Sequence record: PZ445443.1
Direction: 5' to 3' (one strand)
DNA length: 64,000 nucleotides
Origin: a phage
Below are positions 1 through 64,000 of the stretch, piece by piece. A model generated the notes under the pieces. The model saw only the letters and a program-made list of their open reading frames with translations, did not search any database and was not told the DNA's origin. How positions within the stretch are numbered: position 1 is the first letter of the stretch; each line of letters begins with the position of its first letter. The position numbers and the translations under genes were made by a program.

Positions 1-1
1 A

Positions 2-355
2 TTGGAAGATGCTGAAAAAGAGCTTGCAGAAGTTCTGAACAGCGGGTATACTTTTCTATCATGCGCCTGCTCAGACACCTACGTTGTGTGGACACTTATC
101 CGGAAGGAAGATCCTGCAGGGATCTTGGTGCCAAATCCTAAGATTATTAGTGAGGTGGATGACTACTCTCAGGACGGCCTGCCAGAAGGTTGGGAAGTAT
201 GGGAAGGTGGTGAAAACCCTGCACCAGGTAAGTGGGTAAAATACAAACTACGTAGCGGTGCACAGTACGCTGACTACTCTGATGACCTAGACTGGAGTCA
301 TTCTTCACCAGGATCATCTGCAAGTTCATATGATATCGTAGCTTTTCAGGAATAA
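2..355 (+). CDS. hypothetical protein (5' end outside window)
   Basis: Open frame from window edge to stop at 353-355, co-oriented with downstream genes; no recognisable motif. Confidence 0.4.
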   Translation: MEDAEKELAEVLNSGYTFLSCACSDTYVVWTLIRKEDPAGILVPNPKIISEVDDYSQDGLPEGWEVWEGGENPAPGKWVKYKLRSGAQYADYSDDLDWSHSSPGSSASSYDIVAFQE

Positions 356-367
356 GGAGAAGAAGGT

Positions 368-850
368 ATGTCAGATTTTATGTGGAAAGTAGGTTACGCA
401 ACCCCTGAAATGTGTGAGGCTTGCTTTGTTAAAATAGGCCGCGAGGATATCGACAAAGTGATCCTTAAGTTTCGTGATGTGGCTGTGATCGGCAACCGAG
501 TGCTTAAGCACTTAAAGAATCTGAAGCTCACCAAAAAGAAGTTCTTCGGACTTTTCGAAGAGAAGGTTGATGCTTGGACTCATTGCATTCAGGAAGCCAA
601 ATCTCACTACAGTGCCATCGTTACTCCAGAACGGGTAGCAAAGATGGAAGGATTCATCAACAGCACAGAATTTGAGTGCCTAAAGGCTGCCCTTGATAGC
701 TATCCAAAGTGCCTCAAACACCTTGACAAGTATGCAGAAAAGGATGGTGAAATGTATCTCACCCTGGACGCATATTATGAGATGCAAGAAATTTTAAATT
801 TAGATTTGACATTGGTATCCACCGAGTATACAATAGGTATCCGGGTTTAA
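368..850 (+). CDS. hypothetical protein
   Basis: ATG 368 preceded by AAGGAG RBS (354-359); followed by intrinsic terminator. Confidence 0.55.
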   Translation: MSDFMWKVGYATPEMCEACFVKIGREDIDKVILKFRDVAVIGNRVLKHLKNLKLTKKKFFGLFEEKVDAWTHCIQEAKSHYSAIVTPERVAKMEGFINSTEFECLKAALDSYPKCLKHLDKYAEKDGEMYLTLDAYYEMQEILNLDLTLVSTEYTIGIRV

Positions 851-856
851 CACTAG

Positions 857-883
857 GCCCTGCCCGAAAGGGTGGGGCTTTTT
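857..883 (+). terminator. rho-independent terminator
   Basis: GCCCTGCCC-GAAA-GGGTGGGGC hairpin (GNRA loop, two G-U pairs) followed by TTTTT; identical copy at 11631. Confidence 0.7.
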
Positions 884-901
884 GCATTAGGAGACAGCAA
901 A

Positions 902-1666
902 TTGAAATTTATCTACAAAGAACACTACCACAAAGGTGTTGTGTGGAGTCTATTTGACGGGTCTGGTGGTGCAGTCATTGACTGGGCAAAAGCTGGGTAC
1001 CTGTGCCTGTGCTTTAATGCAGAAGGTGCTGATCACGGCAGTTATGCAGAGGTTATAACCGATCATCCCAACATTCACTATGTGGATTATTGGATTGACC
1101 CATGGTTCCCTCAGGAAACTTTTTGCATGTACCCAGCTCCAGACTTTATTCTTGCATTTCCTCCGTGCACGCATTTAGCGGTATCAGGTGCTGCACATTT
1201 TAAGAAAAAGCTGGCTAAGGACCCCATGATCCAAATTAATGCTGTAAAGGATGCTCGGGTTGCGGAAGAGCTGGGAGAGATTTACGATTGCCCGTGGCAT
1301 GTAGAGAATCCTGTGGGTGTTATGTCCACACTGTGGCGTAAACCTGATTACCGTTTTCATCCTTCTGACTATGGTGGGTATTTACCGGAGGATGATGTAA
1401 ACCCTTGGTTTCCTGAATTTATAGCTCCACGTGATGCCTATCCAAAAATAACTTGCGGCTGGATAGGTAATGGATTTATAATCCCGCCCACAAAACCTGT
1501 CCCGCAAATAGTTGACGCGGTTAGCGGGTATTCCATGCAACACGCCAAGCTGGGTGGAAAGAGTGCAAGAACGAAGATGATTCGAAGCCTCACACCACGT
1601 GGCTGGGCAAAAGCCGTATTCCTGGCAAACGAGCCTGTAGTAAGGAGCAGAATTAATGGGAAGTAA
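902..1666 (+). CDS. DNA (cytosine-5)-methyltransferase-like protein
   Basis: Motif I LFDGSGG, motif IV-like FPPCTHLAVSGA (Pro-Cys with Thr in place of Gln), ENV motif (HVENPVG); start set at TTG 902 after AGGAGA because the track start GTG 872 lies inside the terminator hairpin. Confidence 0.55.
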   Translation: MKFIYKEHYHKGVVWSLFDGSGGAVIDWAKAGYLCLCFNAEGADHGSYAEVITDHPNIHYVDYWIDPWFPQETFCMYPAPDFILAFPPCTHLAVSGAAHFKKKLAKDPMIQINAVKDARVAEELGEIYDCPWHVENPVGVMSTLWRKPDYRFHPSDYGGYLPEDDVNPWFPEFIAPRDAYPKITCGWIGNGFIIPPTKPVPQIVDAVSGYSMQHAKLGGKSARTKMIRSLTPRGWAKAVFLANEPVVRSRINGK

Positions 1667-3734
1667 ATTTATGGCATCTGCATACAACCGTTTCGGTGAG
1701 CCAAACCCGAAAGCAACTAAGTATAAAAGTGGGGGAAGTGTGAAACGAGACTATCGTGATGAAAAAGAAGTTGAAACTGTAGAGACTGTTTTAGAAAATA
1801 CTAAAATTGTCCCTGTCCCACAACAAAATATCGGTCTGATGGCTGCACAATATTTTGGTGTGCGATCAGCATTGTCACAAGAAGACGGTGTGACAGTCAC
1901 TGCAACATATTTCCCATATTACGACCGCTACGGAAATCTGTCCGGTTTCAAAAAGCGTGACTGGACGATTCCTAAAGAGCAAAGGGGCCATTTCTCAGTT
2001 GTTGGCATAGTAAAGGCTAACTCTCAGATGTTTGGGCAAAAGCTGTGTGCATCTTCCAACAACCGTAAGCAAATTAACGTTTGTGAGGGGGAAGGTGATG
2101 TTATTGCAGCATGGCAGGCTGCATATCAGATACAAGTAAAAGGGATTCTCACCAACGCTAAAGCCCCGGCAAAGGTGAAGCAGTGGGCTAAAGAGGTCCA
2201 GGACGGGATCGACGCAGTTATCAACGGTGGTGATCTGGCAGGAAAACCCTGCCTGCCTTTTGTTGGAATTAACTGTGGATGTGCAAACGCAGTAGATACT
2301 TTTGCAAACAATGAGAAGTTTATCCGTAGCTATGGAACAGTTGTGCTGGCAATGGATAACGATGCAGCTAACGAGGTAGAGAAGCAAAAACACGTCATTA
2401 AAGGTGTTGAGGCCACGCACAATATCGCAGCATTTTTGATGGCCGATAACGTTTACCACGTAGAATACCCTGGTGAAGTAAACGACCCTGACGGTGTAAA
2501 AGATATCCGAGACATGCTGAAGGCTAAAAAGCTGGAAGATATTGTCAACATGTTCCGGCACCCTGTTAAATATGTGCCTGATGCTGTGTCGGATTTAGAA
2601 GACTTCTCTATCGAGTCTTTGCGGAAAAAGACTTCCAACGGGGTAGATATCAGCGCAGAGTTCCCAAAACTGCAAAAAATGCTAAAAGGCTTGCACAAAG
2701 GGACACTCGTAATGCTTACAGGTCCGTCAGGTGGCGGTAAAACAACCGTAGCTAAAAAACTGGAACACTGTATTGCAAGATACCTAATGGACCCGACATG
2801 TCCGAAGGCCGATGACTACGAAGAGGATGATCGTCTATGCATGATCCATCTTGAGGAGGACCCAGAGGAAGCAATTAACTCCTTGTATGCAAACCAGTTA
2901 GGGTTTGATGTTAAAGAGTTTGTTGAAGATCCTAGCCAGTTTTTAACTGATCAAGAACACGCAGAGATTCACCAATCATGGGCAAAAGCTGGAAAAATCA
3001 AAGTGTTCAAACATTTCGGATCTATTCCGGTGGACGAGTTGATTACTAAGCTTAAGCAAATGGTTTGCCTGTACCATTGTCGTTATATTGTACTGGATCA
3101 CCTGTCCATGGTAATTTCAGGGCTTAATGTTAAGGATGAGCGAAAAGAACTGGACATGGCTATGACCCAACTGGCTGCGTTTTGTAAGCAGTTTAACGTG
3201 TTTATCTTGGTGATCGCTCACCTCAAACGTACAGAGATTGTGCCTCCTAAGGACAAGGATGGTAACCCGTTACCTTTCTGGTATCCTGTGCGAAAAGAGA
3301 ATTTGCGAGGATCGGCGGGGCTTGAACAGTTGAGTTGGGTAGTCATAGGTGTCGAGGCCGAAGAAATGGTGGATCGTTCTCGTGGACGTGTCCGTCTGGT
3401 AGGTCTTAAAAACCGTCCAGCAAAAGCTCTAGGTATTGCTGACACTTTGGTTATGGACCCGCACACAGGTAAGTTCCATGATGCCAGTAATTGGTACTGG
3501 GACAAAGAAATGCAAATGTTTACAGATGGAGAAGGTGGGGAGGTTGTTTGGAGACCTCAGGCTATGTTTGAGGATCAGGAGCATGCAGTTGTAGAAACAC
3601 CTATGGGCAAGGTTGTGGCTGATAAGGTTGTAACTCCTACTGTTAAGCCTGTTGACACGCAGGAAGAACTCCAGTACGATGATCCGTCCTCTGACCATGT
3701 TCCTGGTTTTGAGGATGATGAAACACCTTTTTAA
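1656..3734 (+). CDS. DNA primase/helicase (TOPRIM primase fused to DnaB-family helicase)
   Basis: TOPRIM motifs CEGEGD and LAMDNDAAN; Walker A GPSGGGKTT; Walker B-like IVLDHLSMV; AAGGAG RBS; 692 aa. Confidence 0.8.
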   Translation: MGSKFMASAYNRFGEPNPKATKYKSGGSVKRDYRDEKEVETVETVLENTKIVPVPQQNIGLMAAQYFGVRSALSQEDGVTVTATYFPYYDRYGNLSGFKKRDWTIPKEQRGHFSVVGIVKANSQMFGQKLCASSNNRKQINVCEGEGDVIAAWQAAYQIQVKGILTNAKAPAKVKQWAKEVQDGIDAVINGGDLAGKPCLPFVGINCGCANAVDTFANNEKFIRSYGTVVLAMDNDAANEVEKQKHVIKGVEATHNIAAFLMADNVYHVEYPGEVNDPDGVKDIRDMLKAKKLEDIVNMFRHPVKYVPDAVSDLEDFSIESLRKKTSNGVDISAEFPKLQKMLKGLHKGTLVMLTGPSGGGKTTVAKKLEHCIARYLMDPTCPKADDYEEDDRLCMIHLEEDPEEAINSLYANQLGFDVKEFVEDPSQFLTDQEHAEIHQSWAKAGKIKVFKHFGSIPVDELITKLKQMVCLYHCRYIVLDHLSMVISGLNVKDERKELDMAMTQLAAFCKQFNVFILVIAHLKRTEIVPPKDKDGNPLPFWYPVRKENLRGSAGLEQLSWVVIGVEAEEMVDRSRGRVRLVGLKNRPAKALGIADTLVMDPHTGKFHDASNWYWDKEMQMFTDGEGGEVVWRPQAMFEDQEHAVVETPMGKVVADKVVTPTVKPVDTQEELQYDDPSSDHVPGFEDDETPF

Positions 3735-3749
3735 TGTTTAACAAAGAGT

Positions 3750-3778
3750 GGGAGGGGTAGTACAACCGCCTCCCCTTT
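3750..3778 (+). terminator. putative intrinsic terminator
   Basis: GGGAGGGG...CCGCCTCCCC imperfect hairpin followed by TTT, directly after primase/helicase stop. Confidence 0.4.
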
Positions 3779-3792
3779 AAGGAGAACTGTAT

Positions 3793-6570
3793 ATGAGCAT
3801 GTGGTCTTTCGATTTTGAGTCATCCGGTTTGCTGGAAGACCCAGATCTTTATTATCACTGCGGCCTGTTTAAAGAGCTGAATAAGAACCGTTTTATGCTG
3901 TTCCTTCCTCTAAATGACCGCACACACTACTCCGAGGAGGATATAGAGAAGGCTAAGAACTTTATTCTGGCAAAGAAAACTCTTTATAAAGATTTTGAAG
4001 TTCGCATAGCAGATTTTTCGGAGTTAGAAGGTTGGCTTACAGGCAATTCCGACTGGTCACCAACAGCTTTGAACTGCCATAACTGCTACAGTTATGACTT
4101 TATGCTGATGGAAAGATTATCCGGTATTCATTTTGATATGTTCCGTGATCCTAAATGCATGGGGACTATCAACGACCACCAGGTCAACCTGTTTGATACG
4201 TTGGCGATGAGCCGAATCTTATGGCCTGATCGCCCTTTACCAAAAGGTTGTCCGGACTCTGTATTCAACCCGGTTACTAAGAAAATGCAGCCTGTCGGTC
4301 CTCACGGCCTTATGGCATGGGGCTACGCCCTTGGTAACCAGAAAGTTCAAATTGATGACTGGCGCGATCTTCCGTTGTGGAAGTATGTGGATCGTGTATT
4401 CGAGGACGTTATCATCCAGGAGCTGCTCTGGAAAGAGCTGGTAGCGGAATCAAAAGGTGTATTCTACGGCAAATCTGACATGCAGAACTTTATGTACGAT
4501 CCTGCCAAAGAGAAGCCGAAAGGGTTCAAGAAGATCACCTGGAAGAACGCATTACGCCGAGGCATGCTGCAGCACTTCCTGATGGAGCTGCAGGCCCGTC
4601 AGGGTGTGTATTTTGACATAGATGGGGCTATTGCTTTACGTGACCGTTGCGATGCGTGGATGAAAGAAATCGCTGATCGTGTTGAACCGCAACTACCTTT
4701 AAAAGAGCTGTCAATGTCTCAGCGGCCCAAGTTCCCTGAAAAGCCGTTTAACCAAGATGGGACAATCTCCAATAATGGTTGGAAATGGTTAAAAGATAAG
4801 CTTGGCTATCCTGTAGATATGAGCGCTTTAGAGTTCAAAGCCCCGCCTAAGCGAGCATTTACCTCTACAGGAGATGTCAGTAAGATGGGGATAAAATGGT
4901 GTGAAGAGATGGGCTGCAAAGACCCCGATAAGATGGCTGATTTCTTGAGAGGCTATATTAAGGGCACCTCCACACCACAACCTTTACCTAAAGAGCTAAT
5001 GGATCAGGCAATAAGTGATCTACAGCAGAAGCGAATGCCGGACTGCAAGATACCTATGAAAATCAGCAACCAGGACGACATTAAGCGATACCTGATCAGT
5101 GCTGGTTGGCTTCCGACAATGTGGAGAACTAAGGATGTAACTAAAGACAGCAAGAAGAAAGCTCTACCTGATGCAGATGTTGATGCACGAGTATATGCAT
5201 ATATGGACGAGCTTTTAGAGTCAGAGTATTGTGACCTGATTATCAACTTCTGGAACAAAACTGATGCTAAGTTCCAGACAACCGTGCACAAGTTCCGAAG
5301 CTTTCCTAACTCCGAAAGGATTAAAAAGGAAGTATTCGGGAAAATACGTAGAAAAGCTAGGGCACTTATTACTTCTCCGCAACTGAAAGATACGTTTGGA
5401 CACCTATGCCCTAATCTTGAAAAATTGAACGGAGAGATGGCTAAAGATATCGTCTTGTGGTTATCATTGCGAAACCGCAGATCGGTACTTGATCCAATCA
5501 AGGAGGATAAGGTTGATACTGGTCTTCTTAATCACCCACGTTTGAAGATTGACCATAAGCTTCCTGCTAAAAGTTCTGGGTTAACAAACACTTCCCGACA
5601 GAAACACAGTATTTGTGCAAACATGCCTAAACCATCTCCTAAAGTGGTTATGGGTAAAGAGATGCGTAGTCTGTGGGGTGTTCCTCCAGGATACTTTGAG
5701 ATCGGTATTGACGGGTCCAACTTAGAGCAGCTTATCGGGGCTTGGGGTGCCTTTGAGTTCGACAACGGCCTGTATTACGATGTTGTAAGTAACGGGGACG
5801 CACACCAAAACAATGCTGAGGCATATACAAAAGTAGCAGGTAGAGAGGTGTCTCGTAACGACGGTAAACCTATCACGTATGGGGTTATGTATGGGGCACA
5901 AAAAGATAAAGTTGCAGATATGCTGGACATCTCTCCAGAGTTGGGACAAAGGGTAATCGATGCACTCTGGGATGCCAACCCTGGTCTTAAGGGGCGTAAA
6001 GAAGATCTGGAGAAATTCTGGGAAGCAACGGGTAAGAAGTTTATCTACTCTTTTGATGGTCATGCTATCTGGACCCGATCTAAACACTCTTTACTTAATG
6101 CATACCAACAAAATGGCGGCGCATCGTTGTGTGACTTAGTTGGGATACTCATGCACCATCAAATGGTGAAGCGTGGGTGGTACGATGAAGGTGTTCGTCG
6201 TATTATCTATTACCATGACGAATATCAGCTTCAAGTCCCTGACACACCGAAGTATAAGACTGTGTACACCTTCGACACAATCGAAGAACTGGAAGCATTT
6301 AAGGCAGAGCAGGAGGCCAAACTTCATGTGTTCGACGGTCATAAGTACAAAAAGGCACGCAAGGATGAGGACGGAAACGAAGTGGTTGACAGAGACGGAA
6401 ACACGGTGTACGATCCTATCCTGAACGATGACGGAAAGCTTGAACTTATCTGGAGCCCTGTGGGTGAAATGGTGGTGCATTGCTTCTGGCAAGCTTCTAA
6501 AATGATGGGCGTCCCGTTCCAGATCACAGGTGAATACCTGTGTGGTCGTAATTGGGGTGATTGTCACTAA
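3793..6570 (+). CDS. DNA polymerase, family A (T7-like) with 3'-5' exonuclease domain
   Basis: Exo I FDFESSGL; motif B-like KPITYGVMYGAQKDKVADML; motif C YHDEYQLQV; AAGGAG RBS; 925 aa. Confidence 0.85.
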   Translation: MSMWSFDFESSGLLEDPDLYYHCGLFKELNKNRFMLFLPLNDRTHYSEEDIEKAKNFILAKKTLYKDFEVRIADFSELEGWLTGNSDWSPTALNCHNCYSYDFMLMERLSGIHFDMFRDPKCMGTINDHQVNLFDTLAMSRILWPDRPLPKGCPDSVFNPVTKKMQPVGPHGLMAWGYALGNQKVQIDDWRDLPLWKYVDRVFEDVIIQELLWKELVAESKGVFYGKSDMQNFMYDPAKEKPKGFKKITWKNALRRGMLQHFLMELQARQGVYFDIDGAIALRDRCDAWMKEIADRVEPQLPLKELSMSQRPKFPEKPFNQDGTISNNGWKWLKDKLGYPVDMSALEFKAPPKRAFTSTGDVSKMGIKWCEEMGCKDPDKMADFLRGYIKGTSTPQPLPKELMDQAISDLQQKRMPDCKIPMKISNQDDIKRYLISAGWLPTMWRTKDVTKDSKKKALPDADVDARVYAYMDELLESEYCDLIINFWNKTDAKFQTTVHKFRSFPNSERIKKEVFGKIRRKARALITSPQLKDTFGHLCPNLEKLNGEMAKDIVLWLSLRNRRSVLDPIKEDKVDTGLLNHPRLKIDHKLPAKSSGLTNTSRQKHSICANMPKPSPKVVMGKEMRSLWGVPPGYFEIGIDGSNLEQLIGAWGAFEFDNGLYYDVVSNGDAHQNNAEAYTKVAGREVSRNDGKPITYGVMYGAQKDKVADMLDISPELGQRVIDALWDANPGLKGRKEDLEKFWEATGKKFIYSFDGHAIWTRSKHSLLNAYQQNGGASLCDLVGILMHHQMVKRGWYDEGVRRIIYYHDEYQLQVPDTPKYKTVYTFDTIEELEAFKAEQEAKLHVFDGHKYKKARKDEDGNEVVDRDGNTVYDPILNDDGKLELIWSPVGEMVVHCFWQASKMMGVPFQITGEYLCGRNWGDCH

Positions 6571-6619
6571 TGTAAACTATCAACACATGGAAGTGTTGTT
6601 GAGCAAAGAGGAGACTTTT

Positions 6620-6904
6620 ATGGTAGTAGAACCAACAAAAACATTTACATCCATGACTATCCCTGTTATTATGCAGGTGGAGTGTGTTCAGGTATCTCAA
6701 GTGTGGCCAGGCACTAAAATCCCAACAGGGCCTGATTTCTTTCAGGTTGGGAAAGTGTACAATGTCTGGAAGGCACCAGATTGTCACCCTTTCATTAAAG
6801 ATGACCGTGGAATGCTGTGGTATCTTGGAAATGATTTGACACTGCACCTTGGGAATGCTATTATTGCAGTATTCAGACTTAACAAGAAGGAGACTGATCA
6901 ATGA
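6620..6904 (+). CDS. hypothetical protein
   Basis: In-frame ATG 6620 after AGAGGAG RBS; co-oriented. Confidence 0.45.
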   Translation: MVVEPTKTFTSMTIPVIMQVECVQVSQVWPGTKIPTGPDFFQVGKVYNVWKAPDCHPFIKDDRGMLWYLGNDLTLHLGNAIIAVFRLNKKETDQ

Positions 6905-7128
6905 CGACTTTGGTTAAAGCTACCTTTGTAGAAGAAAAGATGACAGACCTGTCATTCTTTAAAGAAGGAAAGACCTACGAGGTTTATTACGATAAAGCTC
7001 GTGCAAACAAGATGATTAAAGACGAGGAAGGGATTGCCTGGTTTATCTCCCATCTGGCAAACGGTGAGTATCATATCTACGGAACCACCCTGCTTGCCAA
7101 GTTTGTAGCTGTTGAAGAGGACCTATGA
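6901..7128 (+). CDS. hypothetical protein
   Basis: ORF with ATGA overlap to upstream gene. Confidence 0.5.
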   Translation: MTTLVKATFVEEKMTDLSFFKEGKTYEVYYDKARANKMIKDEEGIAWFISHLANGEYHIYGTTLLAKFVAVEEDL

Positions 7129-7319
7129 AAGTAAAGTATCTGGCTGAGGGCATGAGTAGGTATTTCACCCTTGGTGAAGAATATTGGCCCTTTACAAGCA
7201 ACGGCGATGTCTACGTGAAAGATAATTTCGGCACGCCGTGGTTTCTGCACTCTAATGGGCTGGGATACTCCATTTACTGCGGTGCAGTGAACAACACAAC
7301 TCTTGCAGAGTTCGTTTAG
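7125..7319 (+). CDS. hypothetical protein
   Basis: ORF with ATGA overlap to upstream gene. Confidence 0.5.
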   Translation: MKVKYLAEGMSRYFTLGEEYWPFTSNGDVYVKDNFGTPWFLHSNGLGYSIYCGAVNNTTLAEFV

Positions 7320-7329
7320 AGGAGGTAGG

Positions 7330-7701
7330 ATGTTAGTAAAAGGTACCCACACAGTCAAACAACGTATTGAAGTTGAGATTGATGATTGTGAGCTGAAGCA
7401 TATTTTACGGTCATGCTCCAACGTTTTGCTCCTTAGTATTCTTCAGGAGCGAGCGGAGAACGAGTTCTTAAATGCATTGGCAGGCCGTCCCGGTGACTTC
7501 TGTGTGCGTAAGCGTGGTGACAACAAGTCATGGTTGTGGGAAATCGATGCCGACTGGGATTACCACAAAAATGAGGGTATAGATGAGCCTATTCGTGAAC
7601 TGACTGACAAAGAGATTCAGATGTACAATGAAGTTTGTCATTGGGCAACACGCCAACAAATTTACCTAGACCCTGTGTGGCTGATTGAAAATAGCCATTG
7701 A
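7330..7701 (+). CDS. hypothetical protein
   Basis: ATG 7330 after GGAGG RBS (7321-7325). Confidence 0.5.
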   Translation: MLVKGTHTVKQRIEVEIDDCELKHILRSCSNVLLLSILQERAENEFLNALAGRPGDFCVRKRGDNKSWLWEIDADWDYHKNEGIDEPIRELTDKEIQMYNEVCHWATRQQIYLDPVWLIENSH

Positions 7702-7726
7702 CAAGAAGTAAGATTAGATATAAGAT
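7698..7726 (+). promoter_or_regulatory. sigma70-like promoter
   Basis: TTGACA (7698-7703), 17 bp spacer, TAAGAT. Confidence 0.5.
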
Positions 7727-7777
7727 GCTTCGCACAAACAGAGTGTTGATTTTTAAATAACTAAGGAGACTGCTAAG

Positions 7778-8032
7778 ATGAAAATTACTTTGAAGTCAGA
7801 ATGCGTTGCAAATGACCGAGCTTTTAAAGATTGCACAGTCGGTGCAATTTATGAAGCAGAGTTTTGTGAGAACCCTCTGGTAAAAGCCCTCCTGGAAGAA
7901 GGGGCCCCTTTATCACAAGAAGAGATCGATGAGCTGGAAAACTCAGCACAGTGCCTTACCTTTAAAGATGATGAAGGAGACTCTGTATGGTGCACTGTTA
8001 ATGAAGTAGTTTTTGTAAAACCTGAACATTAA
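7778..8032 (+). CDS. hypothetical protein (tandem paralog pair, member 1)
   Basis: AAGGAG RBS; shares AF(K/R)DCT and DD(E/N)GD...C(T/T) motifs with 8096-8356. Confidence 0.55.
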   Translation: MKITLKSECVANDRAFKDCTVGAIYEAEFCENPLVKALLEEGAPLSQEEIDELENSAQCLTFKDDEGDSVWCTVNEVVFVKPEH

Positions 8033-8035
8033 TAC

Positions 8036-8064
8036 TTGACAACAGTGATGGGGCCTAATATAAT
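8036..8064 (+). promoter_or_regulatory. sigma70-like promoter
   Basis: TTGACA (8036-8041), 17 bp spacer, TATAAT (8059-8064). Confidence 0.6.
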
Positions 8065-8095
8065 GGCCCTATCAAAACGAAAGGGGACCACAGCA

Positions 8096-8356
8096 ATGAC
8101 CAAACAATACCAACGAATTAAAGCCAAGGTTAAGCCAGACTATCTGGAGAAAGACTTTGCTTTTCGGGACTGCACAGCCGACAAAGTTTACACAGGGGCT
8201 GTCCTGTTGAACGATAAACTTGAAGTAGATGTGCTGGGTAAAGAGGCCGTTATCGAGGATGACAACGGTGACTGTGTTTTCTGCACCACACGGGAGCTAG
8301 AAGTCTTAGAATACTTCGGTGAAATCTTCAACTCTTTAGACGACGAGGAAGCGTGA
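8096..8356 (+). CDS. hypothetical protein (tandem paralog pair, member 2)
   Basis: ATG 8096 after AAAGGGGA RBS; paralogous to 7778-8032. Confidence 0.5.
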   Translation: MTKQYQRIKAKVKPDYLEKDFAFRDCTADKVYTGAVLLNDKLEVDVLGKEAVIEDDNGDCVFCTTRELEVLEYFGEIFNSLDDEEA

Positions 8357-8745
8357 TGAAAAATATTTGGGATATTGATATCTTTGAAGCCTCTAAGCTT
8401 GACGGTGCTGATGGAGTTATTATGGTGTCTGATGGCAAGGCAACACTAACTTCCGGAGATATCATCTATGCCTTGGACGAGCTGGCGCTTCTGAAATCTA
8501 CCGGTAACACTTTAGAGGAGCGTCTTCAAGGCTTCGCCTTCAAAGAAGGCACAAATACAGCCATGATGTGCACCACACGGACAGTTCAGGTGGGTAACGG
8601 TGTCTATATGATCATTGCTGTGTGTCCTAAATTCAGCAACGTCAACAAAGATGATGCTGACGCTGTCAACGATGTGGTTGTTCTCTTCGTGGGTGACGCT
8701 ATGGCAGACCTGATGAATGCAGGAGAAGCGGCAAATGAAGACTGA
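8353..8745 (+). CDS. hypothetical protein
   Basis: ORF with ATGA overlap to upstream gene. Confidence 0.5.
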   Translation: MMKNIWDIDIFEASKLDGADGVIMVSDGKATLTSGDIIYALDELALLKSTGNTLEERLQGFAFKEGTNTAMMCTTRTVQVGNGVYMIIAVCPKFSNVNKDDADAVNDVVVLFVGDAMADLMNAGEAANED

Positions 8746-9037
8746 AAACATTACCCCAGCAGGGTTCTTAAAAGTATACCGTGAACTGCTATATACTACA
8801 GAGGACAGTGTTCTAGAGTATCCAGAATATCTTTTGCTGTATAAGTATCTACAGGAAGCTGGTGAAAATCTGCCAGTTAGTGCAGAAGGCGGTCCGAACT
8901 GGGTATACAGCGCATGGAGAAAGGTTGACATTCTCCCAGATCCAGGTAAAGATATGGTAGTTTGGCAGCTTATCAACAACATCGGGATTCCAATCTTTGA
9001 TGAAGCTGTTAAAATCTATTTTGAACTTGACGATTAA
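8735..9037 (+). CDS. hypothetical protein
   Basis: ATG 8735 after GGAGAAG RBS. Confidence 0.45.
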   Translation: MKTENITPAGFLKVYRELLYTTEDSVLEYPEYLLLYKYLQEAGENLPVSAEGGPNWVYSAWRKVDILPDPGKDMVVWQLINNIGIPIFDEAVKIYFELDD

Positions 9038-9054
9038 TATCAGGAGACCTTAAG

Positions 9055-9300
9055 ATGACTGAAGTAGTTGCTCGCGCAGGACAGAAAGTACGTTGTGTTG
9101 AAGTAGGTTTTGGTGGCAAAGGGTGTCAAAACTTGACTCAAGGTAAGGAATACGCTGTTATTTCTGGTGGTGGCGACGAAAGTATTGTGTTCGAGGGCCA
9201 CATCCTGGATGCTGAAAACTTTGAAATCTTTGACGACGATGGGGATCCAATCACCTGCCTGCTGGACGGGAATTGGGGAACTTTCGAAGTGATTGGCTAA
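9055..9300 (+). CDS. hypothetical protein
   Basis: ATG after CAGGAGA RBS. Confidence 0.5.
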   Translation: MTEVVARAGQKVRCVEVGFGGKGCQNLTQGKEYAVISGGGDESIVFEGHILDAENFEIFDDDGDPITCLLDGNWGTFEVIG

Positions 9301-9383
9301 CAAATACCTATTGTAATTTGCAGAAGGGGATGCTAAAATAGTGTCTCCTTCTATGTTGTTCAAATAAAATCGGAGATTCCATA

Positions 9384-9749
9384 ATGGAACAAATGAACGA
9401 TCAAGCGTCGGTTGCGATGAACGAGCAAGAACAACCTCAAGAATTTTTCTTAGGGTTAAGTAAAGATCAAGTGTCTCTTCTACTAGTGCTTTCTTCTTTC
9501 ATGGGAAGACTTCAGGAGCTCACACAACAACCAGAGGCTGAACAATTATTTCAAGCTCTGCGTGAAGAAGAAAAATATCGTCGTTTGGACTATGCCTTAG
9601 GTTGGGTAGCTCAACAACGAGATATGCTGATGGCCCTCTCTGGGACCACAAGTTTTGCAATGGGGCTGTTGGCTCAAGTTCAGGACAAATTAATTCAAGC
9701 AGGGTTTGCACACACGGCAAACACTAACGAAGAACAAGGAGACAAATAA
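9384..9749 (+). CDS. hypothetical protein
   Basis: ATG after CGGAGA RBS; Gln/Glu-rich. Confidence 0.5.
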   Translation: MEQMNDQASVAMNEQEQPQEFFLGLSKDQVSLLLVLSSFMGRLQELTQQPEAEQLFQALREEEKYRRLDYALGWVAQQRDMLMALSGTTSFAMGLLAQVQDKLIQAGFAHTANTNEEQGDK

Positions 9750-11020
9750 TGAGCGTTATTCAACAATTCGCTAACCCGATGAATCCGCGTGAAACTGTTT
9801 TACTGGCTCACGGCATGATTAAACGTGTCAGCATCAAGCCTATCAAAGGTGCTGATCCTACAACAGGTATTAAAACCACTGTGTGGCAAGGTAAGAAAAT
9901 TGAATCCAGCCACACCATCTCTTTACTGATTTCTGAACTGGATTCCTCTGATAACCTGCTTCAAGGTGGTGAAGAAGTCTGGATCAGTATGGGTGATAAA
10001 CTGCTTAAACCGGGTCATCAAGACTCTGTCTCTGTTAAAATTGATGACAAGTGGGAAACCGTAACACCGGGATGGATCGTAAATATCCCTTTGAAGGCAA
10101 ACGAGCATAACGGTAAGACCTATTACAAAGGCTCACTGGCTAAGATGGTCAAGCTGGGTGCAGGAGAGGCTCCAGCAGCGACTCAGCAGCAAAAACAGCA
10201 ACAAGGTGCACAATCACAAGGCCAGAAGCAGAAACCTCAGCAGAATGCCAATCAGGACGTTTTACGCATCTATGGTGATGTGACTCAGATTGTTGGCAAC
10301 GTGGTTACTGTTAATGACCACAAGATTGGCGAAGGTGCTATGGTTGTCACTGATGAGCAGCTTAAAGACCTGGTGGTAGGTGGTCGTGTTGCAGCCATTG
10401 TTGACAAAGACACCGGAAACATTATCAGTGGTTTCAAAGCCTATCCACCTAAGGCAGAGAACGGCACCCAAGGCTCTGGTGGCAAGCGTAAATCCTCTTA
10501 CGACCCTATTGGTGTGGAGACGGGACATAGCATCAATGCGTTGCAAATCATCCTAGATCGCGGGTTTAAGGTGGACGACCCACTAAGCGTGGCTAAAACA
10601 CTGCACGTAGTCACCATTGAGCTTAAGAAAGAGTATGCTCAAGCCACCAACCGAACTGAAGATGAAGTAGGTGCCAGTGTCGGTAATGCGGTGTTGAACG
10701 CTTGTCGCCGTATTGACAAGAAAACGAAAGTTGATGATTTTGCAGCGGCAATTACTGCAGAAGCAAAAGATGTCTTGACTAATCTGGCTGAGCCGTTGTA
10801 CGATTGGATCAAGAACGGTGCTGGGTCCACTGACCATCAAGAACCTCAAGCTGCCAAACAGGAAGCTGCTTCACAGCAAAATACTGTAGACGCTCCTCCT
10901 GTAAATGACGAGGAAGATGACCCGATGGGTCAGAATCCGGCGCAGTATGACTTCTGTGATGACATACCTTTCGCTCCGGTAGGTTTGCAATATGGCAAAA
11001 GTAGAATCCACGCATTGTAA
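9749..11020 (+). CDS. putative ssDNA-binding protein
   Basis: Gln/Gly-rich low-complexity linker ([20 protein letters not shown]) and acidic tail with DFCDDIPF resembling the bacterial SSB DDDIPF tip; sits in the replication module; inference only. Confidence 0.35.
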
Positions 11021-11615
11021 GAGGTGCATCAAGTGCGGAGAGGTGAAAGACCTCTCCGAGTTCTACAAACACCAAAAGATGTCTGACGGTCATCTTAATA
11101 AGTGCAAAGAGTGTTGCAAGAAGGCCAGTAGGGAGGCTGACCAATTTTCCTACGACTCTTCAGAAAAAGGTGTAATACGCGTGCTGTACAAGGCTCAAAA
11201 GTGCAACAGCAAGCAAAGAGGTCACCCGCCTCCGACTTACACCAAAAAAGAGTTTAAGGAGTGGCTATACCTAAACGGTTACAAAGAGTTGTATGATCAA
11301 TGGGTAGCCAGCGGATACGACAAAAGGAAAAAGCCTTCTTGTGACAGGATAGATGATTTCAAAGGGTACTCTTTTGATAATATCCGTTTAACGACTTGGG
11401 GAGAAAATAAAGACAAGCAGACAGAGGATATTCTGTTGCATAGAAGCACCAGCGGTAGACGGTGTAAAAATGTAAGGAGGCTGGACATGAATGGCAACGT
11501 TCTTAAAGAATGGGTGTCCCACAACTCTTGTAGAAGAGAAACCGGAATATGTGTTGATTACTACATTCATGAAAAAATTCCAGCCCCAGATGGATACCTC
11601 TATGAATACTTTTAG
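10992..11615 (+). CDS. putative HNH-family endonuclease
   Basis: N-terminal Cys cluster (CKRCIKCG...CKECC) and C-terminal [23 protein letters not shown] resembling HNH_3-type motifs. Confidence 0.4.
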
Positions 11616-11630
11616 CACCTAACTAACATA

Positions 11631-11658
11631 GCCCTGCCCGAAAGGGTGGGGCATTTTT
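11631..11658 (+). terminator. rho-independent terminator
   Basis: Exact copy of the 857 hairpin GCCCTGCCC-GAAA-GGGTGGGGC followed by ATTTTT. Confidence 0.7.
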
Positions 11659-11677
11659 GTATAAGGAGATCTGAAAA

Positions 11678-12094
11678 ATGACATTAGAAGATATCATTGT
11701 TAAGCCTGAGAACTATGACCAATACAACCTGTCAACTCAATCTGTAGACCTTGGATGCGCCACGGTCAGTGCGTGGCTGGTTAACGGAAAAGAGCTGGAT
11801 AAATGCTTAGAAGCTCACATGTCTATTAACAAGTTTCTGGATGAAAATACTCACTGGCTTGATGGTGCAGGCGTATATGCTTCATGGTTGGAGAGTATGG
11901 GATTCGACTACCAATCTGAAGAGGGGTGGTGGAGCTATTTAGCTATCTGTCCAGAGACGCTACAATGCTTCATGAAATATTCTGAAGATTTGGAGTACCG
12001 GGCGGTGGTTGATAGTGCTATTGCCCGTTATAGCCGTAAACCTTTTTCCCACGACATTAAAACTGTGGAAGAATTTGTTGAAGTTTTCTGTTGA
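11678..12094 (+). CDS. hypothetical protein
   Basis: ATG after AAGGAGA RBS. Confidence 0.55.
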   Translation: MTLEDIIVKPENYDQYNLSTQSVDLGCATVSAWLVNGKELDKCLEAHMSINKFLDENTHWLDGAGVYASWLESMGFDYQSEEGWWSYLAICPETLQCFMKYSEDLEYRAVVDSAIARYSRKPFSHDIKTVEEFVEVFC

Positions 12095-12122
12095 CATAGA
12101 TTGAAAGGTGTGCAATTATAAC
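12091..12122 (+). promoter_or_regulatory. putative sigma70-like promoter
   Basis: TTGACA (12091-12096) with weak AATTAT/TATAAC -10 candidates. Confidence 0.35.
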
Positions 12123-12190
12123 TTCATAGAACGGGAGGACGTGATGAACGAAGAAAACTGGGATGTATAACTAACAGGAGGCCACTGCCC

Positions 12191-12388
12191 ATGATTTATC
12201 GAATCCGTGTAAGAGAAGATGCACCAGGCTGTTACTTTGACTGGCGTGGGTGGTGGTTTCTCCACCCAATGGATGGACTCACAGATAGAATGCTGGATGC
12301 TGCCCTTTACACAGATACCGACATAGAATATAATCTCTATCTGAAGGACGGTATAGATAACGGCCTGTTTGAAGCAATTCCTGCGTAA
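12191..12388 (+). CDS. hypothetical protein
   Basis: ATG after AGGAGG RBS. Confidence 0.5.
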   Translation: MIYRIRVREDAPGCYFDWRGWWFLHPMDGLTDRMLDAALYTDTDIEYNLYLKDGIDNGLFEAIPA

Positions 12389-12456
12389 GAGACTGTGATA
12401 GCTATGTTTTATGATCTTCCTGTAGCGCCACCACCTGTTGAACCCGGAGAACTAAG

Positions 12457-12882
12457 ATGATCTATGAAATGCCAAAACTGATTCGTGACGATGCCCAAAA
12501 CGCTCACACCATTATTATGGGCAAACGCATGGATATTATTTGTCATAAAGATTTCTGGGAAGGAAGTTACTTCACAGAGTATTTTGGTAAACTGGACAAT
12601 GGTCTGCTGATCCAGTTCTACACCGATGCGGAAAACAACATTACCTGGGAGTTCGAAACTGAAGATGTCCATAAACTTTTCACCTTCCTCGGTATTAAGG
12701 TTAAGGCCAAGTTTGAAGAAGGTGAGTGCGACGATTGTGGATTTTATGAGGTAACAGATTTCTACCTTCCTAGCGGTAAGAACCTTTACTATGAAAGCCA
12801 CTTCGGTAACTCCAATATGCCACAGTGCTGGACTGAGTTTTTTGAAATTGCGGAAGAGGAGCTGGCTTACCGTGATTATTGA
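12457..12882 (+). CDS. hypothetical protein
   Basis: ATG after CGGAGAA RBS; directly upstream of and overlapping the macrodomain gene. Confidence 0.5.
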   Translation: MIYEMPKLIRDDAQNAHTIIMGKRMDIICHKDFWEGSYFTEYFGKLDNGLLIQFYTDAENNITWEFETEDVHKLFTFLGIKVKAKFEEGECDDCGFYEVTDFYLPSGKNLYYESHFGNSNMPQCWTEFFEIAEEELAYRDY

Positions 12883-13330
12883 TACTGTGGAGGGAGATTT
12901 AATCTCCCTTTTTAAGATCGGTGCTGGTCACCTGATCCACGGTTGTAACTGCTTCCACACAATGGGCAAGGGTATAGCAAAACAGATTGCCCGTGAGTTT
13001 CCTCAAGCACTGTCAGCCGACAAAGAGACTAGATACGGTTGCCTAAGTAAACTGGGTGCGTTCTCCCGATGGGAGCACTTATCTCCGATAGGTATTGTCT
13101 ACGGAATCAATCTATATACCCAGTTCTACCCAGGACCTAATGCTGAGTATTTCTCAATCCTGAAAGGCTTTGAGCTAGTCAATGAAGTATTCAGCGGATC
13201 GACTTTACCATTCTACATCCCTAAGATCGGGTGCGGCATAGGCGGTTTGAAGTGGGAACACGTAGAGGACGTTATCAACCTTGCCACTTTCGACATAGAT
13301 ATTGTCGTGGTGGAGTACAAAAAGTGTTGA
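12872..13330 (+). CDS. macrodomain protein, DarG/TARG1-like ADP-ribosyl hydrolase
   Basis: GDLISLFKIGAGHLIHGCNCFHTMGKGIAKQIAREFP and PKIGCGIGGLKWEHVED match the DarG macrodomain segments [25 protein letters not shown] and PPLGVGNGGLDWEDVE; start set at GTG 12872 after GAGGAG. Confidence 0.8.
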   Translation: MIIDTVEGDLISLFKIGAGHLIHGCNCFHTMGKGIAKQIAREFPQALSADKETRYGCLSKLGAFSRWEHLSPIGIVYGINLYTQFYPGPNAEYFSILKGFELVNEVFSGSTLPFYIPKIGCGIGGLKWEHVEDVINLATFDIDIVVVEYKKC

Positions 13331-13355
13331 CGACCATCTTCTGAGGTGATATAGT
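13327..13355 (+). promoter_or_regulatory. sigma70-like promoter
   Basis: TTGACG, 17 bp spacer, TATAGT. Confidence 0.45.
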
Positions 13356-13384
13356 TTCCACGACAACTAAGAGAGGAGAGCACT

Positions 13385-13555
13385 GTGGAGACTAAAATCT
13401 TAATTCTTGCTGTGGTAGATACAACCGAAGGAGCTATATTCGAATCTGCAGGAGGGTATTTCTACCTACCATACGGAAAAAGAACTTCCGAGCCAAGTAA
13501 AGATTCAATCCTCAAAGTGTTCCCGTGTGCTTTCTGGCTGGAGATTTTGGTATAA
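13385..13555 (+). CDS. hypothetical small protein (56 aa)
   Basis: GTG start after AGAGGAGAG RBS, downstream of promoter 13327; below the 60 aa ORF-track cutoff. Confidence 0.35.
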   Translation: METKILILAVVDTTEGAIFESAGGYFYLPYGKRTSEPSKDSILKVFPCAFWLEILV

Positions 13556-13581
13556 GATTGCAGAGGATTTGGGAGAGAATT

Positions 13582-13776
13582 ATGAGAAACAAGAAAGAAC
13601 TTTACTCTGGTGAGTGGATCAACGATCAACAGGTGGGAGAGGTAACCTGCTTCCGATGTTTTACCAGGTACAATCTTAAAACTGCACCAAAAAGTGTTCC
13701 AAAGACTGACGGTTACTACATAAAAGAACCTCATTGCCCAAAATGTAAATGCCGATTGTACTGGAGCAATCTGTAA
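13582..13776 (+). CDS. zinc-ribbon protein
   Basis: CFRCF...CPKCKC Cys pairs; ATG after GGGAGAG RBS. Confidence 0.45.
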   Translation: MRNKKELYSGEWINDQQVGEVTCFRCFTRYNLKTAPKSVPKTDGYYIKEPHCPKCKCRLYWSNL

Positions 13777-13780
13777 GAGG

Positions 13781-13808
13781 TTGACATCTGAAAACTGCAG
13801 TGTATAAT
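13781..13808 (+). promoter_or_regulatory. sigma70-like promoter
   Basis: TTGACA, 16 bp spacer, TATAAT with TG extension. Confidence 0.6.
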
Positions 13809-13839
13809 ATACGCATAAACTAACAGAGGGCGATGTATT

Positions 13840-14031
13840 ATGGTAATTTTTAACCGGGATGGTATCATAGTTAGACAGCACCCGTTCCTTGAATACTATC
13901 AAATTGAGCAATGGTGCTACGGGGATTGCAGTCACTCCTATGGGCAAAGTTGGGGATATCGTACAGTTTTTGAATCCACAGACCTTGACAAAGTAAAACA
14001 GAAAGTTTTAGAACTTCTTAACAACAAGTGA
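13840..14031 (+). CDS. hypothetical protein
   Basis: ORF downstream of promoter 13781. Confidence 0.5.
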   Translation: MVIFNRDGIIVRQHPFLEYYQIEQWCYGDCSHSYGQSWGYRTVFESTDLDKVKQKVLELLNNK

Positions 14032-14041
14032 GTATCGTGCC

Positions 14042-14374
14042 ATGGTAACATTGGAAAGACGTAAAGCTATTGCCGCCACACTGGCAGACATCTTTTGGGA
14101 TTGTAATTTAAAATCTACCCGAAATTGTGGTGCATCTGTAGATGTATTATTCCCACGGCCTACTATTGTTGCAATGGGCAACCTGCTCGATGTGGTATAT
14201 GGAGCATGGGACAAGGAAGGTGGATTCTATATCTGGCAACCTGACTACGGGACTTGGAAAGAGGTTAGTGGTTCTTCGGACTTCACTCCTGCAGTGGCTA
14301 AAATGGATGGCTGGAAAATCTATGTCGGTAACGACATGGAACTGAAAGGCGAAATTGTTTACTGGTTACCTTAA
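14042..14374 (+). CDS. hypothetical protein
   Basis: Co-oriented ORF, compact spacing. Confidence 0.45.
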   Translation: MVTLERRKAIAATLADIFWDCNLKSTRNCGASVDVLFPRPTIVAMGNLLDVVYGAWDKEGGFYIWQPDYGTWKEVSGSSDFTPAVAKMDGWKIYVGNDMELKGEIVYWLP

Positions 14375-14395
14375 GAAAGTCCAGGAGATAAAGTT

Positions 14396-14641
14396 ATGAA
14401 CAAAGGGTGGACATTTGTAGACGGCGTTAAAAACATGCCTCTAGGAAAGTATATTGTAGCCATGGCAGATGAGAATGGCAAGGTGGATTTCGGAGTTTGC
14501 GAGGTTGTTCTTGCAGGATCTGGTGACTATGCTCACAAAACTGGGATAATTAACGGTCATTTCTACTTTGATTACAACCCTGTTGTGGCGTATATGGCTA
14601 TGCCAGAGTTAGAGCTCCCAAAGGAGGGTGCAGATGTTTAA
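14396..14641 (+). CDS. hypothetical protein
   Basis: ATG after CAGGAGA RBS. Confidence 0.5.
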   Translation: MNKGWTFVDGVKNMPLGKYIVAMADENGKVDFGVCEVVLAGSGDYAHKTGIINGHFYFDYNPVVAYMAMPELELPKEGADV

Positions 14642-14831
14642 GCTTAAATCTGCATGGAACATCGCTGTAGGGGACGAGATCCGCATCCCAGGTGGAAAGA
14701 CCATTATGAAGATATCACGTATCGAGTATGAAGGTGATCGTGTATTTCATATCTTTGCAGAAGATGGTCGAGAAATTTATATACAGGCAGGCTCTCACAT
14801 CTATATCCGTAAGAAAGGGGACGACAAATGA
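14628..14831 (+). CDS. hypothetical protein
   Basis: Co-oriented ORF overlapping neighbours by a few nt. Confidence 0.45.
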   Translation: MQMFKLKSAWNIAVGDEIRIPGGKTIMKISRIEYEGDRVFHIFAEDGREIYIQAGSHIYIRKKGDDK

Positions 14832-15160
14832 CAGAGATCATCGTTTCAACTGCAGGGTATGTATTCCTGACAATCATTGCGCTGGCTATTCTGGTGGCGG
14901 TGTATGGATTTGTTATCCTGCCTATTCTTGAGACATTTAGTTTGTGTCGGTGTTGGAGAAAAGCTTACGGACCACAACCGTGGAAAGACTGGTTCCATTT
15001 GGTGCGTATAGCGTTCTCTTATGCCTATGACCACTCCAGCAGTGCATGCGTAACCGGGTACCATGCCTACAACTGGAACTGGGAAGGTGTGGGAAGGTGG
15101 ACTGTTACAAAAACTATACCCTTGCGTTTATATAAAGGAAAGAACAAACTGGGCACCTGA
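14828..15160 (+). CDS. putative membrane protein
   Basis: Hydrophobic stretch IVSTAGYVFLTIIALAILVAVYGFVILPIL; ATGA overlap with upstream gene. Confidence 0.45.
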   Translation: MTEIIVSTAGYVFLTIIALAILVAVYGFVILPILETFSLCRCWRKAYGPQPWKDWFHLVRIAFSYAYDHSSSACVTGYHAYNWNWEGVGRWTVTKTIPLRLYKGKNKLGT

Positions 15161-15187
15161 TATTTTTAAATTGCCAAGTTGCCAGAA

Positions 15188-15228
15188 ATCAGGAGAATTT
15201 CTAAAATGGATTTTCTCCTGATATTTTG
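15188..15228 (+). terminator. putative intrinsic terminator
   Basis: 10 bp inverted repeat ATCAGGAGAA/TTCTCCTGAT followed by ATATTTTG, just after the last gene of the sub-block. Confidence 0.4.
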
Positions 15229-15469
15229 AACACATAGATATTTTAAAATTCTTAGAAAATCAGAAAATGGATCGAAAACTAAAATGGATTTTTTCAACAC
15301 AGGCGCGGAAAATTGTGCCAATCTATCTAGCCGTTTGCACCATATTCGAGATCACCGTTCCAGATTTCCTACACATACACACCTCTCCACCATACCTTTC
15401 TCCACTCACTCTTAGTGATTTATGACGGAAAACCCATCACTATCTTGAAGTTGCGGTGCAGTTTTCCAA

Positions 15470-15556
15470 GTACTCGATCTGTTTTTCGTTTCAAAGATTG
15501 AATTTTCTGAAAATTTTTCTCGATAAATTTCTCAGTACTCGATCTGTTTTTCGTTT
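15470..15556. repeat. direct repeats AGTACTCGATCTGTTTTTCGTTT (two copies, 65 bp apart)
   Basis: Identical 21-23 nt copies at about 15470 and 15535 inside a non-coding AT-rich region with further AAAATGGAT repeats. Confidence 0.6.
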
Positions 15557-15761
15557 TCTGAATCGGATTTTCTGGAAATCGTTCCGGCTCTCGACCTGAA
15601 ATTTTTGGGGACGAAATCGATTTTTCGTTTTCAGAAATGGATTTTTAAAATTTCTATATAGGAATATTTTAGTGGATACTATTTTATAGGAAATTGTTAC
15701 GGAGGGTAATTAGCGTGCTAATTAAATTTATTAAATGTGAGGAGTTCTCATTTAGAATTTT

Positions 15762-15778
15762 GAATGATAATCATTCTC
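15762..15778. promoter_or_regulatory. Fur-box-like palindrome
   Basis: GAATGATAATCATTCTC matches GATAATGATAATCATTATC at 15 of 16 aligned positions. Confidence 0.4.
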
Positions 15779-15892
15779 GTTTGCAGAATAACGGGCAGGC
15801 CCGGTGATTGTCTCCCGGCCCCTGTTGCCCCGGCTTGTTATTATAGTATCACACAGGACAAAGAAAGCAAGGATTTTTTGCATAAATTTTTA

Positions 15893-15917
15893 AATGATAA
15901 TGATAACCGTTCTCATT
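15893..15917. promoter_or_regulatory. Fur-box-like site
   Basis: AATGATAATGATAACCGTTCTCATT contains GATAATGATAA (about 16 of 19 to Fur consensus); second copy of a diverged tandem unit. Confidence 0.35.
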
Positions 15918-16302
15918 TTATGCAGCGCCCATCCCCGGTGGTTGTCTCCCCCGTCACCGGTGCCTGCCGTCCTTTCGATAGGTATATTGTGCTACCTGGC
16001 GGGGCCGCTGTCAACACCTTTCAAAAAAAAAATTATAACCAGGTGCGCCCACTGCCAGTACCTGGCGGGGCCAACCTGGCAGGTCCGCGCTATAAAGTGA
16101 ACAGATGAAGAAGAGGTACATAAATGAAAGGTAATATGATCCCCTGGAAAATGTAGCTATTAATGACGCTGAGGCTATCGCCCTGGTTGAAAAGGCTATG
16201 GCGGGAGCGTTGGAACATAAAGAAGAGTACGAAAAAATGATGGTTAACCTGGCAGGGGCGGCGGCTGGAGAATTCTGCCCAAAAAATAATTTTAACTAAT
16301 GG

Positions 16303-16331
16303 TTGACAGCTCGGACAGTTCTTGTTATTCT
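16303..16331 (+). promoter_or_regulatory. sigma70-like promoter
   Basis: TTGACA, 17 bp spacer, TATTCT. Confidence 0.5.
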
Positions 16332-16383
16332 TATCCTCGCAAGGTGAACAACACCACACTAATTAACAGAGAGGATAAAAATC

Positions 16384-16581
16384 ATGAACGCCTACGGAAT
16401 CAAAGTACGTCGCAGCACTCGCCAGGTGGTCACCGATCAAATGGTTTGCCGGGTGGATGTAACCATCAACAACGGGCAAGGCCTTTATAAATTTCGTCGC
16501 GGTCATAGCTATACCCTGCAACAGCTTAACCGTTGCTCCCTGACAAAAGGTCAGATCAACCACTGGTTTAATAAAAAATAA
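16384..16581 (+). CDS. hypothetical protein
   Basis: ATG after AGAGAGGA RBS, downstream of promoter. Confidence 0.55.
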   Translation: MNAYGIKVRRSTRQVVTDQMVCRVDVTINNGQGLYKFRRGHSYTLQQLNRCSLTKGQINHWFNKK

Positions 16582-16584
16582 ATA

Positions 16585-16613
16585 TTGACATGTGGTCTGA
16601 CACAAAATATACT
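16585..16613 (+). promoter_or_regulatory. sigma70-like promoter
   Basis: TTGACA, 17 bp spacer, TATACT. Confidence 0.55.
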
Positions 16614-16645
16614 GAAATCACAAAAGACACTAAGAGGATAAAATC

Positions 16646-17044
16646 ATGAAAACCACAACCTTTAATTTTGATAATGCCGACTTCTCTTTTTCTGATGTTA
16701 AAAGCTGCCGCCGTGATCGCGGATTCTACAAGGCCTATAATCTGGTGGGCCTGGACGATGACAATAATTTGCACGAAGTAGCTGAGATCCGGTATTATGC
16801 CGCCGCCAGCGGTAACACTCATTACTGTGTATTTTGGATTCACGACAACAAGAACAATAAGTACGGTTATACTGGCGGCAAGGCGAGCGGTCACGGTTAT
16901 GATAAAGCCAACGCTGCACTTGAAAGCGCATTAAGTGCCATGGGAATCACTGCCGACGGCTGGATCTATGAAGAAGAGTTTTTGGCGGCACTTGCTAACC
17001 ACTTGGGCTATAAAAAGCACATTGTAACATGCGCCCACGAATAA
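16646..17044 (+). CDS. hypothetical protein
   Basis: ATG after TAAGAGGA RBS. Confidence 0.55.
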   Translation: MKTTTFNFDNADFSFSDVKSCRRDRGFYKAYNLVGLDDDNNLHEVAEIRYYAAASGNTHYCVFWIHDNKNNKYGYTGGKASGHGYDKANAALESALSAMGITADGWIYEEEFLAALANHLGYKKHIVTCAHE

Positions 17045-17058
17045 AAAAAAAAAAATTA

Positions 17059-17086
17059 TTGACACGCTGCAAAATTCAAGTAAACT
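17059..17086 (+). promoter_or_regulatory. sigma70-like promoter with upstream A-tract
   Basis: A12 tract, TTGACA, 16 bp spacer, TAAACT; followed by hairpin GGCGGGAAACATCCCGCC. Confidence 0.55.
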
Positions 17087-17131
17087 AGGCACAAAAGGCG
17101 GGAAACATCCCGCCAACACAGAGGAAAAGCT

Positions 17132-17527
17132 ATGAATAAGAACGTACGCCGCATCATGAACGAACTGGCAAACGATGAAAAAATTATTGACATGCATTTG
17201 GTCAACATTTGCCGCCGTTGTGTAACATATAACAACCGCGCCGCAAAAGCGCGTGAGATGAACGCAAAAGGCACCTTAAAGCCCTTTCAGGTGGTTGTAA
17301 AATCTATAACTAATGCAGCAGGCCAGGCGCATGATCACAACAACGAGAGCACTAATATTGATCCGTCTTACGTAATGAAACGGATCCGGACTTGCAAGAA
17401 TAAAGAGCAGGTGTATAACGTCATAGATTGGCTTGATTCCATGGGCGACGTGGTTTATAATAGGTTTTCTGCAGCTATCGAGATCCAGCTTGACAGGTTG
17501 GACGGGAAAGTACTAAAAACTTATTAA
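17132..17527 (+). CDS. hypothetical protein
   Basis: ATG after AGAGGAAAAG RBS. Confidence 0.55.
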   Translation: MNKNVRRIMNELANDEKIIDMHLVNICRRCVTYNNRAAKAREMNAKGTLKPFQVVVKSITNAAGQAHDHNNESTNIDPSYVMKRIRTCKNKEQVYNVIDWLDSMGDVVYNRFSAAIEIQLDRLDGKVLKTY

Positions 17528-17528
17528 G

Positions 17529-17576
17529 CTTATTTTTAGATGGCCTTGACTCCAGGGCCATCAATAAAGTAAACTA
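17529..17576 (+). promoter_or_regulatory. repeated promoter/operator-like cassette, copy 1
   Basis: TTATTTTTAGATGGCCTTGACTCCAGGGCCATCAATAAAGTAAACT: T-rich tract, TTGACT, imperfect inverted repeat, TAAACT 18 bp downstream. Confidence 0.45.
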
Positions 17577-17608
17577 ACCACAGTTAAGCGGAAAAGGGGG
17601 GCTTGAAG

Positions 17609-17728
17609 ATGAGTACTACACGCCAACACACAAAGGTAACTATTATCGTTTGCATCATTGGTTACATCCTGGCGCAAATGTTGATGGGTAGCGCCAATGA
17701 TTTCGCAAAATTTTTCTTAAACTTTTAA
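17609..17728 (+). CDS. small hydrophobic peptide (39 aa)
   Basis: ATG after AAAAGGGGGG RBS; MSTTRQHTKVTIIVCIIGYILAQMLMGSANDFAKFFLNF; below ORF-track cutoff. Confidence 0.4.
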   Translation: MSTTRQHTKVTIIVCIIGYILAQMLMGSANDFAKFFLNF

Positions 17729-17756
17729 TTGACAAGCTAACTTAAATCAGTATAAT
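17729..17756 (+). promoter_or_regulatory. sigma70-like promoter
   Basis: TTGACA, 16 bp spacer, TATAAT. Confidence 0.6.
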
Positions 17757-17809
17757 ACTAAGCACATAAACGGGAAAACTTCCCAGAACACACAAAAGGA
17801 GAAAACATT

Positions 17810-18160
17810 ATGAATACTTCCATCACTATGACCACCGAAGAAAAAGCCCTGCAGATCGCCGCTCTGAAAAAACAGATTGCAGAACTGGAAGACAAGATCG
17901 ACAATTTTGAAATCGACGAAGACAAATACGATGATAAATATGATGAATGGTTGGACGAGATCCACGGCGAAATTATGATCGGTTGTATCTCTTTCCTCCC
18001 TTCACGTATCCTTAGGGAGCTGGATCCTATCGCTTACCGTTGCGGCTTTAGCGATTATATTGATAGCCTAGATATTGAAGATGACGAAGAATACCAGGAA
18101 TTGCAGACAGAGCTTGAAGAAGCAAAAGAAGAGCTTGCAGAACTGGAAGAAAACGAGTAA
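17810..18160 (+). CDS. hypothetical highly acidic protein (116 aa)
   Basis: ATG after AAAGGAGAA RBS; Asp/Glu-rich coiled-coil-like sequence. Confidence 0.55.
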   Translation: MNTSITMTTEEKALQIAALKKQIAELEDKIDNFEIDEDKYDDKYDEWLDEIHGEIMIGCISFLPSRILRELDPIAYRCGFSDYIDSLDIEDDEEYQELQTELEEAKEELAELEENE

Positions 18161-18210
18161 ATTTATTTTTAGATGGCCTTGACTCCAGGGCCATCAATAA
18201 AGTAAACTTT
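18161..18210 (+). promoter_or_regulatory. repeated promoter/operator-like cassette, copy 2
   Basis: Near-identical to 17529 copy. Confidence 0.45.
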
Positions 18211-18249
18211 ACACTGTTAACACTGAACTAATACAGAGGAGTTAAAACC

Positions 18250-18495
18250 ATGGCAGCACTAATCACCAAATATTATGCCCCTACCAACACCAAAAGCGCC
18301 CGTATCATGGTAAAAGGCTTCGGACGTAAAAAGGTTTACACCTGGGATTATTCCCTAGACATGGAAGACAACTACACCAACGCAATGACCGATTTTATTA
18401 ATGAACTAAATAAGCAGATCTTGACAAGTTATAAAGTGACAGATATTGCTTATATAGGTGAAGGCGGGATCTGTTTTGTGGGCATTGTGAAATAG
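18250..18495 (+). CDS. hypothetical protein
   Basis: ATG after AGAGGAG RBS. Confidence 0.55.
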   Translation: MAALITKYYAPTNTKSARIMVKGFGRKKVYTWDYSLDMEDNYTNAMTDFINELNKQILTSYKVTDIAYIGEGGICFVGIVK

Positions 18496-18545
18496 TTATT
18501 TTTTCGGTGGTCCTGGCTGCAGGGCCATCTATAAAGATAATTTAT
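18496..18545 (+). promoter_or_regulatory. repeated promoter/operator-like cassette, diverged copy
   Basis: TTATTTTTTCGGTGGTCCTGGCTGCAGGGCCATCTATAAAGATAAT shares the CAGGGCCATC(A/T)ATAAAG core. Confidence 0.4.
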
Positions 18546-18569
18546 TAACACCATGAAAGGAGAAAGTAC

Positions 18570-18923
18570 ATGATCAGCGGGGCTAGTTTTATTATTGGCG
18601 CTATTGCTACGGCTTTAATTGTAAACAAGATCCAGGATAAAAAGGAAAGAGGAAGTACCGCCCTTGCAGAATATCCATTTTGGACATTTAACGATAACGA
18701 AGATTATATTATAAAGTATAAAAATAAAGAGGGTGACCAAGTAACACCGCGACCGATCCCAGCTTACAAGATGCAGGAAACACTATACCGCCTGGAGGCG
18801 GGGGGCGCAAAAATTGTAGACTTTTGGGGATACGACCACACAGATCAGGAAGTTATAAAGCGCCGTATCCGGGCTATTCAGGCCAATATTGAAGTTAGCA
18901 AGGGGGGAATATATGAAAATTAA
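18570..18923 (+). CDS. hypothetical protein with N-terminal transmembrane segment
   Basis: ATG after AAAGGAGAAAG RBS; MISGASFIIGAIATALIV hydrophobic start. Confidence 0.5.
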   Translation: MISGASFIIGAIATALIVNKIQDKKERGSTALAEYPFWTFNDNEDYIIKYKNKEGDQVTPRPIPAYKMQETLYRLEAGGAKIVDFWGYDHTDQEVIKRRIRAIQANIEVSKGGIYEN

Positions 18924-19110
18924 TTTCGAGAAAATTGTAAAGCGCCCTCATGATTCCGAAGAGCTGCCAGAACGCCGCCAGCGTAACAATAAACTGAATA
19001 AGCCAAAAAGGTTTGGGAAGATCTGGCGTAATCATTATGATCGTAAATTGCCCGGCCTACTTTTGGAGCGTGAACGACAGGCAGAACGATACCGCCATAA
19101 AGACAAATAA
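18913..19110 (+). CDS. hypothetical basic protein
   Basis: ATG 18913 after AAGGGGGG RBS; Arg/Lys-rich. Confidence 0.45.
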   Translation: MKINFEKIVKRPHDSEELPERRQRNNKLNKPKRFGKIWRNHYDRKLPGLLLERERQAERYRHKDK

Positions 19111-19117
19111 CAACCAA

Positions 19118-19146
19118 CGCCCAGCCATTGTGCGGGGCTTTTTATT
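19118..19146 (+). terminator. rho-independent terminator
   Basis: GCCCAGC-CATTGT-GCGGGGC hairpin followed by TTTTTATTT. Confidence 0.6.
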
Positions 19147-19268
19147 TCTATCCTACGAATAGCGCCCCTGGTTGGCCCTGTAAGCGCCAAAAAGGCCCCC
19201 ACCTATGCAATCGCCCCCTTTAACCTGAAAACATCGCCCAGGGCCGTTTCATGGCGTTAAAAATATCA

Positions 19269-19296
19269 TTGACATCGTCAACAGGTTAGCTATACT
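19269..19296 (+). promoter_or_regulatory. sigma70-like promoter
   Basis: TTGACA, 16 bp spacer, TATACT. Confidence 0.55.
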
Positions 19297-19328
19297 AACC
19301 ACATCAAAGAGAGAAAGGAGTAAACGCC

Positions 19329-19601
19329 ATGCGTAAATTAAAAAATTTTGATAAAGTTGATGTTATCCTGAATAATTTTTACTACTGCAACAACAAGGCT
19401 ATTTGGTGGCGTGATAGTTCCACCGATAAAGTCAGGGCGCGCTTTCTTCAGGGGCACTGGCAAGGCCGCCCGGTGATTAAAATCATGGGGCAATTGGTAG
19501 CGTTTAAAAATTGCCGCCGTGTTGATGACGTTGAGGAGATTTTAAACATTTTGCGCCACAATAATTTAAAAAAAATAGTGTTGACAAGTAAGCCTCAATA
19601 A
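19329..19601 (+). CDS. hypothetical protein
   Basis: ATG after AAAGGAG RBS. Confidence 0.55.
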   Translation: MRKLKNFDKVDVILNNFYYCNNKAIWWRDSSTDKVRARFLQGHWQGRPVIKIMGQLVAFKNCRRVDDVEEILNILRHNNLKKIVLTSKPQ

Positions 19602-19608
19602 GTATACT
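19581..19608 (+). promoter_or_regulatory. sigma70-like promoter
   Basis: TTGACA, 16 bp spacer, TATACT; followed by hairpin GGCGGGAAAACTTCCCGCC. Confidence 0.55.
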
Positions 19609-19665
19609 TAAACACACAGGCGGGAAAACTTCCCGCCACTAACAAAGAAAATAGGAGAAAATATC

Positions 19666-20289
19666 ATGACCACCGTTAACATTACCGCAGGTTACAATTT
19701 ATCTTTCGACGTGCTGACCGACGAACAAAAAGAAAAAGCCGTTGAAATGGTCCGCGAAAGAGAAGAACACAGCGGGGATAACTTTTTTGCAGAAAGTGTA
19801 ATTGAATACTATAAAGAATATGTTTTTCCAGAGTATGGCCTTGAAGATACCGAAGTACATTGGTCAGGCTTTTGGTGCCAGGGTGACGGCGCGTCAATCA
19901 GTGCTGAAAACGTGGATTTAGAAAAATTTTTGCGTAAAGTAAAGGCCCTGACCAAGTTCCGATCAATTCGTCACTTGTTCGGCACAATGCACGATGGCGA
20001 GTTATCAGCCAGTGTTGAACGCGACAAGTACAGCCATTACAGCCATGAAAACACTGTAAGCGGGTACATTGATACCACTTGGCTAGATCTGACCGCCAAA
20101 CAAGAAAACAAAGTTGAAGAGCTGGAAGAGCTGATCACCGAGACGGTACGGGAGCTATCCCGCAAGGTTTACGTAGACCTGGAGGAGGCCTATCTTGAAC
20201 AGTTTACTACCGAAAACCTGATCGGCCTTATTGAAGCCAATGATTGGCGGTTTGATGTGGATGAATATGGGGAGATGAGTTTTTCATAA
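19666..20289 (+). CDS. hypothetical protein
   Basis: ATG after ATAGGAGAA RBS; 207 aa. Confidence 0.55.
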   Translation: MTTVNITAGYNLSFDVLTDEQKEKAVEMVREREEHSGDNFFAESVIEYYKEYVFPEYGLEDTEVHWSGFWCQGDGASISAENVDLEKFLRKVKALTKFRSIRHLFGTMHDGELSASVERDKYSHYSHENTVSGYIDTTWLDLTAKQENKVEELEELITETVRELSRKVYVDLEEAYLEQFTTENLIGLIEANDWRFDVDEYGEMSFS

Positions 20290-20297
20290 ATAAAGTG

Positions 20298-20325
20298 TTG
20301 CAATAATCTAAAAACCTGCTATATT
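20298..20325 (+). promoter_or_regulatory. sigma70-like promoter
   Basis: TTGCAA, 16 bp spacer, TATATT; followed by hairpin GGGGCGAGATGACTTGCCCC. Confidence 0.5.
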
Positions 20326-20378
20326 AAAACTCAAGGGGCGAGATGACTTGCCCCACACAAAACAAAGAGGATAACATC

Positions 20379-20759
20379 ATGAAAAACACCACCAAGGCCA
20401 TTGACACCGTTATGTTTAACCTGGTTACATTCCGTGAAGATATGAAAGATCTTCCACGTGAAACAGTGTGCGACCATATCGAAAACTATCGCAAACTTAT
20501 TAAAGAATTGCCATTGAAACGAGATCAGTACGCGGCTAACGCCATGCTTAACGCCATGATCAAAAAGATGATTCAGTGTGATTTAACTCTGGCCTATGAT
20601 TATGCAGGTGGTCGTTTTGCAGTATACAATCAGCCCGTGCCTGGTATGAGCACCACCGAAGAATTGCACGCGCTCAATCTAAAACAAGATGTGTGGGATA
20701 GTATGCCCCGCGTGGTGGTATGGGTAGAAAGCGGAAAGATTTACGGCGATAATTTTTAA
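20379..20759 (+). CDS. hypothetical protein
   Basis: ATG 20379 after AAGAGGA RBS. Confidence 0.5.
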   Translation: MKNTTKAIDTVMFNLVTFREDMKDLPRETVCDHIENYRKLIKELPLKRDQYAANAMLNAMIKKMIQCDLTLAYDYAGGRFAVYNQPVPGMSTTEELHALNLKQDVWDSMPRVVVWVESGKIYGDNF

Positions 20760-20826
20760 TCAGGTAACAGGCGGCGGCATATTTGCCGCCTTATTGTTAA
20801 TCAGAACTGTAAAAGAGGTACATAGA

Positions 20827-21198
20827 ATGGAATTTATCATTTTGGCTATATTAGTTGCCTTGTTTAACGCCTGGATCGCTGGCAAGATGGGTAGATCCGC
20901 CTTTTTATGGTTTATTATATCTATCTTCCTGGGAGTGGTTGCAACTATTGTATTGGTTATCCTTGCAATTGTTGACAAGGGGAATAATAGAAAGGGTAAA
21001 GTATTTTCAGACCTGTACGACGCTCAAACGTTTGTCAACGCCTATTATAGTGATCTTCCAGTCTCCCTACGTTGCAGCCTTGCACAACAGGTTTTCGATG
21101 AAGCTAAAACCAGAGATCACGCCCATGAGATTTGTTTAACTGAGGCGGATCGCCTATTTGAGAGGAATAGAAAATATGTGGACCAGCCGTTTAAATAA
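20827..21198 (+). CDS. putative membrane protein
   Basis: ATG 20827 after AAAGAGG RBS; two hydrophobic segments. Confidence 0.5.
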   Translation: MEFIILAILVALFNAWIAGKMGRSAFLWFIISIFLGVVATIVLVILAIVDKGNNRKGKVFSDLYDAQTFVNAYYSDLPVSLRCSLAQQVFDEAKTRDHAHEICLTEADRLFERNRKYVDQPFK

Positions 21199-21397
21199 TG
21201 CCACGTTAATTAACCCCTTTAGTGAAGATTTGAAGCCAGCCGCCTGGCGTGATGGATTCAATAACGAAAGCTTTATTTTCAGGCCTGATCTTAAGGAATT
21301 TTATAACAATGGATCGAACAACGACAGAGATAATTTTTCTTGTAATGTGCGTGGTGATAATACTCCTGGGGGCCATTGCAAACCACGTCACTGCTAA
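21176..21397 (+). CDS. hypothetical protein
   Basis: ATG 21176 after GAGGAA RBS. Confidence 0.4.
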   Translation: MWTSRLNNATLINPFSEDLKPAAWRDGFNNESFIFRPDLKEFYNNGSNNDRDNFSCNVRGDNTPGGHCKPRHC

Positions 21398-21417
21398 CAG
21401 GAGGGAAGGGGGAGACG

Positions 21418-21537
21418 ATGACACCCAAGGATAAGCCCCGCACCGATAAGGCGCGCCGTGTTATGGTATGGCTTGAGATCATCGCCCTTGAAATATTGTT
21501 AGGCGTAGGGATGTATTTTATCGCTGTAAGTAACTGA
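21418..21537 (+). CDS. small hydrophobic peptide (39 aa)
   Basis: ATG after AGGAGGGAAGGGGGAG RBS; followed by terminator. Confidence 0.4.
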   Translation: MTPKDKPRTDKARRVMVWLEIIALEILLGVGMYFIAVSN

Positions 21538-21541
21538 TAAC

Positions 21542-21578
21542 GGCCCCCGATCCCTGGGGGCCTAACTTTTTAATTTTT
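21542..21578 (+). terminator. rho-independent terminator
   Basis: GGCCCCC-GATCCCT-GGGGGCC hairpin followed by T-rich run. Confidence 0.65.
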
Positions 21579-21592
21579 TTTCTCCCTGGGTG

Positions 21593-21620
21593 TTGCAATC
21601 CGATCCAGAATATGGATAAT
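21593..21620 (+). promoter_or_regulatory. sigma70-like promoter
   Basis: TTGCAA, 16 bp spacer, GATAAT; spacer shares AATATGGATAATAA with promoter at 22759. Confidence 0.45.
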
Positions 21621-21679
21621 AACAATCAACGGGGAGACACTCCCCACCGCACAGACAAAGTTCCAAAAGGAGAAACAAA

Positions 21680-21880
21680 ATGAGCAATAATATCCGCGTT
21701 ATTAACTTCAAAAAAGAAGAAAAAATTGCTGTACTGGTTGATGGTCAAGAAATCTTCAAGGGCGATTATGAAGATCATCAAACGGCGATTAGTATCACTC
21801 GCGTGATTGGTTACCATAATTTCTACCCCCAAGGCGCTGAGGCAGCAGTTAAACGAATCAAAGAGATTGTAGGCCTGTAA
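21680..21880 (+). CDS. hypothetical protein
   Basis: ATG after AAAGGAGAAA RBS. Confidence 0.55.
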   Translation: MSNNIRVINFKKEEKIAVLVDGQEIFKGDYEDHQTAISITRVIGYHNFYPQGAEAAVKRIKEIVGL

Positions 21881-21930
21881 AATTTATTTTTAGATGGCCT
21901 TGACTCCAGGGCCATCAATAAAGTAAATTT
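21880..21930 (+). promoter_or_regulatory. repeated promoter/operator-like cassette, copy 3
   Basis: Near-identical to 17529 and 18161 copies; -10 candidate TAAATT. Confidence 0.45.
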
Positions 21931-21973
21931 AAACCCTGTTAAAATACCACGCAGTTAACAAGGAGTGATAGAC

Positions 21974-22273
21974 ATGTTTATCCAGGCTAATAATCTTTAT
22001 TTCTTTGATGGTCAGATCGTAGATGGTGTGGAAGTGGAGATCACCGGGTGCCCTGGCGGTCAGGCTATGACTTTCCGGAATAATGCCTTTGATGATTCTC
22101 ATATCGTTATGAAAATGGAAGTTACGAAGCTGGACGACAAGAAAGCACTCATTGACTATTCTGTGAAAGATCATCCAGACTACCACATGATCTATGGTGA
22201 TTTGTGCATTGTTGACCGTGACAAGGTAGGCGGCATTGTGATCGCTATTGTGAACGATGTTTTCTCAAACTAA
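21974..22273 (+). CDS. hypothetical protein
   Basis: ATG 21974 after AAGGAG RBS (track start GTG 21965). Confidence 0.5.
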   Translation: MFIQANNLYFFDGQIVDGVEVEITGCPGGQAMTFRNNAFDDSHIVMKMEVTKLDDKKALIDYSVKDHPDYHMIYGDLCIVDRDKVGGIVIAIVNDVFSN

Positions 22274-22290
22274 TTTCAGCAGGTGATTTT

Positions 22291-22641
22291 ATGAAAGTCA
22301 AACTATATTACCTTAATGAGCTTAACCCCCTTGCCCAGGTCCGCGCCCTGGCTAATACCTTGATTTGTGAGAAATCTGTATATTGTGTTGAGCTTAACGC
22401 CATGCGTGAACGTCTCAAAGGTGGTTACTTTGACATCCATGCTGCAATCAACGGCCTGAATATGGAATTTATACGCCTACGTAACAGCCGCCGGAATCTG
22501 GCAAGAATGGAACAAGATCCGGCCCACCTTCGTAAACTGGTTATTGAAAATCATCTGATGTTCAATGCCGAGGGTGATTATTACCATTTTAACCGCAAAC
22601 GTTGGTACCGTGGCGGCAATACAGACAAGGATGCAAAATAA
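22291..22641 (+). CDS. hypothetical protein
   Basis: ATG after AGGTGA RBS. Confidence 0.5.
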   Translation: MKVKLYYLNELNPLAQVRALANTLICEKSVYCVELNAMRERLKGGYFDIHAAINGLNMEFIRLRNSRRNLARMEQDPAHLRKLVIENHLMFNAEGDYYHFNRKRWYRGGNTDKDAK

Positions 22642-22677
22642 GGCCCCTAGCAGGGCCTGCAGCGATATAATCACATA

Positions 22678-22710
22678 AAGGCCATGCAACCGCATGGCCT
22701 TTATTATTTT
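22678..22710 (+). terminator. rho-independent terminator
   Basis: GGCCATGC-AACC-GCATGGCC hairpin followed by TTTATTATTTT. Confidence 0.7.
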
Positions 22711-22758
22711 GGCGTTACAACGGCATACGGAGCGCTTAAAAATTTTTTAAATAAGTAC

Positions 22759-22786
22759 TTGCATCATGTCCGACAATATGGATAAT
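22759..22786 (+). promoter_or_regulatory. sigma70-like promoter
   Basis: TTGCAT, 16 bp spacer, GATAAT. Confidence 0.45.
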
Positions 22787-22845
22787 AAGAGTTGTCGAAG
22801 GGGCTATGCCTCCAATCATTAACCGGATAGATAGGAGTTAAAATC

Positions 22846-23130
22846 ATGGCTATTGTTACCGCTGGTGATGTAGTAGAAATGGAAGCAAAATACTTAAAAA
22901 CTGGTATGCATATCCTACGCAACGATCTTGAACTGGTCCTGACAATGGTTGACTATAACCCAGGGCAAGATTATCCAAGTGTTGACTACTTTTTTGAGTA
23001 TGTCGATGAAGAGCTAAAAGAGGATGAGGCCTACTGCGGAGAATTCTGCAACTACTTTTGCCCTGACGAGGTTGTAAAAGTTATCTACCAACCTGGCGTA
23101 CCTTTCCCGCTACACGCTATCAATAAATAA
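22846..23130 (+). CDS. hypothetical protein
   Basis: ATG after ATAGGAG RBS. Confidence 0.55.
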   Translation: MAIVTAGDVVEMEAKYLKTGMHILRNDLELVLTMVDYNPGQDYPSVDYFFEYVDEELKEDEAYCGEFCNYFCPDEVVKVIYQPGVPFPLHAINK

Positions 23131-23185
23131 ACCTGGCGGGGCCGAAAAGGCCCCCAATTATGAAAATAAAGAGAGGCAAATCATC

Positions 23186-23419
23186 ATGATGGAACAAATT
23201 AAACGCGCCGAGGCTATTAATGGCAACGTGATCTATTTTGTCAGCAAAAACGAAAAAGGCGTACCCTATGCGGCGGTAATAGTACAGCCTGACGGCGATT
23301 ATTGGTGCACTGTGTACGGCGCTTATTCTTTTGGGCGTCCAGTGCATGATAAAATTTTGAAAGTAGCGAACCCTACCGGGAAAAATATCACAGCAGAAAA
23401 ATTTTTTGAAAATAGTTGA
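23186..23419 (+). CDS. hypothetical protein
   Basis: ATG after AAGAGAGG RBS; 5' UTR hairpin GGGGCCGAAAAGGCCCC. Confidence 0.55.
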   Translation: MMEQIKRAEAINGNVIYFVSKNEKGVPYAAVIVQPDGDYWCTVYGAYSFGRPVHDKILKVANPTGKNITAEKFFENS

Positions 23420-23443
23420 CACGACCATATAAGACTGTAGTAT
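23416..23443 (+). promoter_or_regulatory. sigma70-like promoter
   Basis: TTGACA, 16 bp spacer, TAGTAT. Confidence 0.45.
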
Positions 23444-23496
23444 ATAAATCAAAGGGGGGCAACAAGCCCCACCAACCACAAAGAGGATAAAAAATC

Positions 23497-23676
23497 ATGG
23501 CTATTATTGCAAAGACTGAGATCGTAGGCTTAGATTCTATTCTTCTCGCATATGAGGAAGCTATAGAAATGTATGTGGTTTCCTATGGTGAATATATCCG
23601 TGAATATAAATCTATTGATCTAGCTTTTGAATGTTATATTCGCCAGGTCAATAAAGCATATGATGATTATCGTTAA
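23497..23676 (+). CDS. hypothetical small protein (59 aa)
   Basis: ATG after AAGAGGATAA RBS with promoter and 5' hairpin; below ORF-track cutoff. Confidence 0.5.
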   Translation: MAIIAKTEIVGLDSILLAYEEAIEMYVVSYGEYIREYKSIDLAFECYIRQVNKAYDDYR

Positions 23677-23682
23677 AATAGT

Positions 23683-23710
23683 TTGACAACAGTCAACAAT
23701 CTGGTAAAGT
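23683..23710 (+). promoter_or_regulatory. sigma70-like promoter
   Basis: TTGACA, 16 bp spacer, TAAAGT; followed by hairpin GCGGGAATACTTCCCGC. Confidence 0.45.
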
Positions 23711-23758
23711 GTACTACATAGCGCGGGAATACTTCCCGCCATTAATGAGGATAATTTA

Positions 23759-23896
23759 ATGAAAACTTTCAACGCAACAGTCTCGACAATTGGTTATATT
23801 ATTACAGTACAAGCCGTGGATCTGGTAGCAGCAGCAAACAAGATTAAAAAGATGATTCCGCCAGGCAGTGAATTTTCCGTTTGGAAAGTAAAATAA
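23759..23896 (+). CDS. hypothetical small protein (45 aa)
   Basis: ATG after TGAGGA RBS; below ORF-track cutoff. Confidence 0.4.
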   Translation: MKTFNATVSTIGYIITVQAVDLVAAANKIKKMIPPGSEFSVWKVK

Positions 23897-23899
23897 ATC

Positions 23900-23927
23900 T
23901 TGACAATAGTTTATTACTTGATAGACT
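23900..23927 (+). promoter_or_regulatory. sigma70-like promoter
   Basis: TTGACA, 16 bp spacer, TAGACT. Confidence 0.4.
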
Positions 23928-24094
23928 GTATTTCGTAGGGCGGGGCAATAAGGCAACGCCCATTAATGATGGTAGAATCATGTTAGATAAAATTTTCACG
24001 GTTGTAGTAGTTGGCCTGGCATTATAGGTTGGAGTGGTTGCAACTATGGCTAACATGATCCTATCTTCCCATGGTATCGGTTAAGGTGAATCAA

Positions 24095-24310
24095 ATGATC
24101 ACGAATAAGACAGGTAAAACGGAATTCTTGCGCGGCTTGCAGATCGGCAAGCCAGAGATCTGGTATTGCACTAAAACACCACGTGACGAAATGAAAGACT
24201 TCACCGCCACGCTGCAACGGGTAAAGATATCCATCACGCAGAAAAAGGCCTTGATAGTGGTGGAAGGTGAGATCCCTCAAACCGTTGTTATAGTTGAGCG
24301 TACAGCATAG
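24095..24310 (+). CDS. hypothetical protein
   Basis: ATG 24095 after AAGGTGA RBS. Confidence 0.45.
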   Translation: MITNKTGKTEFLRGLQIGKPEIWYCTKTPRDEMKDFTATLQRVKISITQKKALIVVEGEIPQTVVIVERTA

Positions 24311-24401
24311 TTTAATTTATAGCGATACCTGAAAATTAACCAATAAATCATAAACAGGCGGTTACCGCCGCCTTAAACGTAGCAGAAAGAGGCTAGACAC
24401 A

Positions 24402-24686
24402 ATGAAAAAGATGATCGCAGTAGTTGCCCTGGTTGTTGGACTTAATGCACCTGTAATGGCTAAAGAGCTGGCAAAAGAGGTTAATCTAACGGATATCCAT
24501 GCCGTCAATCAAATCGGGGTTACTTATCGCTTATGCCTTGCCGCTAAAACTTTTAATGACGGTACAACAGAGTACTACGGATTCGAAGGTATCCGGTGCG
24601 GTGAGCTTGCTCGCGACCTTAAGGAAGATCCAGACCTGGAAGATCTGCCCATCACCGTAAACGGTAAAGCTTACGTAAACCGTTAA
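24402..24686 (+). CDS. putative secreted protein
   Basis: N-terminal signal-peptide-like MKKMIAVVALVVGLNAPVMA; ATG after AAAGAGG RBS. Confidence 0.55.
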   Translation: MKKMIAVVALVVGLNAPVMAKELAKEVNLTDIHAVNQIGVTYRLCLAAKTFNDGTTEYYGFEGIRCGELARDLKEDPDLEDLPITVNGKAYVNR

Positions 24687-24688
24687 CC

Positions 24689-24823
24689 ATGAGAAAGATA
24701 ATCATCACCTTGGGGATTGTGGCGGGATCGCTGGCGCTCTTTCCCCTTATGGTTAGGTATGTGCTGATCAGTATTGTCCTGGTAGTCAGTGATCTATTGG
24801 AAACGGTTGGCACCTTGTTTTAA
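24689..24823 (+). CDS. small hydrophobic peptide (44 aa)
   Basis: ATG 2 nt after upstream stop; MRKIIITLGIVAGSLALFPLMVRYVLISIVLVV...; no strong RBS. Confidence 0.3.
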   Translation: MRKIIITLGIVAGSLALFPLMVRYVLISIVLVVSDLLETVGTLF

Positions 24824-24835
24824 AGAGCGGTAAAA

Positions 24836-25027
24836 ATGAATATCGAACAAGTTAGAAAAGTATTAGCGGTACTGCGTTATCATAATCATAGAAAGGTCAT
24901 AGACGATCCTGATTATGTTGATTCAAGCCTGGAAGGGGATACACTACAAGCTATAAGTAACATGCAAGAATTGCTAAAGCGCATGACAGAGAAAAACCGA
25001 CCGGACTACATAGGCGAAAAAATATAA
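24836..25027 (+). CDS. hypothetical protein
   Basis: Co-oriented ORF followed by hairpin. Confidence 0.45.
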   Translation: MNIEQVRKVLAVLRYHNHRKVIDDPDYVDSSLEGDTLQAISNMQELLKRMTEKNRPDYIGEKI

Positions 25028-25043
25028 TATTTATAAACTACAA

Positions 25044-25071
25044 AACAGGGCTTGCAATGGTCCTGTTTTTT
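25044..25071 (+). terminator. putative intrinsic terminator
   Basis: AACAGGG...CCTGTT imperfect hairpin followed by TTTTTTG. Confidence 0.4.
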
Positions 25072-25155
25072 GTTATACTTGTTTCACGGCAGGCACCTGG
25101 CGACGGGTGGAGACAATCACCGGGCCTGCCTGTCATATAAGAACTATAAAAACCG

Positions 25156-25184
25156 TTGACATCTGCCATGGGGTGGGGTAACAT
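25156..25184 (+). promoter_or_regulatory. putative sigma70-like promoter
   Basis: TTGACA with weak TAACAT -10. Confidence 0.35.
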
Positions 25185-25238
25185 TTATCTTGAAGGGGCA
25201 AAAGTGCCCACACAACAACCAGGAGAGAGGAAAACACT

Positions 25239-25511
25239 ATGTCAAGCTGGATTAATCAAGAAGTCGAATCACGTTTTAATGCTATTTGGGATCTCATCGA
25301 AAAAGAGGACGGAACATCAAGCCCCTACCTCAACAATTTGGAATTCCATTTTGTGGAAGCGATGAACGCAGAACATGATCACGAAGGTGGCGCGGATGAG
25401 TTCGCTAAAGGTTATGGCTTTAACAATGCCAACGAAATGATCGAGGCGGTAGTACTCCAGGCTGAGGAAGATTATCAATTAAAAACGCTTGAATTCTGCC
25501 GCCATAAGTAA
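25239..25511 (+). CDS. hypothetical protein
   Basis: ATG after AGGAGAGAGG RBS. Confidence 0.55.
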   Translation: MSSWINQEVESRFNAIWDLIEKEDGTSSPYLNNLEFHFVEAMNAEHDHEGGADEFAKGYGFNNANEMIEAVVLQAEEDYQLKTLEFCRHK

Positions 25512-25571
25512 TAAGATAATGACACGGGCCAAAAGGCCCACTAATCAGAACCGCACAAAGAGGTAAACATC

Positions 25572-25835
25572 ATGAAACGTCTTGACCAGCTCAAACTAGT
25601 TCAATATATGGCTTATCGTGTTCTTGAAGTCCAGAAAGGTAGCAAAAAAGAGGTTTGCGAGAAAGCTTATAAGATCTTTACCCGCAAAAAAGATGACTGG
25701 ATGCTACGCCAGACCAAAAAAGCCGATATACTGGGGTACCTGGAAGAAGAGATCCGCCTTGAAGAACAAGAAGAGATCCGCCGTAGTGAGGCAGATTATC
25801 AGGCAGCTTGGGAAAACTGGATGAGCAACAAATAA
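25572..25835 (+). CDS. hypothetical protein
   Basis: ATG after AAGAGGTAAA RBS; 5' hairpin GGGCCAAAAGGCCC. Confidence 0.55.
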   Translation: MKRLDQLKLVQYMAYRVLEVQKGSKKEVCEKAYKIFTRKKDDWMLRQTKKADILGYLEEEIRLEEQEEIRRSEADYQAAWENWMSNK

Positions 25836-25903
25836 TACAACAAGTTACATGGTCAGGGGGGCAATAAAGCCCCTTGATCGCATGAAAATTATGCTATCTC
25901 TGG

Positions 25904-25932
25904 TTGACAGGGATCGGCAGTTTTGCTATATT
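25904..25932 (+). promoter_or_regulatory. sigma70-like promoter
   Basis: TTGACA, 17 bp spacer, TATATT. Confidence 0.55.
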
Positions 25933-25981
25933 CTTTTTTAAAGGGAAGTTGTAAGAAAATTAACTAAGAGGTAAAAACACC

Positions 25982-26401
25982 ATGAATATTAAATCTGATA
26001 ATCCGGCATATAGCTTTGATAACGCTTTTTGTCACGGTCCGGCGGCGAAAGGTTTTGAAATTGATGGTAAACTAGTTATTGTCAATGTTGACGGGGAAGA
26101 GGTTGCAGTGTATCCGGTGGCAGACGTTAAAAGCCGTTTACAATGCCGCATCGATGTTACCGCATATCAGCTTGATCCGGTCCGCGTAGTCTCCCTGGTC
26201 CTGGAGGAAGAAATCAAAGCAATGCACCACAGCAATAAGTTTATCGGTGACGCGCAAGATAATATGAAGGTATGCCGCTATAAAGTTAATGAAGTGCTTA
26301 AAGAATATGGATTTAAGGATCTGATGATCAAACGTGATGAAAAATTTCGTTATCGTAACGACCTGGCAAATCGAATCTATGAAATATACGAATCATTATA
26401 A
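25982..26401 (+). CDS. hypothetical protein
   Basis: ATG after TAAGAGGTAAA RBS; last gene of forward block. Confidence 0.55.
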   Translation: MNIKSDNPAYSFDNAFCHGPAAKGFEIDGKLVIVNVDGEEVAVYPVADVKSRLQCRIDVTAYQLDPVRVVSLVLEEEIKAMHHSNKFIGDAQDNMKVCRYKVNEVLKEYGFKDLMIKRDEKFRYRNDLANRIYEIYESL

Positions 26402-26420
26402 TTTTTTAACTGAATTATCA

Positions 26421-26444
26421 AGGGGCTTAGGCCCCTTTCTTTTT
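26421..26444 (+). terminator. rho-independent terminator
   Basis: AGGGGC-TTAG-GCCCCT hairpin followed by TTCTTTTT. Confidence 0.7.
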
Positions 26445-27052
26445 GTCTGCTCTTCCCCTACCATAAACGGCCATACATGGCAAGTGGAATAATTGACGAG
26501 CCATCAATCCCACACACTGTACAAATATACATGTAAAATAACTATTGCATAACTTTTCATTGTGTGGTAGCAGGGCCATTTTTACACGTTTTTCCTTCCA
26601 AAATTGCACGTAATGCAGCATTTGCACAAAATTTAACCTGATGCATATCTTCAATAGCTTGTCAACAACTAAAAATCTTTATAAGTCATACACTTACATA
26701 ACTACAAAAGCGTTTTCTACGTGAAAAATCGAGTATAACTATAGCCGCCAGACCTCAGAATTTACGTACGCTCGACATTCTATAGCCTGCTAAGCATTTA
26801 TTCCAACCATAGAATAACGGAATAGTCAATACCTGCATAAAATAATTATTCGTGTAAACTGCATAACATAAATCGGCCCAGGTGTCAACATTTTTCGTAA
26901 ACAGTCCGAAATTATCACTATGAGTTATCATAAACAGGGAAATCTTTAGTCGTCTAATGTTTACTGTACATTACTATACTGACTGGAATCATTAGATGAC
27001 TAAGAGAAAGATAAGAAATAATTAACAATACAATTATTTTATCTGTAACAAT

Positions 27053-27322
27053 AAGGCAACTATGCAAACGAATGGCATGGCGCGACGGAGTCGCGACATA
27101 ATATAAAAGCAGTAACCATCACCCCCGTGATAGTTTGTCTGCAAACTATTAATCAGATCATAGTTGCCTTGTATTTAGTTAATCATGACATAACAAGCAA
27201 GGCAACTATAGATCTGCTAATAGTTGCCCTGCTTTTATATTATGTCATAGAAACACCCGAAGGGGTGACCAAAGGTCACCTGGCATGGCCAGTGAAAGAT
27301 TATTAACTTGCTAATAGTTATC
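27053..27322. repeat. array of 11 bp motif AAGGCAACTAT in both orientations (about 5 copies)
   Basis: AAGGCAACTAT at 27053 and 27199; reverse complement ATAGTTGCCTT at 27160; close variants at 27220 and 27314; flanked by duplicated GCAAACGAATGGCATGGC (27064, 27325). Confidence 0.6.
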
Positions 27323-27354
27323 ATGCAAACGAATGGCATGGCTGATTATCGGTG

Positions 27355-27440
27355 TGTAAACAGTCAATCATGTAAATGGTTAGCATGTGAACAATCAGGA
27401 ATGTAAACAATCCAGTGTGTAAACTAATAGGTGTGTAAAA
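27355..27440. repeat. six phased TGTAAAC-like repeats at about 16 bp spacing
   Basis: TGTAAAC 27355, TGTAAAT 27371, TGTGAAC 27386, TGTAAAC 27402, TGTAAAC 27418, TGTAAAA 27434. Confidence 0.6.
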
Positions 27441-28029
27441 GTGTCATGTTGTGTCAGTTAGGTCACATTATGTCATATTGTGTCAGACAAGTTTTTCTCC
27501 TCTTTGTCAAGTGCTGCATGAAAAATTTACAATCTGGTATGGTAGCATTTTTGCGGCCCTGTTTACATTCAGGGGTGTATGTATAATCCTTGTTGTGTGG
27601 GCGTTTAGACGTCTGGACGGTCAGAAGTCTGCAGGTTAATATCTAATCTATTGGCTGCTAACTATATCCCACACAAATAGTAAGAAATATGATTGTTATA
27701 TGCGTAAACTGTAACTCATGTTATCAATCCCTGTATGTATCGCCAGTGGTGCGCATAATGGGTATTATGTTAAATTGCCCGTAATGATAAAGGTTCTCAC
27801 AATGATAGGTATTCTCATTCACCCCCACAAAATAGATTGCAAATGTTGTGCCACTGTGTGAACGGCCTAGCCTATTAATTTGCCTCACTGCCTCGATATT
27901 TGAGAATTGTTATAAGAATGAGAAGTATTCCCATTTCGTCCGCCTGGCAGCACTCCTGTAGGTCAGGTCAAAATCGTGGTAGAACTGGACCTGTTCAGAT
28001 ATTTCTGGCTGACTCTTCAGGTCTGTGTG

Positions 28030-28555
28030 GGAAAAGCCAACCTCTCCGGCGGGGCAGGGGATAGGTCAATTAAAAAATTTACGTGGTGTATGAAGCGCTC
28101 TTCAGGTAAGGCAGGTATTATGGGATGAAACCCTCTTCAGGCAATGATATTTGTGGGTGTGATATTTGCTGGAAAGCCAGATATGACGGGACTCCCGGCG
28201 GGGCAGGGGTGGTACAGACAGGGAAAATATGAAGGATGTGGTTGGGTAGATTGATCAGACAGGTAGAGTATGGAATATGTTACAAGTATGTTAAATATGG
28301 AGGTTGAATATCTGTAGGATTTGTGTGTAAAATCAAAGACTTAAGTGGTGTTGTGGTATTTTCTATAAATAATTCAAGTTTAATAGGTGATATTTGTCTC
28401 TATCCGCTTTGTGTGGTAAACAGATTCAGATGAGATTGGTTTACAAGTGTATACATAATATACAAATTAAAGATACAAGAAACCCCCCTCCCCCTTCGGC
28501 TACCATTCACCTTTTCCTCTGACTGGTACTTAAACACTTATTCAGACTCTTCAGG
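28030..28555. repeat. dispersed direct repeats CTCTTCAGG (x4) and CCGGCGGGGCAGGGG (x2)
   Basis: CTCTTCAGG at 28030, 28115, 28150, 28547; CCGGCGGGGCAGGGG at 28063 and 28212, each preceded by AAAGCCA. Confidence 0.55.
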
Positions 28556-28905
28556 TTATCACCTATATATCATATGGCAGTGACTGGTGTCCTCCGGCCC
28601 CTCTTTCGTCACCCGTCCGCTTCGCCATGCTAATGCCATAGCCAATGGTTCGGTTGTTCACCCTGTTCACTCAGGTGTATCTCCATACCCCTTCAAACCG
28701 AAGAGAACAGAAAACCCGAATTACTCGGTAAAAGAAAAGAGAAGAACTTAATTTTATCAGGATAGGCAAGAATGTCAAGGCATGACTGCTCACTAAACAA
28801 GCAAACAGTCATGTGTGGGAGGTAAGTGATTGTGGTGGTAGGAAATTTAGTTGAAAGATGTGTTATAGGTGCTTCCAGCACTTTAGCCGGGCAGCTAATT
28901 GTGTG

Positions 28906-29121
28906 TCAGTCCAGCGGTTCATCCTCTACTTCACTGAAATCAATGTTCATGGTCTCCTCCCAACCATCGATCTCAGCACAAGAGTGGAGTTCTTTAGGGT
29001 TTACTCCCAAAGCCTCAGCAACAGAGTCTATATTTAACACCTCTGGCAGGTATGATTCATCAAATTCAAGGTAAATCAGGCCACGAGTGTTGTCAGCCCC
29101 ACCAAATATTTCTATCTTCAT
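28906..29121 (-). CDS. hypothetical small acidic protein (MKIEI-type N-terminus)
   Basis: ATG after AGGAGA RBS; last gene of reverse block. Confidence 0.5.
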   Translation of the reverse strand: MKIEIFGGADNTRGLIYLEFDESYLPEVLNIDSVAEALGVNPKELHSCAEIDGWEETMNIDFSEVEDEPLD

Positions 29122-29242
29122 GAAATCTCCTCTGGAAATGAGAGTGTGAACAGGGTTTTATGCGTTCCAATACGCTGGAATTATACACGTTTGCCTCTTC
29201 AGGCCATGCTTTAGCATGAGGAACCTGTGTGGGCTCGGTGCT

Positions 29243-29656
29243 TCATAGTCTACCACCTCTGAACTCTTCGTGCTCAGGCATAATAGAGAACCAGATATCT
29301 ACGATGTCTCCCCACGTTAGGTCATCAGCCTCAGGATCTACCTGGAGCGAAGATGGAGAATCTTCAGAATCGAAGTTTTCCTCTTTCACTGGCTCAGCCA
29401 AGGGACATATAGCCACTCCTTTGGATGTCTCTTCAGATGCATGTGTGTTTATCATGTTCCACCCGTGAGTATTCCGGCAACAGCCACTATGGACGTAATG
29501 ATCATCAGAATCACCACCAAAACCTCTGACAATGTTTTCATTGTGTATCCCATATTCTCCAAACGATGTGTGGATACTATCACTGGAGCGACAATGTGTC
29601 AACAGAAACGCCGCGAGGGTTTGGTTAAAATCCGAGCGTATGGTGATTTGGGTCAA
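29243..29656 (-). CDS. hypothetical protein (start uncertain)
   Basis: Co-oriented ORF; acidic C-terminal half; alternative ATG at 29455 would give 70 aa. Confidence 0.35.
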   Translation of the reverse strand: MTQITIRSDFNQTLAAFLLTHCRSSDSIHTSFGEYGIHNENIVRGFGGDSDDHYVHSGCCRNTHGWNMINTHASEETSKGVAICPLAEPVKEENFDSEDSPSSLQVDPEADDLTWGDIVDIWFSIMPEHEEFRGGRL

Positions 29657-29815
29657 AACGGACGTGCGTTCTCGCTACGCTCGAAATATAGAGTTGTTTG
29701 CAGGAAGCTCTTAAACGCTCTGTAATGAGATTAACTACCCAAGGTATGCAATCGTGCACCAGATAAAGAAAAGGACGCCACAGAGCGTCCTAGGTGTCTT
29801 AAATTTGATATTTTG

Positions 29816-30115
29816 CTATACCCACGAGGGCTTATCAAGATTGGAGTAGCTGAAAGGTGTCAAAAGGTGACTGTCAAAATCTCTCAAACTATCCAAATCT
29901 TTTTCCTCGTCCTGACACCATCTGTGCCTACATTTATTGTTGTAGTGCATGGAATGCATAGCGTTCTGCAACTTAACAGGCACAAGTGATTCAGGAGTAG
30001 ATAGTATTGTAGGGTATGCCAGAACCACCTCAAACAGTGGAAACACATCGAAACTAAAGTCTACCTCTGCAGAGGTTGATGGCATATAGGAGTATTTAGC
30101 CGCCTTTGTAGACAT
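29816..30115 (-). CDS. hypothetical protein
   Basis: ATG 30115 after GAGGTGG (track start GTG 30127). Confidence 0.45.
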   Translation of the reverse strand: MSTKAAKYSYMPSTSAEVDFSFDVFPLFEVVLAYPTILSTPESLVPVKLQNAMHSMHYNNKCRHRWCQDEEKDLDSLRDFDSHLLTPFSYSNLDKPSWV

Positions 30116-30123
30116 AATCCACC

Positions 30124-30450
30124 TCACACAGGTTTGATAATACCTTCACCGAATAACTCTTCATATCTAATCTTATCCGGATCCCACTCCTGGATAATTT
30201 CGAAGACAATATCCAACCCAGGAATAATCACTTCTCCAGTGTCAAGTTTGGCAAGAACAAAACCAGAAGGCTGAATGGTTTCCCAGTTGCGACGATTGGA
30301 ATAGAAGACCTCGAAAATATCACCGACCTTGATCTGTTGATCAAGATGTTCAAGATTCTCTTTCATATAGACGCAGCGGATTTTTCGTGCAGGCCATAGA
30401 CCACCTGCATCACGTTCATTTAGCTCTTTCACAGTGATTGGCATTCTCAT
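30124..30450 (-). CDS. hypothetical protein
   Basis: ATG 30450 after AAAGGAA RBS, downstream of terminator hairpin. Confidence 0.5.
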   Translation of the reverse strand: MRMPITVKELNERDAGGLWPARKIRCVYMKENLEHLDQQIKVGDIFEVFYSNRRNWETIQPSGFVLAKLDTGEVIIPGLDIVFEIIQEWDPDKIRYEELFGEGIIKPV

Positions 30451-30465
30451 AGCTGGTTCCTTTTG

Positions 30466-30496
30466 CAAATAGTGAAAGAGGGGCCGTAGCCCCTCT
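30466..30496 (-). terminator. putative intrinsic terminator (reverse strand)
   Basis: AGAGGGGC-TACG-GCCCCTCT hairpin followed on the reverse strand by TTTCACTATTT. Confidence 0.45.
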
Positions 30497-30502
30497 GCCA
30501 TA

Positions 30503-30808
30503 TTATTCTACAGAGCGTTTGAACAGAATGTCTGCCTCAGACATGTGCTCAACCTCTTCTTCAATCTTAGCGCGACGTTTTTCAGCTTCGTAGCGGATAT
30601 CAAACTCTGTAGCCACCAAAGATTTGATGAATTTAGGAGAATACAGATGATCCTGCTTCTCAACAAGAATGATATCCTTGATGGCATCTTTCAAATCTTT
30701 AATCTGAAGCTGGAGTTCCACCAGTTCTTCAATTGTTTTGCGAAGGCGATCACGTTCTGCAGTGTCAGAAGGAAGAGAGGTGAACAGTTCAACTTTAGAT
30801 TTAGCCAT
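30503..30808 (-). CDS. hypothetical coiled-coil protein
   Basis: ATG after AAGGAG RBS. Confidence 0.5.
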   Translation of the reverse strand: MAKSKVELFTSLPSDTAERDRLRKTIEELVELQLQIKDLKDAIKDIILVEKQDHLYSPKFIKSLVATEFDIRYEAEKRRAKIEEEVEHMSEADILFKRSVE

Positions 30809-30836
30809 AGTAAGAGTCTCCTTATGTTGTTTTAAA

Positions 30837-31088
30837 TTAACGTTCTACAAAAATACCGTTCAGTTCAATAACCAGGAATTTCTGGTCTTCACTATCGTCT
30901 CGTGCCAACACCTCACAGACGTATCGGTCATCCCCATCATCATCGCAGTCAAATACAAGACTGAGGACTTTATCATGATAAACCTTCGCCACTATCGCCT
31001 CGTAAGTATTGCCGATTGTGAATCCAAGATAATCTCCAATGCATTTGACAACAACATGATCGCCAGCATTCAAGTCAATCTTCGTCAT
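30837..31088 (-). CDS. hypothetical protein
   Basis: ATG 31088 after AAGGGG RBS. Confidence 0.45.
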   Translation of the reverse strand: MTKIDLNAGDHVVVKCIGDYLGFTIGNTYEAIVAKVYHDKVLSLVFDCDDDGDDRYVCEVLARDDSEDQKFLVIELNGIFVER

Positions 31089-31243
31089 TACTGCGCCCCT
31101 TGGGTAATAATACTGTATGTAAAACTTTAACCAGAGATGTGAATAACGCCCCAAAACACACCGATAGCGCTAAAACAGACAAGGCCATCATTAAAGCTTC
31201 AGTAAAATCAGTCACCCCTCACCTCTTGTTAGTCACTATACTG

Positions 31244-31507
31244 TCATTTATCCTTGCCGTCAAGAACTTTTTTAAATCTTTCAGGGATATCGCCTGTTCT
31301 TAGATAGCTCATGACCTCACAAGGTTCCCACTTAAATTTCTTACAAAGCAGGGCGGCTGAGATTGTTTCATTGCGAAAAGAAAGGATATTAATATCCCAT
31401 TCTGAGAACCCCAACTTCCGAAGGGTAGCTACAGAAATCCTCACCGCAACCCAGCAGCAAAAACATGCAACAAACGCCACTGCTATAACCCACATCAGGA
31501 TGTTCAT
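31244..31507 (-). CDS. putative membrane protein
   Basis: ATG after GAGGTG RBS; N-terminal hydrophobic WVIAVAFVACFCCWVAV. Confidence 0.5.
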   Translation of the reverse strand: MNILMWVIAVAFVACFCCWVAVRISVATLRKLGFSEWDINILSFRNETISAALLCKKFKWEPCEVMSYLRTGDIPERFKKVLDGKDK

Positions 31508-31596
31508 ACAAGCACCTCACTGAAATACAAGACACAGTGTTAAGGTTACTGACCAGCAAATAATTAACAGTGCCGTTGCAACCTTGGCAAGATTTA

Positions 31597-31884
31597 TCAT
31601 AGTGCCTCTAAGATTTCATATCCTTCGGGTCGGAATACAAGCCACTCCGTGGCTCCGTTTGGTCGATACGCTTTATACAGAACAACCTGATCTCGGCACA
31701 TGCACATAGCTACATAGTTTTCATCCACACCTGCAGCCTGCATTGCAGCTTCTTCTCCGGCAACTGCTTTGCTTACAACCTCCTTGGTAGGCAGGTGTGC
31801 GATCAGCTCGTCACCATCATTAATTCCAAAATGACTGAGTTCTCCATTGGTATCTTTAATCTTAATCTTAACCAGATCTTTCAT
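31597..31884 (-). CDS. hypothetical small protein
   Basis: Co-oriented ORF, ATGA overlap with upstream gene. Confidence 0.5.
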   Translation of the reverse strand: MKDLVKIKIKDTNGELSHFGINDGDELIAHLPTKEVVSKAVAGEEAAMQAAGVDENYVAMCMCRDQVVLYKAYRPNGATEWLVFRPEGYEILEAL

Positions 31885-32213
31885 TAGTCTTCCTCCAGGT
31901 TCAAAGGCCCTAAGATTTCATATGCCAGATTAGAAGTTACCAGAGGGTCTTCTGCATCTTTAGTATTGTACCACCCGTGAATAACCAGAGTCCCACTTTG
32001 TTTCATGTCCAACTGGAACTCTTCTGCCGTTTCCTCATCCAGCTCCAAGATTTCCATGAGGTATTTGATGTTAGGAAGGTATGCAGCTGTTACAGTTCCC
32101 TCCACCAAACCTTCGGGCCAACCTACATCCGGATGACAAGTAGGAACCAAGTTGGTCAACTTAATGGTGTACGCTTTTTCTGCACGAGCCTTCAGTAACG
32201 GGTCAATCTTCAT
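31884..32213 (-). CDS. hypothetical small acidic protein
   Basis: Co-oriented ORF, start/stop overlap with neighbours. Confidence 0.5.
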   Translation of the reverse strand: MKIDPLLKARAEKAYTIKLTNLVPTCHPDVGWPEGLVEGTVTAAYLPNIKYLMEILELDEETAEEFQLDMKQSGTLVIHGWYNTKDAEDPLVTSNLAYEILGPLNLEED

Positions 32214-32563
32214 TATTCGTCCTCCTCTTCGGTGCCTGCTTCCAGTAATAAGTTAAGAATATCTTCTGCACAAGGCTCATAGAACTCTTGGCCTTCATTA
32301 TCGATGATTTTGTAGTCATCTCCGCGAATAATCAGAGGATCACTCTCAAAATTATCGAGACCTTTAACAACGACAACACGATCGATTGCCATCATTGTAA
32401 GAACTTTATCGACATCTTCCTCTGCTACACCATACTGCAGCAGAATGTCTTTGGTAGGAGGAACAGCATCCACCACAACACCGTTACCAAAACCTTCCGG
32501 TAAGTTAGCTAAAATATCTTCCGGAACCACACTAACATCAAAACCAGTAATTTCTACTTTCAT
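32213..32563 (-). CDS. hypothetical small acidic protein (paralog family B)
   Basis: MKVEITG start, GFGNG motif, acidic C-terminus; similar to 32564 and 33985. Confidence 0.5.
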   Translation of the reverse strand: MKVEITGFDVSVVPEDILANLPEGFGNGVVVDAVPPTKDILLQYGVAEEDVDKVLTMMAIDRVVVVKGLDNFESDPLIIRGDDYKIIDNEGQEFYEPCAEDILNLLLEAGTEEEDE

Positions 32564-32824
32564 TTACAGCACCTCTTCGTCAACTACTTCATAAAAATGG
32601 CCTGGGATTGCAATAGCGTTCTCACCTTCACCTACAAACACAGTTCCGTCAAGAATCAACATCATAAGAGTTTCTGGAATATCCTCTTCCTGAACGTTGC
32701 CAAAACCTTTAATCAGCTCGTAGGTTGGAAGATTTACCTCTAAGATGTCACCATCTTTAGAGCGGAAATCAACACCATCCTGAATCTCTGCCATTTCAAG
32801 GTTTTTCAGTTTAATCTTCATCAA
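32564..32824 (-). CDS. hypothetical small acidic protein (paralog family B)
   Basis: MMKIKL start, GFGN motif, C-terminal FYEVVDEEV. Confidence 0.5.
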   Translation of the reverse strand: MMKIKLKNLEMAEIQDGVDFRSKDGDILEVNLPTYELIKGFGNVQEEDIPETLMMLILDGTVFVGEGENAIAIPGHFYEVVDEEVL

Positions 32825-32900
32825 TCAGTCTCCCGTCTTGTTAAGATGAAGGTATTATTTCACACAGGGTTGGTGTTGTCAACACCTGTGTGCAAGAAAA

Positions 32901-33293
32901 TTACTGAAACAGTGCGGATAAATTACCTTCTGGTGGGAACTTATCTGCCAAAAACGGTGTTAGCACAGTAGCCTTCTGAAGATCTGGGGTCCACTCGTTG
33001 TTCAGAACATCCCAGTAGTACGCAATGTTGCTGTGTGGGTGCCGCATTACGAACTTTTTCCCTTCGTAGTCATCTGAAACCTCTACAGAAGAAATGACAA
33101 CAGAATCTTCAAGTTCTTCATAGAAAGATCCGCCTTCAAATTTCCAACGAGATGCAAGAGCCCCTGCCTTGAACGCTGCAGATAACGGACTGTCGGCAAG
33201 AACATACATTTCTTGCACTCTGTCGCTGCGATCTTTGCTTCTTACGTTGTATACAGTATCTGAGCTATACTCAACACGGTATAGGCTTACCAT
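32901..33293 (-). CDS. hypothetical protein (paralog family C)
   Basis: Shares HP...YWxxxxxxWTP segment (VMRHPHSNIAYYWDVLNNEWTP) with 35100-35498. Confidence 0.5.
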   Translation of the reverse strand: MVSLYRVEYSSDTVYNVRSKDRSDRVQEMYVLADSPLSAAFKAGALASRWKFEGGSFYEELEDSVVISSVEVSDDYEGKKFVMRHPHSNIAYYWDVLNNEWTPDLQKATVLTPFLADKFPPEGNLSALFQ

Positions 33294-33652
33294 TACCGCA
33301 CCTCCTCAATAACTTCCACATCTGAACCCACCACAAATGCAAAAGGACAGGTTTCATGAAAGACATCCGGATCGCCGCCAAGCTTGCTAACAATTTCTCC
33401 ACCACTAATAAACACAAGCTCACCGATATTCATCAGATTGCTGAAATAGTATCCATAATGATTAAAGAATGCAGCAGGGTCAGGTAGACTAGTAGCCTCA
33501 AGCACTACATCGGTTGAGGTTACTTTCTTATCATAGCCTCTCGCCTTCTGAGATGCAAGATCTGCAGAATCCTCAGGCGACCGGAGATGCACAGGAATTG
33601 TTTCACCAATAAAGCGTACTTTCATATTATCACCCAACAACCATAGCTTCAA
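33293..33652 (-). CDS. hypothetical protein (paralog family A)
   Basis: Contains MKVRFIG and C-terminal FAFVVGSDVEVIEEV like 35511, 35755, 39410. Confidence 0.5.
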   Translation of the reverse strand: MKLWLLGDNMKVRFIGETIPVHLRSPEDSADLASQKARGYDKKVTSTDVVLEATSLPDPAAFFNHYGYYFSNLMNIGELVFISGGEIVSKLGGDPDVFHETCPFAFVVGSDVEVIEEVR

Positions 33653-33893
33653 AAGGGGTCATGAACGAATAAACGGCATCATCATCTGCTTCAGGGAATG
33701 CTCCCAAAGACTTCATGTCAGATCCCTTGACAAATACAAGGTTTTGATCAAAGGCTTCTTGGGGATCAATCCGATACATATTTCGTAGAATATCTCCTAC
33801 CTCCTCATCAAGAGGTGAGTATGCTGTGCACGTTTTTCCGATCAAGCTTTGAGAATCAGGGTATCCACCTGAAGTTTTAAAATAAACAATCAT
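33630..33893 (-). CDS. hypothetical protein (paralog family A)
   Basis: ATG after GAGGTG; LIGKTCTAY and VFVKGSD...AVYSF segments resemble family A. Confidence 0.5.
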   Translation of the reverse strand: MIVYFKTSGGYPDSQSLIGKTCTAYSPLDEEVGDILRNMYRIDPQEAFDQNLVFVKGSDMKSLGAFPEADDDAVYSFMTPFEAMVVG

Positions 33894-33984
33894 ATAGTAT
33901 CACCTCTGGTAAGAGATTGGGATTCCTTTCCCACAAATAATTACAAACCTTCCTTGTCGAGGAAGTATGCTAATCCAAGCAGGA

Positions 33985-34254
33985 TTATTCCTCTACAATC
34001 TCATACACATCCGGAGTTACAATCAACTCTTCTCCGTTACCCGGTGCAACAAACACCACCAAACCTTCAGGTGTGTGCTTTTTAGCCATCTCGATAACAT
34101 CTTCTCGCAGAGCTGGCTCCATCAGATCAAAACCTTCACCCAGGGCATCACGAACCACCTTCATATAGTCAACTGGTTGTGCTTCGACAATCATGCCTTC
34201 AACCAGTCCACAGTTTTTGTCTGCCAGCTCAGTTTTGAATAATTTAATTTTCAT
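33985..34254 (-). CDS. hypothetical small acidic protein (paralog family B)
   Basis: MKIKLF start, C-terminal VYEIVEE. Confidence 0.5.
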   Translation of the reverse strand: MKIKLFKTELADKNCGLVEGMIVEAQPVDYMKVVRDALGEGFDLMEPALREDVIEMAKKHTPEGLVVFVAPGNGEELIVTPDVYEIVEE

Positions 34255-34280
34255 TTAGAGGTCTCCTCAATTATTTGATA

Positions 34281-34382
34281 TTAATAGCCGTAACCTAACA
34301 CATTAACTACAACTGCGATTGCAAACATAATTTCAAAGCATGCAATCTCTACATTTGGGACTAATTTCTTAATCACGCCCAT
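34281..34382 (-). CDS. small hydrophobic peptide (33 aa)
   Basis: ATG after GAGGTG; MGVIKKLVPNVEIACFEIMFAIAVVVNVLGYGY; RBS overlaps the hpf stop. Confidence 0.3.
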   Translation of the reverse strand: MGVIKKLVPNVEIACFEIMFAIAVVVNVLGYGY

Positions 34383-34391
34383 TGTAGCACC

Positions 34392-34709
34392 TCATTCTCC
34401 AAAGTCAATCTTTACTTTGCCTTTCCCCTTACCTTTCTTTCCACCGCATTTAGCCAGCTGACGTGCTGCAACATCTACCATACGGTCAGTTGCCTCGTAA
34501 GCATCACTACCTTTAGCCTTGGCAATAACTTCTTTTCCAGAAGTGTCAAAAATGAACGCCATAACTTCCTGGTGATCATTTTCAACTTTTACACTTACAC
34601 GTGCATGATTTACAGAAGGATGTAGACGCTCCAGTTTTGACATTTTGTGGGAAATGAAAGACACCATGCCTTCGGTGATTTCTACGTTGCCAGTGATCTC
34701 AATTTGCAT
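34392..34709 (-). CDS. hpf: ribosome hibernation promoting factor / RaiA (YfiA) homologue
   Basis: MQIEITGNVEITEGM...KLE...VKVE...G.E.IAKAKGSDAYEATD...ARQL aligns along its length with E. coli HPF (MQLNITGNNVEITEAL...KLEQ...LKVEK...EGQDMYAAIDGLIDKLARQL); own promoter and RBS. Confidence 0.8.
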   Translation of the reverse strand: MQIEITGNVEITEGMVSFISHKMSKLERLHPSVNHARVSVKVENDHQEVMAFIFDTSGKEVIAKAKGSDAYEATDRMVDVAARQLAKCGGKKGKGKGKVKIDFGE

Positions 34710-34756
34710 AACGTGTTCCTTTTAAAGAAGAGGGAATAACTCTCTCTTTGAAAACA

Positions 34757-34785
34757 ATAATACTATAGCTGAAGCGTTGTGTCAA
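34757..34785 (-). promoter_or_regulatory. sigma70-like promoter for hpf (reverse strand)
   Basis: Reverse strand reads TTGACA, 17 bp spacer, TATTAT. Confidence 0.55.
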
Positions 34786-34791
34786 CAGTTT

Positions 34792-35082
34792 TTACAGATT
34801 GTTGTCGATAGTATTTAAAATATCCACAGCAAGATTTGCCATTTTTCGAACATACTCTGCAAACTCAACAGGATCCTTGATCAAAGAATTTACAGGGTCG
34901 TACCCTAGAGCGTTCAAAATGGCTGCAGCATCTACAACCTTTTCATCATTTGCAAAGATCTCTCCGTCAAACTTATAGGTCCATTTTGAGTCAATCTTGG
35001 CAGGGCATGGCTGGTCCATGCTTGTTACACCATCGTCTTTAACCTCTCCTGCGTTATCAATATTCAGAACTAAATCCATCAT
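34792..35082 (-). CDS. hypothetical protein
   Basis: Co-oriented ORF upstream of hpf promoter. Confidence 0.5.
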   Translation of the reverse strand: MMDLVLNIDNAGEVKDDGVTSMDQPCPAKIDSKWTYKFDGEIFANDEKVVDAAAILNALGYDPVNSLIKDPVEFAEYVRKMANLAVDILNTIDNNL

Positions 35083-35099
35083 AGTGGCACCTCACTGTT

Positions 35100-35498
35100 T
35101 CAGTTTAGCTTTTCTTCAACAACCCCATAGCTCGGGGCAGAGTCAAGAGCTTTTTGGTTTAAAAGTGGTGTAGCAGAATCTGCAAACGGTGTCCAAGTTT
35201 TTGTTCTGGCATTCCAGTAATGCTTCACTCTGGAATCTGGATGCACTATAACAAAAACTTTTTCACTTGTCAACACATTAATTTCTTCTACACCCTTGCT
35301 GATAATTTCTCCGTCATAGCCCCCAGTCTGGTATCCTTCGTACCAGGTTCTTGCATAGGCATAGCCAGCCTGCCAGCATGCAGCCTCCTCCGAGGTGGAG
35401 ACTACGTAGAAGTCTTTCTCAAATTCTGGAATACGCCCTTGCTTTACGCTCCAAGCTCCGCGAATTTTCATTGTAACTTTAAACAGTTTATTTTTCAC
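35100..35498 (-). CDS. hypothetical protein (paralog family C)
   Basis: VIVHPDSRVKHYWNARTKTWTP matches the 32901 paralog. Confidence 0.5.
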   Translation of the reverse strand: MKNKLFKVTMKIRGAWSVKQGRIPEFEKDFYVVSTSEEAACWQAGYAYARTWYEGYQTGGYDGEIISKGVEEINVLTSEKVFVIVHPDSRVKHYWNARTKTWTPFADSATPLLNQKALDSAPSYGVVEEKLN

Positions 35499-35510
35499 AA
35501 CGGTTACCCA

Positions 35511-35765
35511 TCACAGCTCTACAATATCTGCATCTGACCCTACCCCAAAGGCATAATAGGACTCTTCCCCGAAATAATATTCAGGTGCACCAGCGGTGAT
35601 CAGGTCTGATCCCAAGATAAACACCACGTTGTGGCCTACATAACTGTGATGTTGCCGCACAGGATCATCCCACGGCAACCCTTCAAAGTATACCGCAGGA
35701 ACTACCTTTCCCTTCAGGAAGGATTGTCCCAAGTAGACGTTAGAATCAAGAATTTTAACCTTCAT
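35511..35765 (-). CDS. hypothetical small protein (paralog family A)
   Basis: MKVKILD, GKVV, DLITAGAPEYYFG motifs. Confidence 0.5.
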   Translation of the reverse strand: MKVKILDSNVYLGQSFLKGKVVPAVYFEGLPWDDPVRQHHSYVGHNVVFILGSDLITAGAPEYYFGEESYYAFGVGSDADIVEL

Positions 35766-35982
35766 GATCGTCCTCCACTACCTCTACATCCTCGCCTAGG
35801 GCAAAGTTGTAGGTCCACTGACTGTCAAAGCAGTCCTGAGGTGCACCAGCGGCAATAAGATCTGCTCCTTTTATTTTTAAAAGGTCAGGGTAATCTTCGT
35901 TAGGGACAGCAGTAAACACTTTTCCTACTAAAGGCTCCTGACCAATATAGAAGCTTGAATCTAAAACTTTAACTTTCATCAA
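35755..35982 (-). CDS. hypothetical small protein (paralog family A)
   Basis: MMKVKVLD, GKVF, DLIAAGAP, EVVED motifs. Confidence 0.5.
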   Translation of the reverse strand: MMKVKVLDSSFYIGQEPLVGKVFTAVPNEDYPDLLKIKGADLIAAGAPQDCFDSQWTYNFALGEDVEVVEDDHEG

Positions 35983-36266
35983 CGGTCTCCATCAGGTGGT
36001 TGTGGGACGTAAACACTGTTACGAATATCGTCCGCAGTATAGTAATAAGTGTCTCCAACCCTATCTCTGGCTGCAATGTACTCTGCTATACCAATAAGTG
36101 CCATTGATTTGGTGGCGTATCTTCCCAGCTCGTTAGCTCCCCAGTAGAATTTAGACCAATAGGGAATAAGACCGAACAAATATACCTTTTGACGAACTTC
36201 CCAGTAAGTGCCTTTCCCGACAAGTTTAAACTCAACTTCACCACTGTTAATCTTTTTCATTATCAA
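35979..36266 (-). CDS. hypothetical protein
   Basis: Co-oriented ORF, ATGA overlaps. Confidence 0.5.
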   Translation of the reverse strand: MIMKKINSGEVEFKLVGKGTYWEVRQKVYLFGLIPYWSKFYWGANELGRYATKSMALIGIAEYIAARDRVGDTYYYTADDIRNSVYVPQPPDGDR

Positions 36267-36559
36267 TCTCCCTCCACCGTGGTTGGATTGTCAGTAAGAA
36301 ATTGAGCATTAGCTGGAGGCACGCCTGACATTTTCCACACAACCATAAGTTTGTAACCAGGCACTCTATTAAGTGCAGATCGAGTAGAGTTTGTGCACGT
36401 ATATTTTCGCTTTCCAAACCCGTTCTCCATCATAATCCAGTACCCAGTATCTTTGTCACCAGGTATTGGTAGACCACCTTCATCAACCCACTGAATGGAC
36501 CACGGCACGATGGCTACAGCTTTATATTTAAACTTTTTAAACCACTCAAAAAGTTTCAT
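36263..36559 (-). CDS. hypothetical protein
   Basis: Co-oriented ORF. Confidence 0.5.
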   Translation of the reverse strand: MKLFEWFKKFKYKAVAIVPWSIQWVDEGGLPIPGDKDTGYWIMMENGFGKRKYTCTNSTRSALNRVPGYKLMVVWKMSGVPPANAQFLTDNPTTVEGD

Positions 36560-36562
36560 AAT

Positions 36563-36652
36563 TCAGCCTCGCATAGACATAATCACTATAAACAGGCAAA
36601 CAATGAATCCGAATGCCACGCCACCCATAAACGTTAATATTGATGCAATCAT
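36563..36652 (-). CDS. small hydrophobic peptide (29 aa)
   Basis: ATG 2 nt after upstream stop; MIASILTFMGGVAFGFIVCLFIVIMSMRG. Confidence 0.3.
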   Translation of the reverse strand: MIASILTFMGGVAFGFIVCLFIVIMSMRG

Positions 36653-36654
36653 AG

Positions 36655-36840
36655 TCAATCAGCCTCGCTTGGCAATTCTTCCACCTTAACATGCCGAAAA
36701 GTGTTACCGTAATGGTTGATCCATGACATCAGCTCACTTTCTTGCTCTTCCTCTGGGATGAACTCTCGAATACTGACAAGTTTTAAGAAAACCCAATCAC
36801 AATCTGCACCCATTCTACCAGACAGACAATAGTGCTTCAT
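36655..36840 (-). CDS. hypothetical protein
   Basis: Co-oriented ORF. Confidence 0.45.
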   Translation of the reverse strand: MKHYCLSGRMGADCDWVFLKLVSIREFIPEEEQESELMSWINHYGNTFRHVKVEELPSEAD

Positions 36841-36859
36841 AAAAACCCTCCACCCTGGT

Positions 36860-37060
36860 TTAGAATACTGCCTCTTTTAATGATCCAAGGAGCAGCAGGT
36901 GTGAAATCTGATCCACATTCATGGTAGATTCAATCTCCTCTCTTTTGAAAGGTTCTCGGCAAAACAGTACTACATTCGGGTTTTCGCTACGCACTATATA
37001 ATACAGATCGTTCAAATCATTCTCATAGTAGGTATTAAATTTAAGAATTTTGTCACTCAT
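36860..37060 (-). CDS. hypothetical protein
   Basis: Co-oriented ORF. Confidence 0.45.
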   Translation of the reverse strand: MSDKILKFNTYYENDLNDLYYIVRSENPNVVLFCREPFKREEIESTMNVDQISHLLLLGSLKEAVF

Positions 37061-37344
37061 TTTCTAATCCTCTTCTTAGATTTTTGGGGAGAAACGCTTT
37101 CTGCAATACGAGACAAACGTTCTTCTGAAGCCTTGCCTATTCCAGGTTTTTTGAGTGGATTATCTTTATGACCACAATCCAATTGGATATTGGATACCTC
37201 TCCAACCTTGTAAGTCAATTCTAGCAAAAGGTTGTCGTCCTTGTCAAATGTTCTTACGATAAATTTTTTATCGTTCTCCTGAACTTCGTATCTGGTACCT
37301 GCAGTATACAGCATGGTGCCATCAGCATAGGATATCCAGATCAT
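37057..37344 (-). CDS. hypothetical protein
   Basis: Co-oriented ORF, ATGA overlap. Confidence 0.5.
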   Translation of the reverse strand: MIWISYADGTMLYTAGTRYEVQENDKKFIVRTFDKDDNLLLELTYKVGEVSNIQLDCGHKDNPLKKPGIGKASEERLSRIAESVSPQKSKKRIRK

Positions 37345-37688
37345 TGAACCTCCTTCTGCTGCAACAGCATTAACTCTTTGTTAGAGATCTTTACTGCTGT
37401 TTTTATTGTTCCATCTTTACGGAACCACGACCAGAACTCTACAGTGTCCCCACTATCAAGCAAAGCATACCCGTGGTAGAAGTCTTTGTCCTTGGACAGT
37501 TTCTCATCTATGTCTGCATCGACACATTCGTGATCCATAGCATTTTGCCTGAATGCATCGGTTATGCCAATGCACGCCTTGCTCTCAAAACTGGCATATC
37601 CGATATCTTTTAATTCAGTTTCCCAAACCCAGAACCCTATAAAAGCCACAACAGCTACCCACATTAATATCGATTTAATCTTTGACAT
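37341..37688 (-). CDS. putative membrane-anchored protein
   Basis: N-terminal hydrophobic ILMWVAVVAFIGFWVW. Confidence 0.5.
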   Translation of the reverse strand: MSKIKSILMWVAVVAFIGFWVWETELKDIGYASFESKACIGITDAFRQNAMDHECVDADIDEKLSKDKDFYHGYALLDSGDTVEFWSWFRKDGTIKTAVKISNKELMLLQQKEVQ

Positions 37689-37748
37689 TCTCTCTACCTC
37701 TTTCTTAGTTTATTTAGTTATGGCACATCCTTTGTGCCTTATTGCACG

Positions 37749-38210
37749 CTACTTAAACAACAGTTCAAGATAGTGCAAAATTAACAGAAGTTGAATTACG
37801 CCTAGCACCACGGCAAGTATGTTAATCTTAGAATCAAAAAACTTCTTAACTTTTACCCTAAAAGGCTCCTTGATGTCCTTTACGATCCTATTTATAGATG
37901 ATTTCATATCCCTGATTACCATCCTAAACATTAGAGACGGATCTTCCTTCTCTGTAATAGAATCGAAAACATACTCTCTTCGGTCATAAGGACCTCCAGA
38001 TCTGCGTATTAACCTCTCCACAGAGACCTCGTACGACACACCTGTAACGTAATCATCTATGACAAGTAGTGACGGGTCTTTATCATCTAAGGGTATCAAA
38101 GTTATCTTTCCAGATTTTGTTAAAATTTCTCCTTTTTCAAGCAAGGTGTACCAATGCTCTCTACCAAGATTGTTGAGGCACGTTTTTACATATTTAACAA
38201 ACATCGTCAC
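37749..38210 (-). CDS. hypothetical protein with C-terminal transmembrane helix
   Basis: C-terminal ILAVVLGVIQLLLILHYL. Confidence 0.5.
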   Translation of the reverse strand: MTMFVKYVKTCLNNLGREHWYTLLEKGEILTKSGKITLIPLDDKDPSLLVIDDYVTGVSYEVSVERLIRRSGGPYDRREYVFDSITEKEDPSLMFRMVIRDMKSSINRIVKDIKEPFRVKVKKFFDSKINILAVVLGVIQLLLILHYLELLFK

Positions 38211-38392
38211 CCCTCATCGCACGTCTGATATAACCATTCTATGAAATCTTGATACCATTCGCCCTCTGAGCGCTCCGTAGGCCAATAATCTTCACCCTCT
38301 CGTGCATTAAAATCTGAGTATTCAACTTTCCACTCCTTTACCAGTTCGTGTAGAAGGTTTTCAGCCTGTTCTAAGGATTTATTTTTTGTCAT
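38207..38392 (-). CDS. hypothetical protein
   Basis: ATG 38392 after AAAAAGGGGA (track start TTG 38410). Confidence 0.45.
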   Translation of the reverse strand: MTKNKSLEQAENLLHELVKEWKVEYSDFNAREGEDYWPTERSEGEWYQDFIEWLYQTCDEG

Positions 38393-38498
38393 TACTGTCC
38401 CCTTTTTCAAGATAATTATACATTAGCGCCGCACCACCCAAAATGGCTACCAGCAGTAATACTCCTGAGAGCATTTCAATAAACATGGCTTGAAACAT
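38379..38498 (-). CDS. small hydrophobic peptide (39 aa)
   Basis: ATG after AGAGGGGA; start overlaps stop of 38498-38629 ORF (TAATG). Confidence 0.3.
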   Translation of the reverse strand: MFQAMFIEMLSGVLLLVAILGGAALMYNYLEKGDSNDKK

Positions 38499-38629
38499 TA
38501 GAAGGTCCCCTCTAATTTCACGCACCATTTTAAATACACACTCTTTTCCCATGAAGATACTGAACTAAGGTCTGTATAGAATGCAATCTCCCTAAGAACA
38601 GTATAAACAGTTTCAGTCACTGTTACCAT
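38498..38629 (-). CDS. hypothetical small protein (43 aa)
   Basis: ATG after AGGAGG RBS lying within the 3' end of 38613-38849. Confidence 0.3.
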   Translation of the reverse strand: MVTVTETVYTVLREIAFYTDLSSVSSWEKSVYLKWCVKLEGTF

Positions 38630-38849
38630 TCTTATCTGCCTCCTTCATTTTTCTGACGGTTTTACAGTGATCTACCAAGCACATAACAACAATGAAGAGA
38701 ACGACAGGCCAAAAAGGTGCGGCAGTGATTATAATTATAAAGTCGTCAAACTTCACCCTTCGTGTGAACACGATGCATACACCTGTCAAGAATACAGCCG
38801 TTATAACGGCTATTACCAGGTAACCTATTAGCACAACATTTATACTCAT
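38613..38849 (-). CDS. putative membrane protein
   Basis: Two hydrophobic segments (VLIGYLVIAVITAVFLTGVCIVF; PFWPVVLFIVVMCLV). Confidence 0.5.
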   Translation of the reverse strand: MSINVVLIGYLVIAVITAVFLTGVCIVFTRRVKFDDFIIIITAAPFWPVVLFIVVMCLVDHCKTVRKMKEADKNGNSD

Positions 38850-38879
38850 TAGTCCTCCCTTTGTAGGTTAAATTATATA

Positions 38880-39413
38880 CTACAGATGGTTGCTGATGGT
38901 GTCAAGAAAATTATCTCGTTCTTTCTCGGAGTTTTCACGGGTGTAGCTGAAAAACATATCTAGAATAACCTTATTGATATATTCCAGCTCCTCTGTGTTC
39001 AGGTACTTAGCAGGATCTACAATGACATCCCAAATATCATACAGACCACACTCATGATATCCATAACGCCACTCAATTGTCAAGCTGAGCGGCAAATCTT
39101 TACCGTCACAAACAACCTTCCATCTACATATGTTGGTATCTGGGCGTATCTGTGCACGGTATACCTGTACAAAATCCAATTTGAATTTGAGGTATTCGTC
39201 ATGCAATTTAAGCACAAAGCTCTCGATTTGTGGAGACACTTTTGCAGCAAACTGTGCGTATTTGTATTTGCACTGGATGATCTTTCTGCGTTTTGCAGTT
39301 AAATTTTTTGCCGCCAGTTGTTCTTCAGTGTATCTCCACCTACGATCAATAAACGCAACAGGGTCTTTGTCCCCATAGAGGTCTTCCCAGTTAATCAGAA
39401 GCATACCTGTCAC
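38880..39413 (-). CDS. hypothetical protein
   Basis: Co-oriented ORF, 177 aa. Confidence 0.5.
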   Translation of the reverse strand: MTGMLLINWEDLYGDKDPVAFIDRRWRYTEEQLAAKNLTAKRRKIIQCKYKYAQFAAKVSPQIESFVLKLHDEYLKFKLDFVQVYRAQIRPDTNICRWKVVCDGKDLPLSLTIEWRYGYHECGLYDIWDVIVDPAKYLNTEELEYINKVILDMFFSYTRENSEKERDNFLDTISNHL

Positions 39414-39643
39414 TCCTCCACAACTTCAAGGCCTTTGCCGCCTCGCTCTGGCAGATTACTTAAAGACAGGTAATACGTATAGTCAGGAGAGATCCTGCCA
39501 GACTCTGCACCTGCAGCTAGTAAATCTTTTCCCTTAACCATGACAGCATTATCGTTTGCAGATAGTCGTTTTGCTTCCACAATTTTACCAACGCAGTCAA
39601 CCAAGGAAGGGTACCCTAAATCTGTAAGAAATTTAACTTTCAT
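39410..39643 (-). CDS. hypothetical small protein (paralog family A)
   Basis: MKVKFL, GKIV, DLLAAGAE, EVVEE motifs. Confidence 0.5.
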   Translation of the reverse strand: MKVKFLTDLGYPSLVDCVGKIVEAKRLSANDNAVMVKGKDLLAAGAESGRISPDYTYYLSLSNLPERGGKGLEVVEE

Positions 39644-39682
39644 GCTACCTCCTACTTCTACCGTCCCTGGTAAGATAAATTA

Positions 39683-40081
39683 TTACTGAACAGAGCGCGG
39701 AGCTGGGAAGGATAACTCTTCTAAAGAGAAGATTTCATTTCCCACAATCCATGTTGCAGGATCATCTGGGTTGACTGGATAGATAATCATCACCTCGTCA
39801 GTGTTACATACCCGCTTTTTACCTGTGGAGTCATCAGCAACCAGCATGCGCGGTTCTTCAGAAATGCACAGGTAGCCTCCTCGGCCCACTGTTCCTTCCA
39901 CAGGGTCTTGTCCTTTGATCACGATGATTATCTTCTCTCCTGAGGCGATATTACCTTGCACACTCACCGTTTGACCAACCTTGGATGTGCCAATCTTAGT
40001 GACTTCGAACATTACATCCCGAATTACTGTTGCATAATCGCCAGACACTTTCTTACCTTCTTTAGTGATCTCAATCTTCAT
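39683..40081 (-). CDS. hypothetical protein
   Basis: MKIEIT start; co-oriented. Confidence 0.5.
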   Translation of the reverse strand: MKIEITKEGKKVSGDYATVIRDVMFEVTKIGTSKVGQTVSVQGNIASGEKIIIVIKGQDPVEGTVGRGGYLCISEEPRMLVADDSTGKKRVCNTDEVMIIYPVNPDDPATWIVGNEIFSLEELSFPAPRSVQ

Positions 40082-40344
40082 ACACTAGGCTCCTTAAATG
40101 AATCTATGTAATCAATTAAATCCCAAGCATCCCTATGACCTGTCAGAGGGTATACTTCTCCAAGAGGGATCATAGCAATAAGCCTATCAAAAACCCAATC
40201 TGGACGCAACATTTTATGATGATATTCCCACTCACCTTCTACAGATTTTTTCTGAGTGATCAGAATCTCTGTGTAGTGTTTTGCCTGTCTTGAGTAAATT
40301 GAAAATGACTTATACATAGATGACCCCCCTCTTGTTGAAAACAA
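40078..40344 (-). CDS. hypothetical protein
   Basis: Co-oriented ORF. Confidence 0.45.
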   Translation of the reverse strand: MFSTRGGSSMYKSFSIYSRQAKHYTEILITQKKSVEGEWEYHHKMLRPDWVFDRLIAMIPLGEVYPLTGHRDAWDLIDYIDSFKEPSV

Positions 40345-40353
40345 AATACACTA

Positions 40354-40638
40354 CTACCAAGTCACTGTCAAGTAGGCAACCGTGTTATTTTTCTCCGGAG
40401 AGATGCCAACAACATCCACCTGCAGACCTCCTGCCCTCAAATCCCCAACAATGTGTGGGAAGTAGTCTGAGAGGTGTGATGGGAGATTTATCGAAAATCC
40501 GCATCCCAGAAAGCCTGCTACCGCTTTATTTTGTATCTCCCCTACAATCGCATCATAAATAGAGTTAAGCTCGTCAGGAAGCGTTACAGGGCGTTTTAGC
40601 GCTAACTGGTGCAACTTGTCCTTAGCACTCATTTTCAT
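40354..40638 (-). CDS. hypothetical protein
   Basis: ATG 40638 overlaps the methyltransferase stop (ATGA). Confidence 0.45.
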   Translation of the reverse strand: MKMSAKDKLHQLALKRPVTLPDELNSIYDAIVGEIQNKAVAGFLGCGFSINLPSHLSDYFPHIVGDLRAGGLQVDVVGISPEKNNTVAYLTVTW

Positions 40639-41168
40639 TTCAAGTCTGCCTCTGGAGGTGCCAACCACATAAATGGCGGCAGGTCTAAACGGTTCTTCTT
40701 GTCCCACACAAAATATGCATATGCTTGCCCGTCAGTTCTGCCATTCGATTGGAATGATGGACGCTTAGATATTGTGATCACAGTGGTAGGTGCATTATCA
40801 AGCCACCATTCAAATCTGGCTTTGCTTTCCAGAAAATTAAGACGCAAAAGCATAATAACTACGTCAGCATCTTTCAACGCCTTGTCTACAAACTCACGAG
40901 CCAAGCTGTACGGTGGGTTGGTGATAATACAGTCAACATGGTTGTATTCTGTATTCAGATAGTCAACACCTTCTTGGATTTCTCCCCATGCAGATCCTAA
41001 CGGCATACGGGAGTAGAACACGCCTGAGGCGCTATTTCTGCAAGGCTCCAAATAGGTCCAATCTTCTGGGAACGGAATGAGGTCATACAGCCCTTCTGCA
41101 CACCACTCCGGTGTCACATACTCATCGTAGGCGTTACGTTGTTCATCAGGTTTTCTAGCACAAGTCAT
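40635..41168 (-). CDS. DNA N6-adenine methyltransferase (small phage Dam-like)
   Basis: Catalytic NPPY motif (DCIITNPPYSLAREFV); 177 aa; GGAGA RBS. Confidence 0.6.
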   Translation of the reverse strand: MTCARKPDEQRNAYDEYVTPEWCAEGLYDLIPFPEDWTYLEPCRNSASGVFYSRMPLGSAWGEIQEGVDYLNTEYNHVDCIITNPPYSLAREFVDKALKDADVVIMLLRLNFLESKARFEWWLDNAPTTVITISKRPSFQSNGRTDGQAYAYFVWDKKNRLDLPPFMWLAPPEADLK

Positions 41169-41182
41169 GCAAATCTCCAGAT

Positions 41183-41208
41183 CATAAAAGCCCTCCGAAG
41201 AGGGCTTT
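41183..41208 (-). terminator. rho-independent terminator (reverse strand)
   Basis: Reverse strand AGCCCTC-TTCG-GAGGGCT followed by TTTTAT, after the ClpP-like gene. Confidence 0.6.
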
Positions 41209-41219
41209 AGAATTAATGT

Positions 41220-42269
41220 TTAAGCTTCTTCGACAATTCCTGCGCCCAGGATTTTTTCATTAAGCTCTTTTGCTGTTTTAATAATATTGTCCACCAGACG
41301 CTTGCGAGTCTTATCTTTCACCTGAACTTCTTCACCTCCGTTCAGGGTAGTTTTCAATTGGGACAAAATGTCCTGAAGCTCTACCACAGAGAATCGCTGC
41401 AGATCTTCCGAGGTAATCTCACCTAGTGCAATCTTAACGGTCTCACCACTCTCCATCTGCAGATTCAGGAACACAGTGTGAACATCACCTTTCATACCAT
41501 TTTCTTTTGCAGACTCAACAGCATGAACCAGCTCGTCCAAAGATGTGCATTGGTGAATCTCTGGAAGGCCTGCTTCACCTAACACACCTTCTTCATCGCT
41601 TTTTTCCAAAAGCTTTTTCGGTTTCTGTCCATTCTGAATGCGCTGAATGTTTTCATCGTCCAAGATGATAGCACCAGTTCTAGATGCCAGCTCTTCTCCA
41701 TCCAACCACACTTCGCCACCAGCTGTGATTGATGCAATCTCATCTTCTGTTAGCACTCCACCATAGTATTTTTCAATCAGGCGTTCAAAACGTTTCTTCC
41801 AGTAGTTGACCTGGGTATTCATGTTCACACCATTGCCATAAGTACCGCCTTGATAGTAGTGGAACATAAATTCTGTGTCCGGAGCCACAGTCCGTTCTTT
41901 GCAACCCAGCCATAAGATTGTTCCTGCTGAGCAGCACATCCCTTCAGCGTGTACGACAACGCTTGCCTGAGACTCTCGGAATGCCTGCAAATACGCCATA
42001 GCAATGTGAACGCAACCACCAGGACTGTTAATGATTACACGAATGCTTTCTTCCGGCTGAGCCATACGGATCGTCTGCAGACGAGACATATGATCTTGTA
42101 AGTCTTCCAAATCGTCGATATAAAGAACGTGGTCAACAACAGGCGTTGGGTAGCTGTATGTTTCCATAATACCACCCGGCATACCAAACATTTTATTACT
42201 CATAGGTTCGAAACCGTTCTGTTTTTCTTTCATGCCGTGTACCATGGTTCTGCGAGGTGTTAAATTCAT
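41220..42269 (-). CDS. ClpP-family serine peptidase with N- and C-terminal extensions
   Basis: INSPGG, Ser-site GMCCSAG and His-site MFHYYQGG match ClpP INSPGG / GQAASMG / MIHQPLGG; about 140 aa C-terminal extension; AAGGA RBS. Confidence 0.65.
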   Translation of the reverse strand: MNLTPRRTMVHGMKEKQNGFEPMSNKMFGMPGGIMETYSYPTPVVDHVLYIDDLEDLQDHMSRLQTIRMAQPEESIRVIINSPGGCVHIAMAYLQAFRESQASVVVHAEGMCCSAGTILWLGCKERTVAPDTEFMFHYYQGGTYGNGVNMNTQVNYWKKRFERLIEKYYGGVLTEDEIASITAGGEVWLDGEELASRTGAIILDDENIQRIQNGQKPKKLLEKSDEEGVLGEAGLPEIHQCTSLDELVHAVESAKENGMKGDVHTVFLNLQMESGETVKIALGEITSEDLQRFSVVELQDILSQLKTTLNGGEEVQVKDKTRKRLVDNIIKTAKELNEKILGAGIVEEA

Positions 42270-42329
42270 GAGAAATCCTTAATATTGGAAGTTGAAAGCT
42301 ATTTATTTAAACCTGATTAACATTTACCT

Positions 42330-42641
42330 TTATTTAGCAATCACTATAGAATACTTACGATTGTCAGAAGCATCCCAGCTCAATGATTGCCAGTCTACCA
42401 CATACCACGTATCATTGTCAACAATTACTTTATCGCCTGTTCTGTAGCAGGTGCTGCTTTCAATAATCCGAGACTCGATAAAGAATCTGTGTCTGCGCTC
42501 ACGTAGCAACGCTAAGTTGATTATATTACCACCACTGTCCTTGATCCACACATTCTTGGATCCTTTATTTGCCAAAATTGTCTCGCCGTTATAGACAAAC
42601 AGGCAGTATATTTTATTCAGTCTCTCTTGTATTGTAGCCAT
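42330..42641 (-). CDS. hypothetical protein
   Basis: Co-oriented ORF. Confidence 0.45.
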   Translation of the reverse strand: MATIQERLNKIYCLFVYNGETILANKGSKNVWIKDSGGNIINLALLRERRHRFFIESRIIESSTCYRTGDKVIVDNDTWYVVDWQSLSWDASDNRKYSIVIAK

Positions 42642-42744
42642 ACTATTTCCTTCTCCTTGTCTTGTCCGATAATAATATCTAAAGCTTACCTGTTTGTCAA
42701 CAACTGTTTTAGATATTTAAGGGTGGAATAACCACCCTTCTGTA

Positions 42745-43533
42745 TTACTCAGAAACAGGGGTCCAAATATGATTTGCACGATCCTCAATAAGATTGAGTG
42801 CAATCTGACGACCCAACCCGGAACGAACGACATCGTCTGGACTATCAAAGCTGATCATTCCAACCTCAGGATCTGGATGACGAGTAAAGAAATCCGTCAC
42901 CCATGCAAGGCCAGATTTACCAGGGATGTCACGTTGGCTATTATCGCCCATAATTACAAGGGTGGCCTGATCAGAGATCCTTGTGATAATTGACAACATT
43001 TCTTCAGGGTTAGTTTGCTGTGCCTCGTCAATCAGGACAAAGCATCGCTCATCGAAACTACGACCACGAATGCTTTCAACTTCACAAATCTCGATACGGC
43101 TGTTCTGACCGTCTCCCAGCATTGCGGCAAAAGCACCTTTGCCAACACGACGACAAATCGTGTCCATCATACTACGAAGGTAAGGCCAAAGCTTCTGCAT
43201 TGACGTTCCCGGTTTGTATCCGCTTGATTTTCCGGTCTGTACATAAGGACGTGCAACAATGATCTTATCAATCTCATTCTTACGCAGAAGATCACCTGCA
43301 TATGCAGATGCCATGAATGTCTTACCGGATCCAAACACACCGTTTACAATAATAATCTTACGTGACCCTAGATAATCAAGATACTTTTGCTGCTTTTTAT
43401 TCATTGGTCGGAGAGCTGGAGCGGTGTGCTCTCGTTCGTCAGCAAATTTCTCAGCAGCCTTACGCAGGCGATCAGATTTGCGAGCCTCTCTAGCTTCATC
43501 ACGCATGCGTTTTGTTTCTTTAGCTCGACCCAT
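42745..43533 (-). CDS. phoH: PhoH-like ATPase
   Basis: Walker A GVFGSGKTF; Walker B CFVLIDEAQ; AAGGAG RBS. Confidence 0.75.
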   Translation of the reverse strand: MGRAKETKRMRDEAREARKSDRLRKAAEKFADEREHTAPALRPMNKKQQKYLDYLGSRKIIIVNGVFGSGKTFMASAYAGDLLRKNEIDKIIVARPYVQTGKSSGYKPGTSMQKLWPYLRSMMDTICRRVGKGAFAAMLGDGQNSRIEICEVESIRGRSFDERCFVLIDEAQQTNPEEMLSIITRISDQATLVIMGDNSQRDIPGKSGLAWVTDFFTRHPDPEVGMISFDSPDDVVRSGLGRQIALNLIEDRANHIWTPVSE

Positions 43534-43571
43534 GTTGGGACTCCTTTCAGATTGAGATGTGCCAAGTACTT

Positions 43572-43922
43572 TTACTGCAACAGTTTTTCAATAGCCGCTT
43601 CCATGCTGCTTGCAACAGCCTGAACTCGGATATTCATCTCTTCTTGGTGGATCAGCTCCTTAAGCTCTTTAATGGTAAATTCTTTAGAGAAACCTTCCAC
43701 CATAATCTTGTGCAAGGCTTCTTGCGTATCTACTTGCAAGAACTTTTCCAGTTTGTTGGCAGAGGCTTCTAAATCAGCCCGAATACGAGGGTCATCTGTG
43801 CGATTCAGCATTAGACGTAAGCCATCAAGATTAGTAGAAATAGCGTCTGCATGTTGAGTAACTAACCGTGGCAAAATGAGATCTACAAACTTATTAGCCA
43901 AATCGATACGTTCTTGTGTCAC
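43572..43922 (-). CDS. hypothetical protein
   Basis: GTG start overlapping upstream stop. Confidence 0.45.
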   Translation of the reverse strand: MTQERIDLANKFVDLILPRLVTQHADAISTNLDGLRLMLNRTDDPRIRADLEASANKLEKFLQVDTQEALHKIMVEGFSKEFTIKELKELIHQEEMNIRVQAVASSMEAAIEKLLQ

Positions 43923-44032
43923 TGTTGCACCCCCTCTTCATCCTCATGATATTTCTTTTCACGCTTGTGTTTTTTCTTAAGCTCAAGCGCAATCTCTTTT
44001 TTGTACGCCTTCTTCAAGGCTTTTTTAGCCAT
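43919..44032 (-). CDS. small basic protein (37 aa)
   Basis: ATG after GAGGAGG; MAKKALKKAYKKEIALELKKKHKREKKYHEDEEGVQQ. Confidence 0.35.
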   Translation of the reverse strand: MAKKALKKAYKKEIALELKKKHKREKKYHEDEEGVQQ

Positions 44033-44094
44033 TTGGCACCTCCTCTGCTCTTATTACGCTAATTATAACCAACTTAACAAAGCTTTGTCAACGA

Positions 44095-44568
44095 TTAGTC
44101 AACCTGAACCCAACCATCCGCTACCTTTTTAAACATTCTTTGGTTATCACTACCTCTGAATGGTTTTTTGGTGGGGTTATCTTTTTCGTACTTACCATCC
44201 ATAATGTAATCGACACTATCTTTAATGTAATCTGGGACTTCTTCAAACAAATACCCTGTGTACACCCAGATAGTTTTTGTGTTGCCGAAGCGTTCACGGA
44301 TAGCGAGAATGATCGAGTACATACCATCGATATTGTAAGGCGCTAAAGGTTCGCCACCACACAATGTAACTCCGGTAATATGTTTCGGCTCTATAGAGTG
44401 AAGTATACTCTCAATTGTGTCATTTGTTAACGGTTCCCCTTTAGCGGGTGACCAAACACTTTTGTTTTGGCAACCAACGCAGTGATGTGGACAACCAGAA
44501 CAGAACACCGTTGTCCTAATGCCTGGGCCGTCAACCATGCTACACTCTATAATATTAACAACATTCAT
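44095..44568 (-). CDS. nrdG: anaerobic ribonucleotide reductase activating protein
   Basis: DGPGIR and Cys cluster CSGCPHHCVGC; adjacent to nrdD. Confidence 0.75.
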   Translation of the reverse strand: MNVVNIIECSMVDGPGIRTTVFCSGCPHHCVGCQNKSVWSPAKGEPLTNDTIESILHSIEPKHITGVTLCGGEPLAPYNIDGMYSIILAIRERFGNTKTIWVYTGYLFEEVPDYIKDSVDYIMDGKYEKDNPTKKPFRGSDNQRMFKKVADGWVQVD

Positions 44569-44801
44569 TCCTTATCCTCTTTGAGGTAGGGATATTCAGG
44601 CCCACAATAAGCTCTATCTAAGAAAACAGCTTCTTCCCCTCTGGAATCAGTAGATCTATAATACCCATCCCCATGGTAACTAACGAACCAGTAGCACCCA
44701 TCATCGCTTTCTACTGTTGTGGCTCTGTCCGAATGAAAGATAATTTCGTAATCCTTACCGAATGTAAACCATCTGTTAGCTTTTACACAGACACCTATCA
44801 T
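44565..44801 (-). CDS. hypothetical protein
   Basis: Co-oriented ORF, ATGA overlap with nrdG. Confidence 0.45.
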   Translation of the reverse strand: MIGVCVKANRWFTFGKDYEIIFHSDRATTVESDDGCYWFVSYHGDGYYRSTDSRGEEAVFLDRAYCGPEYPYLKEDKE

Positions 44802-44952
44802 AAGGAACCTCTCTTCTGTGGTGTGCTTCTATTCAAGATAAACCTATAAAAGTCCATTTGATGAAGCCGTATAACTTTTTATACTTACGCTTCAGTGCTA
44901 ACAATTTTATCTTGATTTTCTTGATAGATTTCCGCATTTCGCCCCCTTATGC

Positions 44953-45069
44953 TTATAAGTACTCCGCATCGCATTCAGGGCAATGCCAAATAAAATCGTC
45001 CAGTGCCTTGCACCAACGAAGATTGCAACGACAACCACACTTGCAAATTTTATAAATACCTTTAGACAT
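44953..45069 (-). CDS. small Cys-rich protein (38 aa)
   Basis: ATG after AGGAGG RBS; CKCGCRC...C...HCPEC. Confidence 0.4.
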   Translation of the reverse strand: MSKGIYKICKCGCRCNLRWCKALDDFIWHCPECDAEYL

Positions 45070-45130
45070 ACTGTACCTCCTAGTTCACTGTGCCAACAAT
45101 ATGCCACATCCTTGTGGCTTTTGTCAAGTA

Positions 45131-47254
45131 TCAGCAACCACAACTTCCGTAGTGCTTAACCCGTTCTATAACTTCCGCTTGCTTACCTTTATTGTAAGGA
45201 CGGGAGTTAGGACTGGAAAGGTATCCAGACACACGTCGAATTACGCTGATCGTTCCCTCTTCATGGTTTCCACACTCTGGGCATACAAAGCCTTTAGCTG
45301 TTGCACTGAACTCACCAGAGAAACCACACTTGAGACATTTATCCACAGGCTGGTTGATACCAAAATACATAATGTGTTTATATCCGAAATCAACAAGAGC
45401 TTCCAAAGCATCTAAGTTGTTTTTCAGATTTGGTGTCTCTACGTATCCGATGTTGCCACCAGAGGAGATCATAGCAAAACCTTCCTCATACTCCCACTTA
45501 TCAAAAGGAGAGCTATTGATCCATACTGGCTGATGGAAACTGTTGGTGAGATATTCATGCTCGTGCTTCAACACTTCCGGATATTCACGATCCAGACAGG
45601 TTGCAGCTTTATAGCATAGACTCTCAGAAGGAGTGCCGTACAAGCTAAATGCTAGTCTACTTTCCTTCTTGTATCGCTCACAAGCATCTCTCATGTGCTG
45701 AAGTATTCCAAGAGCTAAAGCCTTGTCACCCTCCCTGCCCAAAATCTGACAGGTTTCATACACACCAATATACCCAATACTGATGGAAGCGTACCCGTCA
45801 TAGAAGAGTTTATCAATACTCTCTTCAGGATCCAGGCGAGCAAGAGCGCCTTCACACCACATGATGGGGTTCTGCCCTGCCTTTGTTCCTTTTAGACGGT
45901 TAACCCTTACAAGGTGAGCCTCGTATGCAAGATTCAGGTATTCGTCAAGAACTGCAAAGAAATCAACACCTTCCGTTTTAGCTTTTGCCGCAATCATTGG
46001 CAGGTTAAGGCTAACAACGCCTAAGTTAAATCTGCCAAGGTATTTCTCCTCGCCTGTTTCCAAGTCATTGTATTTGCTAAGAAAACTCCGGCAACCCATG
46101 CTCGTTACTTTGCCATCTGTCGAGCCTGTCACTTTACTATTTAGTGGAACAGAAACAAAGTCAGGATAAATCCGCTCTGCAGAGCATTCCAGAGCTAATC
46201 GTTTCAAATCATAGTTGGGATCTCCAGGGCTCATGTTGACACCCTCTTCTAGGAAGAACAGCACTTTAGGGAACACAGGTGTGATACGTTCTTCACCAAG
46301 ACCCATTTTGTGGACTTTCAAGTAGTTTTTGGTAATCATTCTACCAAAGACCGAGGTATCCAGTCCTAAACTTAATGTGATGAATGGAGTTTGCCCGTTG
46401 ACAGAGGTTAACGTATTGATTTGATATAGCAAAGTCTGCATGCTGTCAAATACGTCTTTATCTGTCATTTGCATTGCAACAGTCTCAGCATCTGGCAACC
46501 AGTGTTCCTGGCAAAATTTAAGGTTCTTCTCATAGGTCGCCTCAGCATACTGTGCCAGATAATGATCAATATGGCTCATAGTCTGACCCCCATATTGAGC
46601 ACTAGCTACTGCACTAGAGATTTGGCTAAGGATTGTTGTTGCAACCCCTATTGACTTCGGCTTACTGACATGGGCGTTACCAATGTTGAATCCGTTTTCC
46701 AACATATCTGGATAATTTACCAAACAACAGTTTGTTAACGGACTGATCAAGTAGTCAAGATCATGCACATGGATGAAGCCTTTATTGTGCTCTTCTGAGA
46801 CACGGTCTGGCAGGATCTGTGTTGATGCAAGGTGTTTGCTAAGGATGCCTGCAAGCAGGTCACGATGAGTGTGTACATGATTGGTAGGCTTATTTGCGTT
46901 TTCTTTTGTAAATTCATCACAAGTTCGATCCAAGAAGCCACTAATATCTGCAAGCAGTTTTCCACCTGCCTCTCTGTTATTATCTCTTGTCTGTCTATAC
47001 TGGATGTATTCTCTGGCTGCACATTTTAAACCCATATCCATAAGAGCATCTTCAACAAGGATATGGATATTTTTTACAGAGATCGTGCACTGATCGGTTG
47101 GTAGATTGTTAGCAACAACTTCATTAACCGCACAAGCGATCCGGTAAGCTTCTTCTTCAGTATGTCCAGACTCAAGTAAGGCGGACTCTGCCGCCTTGAT
47201 CACCTTAATTCCGTTATAGACCTCTTCTCTACCGTCCCGTTTTACAACTTTCAC
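45131..47254 (-). CDS. nrdD: anaerobic ribonucleoside-triphosphate reductase, class III
   Basis: C-terminal CLKCG...CPECG zinc ribbon followed by glycyl-radical motif RRVSGY; 707 aa. Confidence 0.85.
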   Translation of the reverse strand: MKVVKRDGREEVYNGIKVIKAAESALLESGHTEEEAYRIACAVNEVVANNLPTDQCTISVKNIHILVEDALMDMGLKCAAREYIQYRQTRDNNREAGGKLLADISGFLDRTCDEFTKENANKPTNHVHTHRDLLAGILSKHLASTQILPDRVSEEHNKGFIHVHDLDYLISPLTNCCLVNYPDMLENGFNIGNAHVSKPKSIGVATTILSQISSAVASAQYGGQTMSHIDHYLAQYAEATYEKNLKFCQEHWLPDAETVAMQMTDKDVFDSMQTLLYQINTLTSVNGQTPFITLSLGLDTSVFGRMITKNYLKVHKMGLGEERITPVFPKVLFFLEEGVNMSPGDPNYDLKRLALECSAERIYPDFVSVPLNSKVTGSTDGKVTSMGCRSFLSKYNDLETGEEKYLGRFNLGVVSLNLPMIAAKAKTEGVDFFAVLDEYLNLAYEAHLVRVNRLKGTKAGQNPIMWCEGALARLDPEESIDKLFYDGYASISIGYIGVYETCQILGREGDKALALGILQHMRDACERYKKESRLAFSLYGTPSESLCYKAATCLDREYPEVLKHEHEYLTNSFHQPVWINSSPFDKWEYEEGFAMISSGGNIGYVETPNLKNNLDALEALVDFGYKHIMYFGINQPVDKCLKCGFSGEFSATAKGFVCPECGNHEEGTISVIRRVSGYLSSPNSRPYNKGKQAEVIERVKHYGSCGC

Positions 47255-47529
47255 TTTTTCTCTCCAAAACCATTCTTAACAAAAGAGATGAAATCGTCGG
47301 CACCGCCTATATGGACACTTTCAAGATTGCTTTCTAAGAAGATCTGCGGCAACGTTCTGGGTACGATTGGACTGCACTTCTCAATAAGCTCTTCTTTTGT
47401 GTAACCCTCGCCAAGTGTCTTATATACAAAAGGCAGACCTTTACTGACTGCAAATTCTTTTGCTCTTACACAATGTGGGCAGTTATCTTTACCGTAAATA
47501 ATAAAGAAAAAAGATTTTTCACAGCTCAT
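47251..47529 (-). CDS. glutaredoxin/NrdH-like redoxin
   Basis: CPHC active-site motif in a 92 aa protein between nrdD and nrdB. Confidence 0.65.
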   Translation of the reverse strand: MSCEKSFFFIIYGKDNCPHCVRAKEFAVSKGLPFVYKTLGEGYTKEELIEKCSPIVPRTLPQIFLESNLESVHIGGADDFISFVKNGFGEKK

Positions 47530-47532
47530 GTA

Positions 47533-48621
47533 TTAAAACTCCCAAATTTCTTCTTCAGCGTCATTAACAGTTGTGTTGACGCGGTAGTCAGTGTTCGACA
47601 TTTCTTGGTTCGCCGTCTGTTGCAATGAAGGTTTCATCCACACCTGCATAAACGGTAGAGGGTCCTTTGTTGGCGGCACAAAGTCTTTGTCGATGCCGTA
47701 GTAATCATAAATCGGTGAGCAGTTATAGTCAACCCATTCTTTAAGCAACGGTGAGTTAAGACCTATAATCGCTCTTCCTTCGCTGAAAATATAGTCACTC
47801 CAACCGTACTCTTTGGTTCGTACTTCATCAAGAATCTCTTTTAACTCCCCTTTTATCTCAAGGAAGCTTTTCTCCCATGCTGGATCATTAAGCAGGATAT
47901 CAATGATGGCAAAATCACCTTTCGAGTGTAGCATTTCGTCAAGCATGATTTTTTGAACAAGCTGCGCCACCTGAACAAAAATACCCTGTTCAGCTACTGC
48001 GAAAGTGCATGCAAAACTTGCAATAAACTCAATACTCTCCAGAGCTAAAAGTGCAAAAAGCGCTCTAAGAATGCATTTCCGCACAACATCTTCTTCAACA
48101 CTAGAAGGATCCAGTCGGTATTTTGCACCAATAACCTCAAGCTCTTGCATATATTTGACAATAACGCCGGATCTGCTCAGAACGTTTTGGTTTTCCTGAA
48201 TCTCTTCTATAATCTCACGGGCATTGGGGAGGCATTGTCTAACAATCTCTGAGTAAGTTAGTGCGTGAAGAACTTCAATCTCTGACTGTTTCATCAATAG
48301 AGTGAAAAGCTCACTATTGGTGATAAATGGTGAAAACAGACAAATGATAGATCTTGCCGCAACGCTATCAGCCTCCCATTGCCACATCAAGGTCTGCACC
48401 ATCACGTCATAAGTTGACTTTGAGCATGTTACAAAATCTGAAATAGATTGCGACAAATCCACTTCATCCTCTGCCCAGTCTTGTTCTTTTTGTTTTTTGT
48501 ATAGTTCAAACAGTTGTGGATATTTTTTGTTGATAGAGTCGTACATACCCATTTGCTGTCCCAGAAACAGCGGATAGTCACCAGTTTTATGAGCGGTGTT
48601 CTCAGCATTAAATACAGCCAT
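47533..48621 (-). CDS. nrdB: ribonucleotide reductase small (beta) subunit
   Basis: Di-iron ligand segments (LESIEFIASF, LDEMLH); AGAGG RBS. Confidence 0.8.
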   Translation of the reverse strand: MAVFNAENTAHKTGDYPLFLGQQMGMYDSINKKYPQLFELYKKQKEQDWAEDEVDLSQSISDFVTCSKSTYDVMVQTLMWQWEADSVAARSIICLFSPFITNSELFTLLMKQSEIEVLHALTYSEIVRQCLPNAREIIEEIQENQNVLSRSGVIVKYMQELEVIGAKYRLDPSSVEEDVVRKCILRALFALLALESIEFIASFACTFAVAEQGIFVQVAQLVQKIMLDEMLHSKGDFAIIDILLNDPAWEKSFLEIKGELKEILDEVRTKEYGWSDYIFSEGRAIIGLNSPLLKEWVDYNCSPIYDYYGIDKDFVPPTKDPLPFMQVWMKPSLQQTANQEMSNTDYRVNTTVNDAEEEIWEF

Positions 48622-48633
48622 TATTCTAACCTC

Positions 48634-48656
48634 TAAAATGGGGCCGAAGCCCCTTT
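48634..48656 (-). terminator. terminator-like hairpin between nrdA and nrdB
   Basis: Reverse strand GGGGC-TTCG-GCCCC followed by ATTTTA; weak T-tract. Confidence 0.35.
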
Positions 48657-48660
48657 AAAA

Positions 48661-50976
48661 TTATAGTGCACAGCTTTCGCAATACGGATCTTCAACTGAA
48701 CTATCTGCAATCAAAGGATAGTTCTTTCTGGTTTCATCTTCAGCCTGTTTCTTGGCATGAAGTTCCTCTGCCAAGGAGTCACCAGCACCAACCCTAGAGT
48801 TTAAATAATACCATGTCTTCATCCCGAATTTAGTGGCACGGATAAGGTACCCTAGCTGCTCCTTCATTGAAATTTTACCATCTTTCAACTTGGTGTAGTC
48901 TATGTATAAATCCGCGCTGATTGCCTGACCTGTGAATTTTTGAATCACAGCATACATATCGATCATGTCGTTAGTATCAACGTCCCAAGCCGAAGTGTAA
49001 TACTCTTTCAACTCATCATAGTCAGGAACGATAAACAGCACCTGCCCTTGTGGCGACTTTTTAAAGATAATGTGCTCACGGACAGGATAAACCCCGTTAG
49101 TGGTGTTTGTTGCCAGCGAAGAGCTTTCATTAGGCATATATGCTTCAAGAACGCTATTACGTAGCCCACCATTTTCAATGATCTCTTTACGTAACCCTTC
49201 CCAATCCTGTTTAAGAGAAGGATCTTTCACCACGCTATCGACCTCTTTGTTATAGGTGTCGATTGGTAACCAACCTTCTGGATATTTTGTCTTATGCATC
49301 CACTCGCAGACACCACGCTCTTTTGCCAACCGTAAACTTGCCTTATGCAAGCTGTAGCTGTGAAGTTCTGCAAGATCGTGAACAAGCTGTTTACTTTCAG
49401 GAGATCCGTAAGCAACCTTGTGGCTGGCAATAAAATGTGCAACATTGGTAAGGCCAACCCCGATGGATCTGCGTTTTTTAACAGTGCTCTCCATATTTTC
49501 ATACGGATATGTCATGATTTCCATAACATTGTCAATCATAAGCACCGTGTAGTATGCAACATCCTCATACTCCTCTGGGGTAACCCTTCCAGCTACAAGG
49601 GATGACAGGAAGCACAATGCAACCTCACCATCATCAACATCGTACTTGAAGATATTACGCATATCTGAATAGCCTTTTGTCGGGAGGGCTATTTCTGCAC
49701 ACAGGTTACTTGAATAGATCACATCTTTAAAAGGTGTATGTCTATTCATCTCATCTGTCCAGTATACGAACAGCCTTCCAACCTCAGTACGCTGCGTGAG
49801 CAGTTCAACAGCAAGATCTCTAGCTCGGATCCATGTTTTAGGAATACTGTCATCTTTAGCGATACGATCAACCTCTGCATCAAACTCCTCCATAGACATG
49901 GTGAAGATACCCTCATGCAGTTGAGGCGCGTGCTTATAAGAAACAAGCATCCAATCCAAATTCTTAGCCACACGGTTGATAAACGACCTATTAATACCGA
50001 TGGAGTAGTCCATGGTGTTGATTCTTTTTGAAGCAACAGTCATAGGGTTTCTCAAACGGATTAGCTCATCAATCTGCGGGTCCAGTGCAAGGAATGATAC
50101 TGTTGCAGAACCGCCACGTGATTGTTGTCTGTTCTCCTTAACACCAGCATCAATACCTCGATAATATGGAATCTTACCCATATGTTTAATAGTGTTACCA
50201 CGAACACCATCGCCTGCAGATCTTGAGGATAAGTAGTAGCCGATACCTGCTTGGTTAACCGTCATTGTGTACGCAACTTCACGTGCCACACCAATAGATT
50301 TTGCTGTATCATCAGCTTTTATTACACAACAAGATGCATACCCTGTCTTACCTGTACGCAGCCCGTTTAAGTACGGTGTCGGAGCATTGATCTTTAGGTC
50401 GGACAGATAAGTGTATAATTTTACAACATCGTTGATACGACGTTCTTTCGGCATATTCTTCATGACAGCCATTGCTATCCCCATAAACATCATCTGGGGA
50501 GATTCAAACAGGGTGTCTTTAAGAGTATCCTTGATCCCGTATTTGTCGCGAAACTGTTTAAGGACTGCATAGCCATAACCGAGATCTTTACTGTGATCAA
50601 TAACAGTGCCTAAAGTGTTTAACTCGGTAAAGCTATAACCCATATCCTCCCAATACCCTTTCTCAACCATGTCGTTGTAAAATGATGGTAAGGAAGGGAT
50701 CTTTGTAAACCCTCCAAAAGCCTCTTTATAAATCTGACCAATAAGAACACGACCAGCCATACGGGAATGTGCTTCGTCTTTACGGCTAACACAGGAGTCT
50801 ATGATAGCTTGGTTAACTTCTTTGGTCGTACATCCATCATACAGTCGTTTGTATGCATCCAGTGCAATGTGTGACCAATTGCCGTTACCGTCGTCACCGA
50901 AAATAGCTGCCTTATTTAAACGTTCTGGATCGAATGCCACTTCACATCCGTTGCTTTTAATTACCTTGGTGATCAA
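48661..50976 (-). CDS. nrdA: ribonucleotide reductase large (alpha) subunit, class I
   Basis: N-terminal ATP-cone (VIKSNGCEVAFD); active-site SSNLCAEIALP; 771 aa. Confidence 0.85.
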   Translation of the reverse strand: MITKVIKSNGCEVAFDPERLNKAAIFGDDGNGNWSHIALDAYKRLYDGCTTKEVNQAIIDSCVSRKDEAHSRMAGRVLIGQIYKEAFGGFTKIPSLPSFYNDMVEKGYWEDMGYSFTELNTLGTVIDHSKDLGYGYAVLKQFRDKYGIKDTLKDTLFESPQMMFMGIAMAVMKNMPKERRINDVVKLYTYLSDLKINAPTPYLNGLRTGKTGYASCCVIKADDTAKSIGVAREVAYTMTVNQAGIGYYLSSRSAGDGVRGNTIKHMGKIPYYRGIDAGVKENRQQSRGGSATVSFLALDPQIDELIRLRNPMTVASKRINTMDYSIGINRSFINRVAKNLDWMLVSYKHAPQLHEGIFTMSMEEFDAEVDRIAKDDSIPKTWIRARDLAVELLTQRTEVGRLFVYWTDEMNRHTPFKDVIYSSNLCAEIALPTKGYSDMRNIFKYDVDDGEVALCFLSSLVAGRVTPEEYEDVAYYTVLMIDNVMEIMTYPYENMESTVKKRRSIGVGLTNVAHFIASHKVAYGSPESKQLVHDLAELHSYSLHKASLRLAKERGVCEWMHKTKYPEGWLPIDTYNKEVDSVVKDPSLKQDWEGLRKEIIENGGLRNSVLEAYMPNESSSLATNTTNGVYPVREHIIFKKSPQGQVLFIVPDYDELKEYYTSAWDVDTNDMIDMYAVIQKFTGQAISADLYIDYTKLKDGKISMKEQLGYLIRATKFGMKTWYYLNSRVGAGDSLAEELHAKKQAEDETRKNYPLIADSSVEDPYCESCAL

Positions 50977-51224
50977 TTTGCTTCCTCCACTTCATTAACG
51001 TATTTATCAAGGCAGGTATCAGTATCTTGCTGGATAAAGGTATCCTCTTCTACAGAGATATTTATAATTTTACCTGTATACTCGTCATAATAAACATCAT
51101 CATACATTTTAATATCGTTTGTCAGGCCGTTGAACCAAAGCCAACCAACATATTCTGCCCGACTTGCAAAACCAAGATCCTTCCACTTGGAGTTATGACT
51201 CATCTTCACCACCTTAGCTTTCAA
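50973..51224 (-). CDS. hypothetical protein
   Basis: Co-oriented ORF, ATGA overlap with nrdA. Confidence 0.45.
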   Translation of the reverse strand: MKAKVVKMSHNSKWKDLGFASRAEYVGWLWFNGLTNDIKMYDDVYYDEYTGKIINISVEEDTFIQQDTDTCLDKYVNEVEEAN

Positions 51225-51714
51225 TACCGAATAATTTTTCTAGGCGATGCAGATCTTCAAAATTGAAAGGTTCATCAACAATATGAATATCTTCAGCCTT
51301 TTCAGATTGTTTTGTATACTTTCTTACATTAACACGATCCTCTACAGGGATATCATACGGAAGATCTTGAACAAGCATTGCCTCACCGGGTGCTTTATCT
51401 ACATCCAAAATATCTACACCGTTATACATTTGCGGGTATCTAAAGTCTGCACGCATGACACCAGCAAATACATCTGCCTTTCGATAATGTGTTGGCTTAT
51501 TTTTGCATCGAACGTTTTTTCCACGAAGAACATCAATACTTTTTAAATCAAACCCTACGGCAAAGAGTGCAGCTCGGAGACCGTTTCGTGTGCGAACGTT
51601 AAACCCTGGAACGGTAGATAGGAAATCCAAAGTAACTGAAATAAATGTCTTTTTAGGAATCATAACATTACTCATATCTGTCTCCATTTCTGGCTCACCA
51701 ACAAAGTGAGCCAT
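51214..51714 (-). CDS. hypothetical protein
   Basis: Co-oriented ORF, 166 aa. Confidence 0.45.
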   Translation of the reverse strand: MAHFVGEPEMETDMSNVMIPKKTFISVTLDFLSTVPGFNVRTRNGLRAALFAVGFDLKSIDVLRGKNVRCKNKPTHYRKADVFAGVMRADFRYPQMYNGVDILDVDKAPGEAMLVQDLPYDIPVEDRVNVRKYTKQSEKAEDIHIVDEPFNFEDLHRLEKLFGIES

Positions 51715-51773
51715 TATTATAGATTATCTGATACTATTAGTCAACACAAAAGTTACCTATCGCTGTGATAGGA

Positions 51774-52757
51774 TTAACCTTTCACGAAGTGGTTATTAAG
51801 CAGTTGTCTGTGCTGAACCCACCCACAAAAGTTGGCAGACCAGAATTTACCATCACGGTCTTGATGGGTTACACCTTCCTGCCAAGTACTAATGTCTTGT
51901 GTGATTTCACATGAAGACAGGTAGTAGTTTAAACGTTCCATTGCGTTATCATGATCCATAGGTGTTGCCTGGTGTTCGTAAGGGCTTGCATGAATACGAT
52001 CCCCACCAATCAATTTTTTAGCCACACTGTCTGCCTTTTCAAACGTACTGTCAATATTTCGATAAGATACTTGTGCACAGCAACTAGCACTAATAGACAG
52101 AGCTTCTTTAGTATCAAGAATGCAGAGCTTTCCTTCTGTGTCACGTACAGCGTAGTTAAACTCTCCGTCCAAATAAACGTGCTCTACATATGGAGTGTGC
52201 CATTGACCTGGTTTAAGGATTTCAGGAGTGCTATTCACAAGAGCTTCCCACATACAATTAGCCAACATCTGAATCGTAGGATCCGCATCGTGCCAGCAAC
52301 GGAGATGGAAAAAATTATTCCACTCTGTGCTTGTTACAACTGTTTTCATGCGCTGAAACGGCTCCACTAAGCGGTTACATACTTGTTTATGGTAACCAGC
52401 AAGGGCGAACTTCTCTGCATGCCAAGCGGCGTTTTTTGCAGCTTCTTTCCAAAACTCTTCAGGGGTTAGCTCCATGTCAGTGTACTCTACACGGATCTTT
52501 TGATCATGTTCCCCACCATCTTCCATCCCTCGCTTATTTACACCGAAGCGAACTGGCATTGCCGGATTCTCCACAATCTGCTGCAGCATCTTGCCGACAG
52601 GCACTGCACGGGAAGACATGGCGTTTCGGCTGAATACTCGATGCGTCATAAGCTCTGAGTGAATAATTCGAGGATACTCTAGCTCAAAAGTGGTGATGCG
52701 CTTACCTTTCTCGGAAATGCTGTCAGCAATGATCTTTGCAGTGCACAGTTTTAGCAT
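51774..52757 (-). CDS. thyX: flavin-dependent thymidylate synthase
   Basis: ThyX signature region ELMTHRVFSRNAMSSRA (HR-x7-S). Confidence 0.75.
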   Translation of the reverse strand: MLKLCTAKIIADSISEKGKRITTFELEYPRIIHSELMTHRVFSRNAMSSRAVPVGKMLQQIVENPAMPVRFGVNKRGMEDGGEHDQKIRVEYTDMELTPEEFWKEAAKNAAWHAEKFALAGYHKQVCNRLVEPFQRMKTVVTSTEWNNFFHLRCWHDADPTIQMLANCMWEALVNSTPEILKPGQWHTPYVEHVYLDGEFNYAVRDTEGKLCILDTKEALSISASCCAQVSYRNIDSTFEKADSVAKKLIGGDRIHASPYEHQATPMDHDNAMERLNYYLSSCEITQDISTWQEGVTHQDRDGKFWSANFCGWVQHRQLLNNHFVKG

Positions 52758-52957
52758 TATTTAGCTCTCCTTGTTTTAATTTTGGAAATTTCGTCTGGGT
52801 TTATATTGGCCTTAAATGCAAGGTATCTGTTAAACATATCAGAGCACATGTCTTGGGTGATCCTGGAGGCATACACTAGCTTACCCCCCAGATCATATAC
52901 CTCCAGCCAGTCACCGTATCTGACTACAGGATCTCCACCTTTAGAACATCTGCCCAT
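52757..52957 (-). CDS. hypothetical protein
   Basis: Co-oriented ORF. Confidence 0.45.
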   Translation of the reverse strand: MGRCSKGGDPVVRYGDWLEVYDLGGKLVYASRITQDMCSDMFNRYLAFKANINPDEISKIKTRRAK

Positions 52958-52958
52958 T

Positions 52959-53552
52959 TCAAATACCTTCTAAAAACTTTCCTATTTTATACCAACTATT
53001 AGCGATATAGTCAACACTGACCTTTAACTCCTCGAATTGCTCATAAGGCGTATCTTTTAGGATTTTAATAACTTCAGGTCGTGAAGCGAATTGGTTAAGG
53101 TATTCATGCCTGTCGTCAATTATAACATCTACAGCCACATTTCCTTTGAAATGTGTGGCGTAGAAGCCGTGACCCTGGGTGTGATCGTCCAGATCCATAA
53201 AATCACTGGTCCAACGCTTTAAGAACCTTGATTTAGATGCAAGGTGACCTTTCTTGCATACCGAGATAAATGCAAGCTTGTGACCACGAGCCACCAAATC
53301 TTTCATAACCTCAATAGCCCCCTCTTCAGGCTTAAGAAAGTCGTAGAGGAATGGGTCACTCCAGAAATCAAAAGGCCCTATGATGTTTTCTTTGGGGCGA
53401 TCAGGCCAATACTTTGACAGATCGTAATACATCAGCCCATTAGAAGGTTTAGCGACTGCCTTACTGGCTGGACCATACAAACGCTCCAACCACTCCCACC
53501 ATGCTGTTCCTGAATCTACCAGTGTCAAATCTACATCAATTCCGATTAACAT
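52959..53552 (-). CDS. HAD-family 5'-(deoxy)nucleotidase
   Basis: N-terminal HAD motif I MLIGIDVDLTLVD (DxDxT). Confidence 0.55.
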   Translation of the reverse strand: MLIGIDVDLTLVDSGTAWWEWLERLYGPASKAVAKPSNGLMYYDLSKYWPDRPKENIIGPFDFWSDPFLYDFLKPEEGAIEVMKDLVARGHKLAFISVCKKGHLASKSRFLKRWTSDFMDLDDHTQGHGFYATHFKGNVAVDVIIDDRHEYLNQFASRPEVIKILKDTPYEQFEELKVSVDYIANSWYKIGKFLEGI

Positions 53553-54163
53553 TCTTCTTGGGCCTCTTTAGCATCAATATACTTGCACACAATCTCCGAT
53601 GCACACTCCCAAGGTGCACCTTCAGGGTTTACAACATCGAACTCAATCCCTTTTATTCCGTTCTTTTCCAGACTTAGATAGGTTCTGGAATCATTTCCCC
53701 AGTCATATCCGACACGGTGAATACGGAACAACAACAGATCTCCACCTGTGCTGTATGCGTACTCGCTAAGGCATGCCAGCTCCTCTCTGAAGCCACCATC
53801 GGAGTAAACAACAACCCCTTTACCTTTAGGGAAATCTTTCTTCAAAGATTCGACTGCGGCTTTACCGAAAGCATCCTCACCAAAAATAGGTTTAATCAGA
53901 TTTTCACTACAATGGATCATCCATTCTCGCGGAGAAACATGCTTGCCGTCTATCATTAAGAAAGGGCAAGGCTCTTCTTTGTAGTGGCGGTCATAAAGTG
54001 CATTCCAGAGCTGAGGAGTTACACCAGCTGCCTTAATTGCCACACTGAATAGCATCTCCTTAACCTCACGGTGGTGTGAGTTAGGAATAGCTTCCAACAA
54101 GAGATCTGCAATGTGATCCTTACCACTGCTAGGTGGGGCATTAAGAACAATAATATCCATCAA
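53546..54163 (-). CDS. putative deoxynucleoside monophosphate kinase
   Basis: P-loop-like NAPPSSGKD near N-terminus, resembling T4 gp1 (..RSGKD). Confidence 0.5.
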   Translation of the reverse strand: MMDIIVLNAPPSSGKDHIADLLLEAIPNSHHREVKEMLFSVAIKAAGVTPQLWNALYDRHYKEEPCPFLMIDGKHVSPREWMIHCSENLIKPIFGEDAFGKAAVESLKKDFPKGKGVVVYSDGGFREELACLSEYAYSTGGDLLLFRIHRVGYDWGNDSRTYLSLEKNGIKGIEFDVVNPEGAPWECASEIVCKYIDAKEAQEEC

Positions 54164-54363
54164 AAACCTCCGTGGTATTCTTCAACTGCATCAATAATAC
54201 TTTTACACTTATCTACCAGCTCGTTAGCCACTACAGCATCGTCTTCCCAAACAGCTTCCTCAATCTGATCAAGCAATGATCGCATCTTGCCCATCATTTC
54301 TGGGATAAAGTTTTCTGAAAAGCTGTCTGGAATTGTTAACTTTAGTGTCATTGCGGTCTCCAA
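54160..54363 (-). CDS. hypothetical protein
   Basis: Co-oriented ORF, ATGA overlap. Confidence 0.45.
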   Translation of the reverse strand: METAMTLKLTIPDSFSENFIPEMMGKMRSLLDQIEEAVWEDDAVVANELVDKCKSIIDAVEEYHGGF

Positions 54364-54378
54364 CCATACTATGCGTTA

Positions 54379-54837
54379 TTAGAAGTTTGTTTTTACACGT
54401 CCCTTTTCATCGACTTCGTTATTAGCTAAAAGCGTTACAAAGTCTGTGAAACGGACATGAAGAACTCTTTTCTTATCAAGGTATCCTAAAGCCACCCCTG
54501 AGAAATTTAGCATCAAAGGGGCTAAAGAAGCTCTGGCACTGAAATGCTGTTGTTCTACCCTTCCAACACCCTTAGTGTAGGAAGGGTTAAGATTGTAAGT
54601 TCTGAATCCTAGTTTTGTTGGAGCTTTAGAATTAAAAACAACTTTATAGCGTTTCTTACTCAACTTATGCTCCAGGATAAGCATTCCCTTATCACCCTTG
54701 ATAAGTTGAAAATCTGTAAAGTGCTCTTTTAAGACGAAAGGTAGTGCCAGCCCCATCGCCTGCCCCCTTTGTACCGCTGTCTCACCAAAAGCTTTTGCAT
54801 CAGTAAGTTCTTTGGTCAAGTCTATGCTTTTGATCAT
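54379..54837 (-). CDS. hypothetical protein
   Basis: ATG after GGAGA RBS. Confidence 0.5.
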   Translation of the reverse strand: MIKSIDLTKELTDAKAFGETAVQRGQAMGLALPFVLKEHFTDFQLIKGDKGMLILEHKLSKKRYKVVFNSKAPTKLGFRTYNLNPSYTKGVGRVEQQHFSARASLAPLMLNFSGVALGYLDKKRVLHVRFTDFVTLLANNEVDEKGRVKTNF

Positions 54838-55618
54838 ACCTAGTCTCCAAAATGTATTGTAGTTCTTTCTTACCTATACTCTTCATTCCGGCAGTCTTAC
54901 CTGCTTCTTCTTGAAAAGAAGAATAGCATTCAGCAAACACTCTGTCAACACCGTCAACTAAAGATTTTATGAAATATGTTGATTCTTCAGATTTTGGGTC
55001 ATCATCCCCCAATACTTTTCCAGCATTATACCCAACACGTCTTACACAGAAGTCGTAGTCATCTGGTGTGCTAAAAGAAAATAACTTATTCTCTCCAATC
55101 TTTACAGGATCCCTATTGCACTCCTTTTTCTCCCAAATTTGGAAAACACATGGCACGTCATAAGGTTTGCCATTAAGTAAAAACGAGTTCTTAGGGCACC
55201 TTTCGCTGTAGACAAGGTGCATCGACATGTCCAATTTGTTTGCAAAAAATATTTTTTCAAATGTCCGTGGCAAGATGAAGGCTATAGCCCCTCCAAGCTC
55301 TAGCAATGATGCACAATGGTTAAAGAATTTGCAAGCTAAGGATGAATTCTTGCCAAATGGTGGGTTACCTATGAAGACATCTGCCTTGGGATGCACCTCC
55401 AAGAAGTTTGCCTGAATGCACGGTGTTGGTCCTTCAAATTCAGGGTCTGGTACTAAATCGTACGACAGTATCTCTGAAAATAGTTTTGAAAAAGAACCCC
55501 TTCCAGCAGAAGGCTCAACGTATGCACAATTCCCATATTTGTCTTTTACTTTACCAACAAGATATTCTGCATACCCTGGGTTTGTGTAATATTTGTCGTT
55601 AGACTCTTTCTTGCTCAA
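54800..55618 (-). CDS. DNA methyltransferase (N6-adenine or N4-cytosine)
   Basis: Catalytic NPPF motif (FIGNPPFGKNS); 272 aa. Confidence 0.6.
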   Translation of the reverse strand: MSKKESNDKYYTNPGYAEYLVGKVKDKYGNCAYVEPSAGRGSFSKLFSEILSYDLVPDPEFEGPTPCIQANFLEVHPKADVFIGNPPFGKNSSLACKFFNHCASLLELGGAIAFILPRTFEKIFFANKLDMSMHLVYSERCPKNSFLLNGKPYDVPCVFQIWEKKECNRDPVKIGENKLFSFSTPDDYDFCVRRVGYNAGKVLGDDDPKSEESTYFIKSLVDGVDRVFAECYSSFQEEAGKTAGMKSIGKKELQYILETRYDQKHRLDQRTY

Positions 55619-55664
55619 AGTGCCTCCAAAAGGAAAAGGGAGGCTTGCGCCTCCCCTCTACTTG

Positions 55665-56654
55665 TTAGATTATCTGAATCAGGGTGTTTTTCATCTCTTC
55701 TCTGGTACGGATGTTGTTACGATCACGAACAACAGATCCACAACCTTCGCAGCGGTATGTTTTAAATGCACTCAGCTGAGTATACGCCAAAGCTTCTTCC
55801 TCGTGAAGGTGTTCTCCACCACAGCGTGGGCAACGAACCTTTAGCTCCTCGTCCTGGTAGTACAATGACATGTTTGGGTGCTGCTTAGCAAACGGGCGAG
55901 CCAGCAAATACAGGCCTTCCAGAGACAGGATATCACCAACATTATACTCCCGCATCTGTTTAAATGCCTCAAGATCACCGTGAACACACTTGATCCACAT
56001 TTCAAATGTGTGGTCAATCAGTTTCTGCCGGGCTAGTTGGAAGTATTTGCATGCATACTCTAAAGTGTTTGCATTCAAACGGAATGCCTTCTTGATCATT
56101 TTAAGGGTGTCAACCTCTTTGTAGGGGCTTGTTGGAGGCAACCCGTGAAATGCAAATCGTTGGTTGGCCCACCCGCAGTCAAAACCTGAATTGTGGGCTA
56201 CTGCGACATCGCATTTATCCAGATAATACCACAAATCCTGAATCAATTCGAGATCATTGTGAATATCCTCATCCCACATTTTGTAATCGGGAAGAGCGCA
56301 GTCAACCACACTAGGGCTGTCTAACCACTTACCTGCGAAAGTTAGCATATAAGGCATAACTTCAATACCACAGGTTTGAATGTTGGTCTTATAGTGCCCA
56401 AAGAACCAGCCGTTTGTTGGGGATGTCTCTGTATCATACACCCAAACTTTAGCGCCTTTGTGCTCTTCAAGGAAGCGCTCCGTTGCTTCTCCTACAATCT
56501 CTGACATATTCTCTTGTGCACGTTTAAGCTGTAGTCGGATCCAGCTCTCACGTGACTCACGGCCTAAAAATTCACGAGCAATTTGTCTATTAGTGTATCC
56601 CTGTTGCTTTAGTGTTAAAATTTGCTCAAGAGTTAACTTTGTCATCATCGTCAA
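55665..56654 (-). CDS. DEDD-family 3'-5' exonuclease with C-terminal zinc ribbon
   Basis: Exo motifs VWVYDTETS, VAHNSGFDCGW, H...D (HGDLEAF); C-terminal CPRCGG...CEGCG. Confidence 0.55.
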   Translation of the reverse strand: MTMMTKLTLEQILTLKQQGYTNRQIAREFLGRESRESWIRLQLKRAQENMSEIVGEATERFLEEHKGAKVWVYDTETSPTNGWFFGHYKTNIQTCGIEVMPYMLTFAGKWLDSPSVVDCALPDYKMWDEDIHNDLELIQDLWYYLDKCDVAVAHNSGFDCGWANQRFAFHGLPPTSPYKEVDTLKMIKKAFRLNANTLEYACKYFQLARQKLIDHTFEMWIKCVHGDLEAFKQMREYNVGDILSLEGLYLLARPFAKQHPNMSLYYQDEELKVRCPRCGGEHLHEEEALAYTQLSAFKTYRCEGCGSVVRDRNNIRTREEMKNTLIQII

Positions 56655-56660
56655 GATTCC

Positions 56661-56882
56661 TTAGTAAAACTGAAGAATGTCTTTTAAAGCGAAGTCACGA
56701 TATTCGCCCTTGTCTACATCGAAGGCACGCATCAACCACTGCTCTTCTTTATGATACTCTGTAGAGCCAAACCATAAATTAGGCTCAGTAACGCAGCGAT
56801 CTGCAACAACACCTTTCCAGTTACGGTATTTCATCCTGATCAGGACTGAGTCGCAAGGATTGAATACCTTTTTCATCCCCAT
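56661..56882 (-). CDS. hypothetical protein
   Basis: ATG after GAGGAGAGAG RBS. Confidence 0.5.
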   Translation of the reverse strand: MGMKKVFNPCDSVLIRMKYRNWKGVVADRCVTEPNLWFGSTEYHKEEQWLMRAFDVDKGEYRDFALKDILQFY

Positions 56883-57426
56883 AGAAGTCTCTCTCCTCAG
56901 TTTTCTTTATAAACTCCTGCATGTAGGACTCAATAGCCTCATGCTTGGTGCACTCTGGATTAATGACAAGATTGAGATCTGATTCTGCTCGTGCAATAAC
57001 CGTAGCTTTAGAGCATCTCCTCAAGAACTTTGTCATATCATCTCTGTAGTTTTTGTGGAGCGGGAAGTCGCTGTAGTCTTTCTCCAGATAGTCAGCCATC
57101 CGGCGCAACGCCTCTGATAAGCTGCAATCTGTATACTCGTTACAGTATTTCATCCAGTATTTAAGCACATACCCCTCAAAGGTATTAGTGCACTGAGACA
57201 AAACACCCCTGCAACGACCAGTCAGATGATCATGATCTAAACAAGGCTTACGAAGTGGCTCGCACAAGATCGGATCAAGACCATCCTGCTCCTCTGACAA
57301 TTCTTTTCGAAAGTTGGCTATGTCCTTAGAATCTTTTAGCCACCCGCTATGAACGGGGGCTTTGACAGCTTTCTTTCTTATTTTACGCTTTGCGATAACC
57401 CCTCCAGATGCGCCCTGCCTATCCAA
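56821..57426 (-). CDS. endonuclease VII-like (His-Me finger) protein
   Basis: CLDHDHLTGRCRGVLSQCTN matches the EndoVII core HxDHxTGxxRGxLCxxCN. Confidence 0.55.
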   Translation of the reverse strand: MDRQGASGGVIAKRKIRKKAVKAPVHSGWLKDSKDIANFRKELSEEQDGLDPILCEPLRKPCLDHDHLTGRCRGVLSQCTNTFEGYVLKYWMKYCNEYTDCSLSEALRRMADYLEKDYSDFPLHKNYRDDMTKFLRRCSKATVIARAESDLNLVINPECTKHEAIESYMQEFIKKTEERDFYGDEKGIQSLRLSPDQDEIP

Positions 57427-58007
57427 TAAGCATCTGCGAGATCGGCCTTACCTTGTACCAAATTGATCCCATCTAGGAACCCTGGTTCAGATACTTCGCA
57501 GGCCTTAACCATCAACTTTTTATCCATCGTAACAGGTTTCTTCACAGTATGCTCTTTACCTGTCTTTTTGTCAAGCTTTTTCTTCTCCTCAAAAGCAAGT
57601 TCTTCAGGAAGATGACTACGAGCAAACTTTTTGGCAGTTGTTGGTGTCACTGTGTGAACCTTAAACAGGCCGTCATTTTCACAATCAGCTAAAGCATCCC
57701 AAAGCATAACTTCGAGACCGTAAAACAACCCAGCCAGTTCACGTGTGGCATCCCCGCGAGATCCGAAGGAAAGTCCTTCCATAACCACGGTGTCAACGCC
57801 GTGCGTGTGGATATAATATCTGACCTGTTTGCAGATCCAGTCAATACGCTCAGCAGCTGTTGCAAAAGAAACCGTCCCTGGTTTCTTCTCTTTTGCAGAT
57901 GAGCTTTGAGTTCGTAACACAACCTTATGAACAGGCTTTCCATCGTCCCATACAACGCAAGCTGTGTGTGTCAACGACTGGTCTATGGATAATAGACGCT
58001 CTCTCAT
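57378..58007 (-). CDS. putative RuvC-like Holliday junction resolvase
   Basis: RNase H-fold-like acidic residues (SIDQSLTHTACVV; VVMEGLSFG; ADAYWIGRA); inference from motif spacing. Confidence 0.45.
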   Translation of the reverse strand: MRERLLSIDQSLTHTACVVWDDGKPVHKVVLRTQSSSAKEKKPGTVSFATAAERIDWICKQVRYYIHTHGVDTVVMEGLSFGSRGDATRELAGLFYGLEVMLWDALADCENDGLFKVHTVTPTTAKKFARSHLPEELAFEEKKKLDKKTGKEHTVKKPVTMDKKLMVKACEVSEPGFLDGINLVQGKADLADAYWIGRAHLEGLSQSVK

Positions 58008-58339
58008 ACTTCCTCATCCTCCTCTCCTTCATCAGGAGCATAAGCCTTATCTTTGAACAAGACGAGAGAGCAAAGCTTAACATCTGTTTCCACACTGGTG
58101 AACATGCATAACCGCTCGCCCTCAATCAGTTCACAATCCTCTTTTAAAACAGCAGACCATACACGGTCATCTGCGTAATCATCAGTGTACAGGATGTATG
58201 AAATGGTGTCATCTTCATACAACCGCCACATACCTGTGGCAACAACGAATGTATTTTTTGTTTTAAGTGTCCCTGTTGTATGATCATCCTCAAAAACAGC
58301 TTCCATAATTGCACTATCTACAGAATTTTTAGTCATCAA
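58004..58339 (-). CDS. hypothetical protein
   Basis: Co-oriented ORF, ATGA overlaps. Confidence 0.45.
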   Translation of the reverse strand: MMTKNSVDSAIMEAVFEDDHTTGTLKTKNTFVVATGMWRLYEDDTISYILYTDDYADDRVWSAVLKEDCELIEGERLCMFTSVETDVKLCSLVLFKDKAYAPDEGEEDEEV

Positions 58340-59475
58340 ATTGCTCCAACATTTCTAAGAACGTTAACAAGTTTTGTTTGATCATTGAATGTTCGCTTCA
58401 TATACAAACAGTCAAAAATTATACTCATCCATTGACCTACGGAAATTCTACGATCAACACCATTGAAGTCAGTATACTTAACAACACCTTTCGGGAACCA
58501 CTTCTTGTACTGATCAATAATAGCCACCCACATCTCCTTTGGAGTGCTGCACTGAGACAGTAGGTAGAATGCTGAGGCATCCCCGAACTTACCCTTACCG
58601 ATAAGTCCTTGATACGGCTTGATATTGTCAGCAGAGTCACCACACAGCATTTGGTATCCGAAGAACAGCATTCCGTAACCACCAACCTCTCCATTAGGCT
58701 TCATGAAGATGTTTCCCATACCGTTATCGATCAGCATAGGGGTTTCCCTTACAAAATCTCCCTTATCGTTTCGCATGGGATCGAACACAAGCCCCGGTAG
58801 TGTTCTTTGGTCCTTATCAATAGAGATAATAAACTTGTTGAACTTACCTGTTTTTTGGTAGTGGTTCCAACCTTCAAATTGCTGGATAGCTAACCAGTCG
58901 TCAGCCTCGATACCGTTGATCACTTGAGCATTATACTGCTTTTGGAGATACTGTCTTGCATCTCCAAGCAGCAGTGGTCGAAGAGTATTGTTACGGTTGG
59001 CTTTGTATCTTTCCGGCATGGGAAGATCTAGTCTGAAATTACCTGTGCCTCCAAGTACCCCCACGCACCGATCTTCCGGAATACCGAGATAATTAAGGAC
59101 TGCATTAGCTTTACACTTAATTGTGTGCAAGCAGTTCTCTACAGGATCAGGGGTTTGGATATCCAAGACATCGAAATCTTCTCGTGTCCACGGAATAAAC
59201 TCCTTGCCAGCCTTTTTACATGCAGCTTCACGGTTGGTATTCTCAGCTTTTAACCAACCACCAACGGTGTTCTTCTGCCGCCCCCAGAACTCTGTTCGTG
59301 TTTTAAACATCTTCTTACGTCCGGAGGCTTTGTGTGTTACCTCAATTGTCCTTTTTTCACAACTTGCTGCAGCTTGATATGCAACCTGATCGAAGTCATA
59401 ATAAACTATAGCGTCAGGTTCAAGAAGATCAGCCAGACAATCTATGGACTCAATAAGTGGATATTCTCTACTCAA
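58336..59475 (-). CDS. 5'-3' exonuclease / flap endonuclease
   Basis: H3TH motif LCGDSADNIKPYQGLIGKG (T5 D15: GDLGDNIRGVEGIGAKRG) and GIEADDWLA (GVEADDMAA). Confidence 0.65.
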   Translation of the reverse strand: MSREYPLIESIDCLADLLEPDAIVYYDFDQVAYQAAASCEKRTIEVTHKASGRKKMFKTRTEFWGRQKNTVGGWLKAENTNREAACKKAGKEFIPWTREDFDVLDIQTPDPVENCLHTIKCKANAVLNYLGIPEDRCVGVLGGTGNFRLDLPMPERYKANRNNTLRPLLLGDARQYLQKQYNAQVINGIEADDWLAIQQFEGWNHYQKTGKFNKFIISIDKDQRTLPGLVFDPMRNDKGDFVRETPMLIDNGMGNIFMKPNGEVGGYGMLFFGYQMLCGDSADNIKPYQGLIGKGKFGDASAFYLLSQCSTPKEMWVAIIDQYKKWFPKGVVKYTDFNGVDRRISVGQWMSIIFDCLYMKRTFNDQTKLVNVLRNVGAI

Positions 59476-59776
59476 AGACCCTCCTGTTAGTTATTCTGCA
59501 AGATGGTTGGATGCTGTAATGGAATGCATCATCACTTTCTGCAATAAGTGACTCAACATCCCAATACTTTTCAAAAAGGAACGGATTAGAACCCCAGTGA
59601 TGAGTTATTTTCATCAAGGAGTCTGGTATCAGATAACCAGAGATCTTAACTACATCACCAGGTTGAATTGTGTTTTCATGAAGGTTGCTTGCCTTCTTCA
59701 GGATCATACCTTTATGATTCTCGTTTGCATACAACTGGACAATATCTTTATCTTCAACAATAAAAATTTTAAGCAT
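59468..59776 (-). CDS. hypothetical protein
   Basis: Co-oriented ORF. Confidence 0.45.
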   Translation of the reverse strand: MLKIFIVEDKDIVQLYANENHKGMILKKASNLHENTIQPGDVVKISGYLIPDSLMKITHHWGSNPFLFEKYWDVESLIAESDDAFHYSIQPSCRITNRRVFE

Positions 59777-59835
59777 ATCTAGTTCTCCTGGTTTATAAAT
59801 ATCTGAACGATAATATCAGATTAATAACACTTTTG

Positions 59836-60129
59836 TCAAGACTTTTTAGTCTTTCTTGGAGAGCTTTTTGTTGATCTTTTCCTTTTGTGGTAGATTCCAA
59901 GTGCAGCGTTTTCTTGGGCGCACGTTTTAACAGTTCTCAGACAAGAACTTTCAGCTTTAGGCAGGTTTAACTCCCACCAACCAAGCCAGTAAAGTTCTGA
60001 TTCAGACAACTGCTCAGATTCAGCCTTCCGATACAAGGCTTGCATACCTCTAATGATATCGTCCAGAGGTGTATCGAATACAAAAGCTGTCTTATCGAAT
60101 TTCTCTTTTACAGGTCTCTTAGCCATCAA
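59836..60129 (-). CDS. hypothetical protein
   Basis: Co-oriented ORF, basic C-terminus. Confidence 0.45.
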   Translation of the reverse strand: MMAKRPVKEKFDKTAFVFDTPLDDIIRGMQALYRKAESEQLSESELYWLGWWELNLPKAESSCLRTVKTCAQENAALGIYHKRKRSTKSSPRKTKKS

Positions 60130-60583
60130 GGTAACCCTCTATCCACGAAAAGTCAGTCTTCCATTCTGGAACTTTACTAAGCTCACGCCACTCTGCAAAG
60201 CAGTCTCGGTAATACGCCTCTGCCATACCTTTGGTGATCTTATTCACCTTAGCCAACTGATTAACTGCCTGAGCATACTTTCCACGGATATTTGCTAACC
60301 CAGGATGCACCGATGTGTGACAATCTGGGCACAACGCTATCAGTCCGACAAGCCGGATCACTCCCTCTTCGAAAGTGTAAAGTTCATGACACTCCACTGG
60401 GTGTTTGCTGCCTTTACCTCCGCACACCTCACAAGTGTAGTTGGCTTCTCTGTAGCACTTCTTACGGATCTTATCCCACTCACTCTTCTTCACAGCGTTT
60501 CGGAGGTTATTATACCAAGCTGTTTCTGGGATCAGTTGCACAATAAGCCTGCGTTCAGACTTCATTAAACGTCCGTCTTCCAC
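60119..60583 (-). CDS. putative HNH-family nuclease
   Basis: CEVCGG...HPVECHELY...CPDCH zinc/HNH-like arrangement. Confidence 0.45.
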   Translation of the reverse strand: MEDGRLMKSERRLIVQLIPETAWYNNLRNAVKKSEWDKIRKKCYREANYTCEVCGGKGSKHPVECHELYTFEEGVIRLVGLIALCPDCHTSVHPGLANIRGKYAQAVNQLAKVNKITKGMAEAYYRDCFAEWRELSKVPEWKTDFSWIEGYLDG

Positions 60584-60592
60584 GTATCCTCC

Positions 60593-60799
60593 TCATTCAA
60601 AGAAATGGGTGCGAGGGCAGGAACCTGCCTCACCTTGTTTCACAAGTTCGTAGAGCTCACCTTGGCTTGTCTCATAAAGGCAAATACGTTTACCATTGTC
60701 CCGATATACATCGACAAGATACGCTGTTTCACCTGCAAACACGACACCACAGGCCAGACATGCTGCCATGAACAAAATTGCCAACAGAAAATCTTTCAT
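60593..60799 (-). CDS. putative small lipoprotein/secreted protein
   Basis: Hydrophobic N-terminus LLAILFMAACLACGVV with Cys residues; near the lysozyme gene. Confidence 0.4.
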   Translation of the reverse strand: MKDFLLAILFMAACLACGVVFAGETAYLVDVYRDNGKRICLYETSQGELYELVKQGEAGSCPRTHFFE

Positions 60800-60862
60800 G
60801 GTTAAACCCTCCTAAACATTTTATGAGGTAAAAATACCACGTCCGTGTGGTTATGTCAATGA

Positions 60863-61624
60863 TTAATCCTCAACACAAGGTCTTGGATAGCCTCTGGATA
60901 ACTTCCACTCAGTTAGTGACATCCCTCCGTAGAGACAGTTTACTTCCCAAGATTTTCTTGCACAAACTGCCTCCCACCACGGATTTAGCCACTTCCTGTC
61001 GTTGAAGCACCTTAAGTTTCTTCCTTTGTTATCTCGTGCCCTCCAACAGGTATCTTTCTTAGACCAATCAATACCAGGCAGGATATTATTCTTGTGCGGG
61101 TTTGGAACTATCTTTAAAGCCTCTTCAGGGTTAGCTATTGACCATTCAATCCTAGACTTAGCCTCTTCGAAAGTGTCAAAATCTCCCAACCTAACATTTA
61201 CCCTATTTATCCTTCTACTTGCCCTCCACTTACCCTCTCTTTTCAGCCATACCACCCCAGTCACTGTAGAGGTATTATTGCTTTGTACATTTTCCAAGGC
61301 TCTCTTACAGTAGTTATCCCAAGGCTTCAACATTTGAAGGTTTTCTATCTTGTCTACAGGCACCCCGTTAGTAGAATTTTTCTTAGAGACAATATGATCG
61401 ATATGCCAAGTATCTGTGACACATCCGTAAAACATGTCAAAAATTTCCCTATGTCTGCCACGTTTAACATTTGTCAGCTTATTATACACTTGGAAATATC
61501 CAGTCTTTTTGTTGTAGTGTCCAGCCCTATTTCCATTTCTACTGCAGCCAGGTTTCCAAAAGATTAGATCACCATCCTTGTACCAATAAGGATAGTGATC
61601 ATTAAAAAAGAAATGTATCGTCAT
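60863..61624 (-). CDS. HNH homing endonuclease with AP2-like DNA-binding domain
   Basis: GYFQVYNK and WHIDHIVSKKNS...ENLQML HNH core; downstream VVWLKREGKWRASRRINRVNVRLGDFDTFEEA AP2-like segment. Confidence 0.65.
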   Translation of the reverse strand: MTIHFFFNDHYPYWYKDGDLIFWKPGCSRNGNRAGHYNKKTGYFQVYNKLTNVKRGRHREIFDMFYGCVTDTWHIDHIVSKKNSTNGVPVDKIENLQMLKPWDNYCKRALENVQSNNTSTVTGVVWLKREGKWRASRRINRVNVRLGDFDTFEEAKSRIEWSIANPEEALKIVPNPHKNNILPGIDWSKKDTCWRARDNKGRNLRCFNDRKWLNPWWEAVCARKSWEVNCLYGGMSLTEWKLSRGYPRPCVED

Positions 61625-61678
61625 ATCTCAACACACCTCTGGTGTAGCAAGGTAGGCGAGTGGCCTACCTTTTGATCA

Positions 61679-62176
61679 TTAATCCAGAACAACACCTCCA
61701 AACTCTACAAATTTCTTAAGCAACTTGTCAATGGTTTTTGGATTTTGGTCGTACTGGTTGTATGGGAACGAAGCCCAAATATTTGAGGTCTTACGTATAG
61801 CAGATTTAATATGACCGTTATCTATATCTTCAAGTGCTTTACGTTCTCTGATCAACTGGATCGCCCACTTATCCTGACTGTCTGGTCCAAAATCAGGCAA
61901 CTTAAGCTGTTTTTTGTAGTGTTCCCAGTATTTGACAAGAAATTGATATTTACCGCAGGCTGTAGTTCTTTGCCCTTTTGAGTTAAACACTTTACCAGGG
62001 CGACCGTTTGCAAAAGGGTGCGTAGAAAAATCTGTAAAGATTTCAGGTTTTCCGTCCATCCCGTATGCTACAACATCGTATCCTCCACATTTGGTGGCAG
62101 GGTGGGTTGTTGTTCCCTCTGCCCAGCCAATAAGATCCAAGAAAGCTTTTCGTTGAACATTTTTATCAAGTTTCAT
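61679..62176 (-). CDS. lytic transglycosylase (lambda R-type endolysin)
   Basis: About 50% identity by eye to lambda R: QRKAFLD, EGT, GYDV, G.YQ.L, KQL.L.DF.P.SQD, SNIWAS, F.E.GG.V. Confidence 0.9.
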   Translation of the reverse strand: MKLDKNVQRKAFLDLIGWAEGTTTHPATKCGGYDVVAYGMDGKPEIFTDFSTHPFANGRPGKVFNSKGQRTTACGKYQFLVKYWEHYKKQLKLPDFGPDSQDKWAIQLIRERKALEDIDNGHIKSAIRKTSNIWASFPYNQYDQNPKTIDKLLKKFVEFGGVVLD

Positions 62177-62299
62177 TTTTCATACTCTCCAGTTTACTCA
62201 TAACTAACCCGATCAACAACACTGCATAGTGTGGTTATGTAGGTGCCAATTGAAAACCATCATTCAATTGGTTACCGTTACCTACTAGACCTTCCTACA

Positions 62300-63565
62300 T
62301 TATTCCAGCACCTCCCAAGTTTCTGGATTAAGATTGCGGAATGCGATACCCACAGGGAATTGAGGCACACCGTCCACCGTACGCTGTTGGAATTTTATCG
62401 TGATAAATTTGCCAACATATGAGCAGCATTTTTCGTAGTTCCTTACGGCAAAAGTGCCTTTCATTTTGCATTTGCATTGTGTCCCATCTTTCTCTTCGCA
62501 GATAAGAACACCTTCTCCGTTTTTATCTTTTTCAACACCGATCACTTTTGCTTCAACATCGGTGAACAGTTTCCACTTGAGCAGATCAGTAGAGCGTTGA
62601 CCGTATTCGTAGGTGCCACGGAAGTTACGAATAATAGATCCTTCATAACCTTCCTGCATGTACTGTCCGATGGAGTTGCGAACCTCTTCCTCGTTGTAGG
62701 CGATCTTGAAAGGAACACCCTCGACGTTGGTGAGATGGTTAACTTCACAATAATCAATAACTTCCTGAAGATTTGTGGCCCGATCTTCCCAGCGATGGAT
62801 GCAATCAGGAACATCGAACACCATCAGTTTCAGGTCATAAGAGCAGTAACCTCCATACCGATCAGAATCACGGACAGGTTCTTCATAAACCGGATGATCA
62901 ACCTTGTTGAAGTCTTTCCAGGTCTCCTCTCCGGCCTTGATCGCTTTCTCACGGCGTTTTATGTCTGCCATGAAGTCCTTATCAATTTCTTTCTCAATGT
63001 CTTCCAGACTACGCCATTTCTTAACGAGGGAGGTTATTTTCTGCAACGGTAGACCGTGAATGTAGAACTCTCCATCAAATTCATCAAAGCCTGTTTCTTC
63101 ATGCAGGTCTTGTAGCTCACGGAGGATGTTACCTTTCGGCTCATACACTTTGTTACCGCGAGAGATGAATTTAGGTACACCGTCTACGAATTTGACAAAG
63201 CAACGGTTCCCGTCAAGTTTGTGTTGCAGGTGGCATGGATACACAATAGCGTGTGGTTTTTTCGAAGCATCTTGCGCCAGCATAGGTGAAATGTCAATGG
63301 CCTCAAGGTCTTCGACATTTTCTTTGTAACCCAGCCGGACTTGCTTTTCCCATTTAGACTGCGCCTCTAAAACAGCTTGTTCTTCTGCTGTAGTTTCGTT
63401 GGATCGCCCGATGTTTTTGGCTTCACATTTTGTGGTTTTTGATTGTACAGCGCCACCAACCCTGCCGAACACAACAATAACCTCGTTGCCGCTTGTATCG
63501 ACTTTCCACATCTGGATGGACCCGTCTTTATTGCGAGCATAAAGTGTTGTTTTGAATTGATGCAT
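62300..63565 (-). CDS. ATP-dependent DNA ligase
   Basis: Adenylation motif I KxDGxR (HKLDGNRCFV); 421 aa. Confidence 0.75.
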   Translation of the reverse strand: MHQFKTTLYARNKDGSIQMWKVDTSGNEVIVVFGRVGGAVQSKTTKCEAKNIGRSNETTAEEQAVLEAQSKWEKQVRLGYKENVEDLEAIDISPMLAQDASKKPHAIVYPCHLQHKLDGNRCFVKFVDGVPKFISRGNKVYEPKGNILRELQDLHEETGFDEFDGEFYIHGLPLQKITSLVKKWRSLEDIEKEIDKDFMADIKRREKAIKAGEETWKDFNKVDHPVYEEPVRDSDRYGGYCSYDLKLMVFDVPDCIHRWEDRATNLQEVIDYCEVNHLTNVEGVPFKIAYNEEEVRNSIGQYMQEGYEGSIIRNFRGTYEYGQRSTDLLKWKLFTDVEAKVIGVEKDKNGEGVLICEEKDGTQCKCKMKGTFAVRNYEKCCSYVGKFITIKFQQRTVDGVPQFPVGIAFRNLNPETWEVLE

Positions 63566-63834
63566 TACTCTACCTCTTCCTTAAAAATTTTAAACATCTC
63601 TTCTTTACTCATTACCAACCAGTCACCCATAAAATCAACAAGCCAATCACCCTGGTACAAGACTAGGTTACCAAACGGCTCTACAAGCTCACACATACGA
63701 CGAAGATCTCTGGTCCGAACAGGTGACGATGTAAACACACCTGTATCAATCCACCGTTGCAGATCAGATACTGATGAAGAGCTTCCGTCAAACTGGTGTG
63801 CTTCTACAGGTTTAGCAAGATTAAATAACGGCAT
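63565..63834 (-). CDS. hypothetical protein
   Basis: ATG after AAGGAGG RBS; ATGA overlap with ligase gene. Confidence 0.5.
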   Translation of the reverse strand: MPLFNLAKPVEAHQFDGSSSSVSDLQRWIDTGVFTSSPVRTRDLRRMCELVEPFGNLVLYQGDWLVDFMGDWLVMSKEEMFKIFKEEVE

Positions 63835-64000
63835 TGCAGTCCTCCTTATCTAATAGGTCTTTTATCGGGTAAACAAGCAGGTGTGGATCGTAATAATTTA
63901 TAGTTTTATTCTGCCACACTATGAACTTAATTACAACTAAATTTACCACATCTTTATCTCCATGCAGTCCAACACACAGATTTGTCCATATTTTGTGGTT

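Follow-up and report, generated by a model that had tools for sequence, protein, structure and literature searches.

The gene-free, repeat-rich region between converging gene blocks of a Vequintavirus very probably holds the joined ends of its terminally repetitious chromosome

The 64,000 nucleotides analysed here (record PZ445443.1; "the window" throughout) belong to a Vequintavirus, an rV5-like myophage of E. coli with a linear chromosome, and the roughly 2.4 kb in which its two gene blocks converge are very probably the joined ends, or concatemer junction, of the linear, terminally repetitious Vequintavirus genome. In close relatives, the virion chromosome starts and finishes with a 459-bp sequence that corresponds to window positions 27486-27944, and the approximately 1 kb on either side of this repeat consists of unique non-coding sequence immediately inside the physical ends; these ends were determined in relatives 96% identical to the window phage, not in the window isolate. 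The region is an expected and largely documented feature and not a new kind of locus: two groups have already reported the 458/459-bp repeat, and a non-coding box has already been drawn for rV5.

A sequence-only reading had described positions 26445-28905 as gene-free and rich in repeats. This description holds, every feature that it listed lies where it was placed, and the region is unique in the window. Its edges and its first segment are as follows.

25982-26401, plus strand: 139-aa ORF, the last of the forward block; its stop codon precedes the terminator
26420-26444, plus strand: intrinsic terminator at the end of the forward block, AAGGGGCTTAGGCCCCTT, with a seven-pair GC-rich stem and a T-tract
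26445-27040, unstranded: segment A, an AT-rich non-coding spacer (GC about 0.38), unique DNA just inside the virion end at 27944
28906-29121, minus strand: 71-aa gene, the last of the reverse block and the region's right edge, intact in 17 of 18 relatives (codon-position counts 10:5:32)

The terminator proposed to close the forward block is confirmed. When ORFs of at least 45 aa are counted on each block's own strand, the uncovered gap runs from 26493 to 28905 (2413 nt) and the second-largest gap in the 64 kb is only 282 nt, which bears out the claim that an unusual amount of non-coding DNA is spent here; outside the gap, 91% of the window is covered by ORFs. The repeats and palindromes are far above chance (20-nt and 15-nt direct and 18-nt inverted repeats, all perfect) and the C6TC5 tract is present at 28483-28494. 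That the region is non-coding is likewise upheld by 18 related genomes, in which the 18 of its ORFs compared vary at about 1:1:1 by codon position and are mostly interrupted; in the flanking genes, variable sites are 4- to 10-fold in excess at third positions (e.g. 11:6:61). The ORFs of segment A are broken in 17-18 of the 18 relatives, and its mean pairwise divergence is 0.086, compared with 0.10-0.16 at the third codon positions of neighbouring genes.

The region is matched at 88-96% identity by 121 phage records, all of them Vequintavirus. Two outcomes had been named as refuting the sequence-only reading, conserved coding genes within the region and its absence or variability in close relatives without phenotype; no such genes were found, and 99 of the 121 relatives keep it at full length. 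In rV5 the same locus is 104014-106572 (full-length alignment of about 90%), where Kropinski et al. 2013 (PMC3606486) already draw the "non-coding" box. With respect to more distant homologues, blastn in distant mode returned Vequintavirus only, exact-word scans of IMG/VR and a metagenome collection returned near-identical phages only, and a search for host mimicry against 5,426 E. coli genomes gave only marginal 40-52-nt matches. The flanking 71-aa protein is confined to Vequintavirus, and around the more widely conserved 101-aa protein (30503-30808), a putative DNA-binding protein, the genes of PVP-SE1 and Mydo are ordered differently and do not converge close by.

Among the functions that had been suggested for the region, a packaging or terminus site is the one that is supported, the 459-bp Vequintavirus repeat mapping inside it.

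27486-27944, unstranded: direct terminal repeat (DTR), 459 bp, single copy in the window; mature left end 27486 and right end 27944 in window orientation
27945-27956, unstranded: near-invariant 12 nt outside the right DTR edge, TGGCAGCACTCC, common to all 19 genomes, rare single-genome changes aside

Window 27486-27944 aligns with the terminal repeat_region of Gotham (MT682716) over all 459 nt, gapless and with 95.9% identity, and bases 1-459 of the Gotham record are identical to its last 459 bases (a repeat_region is annotated at both ends). The records of EdH4, HdK5 and ECP2309 also hold two copies of the repeat, one per record end. Besides Gotham, at least seven records from other laboratories (EdH4, HdK5, ECP2309, bov11CS3, Pr121LW, ECP2303 and YN3) begin or end exactly at the equivalents of 27486/27944; the fixed ends at the same nucleotide come from eight records and at least four laboratories. 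In the CM1 assembly there is a break exactly at 27944, after which the sequence resumes 63 nt ahead of 27486. It is because the Gotham DTR maps here and these other records end here that we read the region as the collapsed junction of the virion DNA ends, the single mid-contig copy of the repeat being present because the assembly collapsed and re-opened the genome.

The published repeat lengths are 458 bp (PMC6563267) and 459 bp (PMC7471380), both studies giving a fixed start of packaging, and in the latter study all Gotham virions share one specific packaging start. The 458/459-bp repeats annotated in EdH4, HdK5 and Gotham belong to the same locus as the non-coding box of rV5, and the repeat coordinates transfer directly. 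The rV5 paper (PMC3606486) gives the box no function and treats the change in GC skew there as an effect of transcription, and the papers that report the repeat (PMC6563267, PMC7471380) do not describe its place relative to the box or its surroundings. We found no paper that assigns the region a function or reports transcriptomics for the genus.

The DTR itself diverges by 0.061 among the relatives. Both of its edges lie in invariant sequence with hypervariable DNA on the outer side: on the left the invariant sequence starts at 27481, and on the right an insertion hot spot directly follows 27956, with differing 25-50-nt insertions in most genomes. This pattern suggests that the invariant 8-15 nt at each edge may be cut or recognition sites. 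By analogy with T7-type phages with exact ends, the terminase would cut at 27485/27486 and 27944/27945, the repeat would be duplicated to give two copies per packaged genome, and after injection the repeats would allow a circle or a concatemer to form. Some observations weigh against the joined-ends reading: a 2026 Vequintavirus paper infers headful packaging with partial permutation (PhageTerm), yet reports a DTR too; circular permutation has been described for the sister genera PVP-SE1 and phiTE; and the T7-type mechanism is an analogy.

Two repeat arrays fill the DNA immediately to the left of the DTR.

27346-27440, plus strand: array of approximately 16-nt units with the core (T/C)GT(A/G)AAC, copy number varying between isolates
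27441-27485, plus strand: tandem GTGTCATATT array, period 10, 4.6 copies (Tandem Repeats Finder), its last base abutting the DTR

The rV5 counterpart of the first array has a period of 16 (Tandem Repeats Finder), and no other part of the region varies as much as this array (divergence 0.338, with gaps in 52% of its columns). Copy number is variable in the 10-nt array as well. Judging from conservation patterns, the phased 10-nt and 16-nt arrays at the left DTR edge could be accessory sites for protein binding or DNA bending.

The T7-type chromosome is one of the closest parallels. There too, a short sequence-defined repeat stands at both virion ends (160 bp in T7, about 235 bp in phiYeO3-12/AP5 and 193 bp in phiEco32/SU10), a collapsed assembly gives a single repeat copy, and short repeat arrays and a nearby hairpin-forming sequence accompany the repeat. 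The repeats of T7-like phages are likewise surrounded by about 1 kb without genes; AP5, for example, has its repeat at 1-235 and its first gene from 1017. The SRL/SRR repeat arrays of T7 were reportedly described by Dunn and Studier in 1983. A hairpin intermediate of T7 is cited in PMC4281155. The differences are these: the window phage is a myovirus of 137 kb and not a podovirus; transcription of the two neighbouring gene blocks runs toward the ends; the conserved promoter described below points outward, whereas early promoters in T7 are directed inward; no promoter for a phage RNA polymerase is involved; and there is no sequence similarity.

Further to the left lies a palindromic unit bracketed by direct repeats.

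27062-27081, plus strand: left copy of a 20-nt direct repeat, ATGCAAACGAATGGCATGGC, a perfect match with 27323-27342; the two copies bracket the unit
27323-27342, plus strand: right copy of this repeat, the end point of a deletion in FV3
27096-27246, unstranded: 150-bp imperfect palindrome (cruciform or hairpin) with two 28-bp dyads
27141-27168, unstranded: dyad 1, GCAAACTAT-N10-ATAGTTGCC, inside the palindrome
27201-27228, unstranded: dyad 2, GGCAACTAT-N10-ATAGTTGCC, inside the palindrome

The palindrome, which includes a perfect 18-nt inverted repeat (27095/27229), folds far better than shuffled sequence (z = -8.9 as DNA and -7.8 as RNA) and is symmetric on both strands. Its divergence is 0.024, about 5-fold under the neutral proxy, and rV5 and LL12, which carry a 33-nt insertion in the apical loop, keep the arms. 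The window has four copies of ATAGTTGCC, all of them in the region and in or beside the palindrome; a uniform distribution would put 0.2 copies in the region. These conservation patterns are consistent with a protein-binding or DNA-bending accessory site. The FV3 record, however, has a single copy of the 20-nt repeat and lacks 27082-27322 between the copies; the unit therefore cannot be essential, provided that this record is correct.

In lambda cos and SPP1 pac, a cut site is accompanied by nearby binding repeats for the small terminase subunit. The region resembles these sites in its invariant (here putative) cut site, its repeated and partly inverted short motifs and its phased arrays within a few hundred bp, and their overall size of 200-300 bp is close to that of either the palindromic unit or the conserved block considered next. 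It differs from them in having exact repeats instead of cohesive or headful ends, and in a palindromic unit that is dispensable in FV3.

To the right of the DTR, the most conserved part of the region stands downstream of a predicted promoter that faces the repeat.

28483-28744, minus strand: block G, a near-invariant 262-nt element that extends from the predicted transcription start to the C6TC5 tract
28751-28778, minus strand: predicted sigma-70-type promoter, TTGACA-16-TGaTAAAAT, pointing toward the DTR
28781-28815, unstranded: perfect 8-bp inverted repeat CATGACTG...CAGTCATG, upstream of the promoter
28050-28400, minus strand: C-rich, G-poor, unstructured tract (in the minus-strand reading) downstream of block G, a candidate Rho loading site

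Block G diverges by 0.011, about 10-fold under the neutral proxy, with approximately 11 variable columns in 19 genomes, and is at least 95% identical across all 118 phage records that contain it. Its promoter is the best match in our promoter scan (11/12, with an extended -10 TG). The hexamers, a spacing within 16-18 nt and a conservation that exceeds that of the surroundings (variation in 1 of the 12 hexamer columns but in 10 of the 22 columns of spacer and discriminator) together give 28751-28778 the predicted character of a sigma-70 promoter. For windows covering the inverted repeat just upstream, the minus-strand fold has a z of -3.8 to -4.1. A second possible promoter inside the DTR (27504-27533) was discarded, the key last T of its -10 element being changed in at least 10 of 19 genomes.

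In the C-rich tract, 28201-28400 on the plus strand contains 13 C and 58 G, a GC skew of +0.63; no other 200-nt stretch of the 64 kb is as extreme, and the adjacent block has the opposite sign (mean -0.15, sd 0.11). No tract in the window is poorer in C. On the minus strand, all 78-nt segments with starts between 28050 and 28300 have a C/G ratio of 2.1 to 6.4, and folding energies are near zero throughout the tract. In composition, and in its position downstream of a transcription unit, 28050-28400 thus has the features predicted of a rut site of a Rho-dependent terminator. The conservation patterns suggest that the promoter at 28778-28751 makes a non-coding transcript, block G, running toward the terminus. 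Rho might then halt both this transcript and read-through from the reverse block between 28400 and 28050; we propose that transcription would therefore be kept off the packaging site.

Could block G act as an RNA? Promoter-linked and near-invariant as it is, it could. The structured RNA locus of the sequence-only reading, as it had been put, is not supported: Rfam 15 (including ToxI and pRNA) gives zero hits at gathering score over the whole window, and the sole strongly structured element is the symmetric DNA palindrome. Even at E values of up to 10, the Rfam search produced only four miRNA-precursor chance hits on hairpins, and no tRNA or tmRNA was found. That block G (28744 to about 28483, minus strand) is nevertheless a functional non-coding RNA gene, its product acting on the host or on packaging and its sequence not serving as a DNA site, we hold to be possible but doubtful. 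The near-invariance of block G sets in no more than a few bases from the predicted transcription start and stops about 260 nt further on; the promoter hexamers are kept and the spacer and discriminator vary; there is no conserved ORF inside (two genomes lack the ATG of the 18-codon ORF, the 28-aa ORF has its ATG changed in most, and the remaining small ORFs have no codon periodicity); and the predicted fold agrees with one compensatory pair (28617/28648) and with one change from G-U to A-U. However, the fold of the whole transcript is no better than that of shuffles (z = -0.55), it matches no Rfam family, the pair predicted at 28647 is broken in six genomes, the genus offers no outside relatives for covariation, and the invariance fits a DNA-level site equally well, for example a pac element bound by the terminase. 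As a recognition element for the cut itself, block G would on the other hand be far away, 540-800 bp from the nearest repeat edge. Read as a non-coding RNA gene, it would be the first strong promoter-driven product beside a genome end.

The packaging RNA of phi29 is encoded beside the left genome end and transcribed toward that end. Block G resembles it in being driven by a (predicted) promoter, non-coding, highly conserved and no more than about 1.3 kb from a genome end toward which it is directed. Given that block G has neither an Rfam pRNA match nor a significant fold, and that phi29 belongs to an unrelated phage family with a different replication mode, the parallel is a lead only. A bolder proposal, and a rather improbable one, is that block G is a previously undescribed, genus-wide phage non-coding RNA, transcribed from the strongest host-type promoter beside a genome end and acting in trans, either in genome-end handling or packaging, as in phi29, or in host takeover or anti-defence, the palindrome with its ATAGTTGCC dyads being a platform for a dedicated phage DNA-binding protein. 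Another rV5-like phage, phiTE, carries an antitoxin-mimic RNA in an intergenic locus, but this pseudo-ToxI is not syntenic, being situated between the tRNA genes and the terminase and not at the convergence point, and Tandem Repeats Finder detects no ToxI-like tandem repeat of period 36 here.

A replication origin, possibly in addition to the termini, is unlikely. It might take the form of initiator-binding iterons in the palindrome with its ATAGTTGCC dyads, or of a transcription-activated origin made up of the promoter and block G, as in T7 and T4. The four exact copies of ATAGTTGCC are confined to 27055-27228 and form two 28-bp dyads in a strongly constrained palindrome adjoined by AT-rich DNA, and a strong conserved promoter abuts a near-invariant block. 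Cumulative GC skew, the check that the sequence-only reading had called for, does peak in the region, but the turn simply goes along with the change in the direction of transcription, a conclusion that the rV5 authors reached too (PMC3606486). Moreover, the ATAGTTGCC half-sites are inverted and are not direct iterons, the region contains no perfect DnaA box TTATCCACA and only two relaxed matches, no initiator gene is adjacent, and FV3, which is without the whole palindromic unit, indicates that the unit is not kept in all members. An arrangement of three or more direct iterons beside an AT-rich unwinding element and/or DnaA boxes was not found in the region. With respect to the second form, RNA from the promoter would be C-rich, and a persistent R-loop primer is consequently disfavoured.

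It is very unlikely that the palindromic unit (27082-27322) is just a passenger near the terminus, a small element that is mobile or derived from an insertion. It is flanked by perfect 20-nt direct repeats and the loss in FV3 lies exactly between them, but recombination between the repeats accounts equally well for that deletion. Furthermore, 20 bp is long for a target-site duplication, the unit is about 5-fold more conserved than neutral sites, and it occurs once per genome, at this site only and in Vequintavirus only (117 records, 118 places). Finally, that the region is decayed coding DNA, or a neutral spacer separating convergent transcription units, is scarcely credible: segments A and F do diverge at 0.075-0.086, not far under the third-position proxy, and some records annotate small ORFs here, but a constraint of 5- to 10-fold acts on block G, the palindrome and the repeat edges, the physical ends map inside the region, and its ORFs lack codon periodicity and are broken in relatives.

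The reading as joined ends has practical consequences. Over 100 Vequintavirus records in GenBank begin at an arbitrary point, which leaves the true chromosome ends hidden mid-record, and several annotate spurious small genes across the region; placing the ends at 27486 and 27944 would give a consistent genome orientation and a cleaner annotation. The rV5-like phages are widely used as therapy and biocontrol candidates and are now genetically tractable, EdH4 being an editable model (PMC9712115). For them, the map supplies candidates for elements that would act in cis in packaging, replication and end protection, namely the invariant edges of the repeat, the phased arrays, the dispensable dyad palindrome, the promoter-linked block and the rut-like tract. 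Builders of vectors would probably need about 0.5-2.5 kb of this DNA in cis for packaging.

One last repeat family lies between the right DTR edge and block G.

28006-28209, plus strand: two-copy module (...GGAAA(A)GCCA...CCGGCGGGGCAGGGG), the copies 149 nt apart, carrying three of the region's four CTCTTCAGG motifs

Outside the region, copies of CTCTTCAGG sit within genes and resemble chance coding matches. Chi sites are not enriched (none in the region, one in the window). The module includes the perfect 15-nt direct repeat at 28046/28195, and its first copy differs between isolates.

The stretch between the converging forward and reverse gene blocks (26445-28905) had been proposed, in a sequence-only reading, to be a replication origin, a packaging/terminus region or a structured non-coding RNA locus. 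Its description as ~2.5 kb of gene-free, repeat-dense DNA is confirmed by the ORF gap, the repeats and the codon-position counts, and the terminator, the reverse-block edge and the C6TC5 tract noted in that reading are all present:

25982-26401, + strand, last forward-block ORF (139 aa)
26420-26444, + strand, canonical intrinsic terminator closing the forward block
28483-28494, C6TC5 tract
28906-29121, - strand, last reverse-block ORF (71 aa)

When only block-strand ORFs of 45 aa or more are counted, 2,413 nt (26493-28905) are left uncovered, and no other gap in the 64 kb exceeds 282 nt. Repeats are far above chance, with perfect direct repeats of 20 and 15 nt and an inverted one of 18 nt, likewise perfect; several motif families are found within the region only. 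When the window was aligned with 18 relatives and variable sites were counted by codon position, the five flanking genes had the third-position excess of coding sequence (6:5:28, 8:4:44, 11:6:61, 10:5:32 and 21:14:61), with reading frames intact in 14-17 of the 18 genomes. Not one of the 18 ORFs inside the region had codon periodicity and the majority were interrupted in these relatives; no conserved protein-coding gene was found. Neither a tRNA nor, at gathering score, an Rfam family turned up, and Rfam searches at E-values up to 10 gave only chance hairpin matches.

A search of the phage collection with the 2,461-nt region yielded 121 matching records (88-96% identity), all from the genus Vequintavirus (rV5-like E. 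coli myophages), and 99 of them carry it at full length. Most have no annotation under the matching stretch, and a few have isolated small "hypothetical proteins" whose position differs from record to record. No homologues were found beyond Vequintavirus in the phage, IMG/VR, metagenome or E. coli collections, and covariation is consequently unable to decide the RNA question. Nineteen "UNVERIFIED Campylobacter phage" records (MG0656xx), 90-96% identical to this region of the E. coli Vequintavirus, are probably contaminants or have mislabelled hosts.

In the rV5 genome paper this stretch appears as an ORF-free grey "non-coding" box, and its authors explained the change in GC skew by transcription changing direction there (PMC3606486). 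Short exact terminal repeats of 458 bp have been described for EdH4 and HdK5 (PMC6563267), and 459-bp repeats for Gotham, with a single specific packaging start common to all virions (PMC7471380). The Gotham record has the repeat annotated at bases 1-459 and again, in an identical copy, at the last 459 bases; it aligns end-to-end and ungapped, in reverse orientation and at 95.9% identity, with 27486-27944 of the window. Searches with this 459-nt sequence placed it at positions 1-459, plus a second copy, in EdH4, HdK5, ECP2309 and Gotham, at the start of the Pr121LW record and at the end of that of ECP2303. In the full-region search the HdK5, bov11CS3 and Gotham records begin at the equivalent of 27944 and YN3 ends at that of 27486, while the CM1 assembly reaches exactly 27944 and restarts 63 nt before 27486, which looks like the tandem artefact expected where an assembler joins two repeat-bearing ends. 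Since the repeat stands at both ends of relatives' records and maps to 27486-27944, the window shows the collapsed junction. With the ends carried over from these 96% identical relatives, the region is assigned as the physical genome ends, that is, the terminus and packaging region, the correct candidate among the three. In the orientation of the window, the mature chromosome would start at 27486, run rightward through the reverse block, around the genome and back via the forward block, and end at 27944. Transcription of the two terminal gene blocks is directed toward the chromosome ends.

The other two candidates fared less well. Iteron arrangement, DnaA boxes and dispensability all tell against a replication origin, and as a structured RNA the region belongs to none of the Rfam, ToxI or pRNA classes. 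With regard to the mode of packaging, the relatives have both the identical ends and the fixed end positions of phages with exact direct terminal repeats (DTR). One recent paper inferred headful packaging for a Vequintavirus from PhageTerm, and reported a DTR as well. The sister genera are described as permuted and differ in gene order around a shared marker gene, so the terminus arrangement may be genus-specific.

As the terminal region of an exact-DTR phage, it functionally resembles that of the T7 group, in which the repeats serve concatemer formation and have to be duplicated in a multi-step cleavage with a hairpin intermediate (PMC4281155). T7-like genomes also keep ~1 kb gene-free around their repeats (in the AP5 record the repeat is at 1-235, the first gene starts from 1017 and the last ends ~260 nt before the right repeat), which puts the amount of non-coding DNA here within the expected range. 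Unlike T7, however, this is a 137-kb myovirus, its end-proximal blocks and conserved promoter all face outward, and the sequences are not similar.

The gene content beside the terminus (25850-26414) is variable, as the 139-aa forward-block gene is missing from 4 of the 18 relatives, FV3 among them. Just inside the reverse block, a 137-aa TTG-start ORF (29243-29656, - strand) is intact in only 1 of 18 relatives and lacks codon periodicity (57:50:62); it is unlikely to be a gene. Different small genes are annotated across 29150-29800 in other records. The I29 (ON286975) and CM1 (MK962749) records have ~0.55-0.6 kb of extra sequence at the region, a duplication joined via a perfect fold-back (CAGGTAGAGTATGCATACTCTACCTG) in the former and a tandem terminal-repeat copy plus 63 nt in the latter; both look like assembly artefacts at genome ends.

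Constraint within the region is uneven, as judged by mean pairwise divergence against a neutral yardstick of 0.10-0.16 (third codon positions of the neighbouring genes):

26445-27040, segment A, AT-rich spacer, 0.086
27096-27246, palindrome core, 0.024
27346-27477, repeat arrays, 0.338
27486-27944, terminal repeat, 0.061
28001-28482, segment F, 0.075
28483-28744, - strand, block G, 0.011

Both DTR edges are invariant (27481-27495 on the left; 27937-27944 on the right, with near-invariance extending to 27956), and the region's most plastic DNA lies immediately outside each of them. The left side has an array of ~16-nt GT(A/G)AAC units, isolate-dependent in copy number, and then 4.6 copies of GTGTCATATT in a period-10 array reaching up to 27485, the base that precedes the DTR; on the right, there is an insertion hot spot immediately after 27956. 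Invariant edges with phased, expandable repeats are the pattern expected of terminase recognition or DNA-bending sites, and we infer such a role from the sequence. Inside the DTR, at 27594-27675, two back-to-back copies of CCCACACA (27594 on the - strand, 27668 on the + strand) surround a 66-nt segment containing the palindrome AGACGTCT (27607-27614).

To the left of the arrays, perfect 20-nt direct repeats (27062 and 27323) bracket a palindromic unit, whose core (27096-27246) is predicted to fold back on itself into an imperfect hairpin or cruciform of considerable length (z = -8.9 for DNA and -7.8 for RNA, the strands being equal). It has two 28-bp dyads, GCAAACTAT-N10-ATAGTTGCC and GGCAACTAT-N10-ATAGTTGCC; exact ATAGTTGCC has four copies in the 64-kb window, all within 27055-27228. 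Because a 33-nt insertion in the apical loop (rV5 and LL12) spares the arms, one double change keeps pairing and single changes have no strand preference, the pattern points to a DNA-level or protein-binding element, not a strand-specific RNA. The unit is kept in 117 other records, and the FV3 record has a single copy of the 20-nt repeat and no intervening sequence; it is thus beneficial yet apparently dispensable, unless the FV3 record is artefactual. A candidate binder of the dyad sites is a 101-aa protein (30503-30808, - strand), 100% conserved in the genus, and 42-60% identical across Vequintavirinae, which some records call a transcriptional regulator and others a dsDNA-binding protein. 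Its gene has a different neighbourhood in PVP-SE1 and Mydo, showing large-scale rearrangement between genera. Only some isolates have a 55-nt module at 27248-27303 with three small hairpins (CACCCGAAGGGGTG, GGTGACCAAAGGTCACC and CTGGCATGGCCAG), which matches ~13.6-kb E. coli plasmids (88.5% over 52 nt, E = 2e-7).

Just upstream of block G is the region's best sigma-70 match:

28778-28751, - strand, TTGACA (28778-28773), 16-nt spacer, TGaTAAAAT (-10 at 28756-28751)

Across 19 genomes, 1 of its 12 hexamer columns is variable versus 10 of 22 in the spacer and discriminator, and none of the nine changes in the most divergent relative falls in the hexamers. Near-invariance starts at ~28744, the predicted start site, and runs ~260 nt to the C6TC5 tract with ~11 variable columns; all 118 records containing block G have at least 95% identity there. 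Block G contains no conserved ORF; it would serve as a DNA site or else encode a non-coding RNA. Its predicted fold accommodates one compensatory pair (28617/28648) and one change from G-U to A-U, but a polymorphism at 28647 disrupts a predicted pair in six genomes, and the whole transcript does not fold better than shuffles (z = -0.55). The coincidence of the conserved promoter with the block slightly favours a transcribed element over a DNA site.

In the direction in which this putative transcript would run, block G is followed by a tract (28201-28400) with 13 C versus 58 G on the + strand, a GC skew of +0.63 that is the most extreme among 200-nt windows of the 64 kb; the adjacent block has the opposite sign. 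Its minus-strand RNA would be unstructured, rich in C and poor in G, a composition like that of Rho loading sites. After the last gene of the reverse block there is no convincing intrinsic terminator. Judging from composition, the tract may stop both the promoter-G transcript and reverse-block read-through short of the DTR.

The literature and GenBank already contain both the non-coding box and the 458/459-bp repeat, so the feature as such is known. We found no earlier description of where in the box the repeat sits, of how constraint is distributed, of the end points of the FV3 deletion, of the arrays next to the left DTR edge, or of an invariant block that is linked to a promoter and has a rut-like tract after it; these are experimental leads and not established functions.

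Finally, TGTGTGGG (CCCACACA on the sense strand) has 13 copies in the window versus 2.0 expected, a number reached in 0 of 100 shuffles. The sites include 7346, 20352, 25207, 26509, 27594, 27668, 28024, 28812, 29226, 33032 and 40452; they are oriented mostly along local transcription, and five are in the non-coding region. The copies at 20352 and 25207 come right after a GC-rich hairpin and ahead of a gene's ribosome-binding site, and in this group of phages the sequence may serve as a regulatory or 5'-UTR motif.

What the first reader, a model, noticed from the sequence alone, without database searches (positions are those of the whole stretch)
27053..27342. Iteron-like array of the 11-mer AAGGCAACTAT in alternating orientation
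Five exact or near-exact copies lie within about 270 bp in both orientations, bracketed by two copies of GCAAACGAATGGCATGGC. Alternating-orientation short repeats like this are typical of sites bound by a multimerising DNA-binding protein, such as an origin or partition/centromere-like site.
Basis: seen in the sequence. Interest (0 to 1): 0.6.

Follow-up and report, generated by a model that had tools for sequence, protein, structure and literature searches.

The report
Conserved palindrome beside phage genome end
The repeated 11-mers are the paired arms of a 152-base hairpin-forming palindrome that rV5-like phages and two sister genera keep about 240-400 bp inside one end of their linear genome, so it is more likely a DNA signal for genome-end processing, packaging or replication start than a plasmid-style iteron or partition site.

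Summary
The window is an rV5-like coliphage (Vequintavirus). The motif is real and unique to this locus. There are three exact copies, one copy with one mismatch, and two exact copies of a 20-mer. The claimed fifth copy has three mismatches and is not conserved.

The four real copies are not an iteron array. Together with a degenerate copy at 27139-49, B, C and D form the inner stem of one branched palindrome, 27095-27246, closed by an 18-bp perfect stem. Copy A (27053) lies outside it.

The palindrome lies in a 2.5-kb ORF-free gap where two gene blocks converge. It is 240 bp from the edge of the 459-bp direct terminal repeat (27486-27944), mapped from EdH4, Gotham, KPP-1 and DP.

A homologous element sits at the same place and in the same orientation in Mydovirus and Seunavirus. 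There, 8 stem pairs show compensatory Watson-Crick changes and none shows a G·U intermediate. A covariance model built from those genera picks out the window element.

The element is the most conserved non-coding stretch left of the DTR. One phage, FV3, has lost it by deletion between the 20-mers.

Best reading (about 0.4): a hairpin-forming, probably protein-bound cis element of T7-type genome-end maturation or packaging. A replication origin (0.25) and an RNA role (0.13) remain open. A partition site is not supported.

The parts
27053..27063 (+). Copy A of the 11-mer AAGGCAACTAT. It lies outside the palindrome and is fused to the first 20-mer.
   Evidence: Conserved in 18 Vequintavirus sequences, with one T>C change in EduardKellenberger. 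It is the only copy retained in FV3.
27062..27081 (+). Direct repeat 1 of the 20-mer ATGCAAACGAATGGCATGGC
   Evidence: FV3 has a single copy, with everything between the two copies deleted.
27080..27097 (+). Leader GGCGCGAC-GGA-GTCGCGAC, a small GC hairpin directly before the closing stem. It is homologous to the GGCGCGAGCG.AGCGAGCGAC leader of Mydo/Seunavirus.
27095..27112 (+). P1 5' arm GACATAATATAAAAGCAG, part of the perfect 18-bp closing stem
   Evidence: I3, 100% complementary; invariant in 18 relatives; aligned to P1 of covariance model R1
27114..27135 (+). P2 side hairpin AACCATCAC-CCCC-GTGATAGTT
27139..27171 (+). P3 5' strand: degenerate copy A' (CTGCAAACTAT, 27139-49), spacer TAATCAGATC, and copy B (ATAGTTGCCTT, 27160-70, the minus-sense 11-mer)
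   Evidence: (D3, I8)
27198..27230 (+). P3 3' strand: copy C (27199-209), spacer AGATCTGCTA, and copy D (27220-30, one mismatch). C plus D alone also form the hairpin annotated as a 'terminator' in Murica.
   Evidence: (I6, I8)
27229..27246 (+). P1 3' arm CTGCTTTTATATTATGTC
27247..27322 (.). Variable module between the palindrome and the second 20-mer. It is replaced by unrelated sequences in different relatives. It contains the false fifth copy at 27314-24.
   Evidence: column identity 74-80%
27323..27342 (+). Direct repeat 2 of the 20-mer
27350..27440 (+). Array of six degenerate GTAAAC/GTGAAC units spaced 15-16 nt apart, with 1-9 exact core hexamers marked in relatives (array length visibly variable)
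   Evidence: (D1, D12); column identity about 50%
27441..27485 (+). TGTCA units with a 10-bp period that abut the terminal-repeat edge
   Evidence: period 10, 4.6 copies
27486..27944 (.). Direct terminal repeat (459 bp, present once in this window). It defines the physical genome ends.
   Evidence: EdH4 base 1 corresponds to 27944 and its last base to 27486. Gotham annotates repeat_region 1-459. A 458-bp terminal redundancy is reported in PMC6563267.

Best explanation
Structure (high confidence, about 0.9). The 11-mers are the two strands of the inner stem (P3) of a 152-nt branched palindrome, 27095-27246. It has an 18-bp perfect closing stem P1, a side hairpin P2 and a long stem P3. It belongs to an element family conserved in Vequintavirus, Mydovirus and Seunavirus. 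The element always lies 234-404 bp from the same edge of the short direct terminal repeat, in the same orientation.

Function (inferred, about 0.4). It is a cis-acting DNA element of genome-end maturation or packaging in a T7-type (short exact DTR) life cycle. Replication produces concatemers with one DTR between genomes. The unique DNA on this side of the DTR carries, in order from the cut site, 10-bp-phased TGTCA units, GTAAAC units at 15-16-bp spacing, and the palindrome. These together would mark the packaging-initiation side. The sequence-invariant P3 motif, with its extra unpaired copy upstream, is proposed to be bound by a phage protein, with a small terminase or an accessory factor as the first candidate. 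The strictly Watson-Crick stems are proposed to fold when the DNA is single-stranded or strained, during nicking and strand displacement, helping to process or duplicate the DTR.

The palindrome would be an enhancer rather than the core signal, because FV3 lacks it.

Shown: anatomy, position, conservation, covariation and uniqueness. Inferred: protein binding, hairpin formation in vivo, and the link to packaging.
For: Position. The DTR maps to 27486-27944 (PMC6563267). The element ends 240 bp from its edge. In 10 Mydo/Seunavirus genomes (KPP-1, DP and eight others) the homologous element ends 234-404 bp from the homologous DTR-edge motif. The predicted edge coincides exactly with DP's annotated 514-bp repeat_region and with KPP-1's DTR, which was mapped by coverage and PhageTerm.

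Homology. There are collinear similarity islands (leader plus P1 z = 3.9, DTR edge z = 3.9, DTR interior z = 4.8). Covariance model R1, built only from Mydo/Seunavirus, has its best hit in the 2.5-kb gap at 27079-27250 (+), 18.4 bits, E about 1.6e-4.

Structure. Fold z-scores are -7.6 to -8.8 for the window and -10.7 for KPP-1. Across 15 distinct Mydo/Seunavirus sequences, 99.6% of cells are paired, 8 pairs (31 cells) changed on both sides, 0 changed on one side only, and slid controls give 0. Insertions fall in apical loops.

Constraint. 27082-27231 is 98-99.8% identical across 12 relatives, against 88-96% for the neighbouring ORF.

Sequence-specific recognition. P3 and the junctions are invariant within Mydo/Seunavirus. 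An extra copy of the P3 motif lies upstream of P1 in both groups although the motif itself differs.

Asymmetry. Repeat arrays lie only on this side of the DTR, with a 10-bp period next to the cut site.

Uniqueness. No copy exists elsewhere in the genome.

T7-type packaging was inferred for KPP-1 (PMC9862379). A hairpin-ended DNA containing the terminal repeat is reported in T7 infection (as summarised in PMC4281155).
Against: FV3 lacks the whole palindrome, and is the only clear case among the 119 matching records (of which the best 25 were listed). The element therefore cannot be an essential packaging signal unless that record is wrong. T7 itself has no comparable large palindrome next to its right terminal repeat, only inverted repeats with 10-12-nt arms, so the analogy is functional and not anatomical. 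No terminase small subunit or other binding protein has been identified. One paper infers headful packaging for a Vequintavirus from PhageTerm (PMC13211470), which conflicts with the fixed-end records. Nothing here shows that the hairpin forms in vivo.
Confidence: 0.4

Rival explanations
1. Replication origin. An initiator, or the phage primase-helicase, recognises the repeated P3 motif in both orientations plus the upstream copy. The flanking 80% AT tract (27000-27049) melts, and the palindrome helps unwinding or primer loading.
For: The motif is repeated in both orientations and has an extra upstream copy that changes in concert between genera. An AT-rich 50-mer lies directly upstream. Conservation is extreme. 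The locus is single and unique. Dispensability in FV3 is compatible, because phages can use secondary origins (my own knowledge of T7 and T4). The rV5 authors looked for an origin and could not separate skew from transcription (PMC3606486).
Against: There are no direct, phased iterons. There are no DnaA or IHF boxes. No initiator-like domain is found in the neighbouring ORFs. The cumulative GC-skew maximum here is explained by convergent transcription. The fixed position and orientation relative to the DTR edge in three genera is not required of an origin.
Confidence: 0.25
2. RNA-level element: a bidirectional terminator or 3'-end-protecting hairpin at the meeting point of the two convergent transcription units, or a structured non-coding RNA.
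For: The element lies between convergent gene blocks. The C/D hairpin plus T-run is annotated as a terminator in Murica and Alma. Terminator-like hairpins on the minus strand are found at 27135-27114 and 27267-27254. A palindrome folds in transcripts of either strand. The few mismatches seen are C.A on the plus strand, which is G.U on the minus strand.
Against: A strong terminator (26420-37) already follows the last plus-strand gene, 650 nt upstream. The last minus-strand gene ends 1660 nt away. No sigma-70-like promoter points into the element from nearby on either strand. The Mydo/Seunavirus homologues have no T-run after any stem. Covariation uses Watson-Crick pairs only, with no G.U intermediates in 734 cells, which is unusual for an RNA. 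An 18-21-bp perfect duplex would be an RNase III substrate. There is no Rfam match.
Confidence: 0.13
3. A purely double-stranded operator pair: two 29-bp sites GGCAACTAT-N10-ATAGTTGCC, 60 bp apart, bound by a dimeric regulator, with the hairpin potential being incidental.
For: (D3: two copies 60 bp apart). Half-sites are invariant while the N10 spacers vary without compensation (G>T in Murica, AlexBoehm, BP9, TP5, A142 and NHEP1).
Against: This does not explain the perfect P1 stem or the covarying P2 and P4 hairpins, which carry no shared motif. There is no regulated promoter at the site. There are no other sites in the genome. The left half-site of the first 'operator' is degenerate, with an extra base.
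Confidence: 0.07
4. A selfish or neutral palindromic insertion flanked by a 20-bp duplication, with no function for the phage.
For: It is flanked by exact 20-mers and cleanly absent in FV3. The 3' side of P1 is a hot spot for hairpin-rich insertions with short duplications, as in PVP-SE1 and AV124.
Against: It is single-copy. It is present in 118 of 119 records although palindromes between direct repeats delete easily. It is the most conserved non-coding stretch left of the DTR. Its position, orientation and covariation are conserved across three genera.
Confidence: 0.05

Closest known systems
T7/T3 concatemer-junction region: short repeat arrays SRL/SRR beside the 160-bp terminal repeat, pac signals, and a hairpin-ended processing intermediate
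   Same: Both have a short exact DTR and cis sequences in unique DNA flanking it, including arrays of short degenerate repeats. Both need to duplicate the repeat during maturation. A DNA hairpin is implicated in T7 (PMC4281155; the details of SRL/SRR and pacB are from my own knowledge).
   Different: T7 has only small inverted repeats near its right repeat. Here there is a 152-270-nt branched palindrome with a perfect 17-21-bp closing stem. The host phage is a 137-kb myovirus using host-type promoters. No experimental link to packaging exists.
Phage T5 'repeat region 3' / injection-stop (iss) region at the edge of the left terminal repeat
   Same: Both are large untranslated regions at a terminal-repeat boundary with a conserved order of inverted repeats or palindromes followed by a run of direct repeats (nine DRD in T5). 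Both are better conserved than the neighbouring ORFs, and neither function is settled (bioRxiv 10.1101/866236).
   Different: The T5 region carries paired DnaA boxes, and none are conserved here. T5 repeats are 10 kb and encode pre-early genes. There is no evidence of two-step injection in rV5-like phages.
Lambda cosB (R3, R2, R1 sites for gpNu1 plus an IHF site) next to cosN
   Same: Short repeats in both orientations lie just inside the first-packaged end and are bound by the small terminase (my own knowledge). This resembles an asymmetric signal on one side of the cut.
   Different: Lambda has cohesive ends, 16-bp sites within about 170 bp of the cut, an IHF site and no hairpin. Here the motif lies 260-430 bp from the DTR edge and forms a covarying stem.
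Origins with iterons in both orientations (satellite phage P4 ori/crr; lambda ori with palindromic iterons)
   Same: A repeated short motif occurs in both orientations, next to an AT-rich tract, at a single locus (my own knowledge for P4 and lambda).
   Different: No initiator gene is linked. There are only 4-5 motif copies, and these are arranged as a stem. Closing and side stems without the motif also covary.
Parvovirus (AAV) inverted terminal repeat: a T-shaped branched hairpin with Rep-binding elements
   Same: Both are branched palindromes made of an outer stem plus internal small palindromes, with a sequence-specific protein motif embedded in a stem. The AAV repeat has roles in replication and packaging (for the general literature).
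   Different: The AAV repeat is at the very terminus of a single-stranded genome and self-primes. This element is internal, about 700 bp from the physical end of a double-stranded genome.
Rho-independent terminator (the GenBank annotation in Murica and vB_Eco_Alma)
   Same: The C/D hairpin followed by TTTTATATTAT looks like one.
   Different: It has a 10-nt loop and a mismatch. It is embedded in a larger palindrome. There is no T-run in the homologous elements of the other genera, and no gene ends nearby.

Membership tests
Iteron-type replication origin | Three or more directly repeated 17-22-bp iterons in one orientation with regular (helical) spacing | tested here: not met
   Orientations are + - + - with start-to-start spacings of 107, 39 and 21 bp. 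The copies pair as a stem.
Iteron-type replication origin | Adjacent AT-rich unwinding region | tested here: met
   27000-27049 is 80% A+T. An AT-rich tract also lies upstream in Mydo/Seunavirus. This is weak evidence in a 61% A+T non-coding region.
Iteron-type replication origin | Initiator gene at or next to the repeats; host DnaA/IHF boxes | tested here: not met
   Nine flanking ORFs have no Pfam domain and match only PHROGs of unknown function. No conserved DnaA or IHF box is found.
Iteron-type replication origin | The fragment supports initiation of replication | not testable with these tools
   This needs marker-frequency analysis or a plasmid replication assay during infection.
Partition/centromere site (parS, parC) | Adjacent ParA/ParB or ParM/ParR genes on a stably maintained low-copy replicon | tested here: not met
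   No such domains are found, and none is annotated in the 4-8.5-kb terminus loci of relatives listed here. The genome is a lytic myovirus with fixed ends.
Rho-independent terminator | Stable short-loop hairpin directly followed by a U-run, downstream of a transcription unit, conserved in relatives | tested here: inconclusive
   The C/D hairpin plus T-run is annotated in Murica but is not called on the plus strand by the scan, because its loop is 10 nt. The nearest gene end is 650 nt away and has its own terminator. Homologues in other genera have no T-run.
Vequintavirinae DTR-proximal branched palindrome (family delimited here) | GGCGCGA leader followed by a perfect 17-21-bp closing stem with core GCGACA.AATA | tested here: met
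   Covariance model R1, built without any Vequintavirus sequence, hits 27079-27250 (+) at 18.4 bits, E about 1.6e-4 in the 2.5-kb gap. The hit is missed with default filters over 64 kb. The Smith-Waterman z-score is 3.9.
Vequintavirinae DTR-proximal branched palindrome (family delimited here) | Same side, same orientation, and 234-404 bp from the conserved DTR-edge motif | tested here: met
   The distance is 240 bp in the window and 234-404 bp in 10 Mydo/Seunavirus genomes.
Vequintavirinae DTR-proximal branched palindrome (family delimited here) | Interior hairpins P2, P3 and P4 with the Mydo/Seunavirus sequences | tested here: not met
   The interior is not alignable. The window has P2 and a long P3 made of the 11-mers, and no P4. 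It is therefore a divergent subtype.
T7-type concatemer-junction / packaging signal | Short exact direct terminal repeat, with cis signals in the flanking unique DNA | tested here: met
   A DTR of 458-459 bp or 514 bp. Repeat arrays and the palindrome lie on one side only.
T7-type concatemer-junction / packaging signal | Required in cis for maturation or packaging; bound by terminase | not testable with these tools
   FV3 lacks the palindrome, so at most it is an accessory signal.
Known RNA families (Rfam 15) | Match to a curated covariance model | tested here: not met
   No hit at E<=1 in 25500-30000. Only chance-level hits are found in four Mydo/Seunavirus loci.
Invertible DNA segment (inverton) | Both orientations of the segment between the inverted repeats occur among genomes; a recombinase is nearby | tested here: not met
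   All 18 Vequintavirus and all 15 Mydo/Seunavirus elements share one orientation. No recombinase domain is found nearby.

The most novel reading that the evidence does not exclude
The palindrome is a previously undescribed class of packaging or maturation signal for myoviruses with short terminal repeats. In this reading, a branched DNA hairpin (three- or four-way junction) folds in displaced or unwound single strands next to the concatemer junction. A phage protein recognises it through the invariant stem motif. It then directs, or primes, duplication of the 459-bp terminal repeat.
Probability: 0.25. Interest if true: 0.7.

Novelty: new variant of a known kind. Interest (0 to 1): 0.5.

Why it matters
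How phages with short exact terminal repeats recognise the concatemer junction and duplicate the repeat is still unresolved, even for T7, and nothing is known for the large rV5-like myoviruses that are widely isolated for phage therapy and biocontrol. The rV5 genome paper simply labels this 2.5-kb region 'non-coding' (PMC3606486).

This work places the physical ends inside that region. It also defines a covarying structural element, two repeat arrays and a terminal promoter around them. Together these give concrete, mutable targets for packaging, replication-origin and engineering studies: where to linearise synthetic genomes, and what must be kept in cis.

The strictly Watson-Crick covariation is also a clean example of selection acting on DNA-level secondary structure.

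Tried and rejected
- Rfam scans of the window gap and of four related loci found nothing.
- Covariance model R1 with default filters over the whole window missed the element. It was found only with filters off on the 2.5-kb gap.
- tblastn of nine flanking window ORFs against the KPP-1 terminus locus found no homology. Orientation therefore had to be set from DNA motifs.
- Pfam and PHROGs on the flanking ORFs gave no function.
- Chi, DnaA-box and IHF scans found nothing conserved.
- GC skew has a maximum here, but this is explained by convergent transcription.
- The inverton idea was rejected, because there is no orientation polymorphism.
- The multi-copy mobile element idea was rejected, because there is one place per genome.
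- The T7 right end was checked for an equivalent palindrome, and only 10-12-nt arms were found.
- Covariation within Vequintavirus could not be tested, because the stems are almost invariant.
- A literature search for Vequintavirus transcriptomics found nothing usable.
- The DdmABC palindrome paper is context only.
- IMG/VR and metagenome scans added few new sequences.

Full report
IDENTITY AND CONTEXT

The window is an rV5-like coliphage (Vequintavirus). The 2.5 kb around the finding is 92-97% identical to naam, nimi, rV5_ev158, Murica, EdH4 and about 160 other records.

The finding lies in an ORF-free gap, 26402-28905. On the left, a plus-strand block of small genes ends at 26401 and is followed by a strong terminator at 26420-37. 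On the right, a minus-strand block ends at 28906. The rV5 genome paper draws this region as a grey 'non-coding' box. Its authors could not find an origin, because every skew change coincides with a change in transcription direction (PMC3606486; skew profile).

THE OBSERVATION

AAGGCAACTAT is present exactly at 27053(+), 27160(-) and 27199(+), and with one mismatch at 27220(-). The window has 7 hits at <=1 mismatch against 1.35 expected, and four of them lie within 178 bp.

The 'fifth copy' at 27314-24 has three mismatches and is replaced by unrelated sequence in relatives. It is not a copy.

The bracketing repeat is an exact 20-mer at 27062-81 and 27323-42.

The other 74 kb of the genome, read from the 95%-identical phage naam, contains no exact 11-mer, no 20-mer and no copy of the outer arm.

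ANATOMY

The copies are parts of one structure. An 18-nt perfect inverted repeat (27095-112 / 27229-46) encloses the following:
- a side hairpin, 27114-35;
- a degenerate copy, CTGCAAACTAT, at 27139-49;
- copy B, then copy C, then copy D.

B pairs perfectly with C, and the degenerate copy pairs with D.

As RNA or as DNA, and on either strand, the 311 nt fold 7.6-8.8 standard deviations better than shuffles.

An equivalent description is two 29-bp sites GGCAACTAT-N10-ATAGTTGCC, 60 bp apart (D3).

Copy A (27053) is outside the structure.

THE PHYSICAL GENOME END IS NEXT DOOR

Korf et al. report 458-bp terminal redundancies for the vequintaviruses EdH4 and HdK5 (PMC6563267). Gotham annotates repeat_region 1-459.

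BLAST places EdH4 base 1 at window 27944 and its last base at 27486. The direct terminal repeat (DTR) is therefore 27486-27944, and it is present once in this window.

Reading from the DTR edge outward into unique DNA, the order is:
- TGTCA units with a 10-bp period, 27441-85;
- six degenerate GTAAAC units 15-16 nt apart, 27350-27440, varying in number in relatives (1-9 exact core hexamers marked);
- the second 20-mer;
- a 76-nt module that differs between relatives;
- the palindrome;
- the first 20-mer fused to copy A.

The other side of the DTR has no such arrays.

CONSERVATION WITHIN THE GENUS

In an alignment of 13 genomes, 27082-27231 is 98-99.8% identical. The neighbouring ORF is 88-96% identical, and the repeat arrays are 47-80%.

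P1 is invariant in 18 distinct sequences.

A 30-33-nt insertion in V5, C7, phita32 and LL12 lies in the apical loop of P3.

FV3 alone has a single 20-mer with everything between the two copies missing; it is the only one with a contiguous junction among the records listed from 119 matches. This is the classical deletion of a palindrome between direct repeats. The element is therefore dispensable for viability, yet it is almost always kept.

CONSERVATION BEYOND THE GENUS

KPP-1 (Mydovirus) has a 514-bp DTR by coverage and PhageTerm, and its packaging was classed as T7-type (PMC9862379).

Its terminus region, once reverse-complemented, is collinear with the window. The similarity islands are leader plus P1 (z = 3.9), DTR edge (z = 3.9) and DTR interior (z = 4.8).

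KPP-1 carries a 206-nt branched palindrome with a 21-bp perfect closing stem (fold z = -10.7).

The same element is present in Mydo, KNP2, AV124, EspYZU15, PVP-SE1, 4MG, GAP31, EC152, DP and several metagenomic contigs.

It always ends 234-404 bp from the homologous DTR-edge motif. The predicted edge falls exactly on DP's annotated repeat_region.

Across 15 distinct sequences:
- 99.6% of cells are paired;
- 8 pairs (31 cells) have compensatory changes on both sides;
- none has a one-sided (G.U) change;
- structures slid by 1-3 columns give zero.

P3 (GTTATCGTGGC/GCCACGATAAC) and the junctions are invariant. P1, P2 and P4 covary.

A covariance model built from these 15 sequences has its best hit in the window's gap at 27079-27250 (+), 18.4 bits, E about 1.6e-4. 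The leader and P1 align, and the interior is skipped. With default filters over the whole window it finds nothing. The window element is therefore a divergent subtype: same leader, same closing stem, same place, different interior.

WHAT THE 11-MERS ARE

They are the strands of stem P3.

Protein recognition is nevertheless likely. P3 is sequence-invariant within each group while other stems drift by compensation. In both groups one more copy of the P3 motif lies upstream of P1, where it has no pairing partner (AAGGCAACTAT in the window, CGTTCGCGTAATCGTGG in Mydo/Seunavirus). The motif and its extra copy have changed together between the groups.

DNA OR RNA

Several points favour DNA:
- Watson-Crick-only covariation;
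- no sigma-70-like promoter pointing into the element from nearby;
- a terminator already present 650 nt upstream;
- no T-run in the Mydo/Seunavirus homologues;
- no Rfam match.

A little evidence points the other way. The few mismatches are C.A on the plus strand, hence G.U on the minus strand (window P2; P4 of KNP2 and 4MG; one P2 pair of KNP2 and AV124). Murica and Alma annotate the C/D hairpin as a terminator.

MECHANISM

The best-supported reading is a cis-acting DNA element of genome-end maturation or packaging. The grounds are:
- its fixed position and orientation next to one DTR edge in three genera;
- the one-sided repeat arrays, phased at 10 bp beside the cut;
- a structure selected at the DNA level;
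- a motif suited to protein binding.

By analogy, T7 needs to duplicate its repeat and shows a hairpin-ended intermediate (PMC4281155). T5 has an ordered set of palindromes and direct repeats at its terminal-repeat boundary (bioRxiv 10.1101/866236).

The analogy is not anatomical, because the T7 right end has only small inverted repeats. FV3 shows the palindrome is at most an enhancer.

I put this reading at 0.4. A replication origin is the main rival (0.25): the repeated motif, the AT-rich tract and the dispensability all fit, but there are no direct iterons, no initiator and no DnaA or IHF boxes. RNA roles get 0.13, a purely duplex operator 0.07, and a neutral insertion 0.05.

A partition site is not supported: there are no par genes, and this is a lytic phage with fixed ends.

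NOVELTY

I found no description of this element. The rV5 paper calls the region non-coding, the BASEL paper does not discuss it, and other papers report only DTR lengths.

Repeat and palindrome regions beside terminal repeats are a known kind of thing (T7, T5). A covarying branched palindrome conserved across Vequintavirinae genera is a new variant of that kind.

Noticed in passing
27486-27944 and 27504-27533: The window contains the 459-bp direct terminal repeat, so the physical genome ends lie inside it. A sigma-70-like promoter, TTGTCA-18-TACAAT, starts 18 nt inside the DTR edge and fires into the repeat. On the virion end that terminates at 27486 it would sit at the extreme terminus pointing inward. 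The block 27482-27531 is 99.5% conserved. The same arrangement, with the edge 17-18 nt before TTGTCAAG ... TTTACAA, is found in 10 Mydo/Seunavirus genomes.
   Followed up: partly
27350-27485: There are two arrays of short direct repeats between the palindrome and the DTR edge. One has GTAAAC/GTGAAC units 15-16 nt apart, varying in number in relatives (1-9 exact core hexamers marked). The other has TGTCA units with a 10-bp period. This is the most variable stretch of the gap (47-70% column identity).
   Followed up: partly
28482-28831: A non-coding block on the other side of the DTR is 97.5-99.8% conserved. It contains a near-consensus minus-strand promoter (TTGACA-16-TGtTAAAAT, 28778-28751) and a small terminator-like hairpin (28728-28716). 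It may be a small RNA or a control region.
   Followed up: no
about 28014-28061 and 28100-28209: There are repeated units CTCTTCAGG and GGAAA(A)GCCA...CCGGCGGGGCAGGGG, two copies about 150 bp apart, in the gap to the right of the DTR.
   Followed up: no
L009 (FV3) 2201-2390; window 27082-27322: FV3 has a precise deletion between the two 20-mers. V5, C7, phita32 and LL12 carry a 30-33-nt insertion in the apical loop of P3. PVP-SE1 and AV124 carry a hairpin-rich insertion of about 85 nt flanked by a 13-nt duplication of the P1 3' arm. Mydo and one metagenomic contig have insertions in the P2 loop. The element is a hot spot for small structural rearrangements.
   Followed up: partly
25982-26401: The 139-aa ORF (PHROG 12277, unknown function; noted in Murica as containing a 'Rel homology domain') is absent from FV3, EdH4, Gotham, A142 and one IMG/VR contig. 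It is an accessory gene next to the terminus region.
   Followed up: no
26946-27003: Another hairpin (22-nt arms, 82% complementary, 14-nt loop) lies about 50 nt upstream of copy A and overlaps two weak minus-strand promoter-like sites.
   Followed up: no
GenBank MG0656xx records (e.g. L011, L014): Eighteen 'UNVERIFIED: Campylobacter phage' records are Vequintavirus genomes 86-97% identical to this window. They are probably mislabelled or come from contaminating coliphages.
   Followed up: no
L044 (naam) 4388-4472: An annotated repeat_region lies in the 660-nt gap after a 'putative transcriptional regulator' (naam_7), near the divergent promoter region. This is another candidate control or origin region, outside this window.
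   Followed up: no

Follow-up and report, generated by a model that had tools for sequence, protein, structure and literature searches.

The three palindromes at positions 27254 to 27293 of the window (the whole 64-kb stretch of DNA that was analyzed) probably belong to one copy of a small non-autonomous mobile element of 48 nt, of which they make up the body. The unit has fixed ends, occurs at unrelated sites in filled and empty alleles, always lies in one orientation behind a 5' tetranucleotide, and is conserved in its stems only, a combination that argues for such an element. Judged by its similarities, the window is that of an rV5-like phage (Vequintavirus): the region from 26400 to 28500 matches 121 phage records at 91% to 96% identity, all of them rV5-like Escherichia coli phages of this genus, some deposited under other host names. 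Members of the genus are virulent and are used in phage therapy and typing. Mobile elements of such a small size have been described chiefly in bacterial chromosomes (REPs), and selfish palindromes inserted in frame chiefly in Rickettsia. If the unit is mobile, lytic phage genomes would host miniature transposable DNA of their own, the unit would serve as a sequence marker of DNA traffic between rV5-like phages and uncharacterized 13.5-kb capsid-encoding circles, and its three stems plus the RWAG target would provide a compact substrate for finding the responsible enzyme.

Palindromes in the ORF-free region

The palindromes are located within an ORF-free stretch of ~2.3 to 2.5 kb between convergent gene blocks. 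The plus-strand genes stop at position 26401 and are followed by a strong terminator at 26420 to 26445, and the minus-strand genes start rightward of ~28900. On the rV5 genome map, this stretch is the gray "non-coding" box between genes 163 and 164, and neither a promoter nor a terminator is listed at the palindromes (PMC3606486); no description of the function of the region was found in the searchable literature. A plus-strand terminator-like hairpin with a T-run ends ~10 nt upstream of the 48-nt unit and is an annotated terminator in phages Murica and Alma. Among nine full-length relatives, the ORF-free region is 90% to 100% conserved except for an island at ~27247 to 27480.

This hypervariable island (62% to 82% column identity), of which the palindromes form the left edge, also contains ATTGTTAACTTG-like and TGTAAAC-like repeats in variable numbers. 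Immediately to its left lies an inverted repeat of ~150 nt (27095 to 27246) that is essentially invariant in more than 100 phages; its outer arms pair without mismatch for 18 nt, and the 9-mers GGCAACTAT/ATAGTTGCC are found inside it. The segment from 27040 to 27350 folds with z-scores of -7.6 and -8.8. The inverted repeat is bracketed by 20-nt direct repeats (ATGCAAACGAATGGCATGGC) at 27062 to 27081 and 27323 to 27342, of which phage FV3 has a single copy, lacking the whole 261 nt between them, the surroundings of the unit included. To the right of the island, ~1.4 kb of ORF-free DNA (27482 to 28880) is 92% to 100% conserved among the relatives and contains the repeated motifs CTCTTCAGG and CCGGCGGGGCAGGGG; a near-consensus sigma-70 promoter on the minus strand (28778 to 28751) is directed into it, parts of it are similar by eye in the distant phage A73, and it could possibly be an unannotated non-coding RNA or cis-acting region. 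The 139-aa gene to the left of the ORF-free region is ~91% identical in Phapecoctavirus, which belongs to another subfamily, and 88% identical in A73. In both, this gene again precedes ORF-free DNA with abutting or overlapping short palindromes of unrelated sequence (Table 1). The cumulative GC skew turns at ~28 to 30 kb but follows gene orientation and was uninformative on a replication origin, as were the start points of the deposited records, which differ within the region, on the physical end of the genome.

An earlier note on this DNA had described three abutting palindromes of a 6-3-6 form. The palindromes are real, as confirmed in the sequence (CACCCGAAGGGGTGACCAAAGGTCACCTGGCATGGCCAGT), and overlap slightly, but their forms differ from that description and P2 is longer than first stated (Table 1). 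P2 has GGTG in common with P1 and one C in common with P3, so the three full stems cannot form simultaneously and are partly mutually exclusive. The minimum-energy fold of the plus strand contains P1 and P3, and that of the minus strand contains P3 and P2 plus part of P1; the folding z-scores of the block are modest (-2.2 and -1.7).

With no condition set on composition, 34 of 100 dinucleotide-shuffled versions of the window contained three perfect stem-loops somewhere within a span of 45 nt. Three separate G+C-rich stem-loops (at least four G/C per stem) did not occur in any of 300 shuffles, the maximum being two, in 22 of them, but this filter was picked post hoc, with the site already seen, and we therefore relied on comparative evidence rather than on the shuffle count. 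On the comparison of sequences, a chance origin of the palindromes is excluded, the decisive evidence being that the unit recurs elsewhere with its stems kept. A mechanically called 59-aa ORF (27127 to 27306) runs across the block, and its frame is broken by 2-nt loop indels among relatives; this ORF is spurious, which is a caution for annotators.

TABLE 1 Positions and sequences of the palindromes, the copies of the 48-nt unit, their junctions, and related features
Feature	Position	Strand	Remarks
Stem-loop P1, CACCC-gaag-GGGTG	27254-27267	+	5-4-5
Stem-loop P2, GGTGACC-aaa-GGTCACC (GGTGACCaaaGGTCACC)	27264-27280	+	7-3-7
Stem-loop P3, CTGGC-atg-GCCAG	27280-27292	+	5-3-5
Intact copy, 48 nt (AAACACCCGAAGGGGTGACCAAAGGTCACCTGGCATGGCCAGTGAAAG)	27251-27298	+	Present/absent unit; covariance model, 81 bits
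ATAG, tetranucleotide 5' of insertion point (target side)	27247-27250	+	
3' tail TGAAAG	27293-27298	+	From alignment; kept by both truncated L013 remnants
Second, decayed copy (AGACATCCAAAGGAGTGGCTATATGTCCCTTGGCTGAGCCAGTGAAAG)	29383-29430	-	From similarity to plasmid copy; covariance model, 69 bits
Unoccupied target GGCCTGAAG^AGGCAAACG	29188-29205	-	From alignment; filled in contig L013/L032
Copy and remnants in L013 (IMGVR_UViG_3300010279_000001)	1157-1210, ~3250, ~960		
Junction, phage non-coding site	27251-27298		TGTCATAG^
Junction, plasmid non-coding site			TTGATAG^
Junction, L013 intergenic site			GCCTGAAG^AGGC
Junction, strain 190 Rep-like gene			GCCTGAAG^AGGC
Junction, plasmid 78-aa CDS			TCCGAAG^AGGG
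Junction, phage 70-aa ORF			TCTGAAG^AGGA
P1 loops			GAAG, AAAG (AAAG in pE275a_13)
P2 loops			CAAAG, CTA, CTG, TGAAA, AATAG, AGTAG
P3 loops			ATG, ATA, AGA, TAA
Circle records	L038 (NZ_CP035869.1, whole record), L039, L040, L041		
Second cassette	L009 (rV5) 312-344; L022 (SYGMH1) 623-657		Equivalent to window ~27189 and ~27318
139-aa gene and following ORF-free DNA	Window 25982-26401; L035 3901-5177; L036 3900-6100		
Unrelated palindromes after 139-aa gene	L035 4545-4612; L036 5390-5425		

The 48-nt unit and its copies

Comparison of 22 relatives, anchored on the invariant flanks, revealed that the block is present or absent as a unit. The site is filled in 13 sampled phages, and the empty allele reads TGTCATAG^ATTATT in phage nom and TGTCATAT^ATTATT in A141 and Pr121LW, all three of which lack exactly the 48 nt from 27251 to 27298. 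In Alma, naswa, and slur16, a different 12-nt filler replaces the block, in V18 the block is cut after P2, and in the metagenomic phage L013 the 3' remnant CATAGCCAGTGAAAG alone is left at the site; the deletions in V18 and L013 are hairpin associated and begin inside the element. According to BLAST, ~52 of the 121 Vequintavirus records carry the block, and it is absent from about 57%. Its absence from many relatives, together with the loss of the surrounding 261 nt in FV3, indicates that the phage does not need it. The copy, located just downstream of the conserved long inverted repeat at the edge of the hypervariable stretch, is probably a passenger dispensable to the phage, and the element accounts for part of the indel variation in the ORF-free region.

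The consensus of the element is A-R-M-C-R-CCC-raag-GGGTGAC-loop-GTCACCTGGC-nnn-GCCAG-Y-GAAAG, and the GAAAG at its 3' end is conserved in most copies, being GAAAT in three alleles of the site at 27251. In an alignment of 16 copies, 97.5% of the stem cells are standard pairs on the sense strand. Two compensatory changes were identified: (i) the fourth pair of P3 is G-C in the phages and C-G in p3RM10740 (CTGCC-aga-GGCAG), and (ii) the outer pair of P2, mostly G-C, is A-U in decayed copies. One-sided changes in the intact copies produce G-U on the sense strand, as in the P1 variants CGCCC and CACCT, where pairing is kept in this way, and the P2 stem GGTGAC/GTCACC is invariant in the intact copies. 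Counted by eye, about six wobble-preserving events favor the sense strand versus one for the antisense strand, a split that is no more than suggestive. The loops vary (Table 1), and the variable columns of the intact copies number 5 of 27 in the stems versus 8 of 12 in the loops (Fisher p = 0.008). With only two compensatory pairs, and with copies that are related to one another, significance is overstated by the shuffle controls. The arms of P2 are 5 nt apart in some phages and 3 nt apart in others, with a perfect palindrome in both cases; such a 2-bp change in spacing is tolerated by a hairpin but not by a dimeric DNA-binding site.

The proposal that the site forms a multi-hairpin element holds as far as the hairpins are concerned, since the stems are conserved across independent copies, where all changes other than those at the two compensatory pairs are compatible with wobble pairing, and the three loops all differ in sequence and length. 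Nor is the block a stand-alone RNA gene: the Rfam 15 covariance models gave no match on either strand of 25800 to 29300 at E values of up to 5, and the block is not fixed at one locus.

A covariance model built from the 16 copies detected exactly two copies in the window and nothing further above 11 bits. The second, decayed copy follows TCTGAAG and is in frame within a 70-aa minus-strand ORF (29243 to 29455), where it reads ..EETSKGVAICPLAEPVKE..; the L013 ortholog of this ORF lacks the first 36 nt of the element. L013 is an IMG/VR contig ~85% identical to the window and is the same assembly as JGI L032. Two of its minus-strand genes are separated by a full copy, cleanly inserted (46 nt) at GGCCTGAAG^AGGCAAACG, a site that is empty in 120 of 120 GenBank relatives. 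The evidence for relocation within phages comes from this one metagenomic contig, which two databases hold as the same assembly. The two older copies in L013 are reduced to the 3' remnants CATAGCCAGTGAAAG and AGCCGGTGAAAG, with the intact copy at the new site, a pattern that would fit imprecise excision plus reinsertion.

BLAST searches with three variants of the element returned Vequintavirus only, plus one Streptococcus phage record taken as spurious. In genome and metagenome collections, pattern scans matched nothing but Vequintavirus contigs and, by chance, G+C-rich coding DNA, and those of IMG/VR returned L013 only. A second G+C-rich hairpin cassette (TAAACTCAGGCATAGCCTTCGTCTCGAGGATGT) was observed at one site in 10 phages, flanked by TA, and a copy with ~75% similarity is present at a different, also TA-flanked, site in SYGMH1. 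One of its stems shows a compensatory change, and GGCATAGCC is common to the cassette and P3; on these grounds, it may represent a second mini-element family.

Outside the phages, no chromosomal copy turned up among 5,426 complete E. coli genomes, and a host-derived repeat was rejected on this basis. The matches were in circular "plasmids" of 13.3 to 13.7 kb and in a 39.6-kb trimer of such a circle (p3RM10740). These circles encode major capsid, tape measure, baseplate, Neck1-like, and RepO/DnaD-like proteins, and no recognizable terminase was found among their genes; the best matches of their tape measure and capsid proteins are weak (22% to 27% identity) and are to large myoviruses, including Vequintavirus. 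The circles also contain ~3 kb of ORF-free DNA and occur in 7 of the 5,426 complete genomes, and there are many related contigs. The circles have the look of a satellite or miniature phage-like element not described before, and neither the 48-nt unit nor the 13.5-kb circles are described in the searchable literature.

Five of the seven circles carry a copy, at differing positions, one of them having two copies, and the other two have no match. In pE275a_13 and p7_14_47A-2, the copy is in non-coding DNA at GATAG^CACCC, upstream of, and in the same sense as, an HTH gene. Its identity in pE275a_13 is 88%, and this site is filled in two circles and empty (48 nt shorter) in five. An in-frame copy is present in p3RM10740 and p7_14_47A-2 within a 78-aa CDS just upstream of the tape measure gene, and the pE275a_13 ortholog is 61 aa long and lacks the element; the 78-aa form was found on hundreds of E. 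coli contigs of ~13.5 to 14 kb. In the strain 190 plasmid, a Rep/MarR-like protein contains a clean 16-residue insert (EDTPEGVTVGHLAKPV) relative to two orthologs, with the junction CAGCCTGAAG^AGGCTAAAG, that is, CAGCCTGAAG^AGGC. When concatenated peptide variants of this insert were compared with 5.8 billion proteins, only the 77- to 78-aa plasmid protein was recovered. Apart from one 24-nt match, the similarity between plasmids and phage is limited to the element. This match (23/24; GATATTTGAGAATTGTTATAAGAA; E value, ~0.001) is between window positions 27895 to 27918 and L038 positions 8896 to 8919, joins the ORF-free regions of the phage and a 13.5-kb circle, and is possibly another common short element.

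Thus, one unit with identical ends is found at six or more unrelated loci, and at four of these (the phage site at 27251, the L013 site, the plasmid non-coding site, and the Rep-like CDS) clean filled and empty alleles with exact junctions were observed. GAAG (four sites) or ATAG (two sites) lies directly 5' of the element at all six sites of Table 1, in one consistent phasing, such that an R-W-A-G tetranucleotide precedes the element and AAAG ends it. The two independent insertions in L013 and strain 190 are in an identical 12-nt target, GCCTGAAG^AGGC, composed of a small stem, a GAAG loop, and a stem (GCCT-GAAG-AGGC; hairpin GCCTGAAGAGGC), like P1. The orientation relative to the target is the same at all sites, and the element is in the sense of the neighboring genes wherever these are known. 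The three CDS copies have one frame in common, giving the 16-residue insert TPEGVT.GHL..PVK; two antisense frames are also open, so the choice of frame is not forced by stop codons alone. The ends of the element (AAAC../..GAAAG) are not inverted repeats, and only the 2-nt AG is common to the left flank and the 3' end of the element, at every junction. A classical, DDE-derived MITE was rejected, there being neither terminal inverted repeats nor a target site duplication of fixed length. The window contains six unoccupied YCYGAAGAGG motifs, which, together with 0 to 2 copies per genome, points to a presumably low activity of the element. With so few copies, it is no prolific repeat.

Possible mechanism and alternative explanations

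A trans-acting enzyme could recognize the stems in a single strand, either of DNA in the course of replication or possibly of RNA, and would insert the unit strand specifically after the R-W-A-G tetranucleotide. The logic would be that of single-strand HUH-type transposition, as in IS200/IS605, IS91, and REP/RAYT, and is suggested by the lack of terminal inverted repeats, the hairpin-marked body, and the strand-specific insertion 3' of a tetranucleotide without clear duplication. The hairpin-like target GCCT-GAAG-AGGC, present at two independent sites, would be a mimic of P1. No transposase or other mobilizing enzyme emerged for the phage window or the plasmids; the proteins covered were 10 of the plasmids, scanned against PHROGs, and no HUH transposase (TnpA or RAYT) was among them. 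The 2-nt AG repeat found at all junctions would be explained equally well by microhomology-mediated templated insertion. We put forward only tentatively, as the less likely case, that the unit is a currently active hairpin-guided element of 48 nt that moves between virulent rV5-like phages and the 13.5-kb circles, targets GAAG-loop hairpins, and enters genes in frame. If so, it would imply a trans-acting single-stranded DNA transposase or nickase, encoded by the phage, the satellite, or the host, and it would be a physical trace of coinfection, possibly of a helper-satellite relation.

The most serious alternative is that the unit serves a function in cis, for example, as a hairpin cluster for packaging, for the priming of replication, or for regulation, that selection rather than selfish spread accounts for its acquisition and maintenance, and that the circles are satellites exploiting rV5-like helpers. 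The stems are under purifying selection, and the circles would suit such a role: they encode capsid, tape measure, baseplate, and Rep-like proteins without a recognizable terminase, their tape measure and capsid proteins are weakly closest to large myoviruses including Vequintavirus, most have about one copy, and the element-bearing form of the 78-aa CDS is widespread on contigs. We nevertheless regard this as unlikely, because over half of the Vequintavirus genomes lack an intact copy and keep only the decayed one in the ORF, FV3 dispenses with the whole surrounding segment, and among the circles two have no match at all and one has two copies. Nor would a required signal be expected in three different reading frames and one intergenic spacer.

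A main role of the hairpins in RNA, in terminating or stabilizing the 3' ends of transcripts that converge on the ORF-free region, seems very unlikely. Convergent gene blocks flank the site, and the bidirectional terminators anticipated there in rV5 were not found (PMC3606486); the plus-strand terminator-like hairpin annotated in Murica and Alma is close by, and P1, read on the minus strand (CACCCCTTCGGGTG and then TTTCTATGAC), was picked up as terminator-like in a scan. However, the plus strand has no U-tract after the block, and the minus-strand tail is weak (just TTTCT) and is lost in variants, those with CGCCC/TAGGAAC degrading both the minus-strand stem, by an A-C mismatch, and the tail. 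An intrinsic terminator was rejected, as no conserved G+C hairpin plus U-tract exists on either strand. The modest folding z-scores, the absence of the block from most relatives, and the location of other copies inside coding sequences, where termination would be harmful, also speak against a role in RNA. The least credible explanation, to which we assign hardly any probability, is one proposed in the earlier note, that the palindromes are duplex binding sites of dimeric proteins, i.e., an operator or recombinase core site. The palindromes are short and perfect, and the ORF-free region around them also contains repeat arrays, which would suit such sites, but the half-site spacing of P2 shifts by 2 bp (CAAAG versus CTA/CTG) while the palindrome stays perfect, substitutions in P1 and P3 affect one arm only, and the block is dispensable, absent from over half of the nearest relatives, and also found within genes. 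Neither fixed spacing with symmetric half-sites nor conserved presence with a cognate regulator was observed, and the rV5 genome paper does not mention an integrase or recombinase (PMC3606486).

Relation to known mobile palindromes

Considered as a small non-autonomous mobile element, the 48-nt unit is similar to the REPs and BIMEs of enterobacteria, which are very short (tens of nucleotides), G+C-rich, imperfect palindromes that are non-coding and non-autonomous, have a conserved tetranucleotide at the foot of the hairpin, and are often located just downstream of genes. REPs are mobilized by RAYT (TnpA-REP, an HUH Y1 enzyme) and are recognized as folded single strands. However, the element is unlike the chromosomal repeats of E. 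coli, with no chromosomal match in the genomes searched, and it has three stem-loops instead of one and 0 to 2 copies per genome versus the hundreds of REPs. It also resides in a virulent phage and in phage-like plasmids, in part in frame within genes, and has no linked RAYT.

With the IS200/IS605 and IS91 families of single-strand transposition and their miniature derivatives (PATEs), the unit shares ends that are marked by hairpins rather than by terminal inverted repeats and orientation-specific insertion 3' of a conserved tetranucleotide (GAAG/ATAG) with no clear target duplication. The known derivatives are several times longer than its 48 nt. No tnpA or tnpB gene was found near it, and the AG repeat at its junctions is compatible with other mechanisms.

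The Rickettsia palindromic elements (RPEs) are also palindromic selfish DNA found both in non-coding DNA and in frame in protein genes, where they are translated as an extra peptide, and frame-preserving translated insertions of the element were found in the Rep-like protein, the 78-aa CDS, and the 70-aa phage ORF. RPEs are ~100 to 150 nt long and occur in tens of copies in obligate intracellular bacteria, whereas the element is a 48-nt unit of phages and plasmids; the two are set apart by size and hosts, and no sequence relation between them is known. The promoter-early stem-loops (PeSLs) of T4-type phages include a promoter and mark gene-shuffling junctions, whereas the element has no promoter and is also present in coding sequence. 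Like the PeSLs and the mobile GC clusters of yeast mitochondrial DNA, however, it is a short G+C-rich hairpin module in A+T-rich intergenic DNA of a compact genome and is associated with indels and the boundaries of variable segments. In kind, the element resembles REPs in size and hairpins, derivatives of IS200/IS605 or IS91 in the logic of insertion, and RPEs in its in-frame entry into genes, but by sequence, size, copy number, and host it appears to be a member of none of these three.
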